DNA from: Longivirga aurantiaca
Lineage (GTDB): Bacteria > Actinomycetota > Actinomycetes > S36-B12 > CAIYMF01
Reading direction: 5' to 3'
DNA length: 32,000 nucleotides
Assembly: GCF_042660085.1 (NCBI RefSeq)
Contig: NZ_JBHSTI010000003.1
Location: 11,962 to 43,961, forward strand
Shown here piece after piece: positions 1 to 32,000 of the stretch. The position numbers and the translations under genes are program-made. Under the pieces are notes generated by a model that ran no database searches, was not told the origin of the DNA, and saw only the letters and a list, made by a program, of their open reading frames with translations. Every line of letters begins with the position of its first letter. Within the stretch, counting starts at the first letter, position 1.

Positions 1-1426
1 CGGCACGATCATCACGTTCCGCGGTTTCCTCGCGGCGTACGAGGAGTCGGTCGACGACGACCGCGAGAAGGACGACGACGACGCCGAGCGCCGGCTGCCG
101 AACGTCTCGGTCGGCGACACGATCACCGCCGTTCGGCTCGAGGCCGAGGGCCACTCGACCAACCCGCCGCCCCGCTACACCGAGGCGTCGCTGGTCAAGG
201 CGCTCGAGGAGCGCGGCATCGGCCGCCCGTCGACGTACGCCTCGATCCTCGGCACGATCGTCGACCGCGGCTACGTCGTGAAGCGCGGGTCGGCCATGGT
301 GCCGTCGTTCCTCGCGTTCTCGGTCGTGCGCCTCATGGAGGAGCACTTCACCCGGCTCGTCGACTACGACTTCACCGCGCGGCTCGAGGAGGTGCTCGAC
401 ACGGTTGCGTCGGGCGAGACCGACCGCGTGGCCGTGCTCGACCGCTTCTACCGCGGCGACGCCGACTTCGCCGGCCTCCACCCGCTGGTGAACGACCTCG
501 GCGAGATCGACGCGCGCGAGCTGGCGTCGTTCCCGATCGAGGGCTCGGACATCGTGCTGCGCGTCGGGCGCTACGGCCCCTACATCGAGCGCGACGGCGA
601 GCGCGCCAACGTGCCGGCCGAGCTGGCCCCCGACGAGCTCACCGCCGAGAAGGCCGCCGAGCTCATGGCGATGCCCTCGCACGACCGCGAGCTCGGCGTC
701 GACCCGGAGACCGGCCTCACGATCCTCGCCAAGAACGGCCGCTACGGCCCGTACGTGACCGAGGTGCTCGCCGAGGGCGCGCCCAAGTCGGCCAGGCCGC
801 GCACGGGCTCGCTGTTCTCCGACATGTCGCTCGACACGATCACGCTCGAGGACGCGCTGCGCCTGCTGTCGCTCCCGCGCGAGGTCGGCGCCGACCCGGC
901 GGACGGTGTGCTGATCACGGCGCAGAACGGCCGCTACGGCCCGTACATCACCAAGGACAAGGACTCGCGCTCGCTGCCCGACGAGGCGTCGATCTTCACG
1001 ATCGACCTCGACGGTGCGCTCGCGCTGCTCGCCCAGCCCAAGCAGCGTCGCGGCCAGGCCGCGGCAAAGCCCGGCATCGTGGTCGGCATCGACCCGGCGA
1101 CCAACCGCGAGGTCACGCTCAAGGAGGGCCGCTTCGGCCCGTACGTGACCGACGGCGAGACCAACGCCTCGCTGCGACGCGCGGACGACCCGGCCACGAT
1201 CGGCATCGAGCGCGCCGCCGACCTCCTCGCCGAGCGACGCGCCAAGGAGCCGGCGCCGAAGAAGAAGGCTGCGGCCAAGAAGACCGCCAAGAAGGCCCCG
1301 GCGAAGAAGGCGGCTGCGAAGAAGACCACCGCCAAGAAGACGGCTGCTGCGAAGAAGATCGCAGCCACCGCCGACCCTCAGCCCCCCACCGGCGGCGGCA
1401 CCACCACCACCCTCACCGTCGACTGA
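1..1426 (+). CDS. topA: DNA topoisomerase I, C-terminal part (5' end lies outside the window)
   Basis: The frame is open from position 2. The translation (..RYTEASLVKALEERGIGRPSTYASILGTIVDRGYV..) matches conserved type IA topoisomerase motifs. GRYGPY(I/V) repeats are followed by a Lys/Ala-rich tail (AAKKTAKKAPAKKAAAKK), as in actinobacterial TopA. The ORF-track start at 278 is an internal Met. Confidence 0.95.
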   Translation, partial: GTIITFRGFLAAYEESVDDDREKDDDDAERRLPNVSVGDTITAVRLEAEGHSTNPPPRYTEASLVKALEERGIGRPSTYASILGTIVDRGYVVKRGSAMVPSFLAFSVVRLMEEHFTRLVDYDFTARLEEVLDTVASGETDRVAVLDRFYRGDADFAGLHPLVNDLGEIDARELASFPIEGSDIVLRVGRYGPYIERDGERANVPAELAPDELTAEKAAELMAMPSHDRELGVDPETGLTILAKNGRYGPYVTEVLAEGAPKSARPRTGSLFSDMSLDTITLEDALRLLSLPREVGADPADGVLITAQNGRYGPYITKDKDSRSLPDEASIFTIDLDGALALLAQPKQRRGQAAAKPGIVVGIDPATNREVTLKEGRFGPYVTDGETNASLRRADDPATIGIERAADLLAERRAKEPAPKKKAAAKKTAKKAPAKKAAAKKTTAKKTAAAKKIAATADPQPPTGGGTTTTLTVD

Positions 1427-1446
1427 CCCCCCGCCACCTGCCCTTG

Positions 1447-1527
1447 TCGACCCTGAGGGTCGATCACGGCAGTTGAACCGCAGTTCTCGACCCCTAGGGT
1501 CGATCTAGGCAGTTCGACTGCACGTTC
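1447..1527. repeat. Two tandem copies (40 and 41 nt) of an intergenic double-hairpin repeat unit
   Basis: Unit 1 is TCGACCCtgaGGGTCGAtcacGGCAGTTgAACcGCagttc and unit 2 is TCGACCCctaGGGTCGAtctaGGCAGTTcGACTGCacgttc. Each has a 7-bp stem with a 3-nt loop plus a second short palindrome. The pair starts 20 nt after the topA stop codon. A third copy sits inverted at 4077-4125. Confidence 0.75.
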
Positions 1528-1685
1528 TGACCCGTCCTCGTGATCTGGGTACGCCTGCAGCACCCGTGACTCCGCTCACCCGGAGGCCGTCCGCGCGTGC
1601 TCAGCGCCGCACGCCAGCACCGGTCGAGGCGGATCCGGCGTCCGGCAGCGACCCACGGACGTCCGGATCGTGCGAGGCTCACCCG

Positions 1686-2501
1686 ATGACGAGACGGATC
1701 GAGGTCGGCTGCGACTTCATCTACGACTCCGCCGTCGCCACACCCACGATCTTCCAGGTACAGCCGTCGCCCTCGCCGGTCGTGACGCACGTGGTCGAGT
1801 CGTGGACGGCGCAGCCCACCATGGACCTCCGGTCGTACGTCGACGTCTACGGCAACCGGTGCACGCGCGTGGTGCTCCCCGCCGGCCGCTCGAGCTTCCG
1901 GTACGCCGCGGAGGTCGAGGTGCCCGACACGACCGAGGACTTCGACCTCTACGCGCCCGAGGTCGCACCGGACGACCTGCCGGACGACGTCCTCGTCTAT
2001 ACGCTCCCCAGCCGCTACTGCCTCCCCGACGTGCTCGCCAACGAGGCGTGGACGCTCTTCGGCGACGTCGCCCCCGGCTACGGCCGCGTGCAGGCGATCT
2101 GCGACCACGTCAACCAGCACCTCACCTTCCAGTACGGCAGCTCCACCGCATGGTCGACCGCGGCCGACGTCAACAGCACGCGCCTCGGCGTCTGCCGCGA
2201 CTACACGCACCTCGCGATCTCGTTCTGCCGCGCCCTCAACATCCCCGCGCGGTACGTCTTCGGCTACCTGCCGGACATCGACGTCGCGGTCGAGCAGGTC
2301 GAGATGGACTTCGCCGCGTGGATGCAGGTGTGGCTCGGCGACCGCTGGTGGACGTTCGACCCGCGCAACAACGTGCGGCGCAAGGGCCGCGTGCTCATCG
2401 GCGTCGGGCGTGACGCGGCGGACGTCGCGATGGCCACGACCTTCGGCGGCCCCATCCTCGCCTCGATGCACGTGACCGCCCGCGATATCCCGCAGCAGTA
2501 G
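1686..2501 (+). CDS. Transglutaminase-like family protein (putative cysteine protease fold)
   Basis: The motif GVCRDYTHLAISFCRALNIPARYVFGY and the C-terminal WWTFDPRNN..GRVLIGVGRDAADV are typical of the bacterial transglutaminase-like superfamily. I prefer the ATG at 1686 (MTRRIEVG..) over the GTG at 1566, because the upstream 40 codons are Arg/Pro-rich and look non-coding. Confidence 0.82.
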   Translation: MTRRIEVGCDFIYDSAVATPTIFQVQPSPSPVVTHVVESWTAQPTMDLRSYVDVYGNRCTRVVLPAGRSSFRYAAEVEVPDTTEDFDLYAPEVAPDDLPDDVLVYTLPSRYCLPDVLANEAWTLFGDVAPGYGRVQAICDHVNQHLTFQYGSSTAWSTAADVNSTRLGVCRDYTHLAISFCRALNIPARYVFGYLPDIDVAVEQVEMDFAAWMQVWLGDRWWTFDPRNNVRRKGRVLIGVGRDAADVAMATTFGGPILASMHVTARDIPQQ

Positions 2502-2513
2502 AGGAATCGGCTG

Positions 2514-3233
2514 CTAGGCAGACGGCACGAAGGCGACGTACACCGAGTTGGTCGCCGCACGCTCCTGCAGCGGGTTGGGGAACTCGACGACGTCGCAGCG
2601 CACGTCGACGAACGCCGTGCGCAGCACCGCGAGGTAGTCGTCGTCGGGCGGGTCGTTCGACCACAGCGTGAAGACGCCGCCGGGCCGCAGCCGCGACGCC
2701 AGCACCCGCACGCCGTCCGCCGTGTAGAACGGCGCGTGGCTCGGGTGCAGCAGGTGCCGCGGCGAGTGGTCGATGTCGACGACGATCGCGTCGTACCGGC
2801 GTACGGGGTCCCCGGCGGAGTAGCCGCCGGATGCCGTGAGCGCGAAGAAGTCGCCGTGCAGCAGGGTGCAGCGCGGGTCGGACGCCGCGGACACGCTCAC
2901 CGGCACGAGCCCGCGCTGGTGCCAGTCGATCACCGGCGCGAGCGCGTCGACCACGACCAGTGACGCCACGCGCGGGTCGTCGAGCACTGTCTGCGCGGTG
3001 TAGCCGAGGCCGAGGCCGCCCACCACCACGTCGAGCGGCCGGTCGGGCGCCGCCGCGAGGGCGAGGCGAGCCACCTCGACCTCGGCGACGGTGAACACGC
3101 TCGACATGAGGTACTCGTCGCCGAGCTTCACCTCGTAGATGTCGTCGCCGCCGGACGGGTTGATGCGCCGCCACAGGCTGATGTCGCCCATCGGCGTGGG
3201 CACCAGGTCGAGCACCTCGAACCGAGCCGCCAC
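2514..3233 (-). CDS. Spermidine synthase-like class I SAM-dependent methyltransferase
   Basis: The translation ..FEVLDLVPTPMGDISLWRR..VVVGGLGLGYTAQTVL..IVVDIDHSP..RPGGVFTLWSN has the spermidine-synthase-like fold pattern. The start is placed at the GTG (VAARFEVLD); the ATG at 3191 is an alternative. The ORF-track 5' extension to 3593 is Arg/Ala-rich and overlaps the divergent gene. Confidence 0.72.
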   Translation of the reverse strand: MAARFEVLDLVPTPMGDISLWRRINPSGGDDIYEVKLGDEYLMSSVFTVAEVEVARLALAAAPDRPLDVVVGGLGLGYTAQTVLDDPRVASLVVVDALAPVIDWHQRGLVPVSVSAASDPRCTLLHGDFFALTASGGYSAGDPVRRYDAIVVDIDHSPRHLLHPSHAPFYTADGVRVLASRLRPGGVFTLWSNDPPDDDYLAVLRTAFVDVRCDVVEFPNPLQERAATNSVYVAFVPSA

Positions 3234-3465
3234 CGCTCTGCACCCGCCTGCTGGTCGTGCCCTGCCCGCTGCAGCGATCCGCCAGGACGTCCCGGCGCTG
3301 CCACGAGTCAACCGCACCCACGCCCTATCCACGAGTAGCCGCCCGAGTCCTCGGTCCTGGGGCGCCACACCGAGGACTGCGGCGGTTGCTCGGGGGCTCT
3401 CGCGGGGAACAATGCGCGCACGCCCGTGCGTTGACCAGGGTCCGCCGACGAAAGGACCGCAGCCC

Positions 3466-4053
3466 GTGCCGGCAGCCACCACCACAGCGCCCACCTTCGA
3501 CGAGCAGGCAGCCCTCCTGCGCAGCGTCGGCGTGGGCGCCGACCTCGAGGCCCTCCGTCCGTACGCCGACAACGCAGCGGCGACCGACCCCACCCACCTG
3601 CCGTTCGTCCTGGTCGCCGGCGGCCTCGACCTCGACGCCGCGATGGCTCACGTGATCGCGAAGGGCAAGCCCGGGCGGGTCGACATGACCCCGCTGCGGC
3701 CGCACGACTTCGCGCCGATCGAGGGCACCGAGCCGCCTGCCTCGCCGTACCTCCTGCTCGACGTCGATCTCGGTGCGCGGTTCCGCAACGCGACGCCGGA
3801 GGCCGCGCTGATCGCGCTGCGTGCGGAGGGCCGTACCCCGCTGACGATCGACGAGGGAGTGAGCATGCTGCTGCAGGTGCCCGATGCGCTGCACGCGCGC
3901 ACGGCGTACAGCCTGCTCGCGAGCCGCCGGGCCGACCAGCGGGTGCCCGCGCTCTGGATGTCGTACGGCGCCCCCCGGCTCGGCTGGTGCTGGGACCGCA
4001 ACCCCCACACCTGGCTCGGCTCCGCGTCTGCCGCCGCCCGCATCACCGTCTGA
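3466..4053 (+). CDS. Conserved hypothetical protein (about 195 aa)
   Basis: High GC3 in this frame. A GTG at 3466 is preceded by AAAGGA 9 nt upstream. The translation (..FDEQAALLRSVGVGADLEALRPYADNAA..RVPALWMSYGAPRLGWCWDRNPHTWLGSAS) looks like a real globular protein. I do not recognise a function. Confidence 0.6.
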   Translation: MPAATTTAPTFDEQAALLRSVGVGADLEALRPYADNAAATDPTHLPFVLVAGGLDLDAAMAHVIAKGKPGRVDMTPLRPHDFAPIEGTEPPASPYLLLDVDLGARFRNATPEAALIALRAEGRTPLTIDEGVSMLLQVPDALHARTAYSLLASRRADQRVPALWMSYGAPRLGWCWDRNPHTWLGSASAAARITV

Positions 4054-4076
4054 CACGGCACCAAGATCGCGAGTGG

Positions 4077-4125
4077 GGGTCGAGGAGTGCAGTTCAACTG
4101 CCGTGATCGACCCTAGGGGTGCAGA
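4077..4125. repeat. Inverted copy of the 40-bp double-hairpin intergenic repeat
   Basis: The reverse complement of 4077-4125 reads ttctgcaCCCctaGGGTCGAtcacGGCAGTTgAACTGCactcctcgacccc. It is near-identical to 1454-1494 apart from a few substitutions. It contains the perfect palindrome GCAGTTcAACTGC. It lies 24 nt after the stop of the 3466-4053 gene. Confidence 0.75.
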
Positions 4126-4219
4126 AGTGCAGCGAGGGCGGCGTGGGAGGCCGTCGTACGCCGGCCCAGCCGCCCGAGGTGCGCGGCGTTGTGTCGCTGC
4201 GGGGTCGTAGGGTGCCGGG

Positions 4220-4945
4220 GTGAGCACCGAGCCCCCCACGAGCGCCGCGCCCACCGCTGGCGCGCTGCCGGGGCTGTTCGTGGCGTTCGAGGGTGGCGAC
4301 GGCGCGGGCAAGTCGACCCAGGCGCGCGCGCTCGCCGCAGCGCTGGAAGGCGCGGGCCGCGAGGTGGTGCTCACCCGCGAGCCGGGCGGCACCCCCGCCG
4401 CCGAGGCGATCCGCGACGTCGTGCTCACGCCCCAGTACGCCGGCCTCGACGCCCGGGCCGAGGCGCTGCTGTTCGCGGCCTCGCGCGGCGAGCACGTCGC
4501 GCGCCTGGTGCGCCCCGCCCTCGAGCGCGGCGCCGTCGTCATCACCGACCGCTACCTCGACTCCTCGATCGCCTACCAGGGGATCGCCCGCGGCCTCGGC
4601 CTCGAGGTCGTGGAGCAGCTCAACCTCTGGGCCACGCGCGATCTCCTGCCCCACCTCACCGTGCTGCTCGACGTCGAGGCCGGCACGGGCCTCGACCGCG
4701 TCACCGACCCCAACCGGCTCGAGGACGAGCCGACGTCGTTCCACGCCGTCGTCGTCCAGGCGTTCCGCGACCTGGCCGCCCGTGAGCCCGGGCGCTACCT
4801 CGTGATCCCTGCGTCGGGAAGCCGCGAGGAGATCGCCGCCACCGTGCTCGCCCGAGTGCAGACCCTCCTCGCTGACACTGATCAATCCGTCGCTTCCGGG
4901 GCTGGGAAGCAGCGGATTGACCAGTCTGAGCAGGGGGTGTCATGA
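4220..4945 (+). CDS. tmk: dTMP (thymidylate) kinase
   Basis: P-loop FVAFEGGDGAGKSTQ followed by LTREPGGT and DRYLDSSIAYQG. The stop overlaps the holB start (ATGA at 4942-4945). Confidence 0.93.
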   Translation: MSTEPPTSAAPTAGALPGLFVAFEGGDGAGKSTQARALAAALEGAGREVVLTREPGGTPAAEAIRDVVLTPQYAGLDARAEALLFAASRGEHVARLVRPALERGAVVITDRYLDSSIAYQGIARGLGLEVVEQLNLWATRDLLPHLTVLLDVEAGTGLDRVTDPNRLEDEPTSFHAVVVQAFRDLAAREPGRYLVIPASGSREEIAATVLARVQTLLADTDQSVASGAGKQRIDQSEQGVS

Positions 4946-6126
4946 GCGACGTCTTCAGCGGGCTCGTCGGGCAGGACAACGCCGTCGCGCTGCTGCGCGC
5001 CGCGGCCGCCGACGCCCCTGCAGCCCGCGCCGGGCAGCACTCCACCGCGATGACGCACGCCTGGCTCATCACCGGCCCTCCCGGGTCGGGCCGCAGCACA
5101 GCCGCGCTCGCCTTCGCCGCGGCGCTCGTCTGCCCGCAGGGCGGCTGCGGCACCTGCCAGGAGTGCACGTCGGTGCGGCACTCCGCGCATGTCGACGTCG
5201 AGCACGTCGTGCCCGAGTCGGTCACCTACGCCGTCGACGAGACGCGCGAGCTCGTACGCCGGTCGAGCATCTCGCCGTCGCGCGCGCCCTGGCACGTGTT
5301 CGTGCTCGAGGACGCCGACCGCCTCAACCCCGAGAGCGCCAACACTCTGCTCAAGTCGATCGAGGAGCCCACGCCGGGCACTGTGTGGATCCTCTGCGCG
5401 CCGAGCACCGAGGACGTGCTCCCCACGATCCGCTCGCGCTGCCGCCACCTCATGCTCGCCACCCCCACCACCGCCGAGGTGGCCGATGCGCTGCAGCGGG
5501 TGCTCGGGGTCGATCCCGCGATGGCGTCGTTCGCCGCCCGCGCCGCGCAGGGCCACATCGGCCGCGCCCGCGCGCTCGCCACCGACGAGAGCGCGCGCCT
5601 GCGCCGGCAGGACGTCCTGCGCATCCCGAGCCAGCTGCGCGACCTCGGCTCGTGCCTCGCGCTCGCCGCCGACCTCGTGGCCACCGTCACCGAGGACGCC
5701 GCCTCGATCTGCGACCCGCTCGACTCCGACGAGATGTCGGCGCTGCGGGCGGCGTACGGCGAGGGCTCGGAAGGACGCGGCATCGGCACCGTCGAGCGCC
5801 GCGCGAAGGGCGCGCTGAAGGCGTTGGAGGACAGGCAGAAGCGGCGCCGGCGCCGGGTCGTGCGCGACCAGCTCGACCGCGCGATCGTCGACCTCATCGC
5901 GTTCTACCGCGACGTGCTCGTCGTGCAGCTCGGGGCGGCGTCGCCGCTCGTGAACGACGAGATGCGCCCGCAGATCGAGCGCCTCGCGGCCGAGTCGTCG
6001 CCCGAGGACACGCTGCACCGCGTCGACGCGCTCGAGCGCACCCGCAACCTGCTCGAGGCCAACGTCGCGCCGCTGCTCGCCTTCGAGTCGCTCACCGTGA
6101 GCCTGCGCGACCCCTCGCTCGTCTGA
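4942..6126 (+). CDS. holB: DNA polymerase III subunit delta'
   Basis: HAWLITGPPGSGRSTAALAFAAAL, the Cys cluster CPQGGCGTCQEC, NTLLKSIEEP and the SRC motif (IRSRCRH). The topA-tmk-holB order is the usual actinobacterial synteny. Confidence 0.9.
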   Translation: MSDVFSGLVGQDNAVALLRAAAADAPAARAGQHSTAMTHAWLITGPPGSGRSTAALAFAAALVCPQGGCGTCQECTSVRHSAHVDVEHVVPESVTYAVDETRELVRRSSISPSRAPWHVFVLEDADRLNPESANTLLKSIEEPTPGTVWILCAPSTEDVLPTIRSRCRHLMLATPTTAEVADALQRVLGVDPAMASFAARAAQGHIGRARALATDESARLRRQDVLRIPSQLRDLGSCLALAADLVATVTEDAASICDPLDSDEMSALRAAYGEGSEGRGIGTVERRAKGALKALEDRQKRRRRRVVRDQLDRAIVDLIAFYRDVLVVQLGAASPLVNDEMRPQIERLAAESSPEDTLHRVDALERTRNLLEANVAPLLAFESLTVSLRDPSLV

Positions 6127-6145
6127 GACCGAGCCTGGTACCTCG

Positions 6146-9100
6146 TCAGACGGTGCGGCGGAACTGCCCGCCGACGTCGAACAGCGCCTGCGTGATCTGC
6201 CCGAGCGAGCACACGCGCACGGCCGACAGCAGGGCCTCGAACAGGTTGCCGCCCGAGACCGCGGCGTCCTGCAGCGCGGCGAGCGCCTCGGGTGCCTCCG
6301 CCTGGTGCCGCTCCTGGAACGCGCGCAGCCGGTCGAGCTGCGACTGCTTCTCGTGCTCGGTCGCACGGGCGAGCTCGAGTCCGTGCGCGGTCTCGCAGTC
6401 GGAGGACGACGCGGGCGCGAGGAACGTGTTGACGCCGATGATCGGCAGCGAGCCGTCGTGCTTGCGGTGCTCGTAGAGCATCGACTCGTCCTGGATCCTG
6501 CCGCGCTGGTAGCCGGTCTCCATCGCGCCGAGCACACCGCCGCGGTCGGAGATGCGCTCGAACTCGGCGAGCACGGCCTCCTCGACGAGGTCGGTGAGCT
6601 GCTCGACGACGTACGAGCCCTGGAGCGGGTTCTCGTTCATCGACAGGCCCCACTCCTTGTCGATGATCATCTGGATGGCGAGCGCGCGGCGCACCGACGA
6701 CTCGCTCGGCGTGGTGACCGCCTCGTCGTACGCGTTGGTGTGCAACGAGTTCGCGTTGTCGTAGAGGGCGCAGAGCGCCTGCAGCGTGGTGCGGATGTCG
6801 TTGAAGTCCATCTCCTGCGCGTGCAGCGAGCGGCCGCTGGTCTGCACGTGGTACTTCAGCTTCTGCGCGCGCTCGTCCGCGCCGTACTTCTCCTTCATCG
6901 CCACGGCCCAGATGCGGCGCGCGACGCGGCCGATCACGGTGTACTCGGCGTCCATGCCGTTGCTGAAGAAGAACGACAGGTTGGGCGCGAAGTCATTCAC
7001 GTCCATGCCGCGCGCGAGGTACGACTCGACGTAGGTGAACCCGTTCGACAGCGTGAACGCGAGCTGGCTGATGGGGTTCGCCCCGGCCTCGGCGATGTGG
7101 TAGCCGCTGATCGAGACCGAGTAGAAGTTGCGGACGTCGTGCTCGATGAACCACTGCTGGATGTCGGCCATCGCGCGCAGCGAGAACTCGGTCGAGAAGA
7201 TGCAGGTGTTCTGGCCCTGGTCCTCCTTGAGGATGTCGGCCTGCACCGTGCCGCGGACGGTCGACACCGTGCGGGCGCGGATCGCGTCGAGCTCGCCGGC
7301 GTCGGGCTCACGGCCCTCGTCGGTGCGGAAGCGCTCGACCTGCTGGTCGATCGCGGCGTTGAAGTACATCGCCAGGATCGTGGGCGCCGGGCCGTTGATG
7401 GTCATCGAGACCGACGTGGTCGGCGAGCAGAGGTCGAACCCTGCGTACAGGTCCTTCATGTCGTCGAGCGTCGCGATCGAGACGCCGGACGTGCCCACCT
7501 TGCCGTAGACGTCGGGCTGCGGCGCGGGGTCGCGGCCGTAGAGCGTGACGGAGTCGAACGCCGTCGACAGGCGCGTGGCCGGCTGACCCTGCGAGAGCAG
7601 GTGGAAGCGCCGGTTGGTGCGTGCGGGGTCGCCCTCGCCGGCGAACATCCGCGCGGGCGCCTCGCCCTCGCGCTTGAACGGGAAGACGCCGGCGGTGAAG
7701 GGGTAGGAGCCGGGCAGGTTCTCCGCGCGAAGGAACCGGAGCAGCGAGCCGTGGTCGTCGTCCGGGGGGAGTGCCACGCGCGGCACGTGGCTGCCCGAGA
7801 GCGTCTCGCGCGTGAGCGGCGTCGTGATCTCCTTGCCGCGCACGACGTACACCTGGTGGTCGCCGGTGTACGACGCCCTCACGGCCGGCCAGCCGTCGAG
7901 CAGCTCTCGGACCGAGGCGGGCATCGACTCGTGGGCAGCGCCGAGCAGACGACTGACGGCAGCGGCTGCGGAGGACTCGCCCTCGGCGGCGAGCAGGTCG
8001 AGCGTGGCCGAGAGCTGCTGCGCCTGGCGGGCGAGGGCTGCGAGCCGCTGGGTCTCCGCGTGGTAGCCGCGGACGGTGCTGGCGATCTCGGCCAGGTAGT
8101 GCTCGCGGCCGCGGGGGAGCACACGGGCGATGTGGGTGGAGAAGCGCGTGGTCACCGGCGCGAGCGTGCCGTCGAACTCGCGCAGGCCCTTCGCGGTGAG
8201 CAGGCTCTTGAGCTCCTGGTAGAGCGCGGTCACGCCGTCGTCGTCGAAACGCGCTGCGCTCGTGCCGAAGACGGGCATGTCCTCCCACGGCGTGCCGAAC
8301 GCCTCGCGGTTGCGCACCATCTGGCGCGCGACGTCGCGACGCGCGTCCTCGGCGCCGCGGCGCTCGAACTTGTTGACCGCGACGACGTCGGCGAAGTCGA
8401 GCATGTCGATCTTCTCGAGCTGCGAGGCGGCGCCGTACTCCGGCGTCATGACGTAGAGGCTCACGTCGGCGTGCGACGAGATGGCGACGTCGCCCTGGCC
8501 GATTCCGGGCGTCTCGACGATCACGAGGTCGTAGCCGGCGGCGCGGCAGGCGGCGACGGCGTCGTCGAGCGACGGCGGGACGACGGTGTTGGCGTCGCGC
8601 GTGGCGAACGAGCGGAAGAAGACGACGTCGGGATCGATCGAGTTCATGCGGATGCGGTCGCCGAGCAGGGCGCCGCCGCCGCGGCGGCGCGTGGGGTCGA
8701 CGGCGAGGACGGCGATACGGAGCTTGTCCTGGCTGTCGCGGCGCAGCCGGCGTACGAGCTCGTCGGTGAGCGACGACTTGCCCGAGCCGCCTGTGCCGGT
8801 GATGCCGAGCACGGGCGCGGGGTGAACCGCGGTGGCGGTGCGCAGCTCGGCCGCGAGCTCGGGCCGGCGTCCGGACTCGAGCACGGTGAGCGCGCGCGCG
8901 AGCGCAGTGACGTCGCCCGTGCGGAGCGCGGTGACGTCGACCTCGCCGCCTGCGAGATCGACGTCGCAGGTGCGGATGAGCTCGTTGATCATTCCGGGCA
9001 GTCCGAGGCGCTGGCCGTCGGCGGGGGAGAAGATGCGCACGCCGACGGCGGCGAGCGCGTCGATCTCCTCGGGCACGATCACGCCGCCACCACCGCCGAA

Positions 9101-9391
9101 CACGCGCACGTGGCCGGCGCCGCGCTCGCGCAGCCGCTCGACGAGGTAGGTGAAGTACTCGACGTGCCCGCCCTGGTACGACGAGACCGCGATCCCCTGG
9201 ACGTCCTCCTGCACCGCGGCGGTGACGACGTCCTCGACGCTGCGGTCGTGGCCGAGGTGCACGACCTCGGCGCCCTGGGCCTGCAGCAGCCGCCGCATGA
9301 TGTTGATGGCGGCGTCGTGCCCGTCGAACAGGCTCGCGGCCGTGACGAAGCGGACGGGGTTCACGGGTGCGTGCAGGGCGGCCGGGTCCAC
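6146..9391 (-). CDS. icmF: Fused isobutyryl-CoA mutase (B12-binding domain, MeaB-like GTPase and mutase catalytic domain)
   Basis: 1081 aa. The N-terminus has the B12-binding DGHD motif (SLFDGHDAAINIMRR). The middle has a G-protein P-loop (GITGTGGSGKSS) and NKFE. The C-terminus is a methylmalonyl/isobutyryl-CoA mutase-type barrel. The GTG start is preceded by GAGGAGGAG. Confidence 0.92.
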   Translation of the reverse strand: MDPAALHAPVNPVRFVTAASLFDGHDAAINIMRRLLQAQGAEVVHLGHDRSVEDVVTAAVQEDVQGIAVSSYQGGHVEYFTYLVERLRERGAGHVRVFGGGGGVIVPEEIDALAAVGVRIFSPADGQRLGLPGMINELIRTCDVDLAGGEVDVTALRTGDVTALARALTVLESGRRPELAAELRTATAVHPAPVLGITGTGGSGKSSLTDELVRRLRRDSQDKLRIAVLAVDPTRRRGGGALLGDRIRMNSIDPDVVFFRSFATRDANTVVPPSLDDAVAACRAAGYDLVIVETPGIGQGDVAISSHADVSLYVMTPEYGAASQLEKIDMLDFADVVAVNKFERRGAEDARRDVARQMVRNREAFGTPWEDMPVFGTSAARFDDDGVTALYQELKSLLTAKGLREFDGTLAPVTTRFSTHIARVLPRGREHYLAEIASTVRGYHAETQRLAALARQAQQLSATLDLLAAEGESSAAAAVSRLLGAAHESMPASVRELLDGWPAVRASYTGDHQVYVVRGKEITTPLTRETLSGSHVPRVALPPDDDHGSLLRFLRAENLPGSYPFTAGVFPFKREGEAPARMFAGEGDPARTNRRFHLLSQGQPATRLSTAFDSVTLYGRDPAPQPDVYGKVGTSGVSIATLDDMKDLYAGFDLCSPTTSVSMTINGPAPTILAMYFNAAIDQQVERFRTDEGREPDAGELDAIRARTVSTVRGTVQADILKEDQGQNTCIFSTEFSLRAMADIQQWFIEHDVRNFYSVSISGYHIAEAGANPISQLAFTLSNGFTYVESYLARGMDVNDFAPNLSFFFSNGMDAEYTVIGRVARRIWAVAMKEKYGADERAQKLKYHVQTSGRSLHAQEMDFNDIRTTLQALCALYDNANSLHTNAYDEAVTTPSESSVRRALAIQMIIDKEWGLSMNENPLQGSYVVEQLTDLVEEAVLAEFERISDRGGVLGAMETGYQRGRIQDESMLYEHRKHDGSLPIIGVNTFLAPASSSDCETAHGLELARATEHEKQSQLDRLRAFQERHQAEAPEALAALQDAAVSGGNLFEALLSAVRVCSLGQITQALFDVGGQFRRTV

Positions 9392-9429
9392 GGCTCCTCC
9401 TCGGGTCGGCCCGGGATCGCCGGGTGGGA

Positions 9430-9453
9430 AAATAGTAGGACGTCCGACTATTT
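9430..9453. promoter_or_regulatory. 24-bp near-perfect palindrome, candidate MarR operator in the icmF/marR divergent region
   Basis: AAATAGTaGGAC|GTCCgACTATTT has 11 of 12 symmetric pairs. It is the only AT-rich patch in the 94-bp gap between the icmF start (9391, minus) and the marR start (9486, plus). Confidence 0.5.
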
Positions 9454-9485
9454 GAAGGCAATGGGCCAGCGGCTACGATCGGACG

Positions 9486-9983
9486 GTGACCGAGGAGCCG
9501 CGCGACCCCATCGCCGAGGCCCACCGCCAGTGGGTCGCGCACGGGTGGGAGGACGCCGCCGACGGCATGGCCGCGATCACCTCGCTCATGCGCGCGCACC
9601 AGATCGCGATGTCGCGGGTGGAGGCGGTGCTGCGGCCGCTCGGGATCTCGTTCGCGCGGTACGAGACGCTCATGCTCCTGCACCTGTCGCGGCGGCACGC
9701 GCTGCCGATGCGCGTGCTCGGGTCGCGGCTGCAGGTGCACCAGACGAGCGTGACCAACGCCGTCGACCGGCTCGAGGCCGCAGGCCTCGTCGTACGCACG
9801 CCGCACCCGGACGACCGCCGCTCGACCCTGGTCGAGATCACCCCCGAGGGCTCCGCGCTCGCGGAGAAGGCCACCGCAGCGCTGAACGAGCAGGTCTTCG
9901 CCGATCCCGGGCTCCCGGCGTCCCAGGTGACCAGCCTGGTCTCGGTGCTGCGCCGCTACCGCCAGGGCGCCGGCGACTTCTGA
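9486..9983 (+). CDS. MarR family transcriptional regulator
   Basis: 165 aa with a winged-HTH pattern (FARYETLMLLHLS..LGSRLQVHQTSVTNAVDRLEAAGLVVRTPHPDDRRSTLVEIT), typical of the MarR family. Confidence 0.88.
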   Translation: MTEEPRDPIAEAHRQWVAHGWEDAADGMAAITSLMRAHQIAMSRVEAVLRPLGISFARYETLMLLHLSRRHALPMRVLGSRLQVHQTSVTNAVDRLEAAGLVVRTPHPDDRRSTLVEITPEGSALAEKATAALNEQVFADPGLPASQVTSLVSVLRRYRQGAGDF

Positions 9984-9999
9984 CCCCGCGTCGTCGTTC

Positions 10000-10061
10000 G
10001 CGAGTTACTGCCCGAATGGTCGTTGAAGGGCATCGCTCAGCGACCCTTTGGGCAGTAACTC
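10000..10061. terminator. Long hairpin between convergent genes (candidate bidirectional terminator)
   Basis: CGAGTTACTGCCC (10000-10012) pairs perfectly with GGGCAGTAACTCG (10049-10061). The 36-nt loop contains nested pairs (AAGGG/CCCTT and TCGC/GCGA). No U-tract follows. Confidence 0.45.
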
Positions 10062-10077
10062 GAGACGCCTGCCGGCG

Positions 10078-10938
10078 TCAGGACGATGCGGTGCGCAGGC
10101 CCTCGGCGTACGCCGTGAGCGCGTCGGCGGCCGGGCCGAGCACGTCGTCGCCGCTGCGGCCGAGGTCGGGCGAGGCCAGCATCGTGGAGGCGGCGGCGAG
10201 CAGCCGGTCGTAGACCGCGACGCCCTGCGCGAGCCGGCCGCGCACCTGCTCGGCGGCGTCCGTGGCGGCCGTCGCGGCGGTCGAGCCGGGCAGCTCGCGG
10301 CGCACCTGGTCGAGCACGGCGAGGCGGGCGACCTGCGCGGTGAATGCGGGCGCGGCCTCGTCGTCGGCAGCCTTGAGCTCCTTGCCGGCGTCCGGGTGGA
10401 GCGAGGCGACGGCCGGCACCATGCTGACGAGCTGCCGGCGTACGGCGGCCAGGCCCTGCGACTCGGTGAATCCGATGGCGTCGCGGCGCAGGTCGTCGGC
10501 GCGGGTGATGGCAGACATCGTGGGCGGCTCGGGCGGGGTGATCGTGCGCGAGCGGTGCCGGGCGCTGACGGCACGGACGGCGAACAGGGCCGACCCCAGC
10601 AGCCACCACCATGGTGCGCCGGGGATGACGCCGTTGTCGGTGGCGACGGTGGCGGCGTCGATGAGGCCGAGCGTGCCTGCCGAGGCGGCGATCGCGGTGC
10701 TGGTGACCGCGCGCGACCGGAGGTCGACGACGCGCTTCTGGTGCTTGGTGACGGCCTTGGCGTGGGCCTCCATCGCCTTCGCGTGCTCTCGGGTGGCCTT
10801 GGTGCCCGATCCCTGGGCGAGCGCGTACGCCTCCGCGACGTCGAGCCCCTGCTCGACGAGCGCGGTCACCCGCTCGGCCAGCTTGGCGACGTCCTTGCCC
10901 ACACCCCCACGGTAAGCCCGCACCCCCGCCCCGGTCAT
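10078..10938 (-). CDS. Hypothetical membrane-associated protein (286 aa)
   Basis: High GC3. Start set at the ATG (MTGAGVRAYRGG..). The N-terminal part is helical and Ala/Lys-rich, followed by one clear hydrophobic segment (PWWWLLGSALFAVRAV). The ORF-track extension to 11382 runs through the divergent intergenic region and into the hydrolase gene. Confidence 0.6.
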   Translation of the reverse strand: MTGAGVRAYRGGVGKDVAKLAERVTALVEQGLDVAEAYALAQGSGTKATREHAKAMEAHAKAVTKHQKRVVDLRSRAVTSTAIAASAGTLGLIDAATVATDNGVIPGAPWWWLLGSALFAVRAVSARHRSRTITPPEPPTMSAITRADDLRRDAIGFTESQGLAAVRRQLVSMVPAVASLHPDAGKELKAADDEAAPAFTAQVARLAVLDQVRRELPGSTAATAATDAAEQVRGRLAQGVAVYDRLLAAASTMLASPDLGRSGDDVLGPAADALTAYAEGLRTASS

Positions 10939-10964
10939 GCCCGATCCCCGACCCGGCAGTTTGC

Positions 10965-10990
10965 GATGAAGGAGTCCTTCATCCAATAGA
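10965..10990 (-). promoter_or_regulatory. Leader element copy 1 (TCTATTGGATGAAGG-N3-CCTTCAT, read on the minus strand)
   Basis: Read on the minus strand it ends 27 nt upstream of the ATG at 10938. It forms an 8-bp stem with a 3-nt loop. 22 of 25 positions are identical to the copy at 11159-11184 on the other strand. Confidence 0.45.
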
Positions 10991-11158
10991 CCCGAACAAT
11001 CCTTCCCACCATGAGACAAGGGAAGCGGGCCCGGTCGGGGCCGGTCGTGCCCACGGCGTGATCTGTGCGGGTGTACGCATCCGACCAGAAGGCCCAGATC
11101 CAGTGCACGTCCGCCGCGGCAATCCGGCTCACGACGATGATGGGAACCTGAGTACTGC

Positions 11159-11184
11159 TCTATTGGATGAAGGTCGCCTTCATG
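11159..11184 (+). promoter_or_regulatory. Leader element copy 2 (TCTATTGGATGAAGG-N3-CCTTCAT)
   Basis: Ends 23 nt upstream of the ATG at 11207. It forms a 7-bp stem with a 3-nt loop and mirrors copy 1. Confidence 0.45.
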
Positions 11185-11206
11185 TGGAACCCCGTAGGCT
11201 CGGGGG

Positions 11207-12061
11207 ATGCCGGTGGAGAGCGCGGAGCTGCATCTGGACGACCCGGTGCTGGGTTCGGTCGTGCTGGACGCGGTCATGGCGGGGGCGGACGACGGCATCC
11301 CCGTGCTCCTGCTGCACGGCTGGCCGCAGACCTCCCTGTCGTGGCGGCAGGTCATCCCGCCGCTGGCGAGCTCGGGCTGCAAGGTCGTGGCGGTCGACCA
11401 GCGCGGCTACTCGCCGCAGACCCGCCCCGTCGACGTCTCGGCGTACGCGCTGCCGCACCTCGTGCACGACGCCGTCGGCATGATCGAGGCGCTCGGCTGG
11501 GAGAGCGCGCACGTCGTGGGGCACGACTGGGGCGCGGTCGTCGCCTGGGCCCTCGCCGCCCAGCGCCCCGAGCTCGTCCGCACCCTCACCGCCGTCTCGG
11601 TGCCGCACCCGCAGGCGTTCAACGCCGCGCTGAAGTCCGACCCCGTGCAGTGGAAGAAGTCGGCGTACATGGCGCTGTTCCGCACCGCGCCCGGCAAGGC
11701 CGCGCAGGTGCTGCTGCGCGACGGCGCGAAGGCGCTGCGCGAGGTGTACGGCGATGCCGTGCACAAGGTCGACGTCGAGCGGTACGTCGAGTTCTTCAGC
11801 GACGACGACGCGATGGAGGCGTCGCTGCGGTGGTACGCCGCGATGGGCGGCGACCAGTTCAAGGACATCGGACCGGTCGACGTGCCGACCACGTTCGTGT
11901 GGGGCAACGACGACGTCGCGATCGGCGCGCAGGCCGCGCGCGGGTGCGGCGAGTGGTGCCGCAACGACTTCGAGATGCGCGTGCTCACCGACCGCGGCCA
12001 CTGGATCCCTGACGAGGACCCCGACGCGCTCGTCGACGCGATCCTCGCCCGGATCGGCTGA
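11207..12061 (+). CDS. Alpha/beta hydrolase (epoxide hydrolase / haloalkane dehalogenase-like)
   Basis: LLLHGWPQTSLSWRQVIP, the nucleophile elbow VVGHDWGAVVAW, and a C-terminal ..DRGHWIPDEDP carrying the catalytic His. Confidence 0.88.
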   Translation: MPVESAELHLDDPVLGSVVLDAVMAGADDGIPVLLLHGWPQTSLSWRQVIPPLASSGCKVVAVDQRGYSPQTRPVDVSAYALPHLVHDAVGMIEALGWESAHVVGHDWGAVVAWALAAQRPELVRTLTAVSVPHPQAFNAALKSDPVQWKKSAYMALFRTAPGKAAQVLLRDGAKALREVYGDAVHKVDVERYVEFFSDDDAMEASLRWYAAMGGDQFKDIGPVDVPTTFVWGNDDVAIGAQAARGCGEWCRNDFEMRVLTDRGHWIPDEDPDALVDAILARIG

Positions 12062-12139
12062 GGTGCAGAGGATCCCGCGGATGACGAGCCACGTGGACGT
12101 GCAGCGACCGTCGTACGCCGACGGCAGGAGGTGCGCGTC

Positions 12140-12970
12140 GTGCCGATGATGATGGCGGTGACGTTCACCCGTGCCGGTCGCCTCTACTACCTCGACGCCG
12201 GGGACGTGACGGCGAAGGTCGGCGACAAGGTGCTCTACCCGACGTCGTCCTCGCCCGAGGTGGCCGAGGTGGTGTGGGGCCCGGAGTGGGTCAGCGACGA
12301 TGTCGGCGGCCTGCCCGTCTGCGCTGGCAGAGCGGGGCAGGAGGACGAGCGCCGCGACGAGACCAACAAGAAGAAGCGCGCCGAGATCCAGGTGGCGGCG
12401 CAGAAGCTCATCCGCGCGTCGAAGCTGCCGATGAAGGTGAGCGGCGTCGACTGGTCGGACGTCGGCCACGAGTCGGGCCGCGCCACCGCCACGGTCTACT
12501 TCACCGCTCCCACCCGCGTCGACTTCCGCCAGCTCGTCCGCGACCTCGCGCAGACGATCGACGCGAAGGTGGTGCTCACGCAGCTGTCGGCGCGCGACGA
12601 CGCGCGCGTGCAGGGCGGGATCGGCTCGTGCGGCCGCGACACGTGCTGCTCGACGTTCCTCGTCGACTTCGAGCCGGTCACGGTGCGCATGGCGCGCGAC
12701 CAGGACCTGCCCGCCAACCCGATGAAGATCTCGGGTGCCTGCGGCCGGCTCATGTGCTGCCTGAAGTACGAGCACCCGATCTACGACGAGTTCCGCGCGA
12801 CCACGCCGGCCGTCGGCACCAAGGTCGAGACGCCCGAGGGCGACGGCAAGGTCGTGGCGCACGACGTGCCGCGCGACCAGGTCGTCGTACGCCTCGAGGC
12901 GGGCGGCAAGGCCACGGTCTGCGACCGCGCCTCGGTCTGCGCGAGCCGCGCGGCCTACGACTCCCGCTGA
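12140..12970 (+). CDS. PSP1 domain protein (RicT/YaaT-like)
   Basis: ..VTFTRAGRLYYLDAG.. plus the Cys-rich PSP1 C-terminal pattern (GSCGRDTCCSTFL..ISGACGRLMCCLKYE). The start is placed at the GTG at 12140, 8 nt after GGAGG (12127-12131). The ORF-track start at 12131 overlaps that SD. Confidence 0.85.
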   Translation: MPMMMAVTFTRAGRLYYLDAGDVTAKVGDKVLYPTSSSPEVAEVVWGPEWVSDDVGGLPVCAGRAGQEDERRDETNKKKRAEIQVAAQKLIRASKLPMKVSGVDWSDVGHESGRATATVYFTAPTRVDFRQLVRDLAQTIDAKVVLTQLSARDDARVQGGIGSCGRDTCCSTFLVDFEPVTVRMARDQDLPANPMKISGACGRLMCCLKYEHPIYDEFRATTPAVGTKVETPEGDGKVVAHDVPRDQVVVRLEAGGKATVCDRASVCASRAAYDSR

Positions 12971-13107
12971 CCACCGGCTGCTCGAGCTGCTCGCGTGCCA
13001 TACGGCGTCACGCGCGGTGACGTCGGCCACCCGGGACGGCCCGCCCGTGCGGGTGACGGCGGAACTCGCGGCGTCGGCGGGGCGTCCCACCTTCGGAAGA
13101 TGGCAGG

Positions 13108-14733
13108 GTGGTCCTGCCCCACCGTCTGCAGTCCGGAGCCCGCGCAGTGACCTCTCGCCCGAACCGACTGTTCCCGGGCTCGCGCACCCGGCGTGTGCTC
13201 CACGGGTCGGCGGCACTCATATCGGTTGCGCTGCTCGCCGCCTGCACGCAGGCCCCGGACCCCGGCACGTCGGTCACGCCCACCACTACGCCGAGCGGCT
13301 CGTCGTCCGAGTCGCCGTCGTCGGGCGGTGACGGGCTCGCGCAGTTCTACGGCCAGAAGATCGCGTGGAAGGGCTGCGGCGGGTCGTTCCGCTGCGCCGA
13401 TCTCACGGTGCCGCTCGACTACTCCCAGCCCGACGGCGACACCCTCGCCATCGCCCTCATCAAGCTGCCCGCGGCCGACGAGGCCAACCGCATCGGCTCG
13501 CTCGTGCTCAACCCCGGCGGCCCCGGCAGCTCGGGCGTCGACTACGCGCGCGCAGCCCGCGCCGTCGTCGACGAGAAGGTGCGCGACGTCTACGACGTCG
13601 TCGGCTTCGACCCGCGAGGCGTGGGCAGGTCGGACGCCGTGAAGTGCCTGACGGACGCGCAGACCGACGCCTTCATGGCAGCCGACGCGACGCCCGACAC
13701 CCCCGAGGAGGTCGCGCAGCTCGAGAAGGACTCGAAGAAGTTCGCCGACGCCTGCGCGAAGAACTCCTCGAAGCTGCTCGCCCACATCGGCACCGAGAAC
13801 GCCGCCCGCGACATCGACGTGCTGCGCGCGGCGCTCGGCGACAAGCAGCTCAACTGGCTCGGCGCGTCGTACGGCACGCTGCTCGGAGCGACGTACGCCG
13901 GCCTCTTCCCGGACAAGGTCGGCCGGATGGTGCTCGACGGCGCGCTCGACCCGGCGCTGTCGAACAACGAGCTCTTGCACGGCCAGGCCAAGGGCTTCGA
14001 GCTCGCGTTGCAGCACTTCGTCGAGGACTGCGCCAAGCAAGCCGACTGCCCGCTGCCGCGCGACGAGCAGGCCGGCGTCGACCGCATCAAGCAGTTCCTC
14101 GACGACCTCGACGCGAACCCGCTCGCCACCGGCGACCCGAAGCGCCCGCTGACCCAGGCGCTCGCGGCCAACGCGATCCTCGGCTATCTCTACGTGCCGC
14201 CGTTCGACTGGGAGCAGCTGCGCTTCGGCCTGCAGCTCGCCTTCGAGGGCGACGGCTCGGTGCTGCTGTCGATGCTCGACGCGCGCGTGCAGCGGACCGA
14301 GGACGGGAAGTTCGCCTACAACCCCTACTCGTCGTTCCTGTCGATCAGCGCCGTCGACCGGCCGGACCGACCGACGACGGCGGAGTCGGCCGACATGGCC
14401 GCGATGTGGGAGAAGGAGTCGCCGGTCTTCGGCGCTTACCTCGGCTGGGGCACCCTCGTCTTCGGCTACTGGCCGGTCGAGGCGACCGGCACGCCGGGCG
14501 AGATCACGGCGCCCGGCACCGGGCCGATCCTCGTCGTCGGCACCACGTACGACCCGGCCACGCCGTACCCCTGGGCGCAGGCCCTTGCCAAGCAGCTCGA
14601 GGGCGGTGTGCTCCTGACCCGCGTCGGCGACGGGCACACGGCGTACGGCATGGGGTCGCCCTGCATCGACGAGGCGATCGACACCTACCTGGTGACCGGT
14701 GAGCCGCCGGCCGACGGCACCATCTGCCGCTGA
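13108..14733 (+). CDS. Secreted alpha/beta hydrolase, tripeptidyl-aminopeptidase (TAP)-like lipoprotein
   Basis: Lipobox (ISVALLAAC). LVLNPGGPGSSG, the nucleophile motif WLGASYGT, and a TAP-like C-terminal domain (..VVGTTYDPATPY..GDGHTAYG). The exact start is uncertain; in-frame GTGs at 13147 and 13196 are also possible. Confidence 0.85.
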   Translation: MVLPHRLQSGARAVTSRPNRLFPGSRTRRVLHGSAALISVALLAACTQAPDPGTSVTPTTTPSGSSSESPSSGGDGLAQFYGQKIAWKGCGGSFRCADLTVPLDYSQPDGDTLAIALIKLPAADEANRIGSLVLNPGGPGSSGVDYARAARAVVDEKVRDVYDVVGFDPRGVGRSDAVKCLTDAQTDAFMAADATPDTPEEVAQLEKDSKKFADACAKNSSKLLAHIGTENAARDIDVLRAALGDKQLNWLGASYGTLLGATYAGLFPDKVGRMVLDGALDPALSNNELLHGQAKGFELALQHFVEDCAKQADCPLPRDEQAGVDRIKQFLDDLDANPLATGDPKRPLTQALAANAILGYLYVPPFDWEQLRFGLQLAFEGDGSVLLSMLDARVQRTEDGKFAYNPYSSFLSISAVDRPDRPTTAESADMAAMWEKESPVFGAYLGWGTLVFGYWPVEATGTPGEITAPGTGPILVVGTTYDPATPYPWAQALAKQLEGGVLLTRVGDGHTAYGMGSPCIDEAIDTYLVTGEPPADGTICR

Positions 14734-14855
14734 CCTGCGGTTTCGCTCCCGTTCACGGGTGCAGCGGTCGGCCGCGAACGGCGTACGGCCGATTCGGAGG
14801 CATGGCCGGGGGTCGGGTATCGTTCCGACTCGTGCTCGCCGCCTGCGGCGACCAC

Positions 14856-14932
14856 GCCGCCTTAGCTCAGTCGGTCAGAGCGACGCACTCGTAATGCGTA
14901 GGTCATCGGTTCGATTCCGATAGGCGGCTCCA
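14856..14932 (+). tRNA. tRNA-Thr (anticodon CGU), with encoded CCA
   Basis: Manual cloverleaf: acceptor GCCGCCT/AGGCGGC, D arm GCTC-AGTCGGTCA-GAGC, anticodon arm ACGCA-CTCGTAA-TGCGT, variable loop AGGTC, T arm ATCGG-TTCGATT-CCGAT, discriminator T, then CCA. Confidence 0.95.
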
Positions 14933-14933
14933 C

Positions 14934-14966
14934 AGCGCCACCTGCGGTGATACCGCCGGTGGCGCT
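14934..14966. terminator. Strong hairpin between the tRNA-Thr 3' end and the integrase stop
   Basis: A 14-bp stem with one mismatch (AGCGCCACCTGCGG / CCGCCGGTGGCGCT) and loop TGATA, followed by TTTC. It fills the entire gap between the tRNA and the int stop at 14968. Confidence 0.5.
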
Positions 14967-14967
14967 T

Positions 14968-16110
14968 TCAATTGGGCTGGCTTTCCGGGTCACTCGTCCC
15001 CATCTCGTCCCCGATCATCGTGTCGAGCCTGCGAACGGCGCTGTTGAGGTGGTCGGCGGACAGCAGGTGCCCGTAGGTGTCGTGGGTGGTCCGGCTGGAC
15101 TGGTGGCCGAGCAGCGACTGGACGCTCTTGAGGTCGGCGCCGGCGGCGATGAATAGCGACGCCGCCGTGTGGCGCAGGTCGTGGGGCCGGTGACCGACAG
15201 CGGTCGTCCAACCGACGGCGCGCCTCCAGTTCGACTCGCTGATCAAGCCGCCGCCGGGTGCCGAGAAGAGCGGCTCATTATGGCCCTTGCCTTCCATGCG
15301 GGCGAGCACCAGCGGCACGGCGGCGTTGGCGACGGGGACGCTCCGGCGCCGGCGCCCCTTGGGGTACGGCTTCAGGCTGGCTTTGCCTCCGCCGTGGTCG
15401 TAGATGACGGTCCGGCTCACGTCCAGCGTCATGGTCGTCCCTCCCGTGACGGAGGTGCCGATCATGACGTCGCCGACGCGCAGCCCCGCGACCTCGCCCC
15501 AGCGAAGGCCGGTGAGGCCGAGCACCAGCGTGATGTCTGCCTGCGGGCTGCGTTCAAGCTGCTCCTGGTACAGCGCGCGGAGGGCTGTGAGCGTGAGGGG
15601 TCGTGCCCGCTGAGCCTGTTCATCTCGGCCGCGTCCGGGTGCGCGGCGGACGGTGACGTCGGAGGCGACGTTCTGGGTGATCCGGCCGTCGCGGGTGGCG
15701 AAGCTGAGCAGGGCCTTGAGCGTGGCAAGGACGCGCGTCGCCGTTGCCGGCGACAGCCGCTTGTCGCTGACCAGGGTGCGGGCGAACTCCTCGACGTCGG
15801 TGCGCCGAATGACGCCGATGGGCTTCTTGCCGAGGGTGGGCAGGATGTGGACGGCGAGTGCGCTCTGGTCGCTCTGGAAGGTTCGGCGTTCGACCTGAGG
15901 CTCGCGCACCGGCAGCCACTGCGCGGCGAGCTCGGCGAGCGTCGCCCGGCCCAGGGCGGGATCGACCCAGCCCGAGCTGTCGATGCGGGCGCGCTGCTGC
16001 CGCTCCCAGGCTTCGGCCTGGCGGCGCTGCGCGAAGGTCTGGTCGGCGACGACGCGGCCGCGGACCTTCACGCGGACGCGGTAGCGGCCCGCCTCGGTCT
16101 TGTTGATCAT
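14968..16110 (-). CDS. int: Tyrosine-type site-specific integrase
   Basis: 380 aa. N-terminal arm-type DNA-binding region (GRYRVRVKVRGRVV), the catalytic residues TGLRWGEVAGL (Arg), HDLRHTAAS (HxxR) and DTYGHL (Tyr), and GGAG 8 nt upstream of the ATG. Confidence 0.93.
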   Translation of the reverse strand: MINKTEAGRYRVRVKVRGRVVADQTFAQRRQAEAWERQQRARIDSSGWVDPALGRATLAELAAQWLPVREPQVERRTFQSDQSALAVHILPTLGKKPIGVIRRTDVEEFARTLVSDKRLSPATATRVLATLKALLSFATRDGRITQNVASDVTVRRAPGRGRDEQAQRARPLTLTALRALYQEQLERSPQADITLVLGLTGLRWGEVAGLRVGDVMIGTSVTGGTTMTLDVSRTVIYDHGGGKASLKPYPKGRRRRSVPVANAAVPLVLARMEGKGHNEPLFSAPGGGLISESNWRRAVGWTTAVGHRPHDLRHTAASLFIAAGADLKSVQSLLGHQSSRTTHDTYGHLLSADHLNSAVRRLDTMIGDEMGTSDPESQPN

Positions 16111-16210
16111 GGTGAGACTCCTGGAGCACGGTTTCCTCCGGTATCGCAGCCACCGCCGACAGCGGACAAGCAGTGGGCGCGCCGGCCTGTGGACGACACG
16201 CGGAGATCGC

Positions 16211-16444
16211 TCAGCGCTGGCGGTCGGCGACGCTGGGCGCAGCCTCCGTCAGCACCTCGCCGTCCAGCACCCGCCGAAGGCAGGCGGTGGGGATGCGGAT
16301 GAGCTTGCCCATGCGCACGACCGGGGTGGGCCAGGCGCCGGTGCGGACAAGCTCGTAGGCCAGCCCGCGACCGATGCCCAGGACGCTTGCAGCTGTGGGG
16401 AGGTCGACGAGAGGCGGGAGCTGCGCGAGTTCGATGTGGGTCAT
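16211..16444 (-). CDS. xis: Excisionase-family / MerR-like HTH DNA-binding protein (77 aa)
   Basis: MTHIELAQLPPLVDLPTAASVLGIGRGLAYELVRTGAWPTPVVRMGKLIRIPTACL is the classic excisionase helix-turn-helix pattern. It is on the same strand as int and directly upstream of it. Confidence 0.8.
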   Translation of the reverse strand: MTHIELAQLPPLVDLPTAASVLGIGRGLAYELVRTGAWPTPVVRMGKLIRIPTACLRRVLDGEVLTEAAPSVADRQR

Positions 16445-16534
16445 GGGCGTCTCCTGGCGGGTGGGTGCCACCTGGCAGCGGCAGGTACCACCAGGTGCGC
16501 GTCGAGAGGCCTCGACACGCATCGGCCGCTGCCC

Positions 16535-16746
16535 GAGTCCGTCACCGAGTCCGTCACGGACTCCGTCATCAGTGGACGATGGTGCGTGACTCCGTCACCA
16601 ACTCCGTCACCGACTCCGTCACGACATGGACGGTGGCGCCGGCGCTGTCATGGAGTCCGTCACCGACTCCGTCACGGCGTCAAGGGCGGTGCCGGCGCTG
16701 TCATGGAGTCCGTCACCGACTCCGTCAGTGCGTCCATGGGCTCCCG
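16535..16746. repeat. Four phased 53-bp tandem repeats, each made of three 12-bp GASTCCGTCAC-type units plus a 17-bp spacer
   Basis: Repeat starts are at 16535, 16588, 16641 and 16694. Ten well-conserved 12-mers (for example GAGTCCGTCACC, GACTCCGTCACG) and two degenerate ones (GGCGCTGTCATG) are all in the same orientation. The spacers are related to each other. The 17-nt spacers break any single reading frame. Confidence 0.9.
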
Positions 16747-16898
16747 CACGTTGAGGACCCCGACTCCGGCCGCGGCATCGAGGTCGTTGCCTCGCTGTTT
16801 GATCGACGCATTCGGCTTCGCGTGTTGTCCACAGGTGGGCACGTGACGTTGACGCGGGTTCGTTCGCCATCGGTCACCTTGGCGAACTGGAGGCCACC

Positions 16899-17261
16899 AT
16901 GGACGACGTCGACGATGCGGGAGCCCCCGCGCGGGCGGCGCTGGAGATTGCTTTGGTGGGCCTTCTGGCCGATCTGCGCCGGCACAGGCGCGACCACGTC
17001 GTGTCCCTCGGCGTCGTCGGCGCCACGGGGCGCCTGAGCGCCATCCTGCAGACTCTGAGCACGAGGACGACGGGCCACGGCGTGCGCTCCGGCGGGCCGG
17101 CCGAGCGCTTGGTGTCGGCGCGTGCCGCCGTGGCCTTCCTGGTCGACGACGCCGAAGCCTTGGGGCTGTCAGCCCACCTGCTCCTGCTGCTGGCCCGGGC
17201 GGCGCACGCTCTCTCGGAGGCCGAACGCGTGCTCCTCCCGGGCTCCTGGGAATCAAGCTGA
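16899..17261 (+). CDS. Hypothetical protein (120 aa), orphan ORF of the element remnant
   Basis: GGAGG lies 5 nt upstream of the ATG. GC3 is very high in this frame, and there is no in-frame start upstream (stop at 16800-16802). The Ala/Leu-rich translation has no motif I recognise, so it could still be spurious. Confidence 0.4.
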   Translation: MDDVDDAGAPARAALEIALVGLLADLRRHRRDHVVSLGVVGATGRLSAILQTLSTRTTGHGVRSGGPAERLVSARAAVAFLVDDAEALGLSAHLLLLLARAAHALSEAERVLLPGSWESS

Positions 17262-25697: not shown

Positions 25698-26813
25698 TCA
25701 TGCCGCACCCGCCCCGACGCGGAGCACCACGCGGATCGTGCCGGGGTCGCGCATGCGACGTAGCCCCTCGTCGATCTGGTCGAACGGCAGCACCTCGGTC
25801 ACCATGCCGTCGAGGTCGAGACGACCCGACCGGTAGTGGTCCACGAACATGTCGACGTCGCTGAGGAAGCGGTTGGCACCCATGTAGGCGCCCTGGATCC
25901 GCCGGTCGCCGTACACGAGGGCGTCGGCGGGGATGCCGATCGTGCGTCCCTCGGGCATGAGACCGAGGACCGTCGCCGTCCCGGCGGGTGCGAGCAGGTC
26001 GAAGGCCAGTGCCGCCGTGGCCGGGTTGCCGACGGCCTCGATGGCGTGCGAGACGCCTCCCGGCACGAGGTCGTGCAGCCGGCGGACCACGTCGGCCGGG
26101 TCGCCCTGGGAGAGGAGGGTGTCGGTCGCGCCGAAGCGTCGCGCCACCTCGAGCTTCGCCGGCTGGCTGTCCAGGGCCACGATCCGGCGGGCCCCGGCCA
26201 GCCGGGCGCCCTGGAGGGCGGCGATCCCGACGCCGCCGCACCCGATGACCGCCACCGTGTCCTCGCTCCTCACCTGGGCACCGTGGACCACCGCCCCGAC
26301 CCCCGTCGTGACGCAGCAGCCGAGAAGGCAGGCGACGACCGACGGGACGTCGTCCGGCACGATGGCGAGGGAGTCCTCGGAGGCCAGGAAGGCCTCGCCG
26401 AACGCGCCCATGTCCGCCAGCGCCTGGACCGGCGTGCCGTCGGGGAGGGCGAACCGCGGGCGGGGGCGGGCACGCACCTCGGCCACGCGGCTGCACTGCG
26501 TCGGACGTCCGGCCAGGCAGTGCGGGCACTGTCCGCACGAGGGCGTCACGGTGGCCACCACGCGTTGCCCCACCCGCACCCGGCTGACCTGCGCCCCGAC
26601 CGCCTCGACGATGCCGGCGACCTCGTGCCCGAGGACGGCCGGCCGGTCGATGCCGAGCGAGCCCTCGACGTAGTGCACGTCGCTGTGGCACAGCCCCACG
26701 TGCTCGGTGCGTACGACGACCTCACGGTCGAGCGGATCGTCGAGCAGGACGTCGGTGAGGGTGAGGCGGTCGCTGCCGTCGAGCAGCACGGCGGCGGTGA
26801 TGGGAAGGGGCAT
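25698..26813 (-). CDS. Zinc-dependent (MDR) alcohol dehydrogenase
   Basis: GLCHSDVHYVEG..GHEVAGIVEAVG, the structural-zinc Cys cluster CGQCPHCLAGRPTQC, and the Rossmann motif VIGCGGVGIAA. Start at the ATG (MPLPITAAVLL). Confidence 0.88.
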   Translation of the reverse strand: MPLPITAAVLLDGSDRLTLTDVLLDDPLDREVVVRTEHVGLCHSDVHYVEGSLGIDRPAVLGHEVAGIVEAVGAQVSRVRVGQRVVATVTPSCGQCPHCLAGRPTQCSRVAEVRARPRPRFALPDGTPVQALADMGAFGEAFLASEDSLAIVPDDVPSVVACLLGCCVTTGVGAVVHGAQVRSEDTVAVIGCGGVGIAALQGARLAGARRIVALDSQPAKLEVARRFGATDTLLSQGDPADVVRRLHDLVPGGVSHAIEAVGNPATAALAFDLLAPAGTATVLGLMPEGRTIGIPADALVYGDRRIQGAYMGANRFLSDVDMFVDHYRSGRLDLDGMVTEVLPFDQIDEGLRRMRDPGTIRVVLRVGAGAA

Positions 26814-26827
26814 GCGACTACCTCGCG

Positions 26828-27124
26828 TCAGGGGATGGCGGTGATGGCACCCAGCTCGGCCGCGCCACCGGGGGAGCCGAGCGGGGAGTCGTGGCCGGGC
26901 AGGACCTCGAAGAAGAGACGGCGCGCGCGATCCAGGTCGGCGCCGCCGTCGGCGAAGGTGATGGCCTCGACCGGGCACTCCGGCTCGCAGGCGCCGCACT
27001 CGATGCACTCGGTGGGGTGGATGTAGAGCTGGTCGCCGGCCTCGTAGATGCAGTCGACGGGGCAGACGTCGACGCACGAGCGGTCCATGCTCGTGGCGCA
27101 GACCTCGGAGATGACGTAGGGCAT
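26828..27124 (-). CDS. 7Fe-type ferredoxin (FdxA-like)
   Basis: [47 protein letters not shown] shows the [3Fe-4S][4Fe-4S] Cys spacing. Confidence 0.88.
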
Positions 27125-27214
27125 GTCAGTTCCCGTGAGCTGGGCCGGGCCCGGGGTGCGCCCGGAGACCCGGAGCGGTGGAGGCGGCGCGGCGGATCGC
27201 CCCGGCGTCGGTCA

Positions 27215-28573
27215 TCACTCGGCGGTGGAGATGAAGACGTTCTTGAGCTCGGTGTAGCCGTCCATGGCGGCCATTCCGAGCTCGCGGCCGAACCCTGACT
27301 GCTTGAAGCCGCCGAAGGGTGTCTGCAGCCGCACCGAGGTGCTGGAGTTGACCGAGATCGACCCGGACTCCAGCCCCCTGGCCACCCGGATCGCCCGGCC
27401 CAGGTCGCGGGTCCAGATCGACCCGGACAGGCCGAAGATCGTGTCGTTGGCCAGTGCGATCGCATCCTGCTCGTCGTCGAACGGGAGCACCGCCACCACC
27501 GGCCCGAAGATCTCCTCGCGCACGATCCGGTGCTCGCGCGGCGGGTCCAGGACCAGGTGCGGAGCCATCCAGTGGCCCGGACCGCTCGGTCCGGGGACCG
27601 GGGCGACGATGTCGAGCGCCGGGTCGAGGAAGGACCGCACCTTGTCCAGATGAGGGGCGGAGACGAGCGGGCCCATGGCCGTCGTGGAGTCGAGCGGGTC
27701 GCCGACCGTGAACGTCGAGGTCGCGGCGACGAACAAGGCGACGAACTCGTCGTAGACGTCGCGCTGGACCAGCACCCGGCTCCGTGCGCAGCAGTCCTGG
27801 CCCGAGTTGCCGAAGACGGCTCCCGTGCTCGCCGAGGCCGCCCTCTCCAGGTCGGCGTCGGCGAACACGACCGCCGCCGACTTGCCGCCCAGCTCCAGGG
27901 TGAGCCGCTTCATCGTGCCGGCCGAGGCGCGCATGATCGTCTGGCCGGTCTGGGTCGAGCCGGTGAAGCTGATCTTGCCGACCCCGGGGTGCTCCGTCAG
28001 GGCGGCGCCCACGGTCGATCCCGGGCCGTGGACGACCTGGAAGAGCCCGTCGGGAAGATCGACCTGGGCGAAGATCCGCTCCAGCTCGAGCACGGAGAGC
28101 GGAGTCAGCTCCGCCGGCTTCACGATGACCGCGTTCCCGCAGGCGAGTGCCGGTGCGATGTTCCACGCGGCGATGACGAGGGGGAAGTTCCACGGTGCGA
28201 TCACGGTGACGACGCCGATCGGCTCGCGCACCGTGAAGTCGAGTCCGCCGTCCACCGGGATCGTGTCGCCGAAGCTCTTGTCGATGGCTCCCGCGTAGTA
28301 GTCGAAGGTGTCGGCCACCATGGCCACCTCGCCGCGGCTGTCGCCGATGGGCTTGCCGACGTTGGCGGTCTCCACCTGCGCGAGGGTCTCCGCGTCGGCA
28401 CGGATGAGCTCGGCGAGACGGCGGAGCGCCTCGATCCGACGGCGCTGAGGGAGTCCTGCCCACTGCCGCTGTGCGCGCGTCGCCCGCTCGACCACCTCAT
28501 CGATGCGCTCGACCGGGGTGACGGTCGGCTCTGCGATGACCTCGAGGTTGGACGGGTTGACGATCTGCGACAT
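27215..28573 (-). CDS. NAD(P)-dependent aldehyde dehydrogenase (first gene of the minus-strand operon)
   Basis: VTVIAPWNFPL, LELGGKSAAVVFADADL, and the catalytic Cys in GQDCCARSRVLV. The ATG at 28573 has GAGG about 5 nt upstream. Confidence 0.9.
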   Translation of the reverse strand: MSQIVNPSNLEVIAEPTVTPVERIDEVVERATRAQRQWAGLPQRRRIEALRRLAELIRADAETLAQVETANVGKPIGDSRGEVAMVADTFDYYAGAIDKSFGDTIPVDGGLDFTVREPIGVVTVIAPWNFPLVIAAWNIAPALACGNAVIVKPAELTPLSVLELERIFAQVDLPDGLFQVVHGPGSTVGAALTEHPGVGKISFTGSTQTGQTIMRASAGTMKRLTLELGGKSAAVVFADADLERAASASTGAVFGNSGQDCCARSRVLVQRDVYDEFVALFVAATSTFTVGDPLDSTTAMGPLVSAPHLDKVRSFLDPALDIVAPVPGPSGPGHWMAPHLVLDPPREHRIVREEIFGPVVAVLPFDDEQDAIALANDTIFGLSGSIWTRDLGRAIRVARGLESGSISVNSSTSVRLQTPFGGFKQSGFGRELGMAAMDGYTELKNVFISTAE

Positions 28574-28964
28574 GGGGGCCTCGGTTCCGACGGTTCGGGT
28601 GCGTGGGCGCGGTGGACGGAGCCGATCGCCGCGACGCGCCAACCCTCCGGCGCCCGACGCCGACCATCAATGTGCGCGCTGCACACAGGGTCGCGGCGAG
28701 AGTCGCCACGCGGCCCACACCGCCACGTGCGGCGTCGGAGTTGGATGAGCATGCACGATCCGGCGACCAGGACCGCTGTCCGGTTGAGGTCGCAGGGTCG
28801 TGGACGACGAGGACGTCGCGGCCGAGGAGACCCGGTCGTGACGAGGTGGGGAGGGTCGGTCGCATGTCCGCCGCCCCACCGCACCGGGCGCGCTACCCGA
28901 GCGCGCTCGCGGCGCGGCCTCTCACGACGTTCCGCAGGACGACTCGCTCGCAGGGAGATCGAGT

Positions 28965-30125
28965 ATGACGCAGCAGCCCGTTCGAGACTTCGACTTCCAC
29001 GGCGAAGCGCTCGACAACATCTTCGAGACCTATCGGGACCTCCGCTCCGAGTGCCCCGTCGGCTGGAGCGATCGCTACGGCGGGTTCTGGTTCTTCACGA
29101 AGCACGAGGACATCTTCAACGCGGAGCAGGACTGGCAGACCTACTCCGTCACGCCCTCGATGCTGCTGCCCGATCTCGGCAACGTCGAGCCGATGATCCC
29201 CATCGACGTCGACCCGCCTGAGCACACCCACTACCGGCGGATCCTGCTGCCGCTGTTCACCCCGTCCGCGGTCGACGAGCTGACTCCGTTCGTCGTCCAG
29301 ACCGCTCGTGAGCTCGCGGACGAGGCTCTCAAGCAGGACGTCGTGGACGTCAGCCACACCTATGCGCGCCCGCTCCCCATGATCGTCTTCAGCAGCCTGA
29401 TCGGCTATCCCCCCGAGGACTGGCACCTGTTCGACCAGTGGATCGACCGGATCTTCGCCCGGGCGGAGGACGCCGAGGACGCGACACGAGCCTCCCAGGA
29501 GGTGCACGCGTACCTCGAGGCGCTCGTCGAGCGGCGCCGGAACGAGCCCGAGATCGACGACATCACGGGACGCCTGCTCAAGGCCGAGATCAACGGCCGG
29601 CCGATCACTCACGACGAGCTGATGAGCTACCAGTACCTGCTGTTCATCGCCGGTCTCGAGACGACCGCGTGGACCATCAGGGCCGGCCTCTGGCACCTGG
29701 CGCGCAACACCGCTGACCAGCAGCGGCTCCGTGAGAACCCCGACCTGATCCCCGCAGCGGTCGAGGAGTTCCTCCGGACGCTGGCACCGGTGCAGGGCAT
29801 GGCGCGCACGGCGCTCAAGGACGTCGAGGTGCGTGGGTGCCCGATCAAGAAGGGCGATCGGGTGGTGCTCGCCTTCGGCTCGGGTAACCGGGACGAGGAT
29901 GCCTACGAGGACTCCGACCAGATCGTCATCGACCGGGAGCAGAACCGGCACTTCGCCTTCGGCGTGGGGGTGCACCGGTGCCTGGGCTCCAACCTCGGAC
30001 GCCGTGAGGTCGTCGTCGCCCTCCGCGAGTTCCTCGCCCGCACTCCGCTCTTCGAGGCGGTGGACCCCACCGAGCAGTGGCACGGCGTCGGTCCGCTTCA
30101 CATCCGATTCGTCCGAGAGGCTTGA
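28965..30125 (+). CDS. Cytochrome P450 monooxygenase
   Basis: 386 aa with the heme-thiolate loop FAFGVGVHRCLGSNLGR, the I-helix AGLETT and the ExxR motif (EEFLR). Confidence 0.93.
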   Translation: MTQQPVRDFDFHGEALDNIFETYRDLRSECPVGWSDRYGGFWFFTKHEDIFNAEQDWQTYSVTPSMLLPDLGNVEPMIPIDVDPPEHTHYRRILLPLFTPSAVDELTPFVVQTARELADEALKQDVVDVSHTYARPLPMIVFSSLIGYPPEDWHLFDQWIDRIFARAEDAEDATRASQEVHAYLEALVERRRNEPEIDDITGRLLKAEINGRPITHDELMSYQYLLFIAGLETTAWTIRAGLWHLARNTADQQRLRENPDLIPAAVEEFLRTLAPVQGMARTALKDVEVRGCPIKKGDRVVLAFGSGNRDEDAYEDSDQIVIDREQNRHFAFGVGVHRCLGSNLGRREVVVALREFLARTPLFEAVDPTEQWHGVGPLHIRFVREA

Positions 30126-30129
30126 TCCG

Positions 30130-30327
30130 ATGAAGGTCCAGGTGGACTCCAGCAAGTGCCAGGGGCACAACCGCTGCATGATCTTCGCCCCCGAGGTCTT
30201 CGAGGTGGACGACTACGGATTCGCCAGCGCGCAGCGGGGCGGAGAGGTGCCGGCCGAGCTCGCCGACAAGGCACGCACCGCGGCCGCCAACTGCCCCGAG
30301 CTGGCCATCGTCATCTCCGAGGACTGA
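30130..30327 (+). CDS. P450-associated [3Fe-4S] ferredoxin (65 aa)
   Basis: MKVQVDSSKCQGHNRCMIFAPEVF..AAANCPELAI has the CxxHxxC...CP pattern of 3Fe-4S ferredoxins linked to actinobacterial P450s. It starts 4 nt after the P450 stop. Confidence 0.85.
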   Translation: MKVQVDSSKCQGHNRCMIFAPEVFEVDDYGFASAQRGGEVPAELADKARTAAANCPELAIVISED

Positions 30328-30328
30328 C

Positions 30329-31510
30329 GTGTCCGACGTCGGCGTCCTGGTCGTCGGGGGTGGCCTCGCAGGCTGCACCGTGGCCAGGGCGCTGGAGGAT
30401 GCCGGCCGGGGGAGCGACGTCCTCGTCGTCGACCCGGATCCCCACGCTCCCTACGACCGGCCGCCGCTGACCAAGGCCTTCCTGGCCGAGGAGGACCACC
30501 TCACCCAGCGGCCGCCGTGGGCGCCCGGTGCCGTGGACTGGCTCGCGGACTGCGTGGTCGCCGTCGACCTCATGGGTCGGGCCGTCCGGCTGGCATCCGG
30601 TCGATCGCTCACCGCCGAGACCGTCGTGCTCGCGGCAGGGTCGCTGGCTCGCACGCTGCCGGGCCGTCCCGACCGCGTGATCACGGTGCGGTTCGCGGAG
30701 GACGCCCGGCGGGTCAGGGAGCTGCGCAGGTCCGGCGCGTCACGGTTCCTCATCGAGGGCGCCGGGCCCCTCGGACTCGAGCTCGCGTCGACGCTCGCGT
30801 CCGACGGCGCCGAGGTCACCGTGGTCGACCCGGCGTCGGCGCCGATGGAGAGACTGCTCGGCGGCGCGCTCGGGGAGGAGGTGTCCGGCTGGGCGCGGGA
30901 TGCGGGGGTGCGGCTGCTCTTGGACACGAAGATCACGAAGGTGTCCGCCCTCGGCGACGGTGGGCGTGTCGAGGCGGTGCGCAGCACAGGTGCCGCCGAG
31001 GTGTTCGACTGCATGATCACGGCGGTCGGCAGCGTGCCCGCCCCCCTCATGCTGATGGGTCCGGCCGGGCCGGTGGGGACCGCGGTCGTCGACCGGCGTC
31101 GTCGGCTCGTCGACCTCGACGGCAGGGTCTTCGACGGGATCCTCGCGGCGGGCGACTTCGCCTTCCAGCGCGACGCCGGCGGCTCGCTGGTACGCAGCGA
31201 GTCCTGGACCGCGGCCAGGATCGACGGAGAGGCGGTCGCCCGGGAGATCCTCGGCGACGGCGCGGGTCCGGACGAGGTCCCGTACTTCTGGACCCGGCAG
31301 TTCGGACGGATGGTCCAGGTGCTGGGCTCCATTCCGTTGGGGGCCGCGCTGCATCTCGTCGCCGAGGTGCCCAAGACCCACGGCGCCCTCTACCAGGCCA
31401 CGTTCGGTGGCGCAGTCGTCGCCTATGTCGGCGTGAACGCGCAACGTCTGGTGGCCATGCTCCAGACGCAGCCGGGATCCGTCGCGGACTGGGCACCGTC
31501 CGAGGGATGA
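30329..31510 (+). CDS. FAD-dependent ferredoxin reductase (pyridine nucleotide-disulfide oxidoreductase)
   Basis: VLVVGGGLAGCTVA (FAD GxGxxG), IEGAGPLGLELAS (NAD(P)H site), and AAGDFA. The GTG start is 1 nt after the ferredoxin stop. Confidence 0.88.
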   Translation: MSDVGVLVVGGGLAGCTVARALEDAGRGSDVLVVDPDPHAPYDRPPLTKAFLAEEDHLTQRPPWAPGAVDWLADCVVAVDLMGRAVRLASGRSLTAETVVLAAGSLARTLPGRPDRVITVRFAEDARRVRELRRSGASRFLIEGAGPLGLELASTLASDGAEVTVVDPASAPMERLLGGALGEEVSGWARDAGVRLLLDTKITKVSALGDGGRVEAVRSTGAAEVFDCMITAVGSVPAPLMLMGPAGPVGTAVVDRRRRLVDLDGRVFDGILAAGDFAFQRDAGGSLVRSESWTAARIDGEAVAREILGDGAGPDEVPYFWTRQFGRMVQVLGSIPLGAALHLVAEVPKTHGALYQATFGGAVVAYVGVNAQRLVAMLQTQPGSVADWAPSEG

Positions 31511-31543
31511 TGGCCGAGGGATGATCGTCGAGCCGCACCACTC

Positions 31544-32000
31544 GTGAAAGGTCCAGCGTTGCCGCGGAAGCAGAGCACGAGCGCGTCGGCCGCCGCCCTG
31601 GCCGCCGCGGACGTCGAGATCCTGCACCAGGCGCTGCGGGACGCCGAGCGCCGCGGGGCGCTCCTCAACGAGCTCGTCGAGGCGCTGAACCAGTCGCGCG
31701 ACGCAGTCTCGCTCCTGCAGCGCTCGGTCGAGGCCGTCGTGCGAGCCATCGACGCAAGCGGTGCATTCGTCTACCTCTGGGACAACGAGGGCGGCCGCTT
31801 CGTCCTTCGCTCGGCGACCGAGGGCCATCAGAAGGCCTTCGTCGGGCGGATCTTCCTGCGTCCGGGCGAGGGGCTGGCGGGATGGTCCGCCTTGATGCGG
31901 CGTCCGGTGCTGATCGGCGAACAGCTGGCCGAGGATCCGCGCGTGGTGATCTTCCCCGAGCTGCAGGAGAGCGAGTTCCGCTCCTGTCTCATCGTGCCCA
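31544..32000 (+). CDS. GAF-domain protein, N-terminal part (continues beyond the window); probable sensor or regulator
   Basis: Not in the ORF track because the frame is still open at 32000. GC3 is high. The translation ..VEAVVRAIDASGAFVYLWDNEGGRFVLRSATEGHQKAFVGRIFLRPGEGLAGW..ESEFRSCLIVP is a typical GAF fold pattern. The first possible start is the GTG at 31544 (in-frame stop at 31508-31510). Confidence 0.7.
   Translation, partial: MKGPALPRKQSTSASAAALAAADVEILHQALRDAERRGALLNELVEALNQSRDAVSLLQRSVEAVVRAIDASGAFVYLWDNEGGRFVLRSATEGHQKAFVGRIFLRPGEGLAGWSALMRRPVLIGEQLAEDPRVVIFPELQESEFRSCLIVP

Follow-up and report, generated by a model that had tools for sequence, protein, structure and literature searches.

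We asked what function a regular array of short direct repeats might serve in Longivirga aurantiaca, where it occupies the gap between an excisionase-like gene (xis) and a small divergent open reading frame (ORF). The array lies in a 32-kb stretch of DNA (32,000 nucleotides, referred to here as the window) and was originally predicted to consist of twelve 12-bp units upstream of xis. Plasmid iterons, a centromere, stacked operator sites for a winged-helix protein and an orphaned cis site had all been proposed to explain it.

A two-tier repeat array inside a tRNA-Thr island

The array and its immediate neighbors are the following:

16535..16746, + strand: repeat array, four 53-bp periods (16535, 16588, 16641, 16694) with ten good and two degenerate units
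16445..16534, no strand: 90-bp stretch from the array to xis with two inverted repeats (CACCTGG at 16469-16475 with CCAGGTG at 16491-16497; GTCGAG-AGGC-CTCGAC at 16501-16516)
16211..16444, - strand: xis-like gene, 77 aa, predicted winged helix and proposed array binder (profile matches, AF2 model, fold matches)
16899..17261, + strand: conserved, lineage-restricted 120-aa ORF divergent from xis, predicted four-helix bundle, no HTH, no family match

The four periods, all running in one direction, were found where the original prediction had placed them, as were all twelve unit starts (16535, 16547, 16559; 16588, 16600, 16612; 16641, 16653, 16665; 16694, 16706, 16718; all on the + strand). The count of twelve was on the high side. 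Ten co-oriented units at 16535-16729 fit GASTCCGTCAC with no or one mismatch and share the core CCGTCAC, whereas the units at 16641 and 16694 (GGCGCTGTCATG) are degenerate and deviate from this motif at four positions. Tandem Repeats Finder and a repeat finder recovered both the 12-bp and the 53-bp period. At up to one mismatch, GASTCCGTCAC occurred 16 times in the window compared with 3.7 ± 2.1 times in shuffled sequences; none of 100 shuffles of the window reached 16 matches, and 11 of the 16 fell within 195 bp. The array is real and far beyond what chance would produce. With 53 bp equalling about 5.05 helical turns, the proposed phasing at about five turns also proved accurate.

The distance between the ATG of the xis-like gene (16444) and that of the 120-aa ORF (16899) leaves a gap of 454 bp, in agreement with the roughly 450 bp first estimated. 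The window has an open + strand frame through the array. Relatives, with differences in steps of 12, 41 and 53 bp, do not preserve the frames, and we therefore rejected a coding reading; the array is non-coding in the window, as had been assumed. CRISPR arrays consist of 23-50 bp repeats with unique spacers of similar length and are usually accompanied by cas genes. Here the units are 12 bp long and abut each other, and the ORF and Pfam survey revealed no cas gene, so the earlier dismissal of a CRISPR array was justified. A blastn search of 16100-17300 against phage and plasmid collections gave no match.

Nine array units carry GAGTC or GACTC, exactly as counted before. The pairs closest to the 120-aa gene (16653-16681 and 16706-16734) read GAGTC-N7-GACTC and are also a 17-bp inverted repeat, while the xis-proximal unit pairs in most clades read GACTC/GACTC; these two kinds of pairs may represent two site subtypes. 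GASTC is depleted across the whole window (70 sites compared with 127 ± 11 expected from dinucleotide shuffles), and 9 of the 70 sites sit inside the 200-bp array. This depletion could stem from codon bias or from avoidance of restriction.

To the left of xis, the window holds the integration machinery:

14968..16110, - strand: tyrosine integrase, 380 aa, with Pfam Phage_integrase, Phage_int_M and SAM-like domains
14856..14932, + strand: tRNA-Thr(CGU), whose 3' 46 nt (about 14887-14932) are the att core

The integrase gene is located downstream of xis and is probably co-transcribed with it. The boundaries of the att core derive from two relatives, L072 and L073, which are 99.98% identical over 12.3 kb from tRNA position 32 rightwards and unrelated to the left of it, where L073 carries Fic and Lsr2 genes. 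Because the identity starts at tRNA position 32, the crossover core corresponds to the 3' 46 nt of tRNA-Thr. The array is positioned 1.6 kb from this core, inside the island and not in an att arm. The CCGTCAC unit was absent from the other arm of L073, a putative attP (L073 represents attP or a tandem junction). Given this distance and the absence of units from that arm, the array does not have the position expected of recombination directionality factor sites in attP or attR. The same arm contains TGCTCACAGA twice at 11-bp spacing (3029-3049), a candidate pair of integrase arm-type sites. Elsewhere in L073 (2804-2917), four copies of GAAGTTGTTG in alternating orientation lie upstream of the Fic-domain gene and look like a separate operator. 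No second copy of the tRNA 3' end (attR) was detected in the window, and the far end of the island is therefore not in the window.

The region to the right of the 120-aa gene has the following features:

17300..17569, no strand: conserved non-coding segment holding an inverted unit and the invariant GCTCCTTGGAGCCAGAGGAGT (17528-17548)
17337..17347, - strand: single inverted unit GACTCCGTCAC, invariant in six relatives
17693-18868, + strand: IS110 transposase
19307-19870, + strand: partial second IS110 copy
20639-21577, + strand: Cys/Met PLP-enzyme gene, N-terminally truncated

The conserved segment follows the 120-aa gene and is bordered on its other side, in relatives, by a UPF0158 gene in convergent orientation. 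The block CGTGACGGAGTCG is invariant in alignment A1 while mean column identity is 69%, and indels of 1-2 nt in the segment argue against a coding role. An Rfam scan of 14500-18000 reported the tRNA only, and the covariation term of an RNA consensus fold of 17262-17700 was unfavorable, so that we propose no structured RNA here. L054 also has this segment, to the same side of xis; its orientation with respect to the array is reversed.

Genes in the intact relative L072 are arranged as α/β-hydrolase, DUF3089 and tRNA-Thr, followed by integrase, xis, array and 120-aa gene, and beyond the latter by UPF0158, a small SecDF-P1-like gene, DUF4132, HEAT and Pnkp/Hen1 genes. Homology of the window to L072 stops at 17569 and is followed by the IS110 copies and the truncated gene, which indicates that the L072-type cargo (UPF0158, DUF4132, Pnkp/Hen1) was lost or moved here. 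Within 12 kb of the array in L072/L073, a distance that ends short of the island's far end, we found no Rep, Par, relaxase, TraB/FtsK or T4SS genes. ParA-, ParM- or TubZ-like genes were absent from the window and from 12 kb in the relatives.

Iterons, ParR/TubR-type centromeres and the clt loci of the Streptomyces plasmids pJV1, pSVH1 and pWTY27 do resemble the array in being short co-oriented repeat arrays bound by multimers, and tubC iterons share its 12-bp unit length. Such sites are, however, defined by an adjacent TraB, Rep or Par gene. None of these was found within 12 kb in L072/L073, and there is no AT-rich stretch around the array that could serve as an unwinding region, the lowest GC content of any 100-bp window being 0.62. 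Plasmid iterons and a ParR/RHH- or TubR-type centromere, two likenesses that had been considered at first, are therefore not supported over these 12 kb.

Two further observations concern repeats and islands outside this locus. L109 carries another island type (509-aa integrase, Xis 72% identical) that ends at 1750-1800 in a 51-nt copy of the tRNA-Thr 3' end, and a copy of the conserved segment follows 4.3 kb beyond this copy (6086-6384); this layout suggests tandem accretion of islands at one tRNA. At the left end of the window, a tandem repeat with a 45-bp period and 2.6 copies (1240-1358), rich in AAGAAG/GCC codons, is probably a Lys/Ala-rich coding repeat; just downstream of it lies a tandem repeat with a 40-bp period and 2.2 copies (1447-1533).

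Conservation of the lattice and its linkage to xis

We scanned for the double unit in one genome per species, requiring the exact motif, a search that is blind to variant motifs. Among the 69 loci obtained, two classes stood out. In Myxococcales and assorted Actinobacteria, units spaced by 6, 12 or 18 bp were located inside ORFs and represent coding ESVT/DSVT-type repeats or chance matches. The second class comprised high-GC Actinomycetota MAGs (labelled Nanopelagicales by their depositors) with spacings of 12, 41 and 53 bp like those of the window. L016, L061, L047, L012 and L007 align to the window locus at 75-89% over xis, array and 120-aa ORF, which identifies several loci of the second class as true homologues. 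In two MAGs, seven of eight unit-pair loci adjoin an excisionase-type gene or belong to a known array type; the eighth, L013, is without context.

Parsing ten non-redundant arrays revealed that two 12-bp units and a 29-bp spacer, together 53 bp, make up the recurrent module in relatives, with an optional third unit. The parse of three 12-bp units plus 17 bp, which had been proposed at the outset, thus describes the unit starts in the window correctly but not the recurrent module. Unit-to-unit distances were most often 12 bp (51 times), 53 bp (39), 41 bp (31), 65 bp (22) and 106 bp (22); adjacent units were 12 bp apart in 51 of 52 cases and 13 bp in one. Steps from cluster to cluster measured 53 ± 1 bp in 17 of 33 cases, and nearly all others 53 ± 12 bp. 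The units of one array share 84-89% identity whereas its spacers share only 35-42%, about random at this GC content, with spacer length held at 29 bp. Selection is therefore visible on unit sequence and phasing, not on spacer sequence. Clade L108 has units such as GACTGTCACC and GCGTCCGTCACC, which keep the lattice and CYGTCAC but are devoid of GANTC. The conserved core is thus CYGTCAC and the GANTC part is dispensable, which weakens the GANTC idea of the original prediction and led us to reject a methylation reading. Copy number changes quickly, ranging from 4 to 11 units at 92-100% Xis identity; the window array has one 53-bp period more than that of L072, and its periods 3 and 4 are recent duplicates. 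The array is a conserved, lineage-restricted cis element.

To examine linkage independently of the motif, we also collected loci solely by their homology to Xis, leaving the motif out of the query. Five clades recovered in this way carry the array 90-150 bp upstream of xis:

Window type: Xis identity 92-100%
L108: Xis identity 74%
L007/L096: Xis identity 74%
L099: Xis identity 72%
L047 type: Xis identity 59-63%

In every one of these clades, the array cores lie on the strand opposite to xis; the other strand carries 0-2 cores. All arrays of the window clade have their first unit 91 bp from the xis ATG. L109 (Xis 72%) shows a unit pair at the contig end. Several Xis clades at 64-70% identity were without an array within reach (L088, L110, L111, L093-95).

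The search for a gene that always accompanies the array had been recommended with the original prediction, and it pointed to the xis-type gene, which does so in five clades; the 120-aa gene is optional and absent from L016 and L054. The 120-aa protein has 22 homologues, all at least 52% identical and one of them from Longivirga aurantiaca, and P0001, 96% identical to it, occurs in L072-L079. The locus L074 combines a window-type 120-aa gene (96%) with an L047-type xis and array, a mosaic indicating that the array belongs to the xis module and not to the neighboring ORF. By sequence comparison, the units accompany four unrelated integrases of 380, 393, 466 and 509 aa, which show 26-29% identity to the window integrase, and in L107 and L108 no integrase adjoins the xis gene and its units. 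Divergent Xis homologues (47-52% identity) in L102 and L103 have another direct repeat upstream, GGTGCCGTGGCC in three copies, and L086 and L090 show CCTGTCA variants upstream. The joint change of xis and repeats in these four loci hints, weakly, at co-variation.

Units also occur in other settings. In L006, L085 and L107, unit pairs lie 2.1-2.4 kb from xis in convergent orientation. Each of these loci (3260-3510, 550-900 and 3537-3886, respectively) holds two modules, composed of two direct units, about 50 bp and two inverted units, between genes for 460-aa and 382-aa unknown proteins and downstream of a weak homologue of the 120-aa protein. In L054 and L024, the same units flank excisionase genes of a different family (TIGR01764). 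In L010 (936-1110), L035 (2016-2115) and L089 (about 470-560), unit pairs are in frame (DSVT) within TrwC relaxase genes, namely in the linker between relaxase and helicase, with a period of 75 bp and not 53 bp and a homologous xis directly downstream; in L024, unit pairs lie just upstream of the relaxase gene. The original prediction had regarded a location inside a coding gene in relatives as an argument against a cis site. Unit pairs are indeed coding in the TrwC linker, but this is a different class of element.

Candidate binding proteins and competing explanations

The 77-aa protein matches HTH_17 and TIGR01764 at E=0.001, below cut-offs, and is 43-47% identical to 'excise' genes of Gordonia phages. 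Its AF2 model (pLDDT 83.5, core above 90) shows a winged helix with a short N-terminal helix. The best PDB matches of the model were RdfS (8dgl), P2 Cox (4lhf), Pukovnik Xis (4j2n) and BldC (6ama), with a probability of 1.00 each and E-values of 2e-3 to 6e-2, which is normal for a domain this small (about 55 residues); TraN of Enterococcus, an excisionase-fold T4SS DNA-binding protein, was also among the fold matches. As modeled, the 77-aa protein is a winged-helix protein of the RdfS/Cox/Xis/BldC fold. The notion of an orphaned cis site does not agree with these results, since the adjacent gene encodes a predicted winged-helix fold and the array co-segregates with xis in relatives. Among the explanations proposed initially, stacked winged-helix operator sites fit best. 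The other neighbor is a poor candidate: the 120-aa protein is predicted to be a four-helix bundle (AF2 pLDDT 80.8) with no HTH, a structure search gave no significant fold match and no family matched, so we rejected it as the likely sequence-specific binder.

The stretch between array and xis (16445-16534) is nearly identical in L016 and L061, and other clades also have a CGCGCACCT-like motif upstream of xis. This stretch probably contains the promoter/operator of xis-int. A sigma-70 consensus scan called no promoter there, a result that is uninformative for an actinobacterium with 71% GC.

We tentatively favor a reading in which the neighboring Xis-like protein may use the array at the xis-int promoter as a phased operator or an architectural site. 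One point against binding by this protein is the 12-bp unit spacing, compared with the 10-11 bp usual for the Xis/Cox/Apl/BldC-type family. The same applies to the foreign excisionases flanked by units in L054 and L024, to the array-less Xis clades at 64-70% identity and to the 2.1-2.4 kb that separate units from xis in the L006/L107 type. Moreover, as no unit is present in the putative attP arm of L073, a true excision factor would need a second specificity.

Other binders would be a host nucleoid or regulatory factor of the actinobacterial lineage or the arm-binding domain of an integrase. We consider this improbable, even though units adjoin non-homologous excisionases in L054 and L024 and integrase arm-type sites usually consist of paired direct repeats, as do OmpR/PhoP-type response-regulator sites. 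Integrase arm sites lie within about 200 bp of the core, whereas the array is 1.6 kb away, shows no co-variation with the integrase, is shared by the four dissimilar integrases described above and persists without one in L107 and L108; the other arm of L073 has its own repeat, the TGCTCACAGA pair. We thus rejected the arm-site reading. Against a host factor, unit pairs in the sampled MAGs are found next to int/xis modules and are not scattered, and only two isolated unit copies exist elsewhere in the window. It is very unlikely that the array has no present function and is a fast-evolving minisatellite, possibly descended from the DSVT-coding relaxase-linker repeat and kept uniform by slippage and gene conversion. 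The variable number of units and periods, the recent duplication of periods 3 and 4 in the window and the related coding units in TrwC genes would be in line with such an origin. Spacers, however, have diverged to near-randomness while their length and the unit sequence were kept, lattice and strand orientation persist in clades whose flanks are at most 75% identical, and six relatives show no change in the single inverted unit that lies outside the array. A minisatellite of variable copy number without a conserved neighbor had been named as the outcome that would speak against a functional site; the copy number is variable, but the neighbor xis is conserved.

The units in and near relaxase genes raise the question whether the array is a transfer-related cis site, that is an oriT-accessory or clt-like landing pad marking the island for mobilization. 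Its reader would be a TraB-type translocase, or else an accessory protein of excisionase type that works with the TrwC relaxase of co-resident elements. Unit pairs in the TrwC linker (L010, L035, L089) or upstream of the relaxase (L024) with a homologous xis adjoining, and the TraN fold match, fit this explanation. Furthermore, clt loci in Streptomyces consist of arrayed direct repeats of 7-9 bp to which the translocase binds (PMC3583192), and RdfS is required for conjugation beyond its role in excision. Nevertheless we judge a transfer site unlikely: genes for a relaxase, TraB/FtsK or a T4SS are absent within 12 kb of the array in L072/L073, the units of L010, L035 and L089 are in-frame coding repeats on a 75-bp period and not on the 53-bp lattice, no nic-like hairpin was identified, and the constant offset and orientation of the array relative to xis point to a promoter-linked function. 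A broader variant, which we regard as quite unlikely, is that the 12/53-bp lattice acts as an 'address' common to a community of islands and TrwC-relaxase elements that reside together. A single protein of the Xis family would polymerize on the phased pairs, wrap about 200 bp in a nucleosome-like manner and couple excision control to mobilization, with relaxase-less islands being recognized in trans. Such an address would account for the occurrence of the same units alongside four types of integrase, beside foreign excisionases and within relaxase genes.

A proposed operator and its relation to known systems

If the array is an operator of the Xis-like protein, the predicted course from binding to regulatory outcome would be as follows. 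One 77-aa protomer would occupy each 12-bp unit via the core CYGTCAC, and each pair or triplet would be covered by two or three protomers arranged head-to-tail, the way in which lambda Xis, Apl, Cox, Pukovnik Xis and BldC bind their direct repeats. The recurrence at 53 bp, about five turns, would place the induced bends on one face of the DNA, so that some 160-265 bp, starting 91 bp upstream of the xis ATG, could be wrapped into a higher-order complex. This complex would set the level of xis-int transcription (autoregulation) and would probably influence the divergent 120-aa gene too. A loop might be anchored by the invariant inverted single unit located 600 bp away.

Recombination directionality factors are known to bind co-oriented direct repeats head-to-tail and cooperatively and to bend DNA, and several of them also act at promoters: Apl binds at pR-pL, Cox at promoters and RdfS at that of its own gene, and D29 Gp36 is a repressor of transcription that recognizes GC-rich direct repeats (PMC7498355, PMC11963761, PMC5859096, PMC12266134). 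The published repeat spacing of Xis/Cox/Apl-type proteins is 10-11 bp (PMC7498355). Apl of coliphage 186, with seven direct repeats between pR and pL and five at attP, and P2 Cox with its 'cox boxes' resemble our locus in combining a small winged-helix excision factor with a co-oriented repeat array in the promoter region beside its own gene, and Cox is a fold match of the 77-aa model. Their binding is cooperative, head-to-tail and DNA-bending (PMC7498355). Their sites, however, are 6-9 bp long and 10-11 bp apart in one contiguous run, in contrast to 12-bp units arranged as pairs or triplets every 53 bp, and, unlike with Apl, no matching sites were seen at the putative attP of L073.

BldC of Streptomyces, Pukovnik Xis and Gp36 of L5/D29 belong to the same phylum as our locus, have the same MerR-like/Xis fold and bind direct repeats as head-to-tail multimers of variable number. 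BldC differs in being a chromosomal developmental regulator with AT-rich sites (AATTnnnnC), Gp36 in recognizing GCGGC repeats 15-19 nt apart, and none of the three shows a two-tier 12/53-bp lattice. The best structural match of the 77-aa model, down to the short N-terminal helix, is RdfS of ICEMlSymR7A, which binds its own promoter, autoregulates and forms superhelical filaments. RdfS lacks a recognizable consensus motif, in contrast to the sharp motif found here, and host phylum and element type also differ.

Compared with the direct-repeat operators of this group, the locus has an adjoining small gene that is predicted to encode a winged-helix protein of the Xis/BldC fold, and co-oriented abutting repeats, in pairs or triplets at 12-bp steps on one strand; the spacing is 12 bp instead of about one helical turn (10-11 bp). 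The array would therefore best be filed as an architectural variant of Xis/Cox/BldC-fold direct-repeat operators and not as a full member, because its spacing differs and binding is a prediction. It most likely represents a new layout of a known kind of site and not a new kind of system.

If the 77-aa protein binds the lattice, the locus would be a sharply defined, GC-rich and highly regular case of head-to-tail winged-helix binding, as most characterized members of the fold (RdfS, BldC, Apl) have loose or degenerate sites. The five-turn phasing of the pairs could be used to test how winged-helix proteins build wrapped nucleoprotein complexes. In addition, the lattice would provide a sequence signature to find and sort a family of islands integrated at tRNA genes in little-studied actinobacteria of freshwater, soil and sludge, and it would show how these islands exchange integrase-excisionase modules at a conserved cis site.
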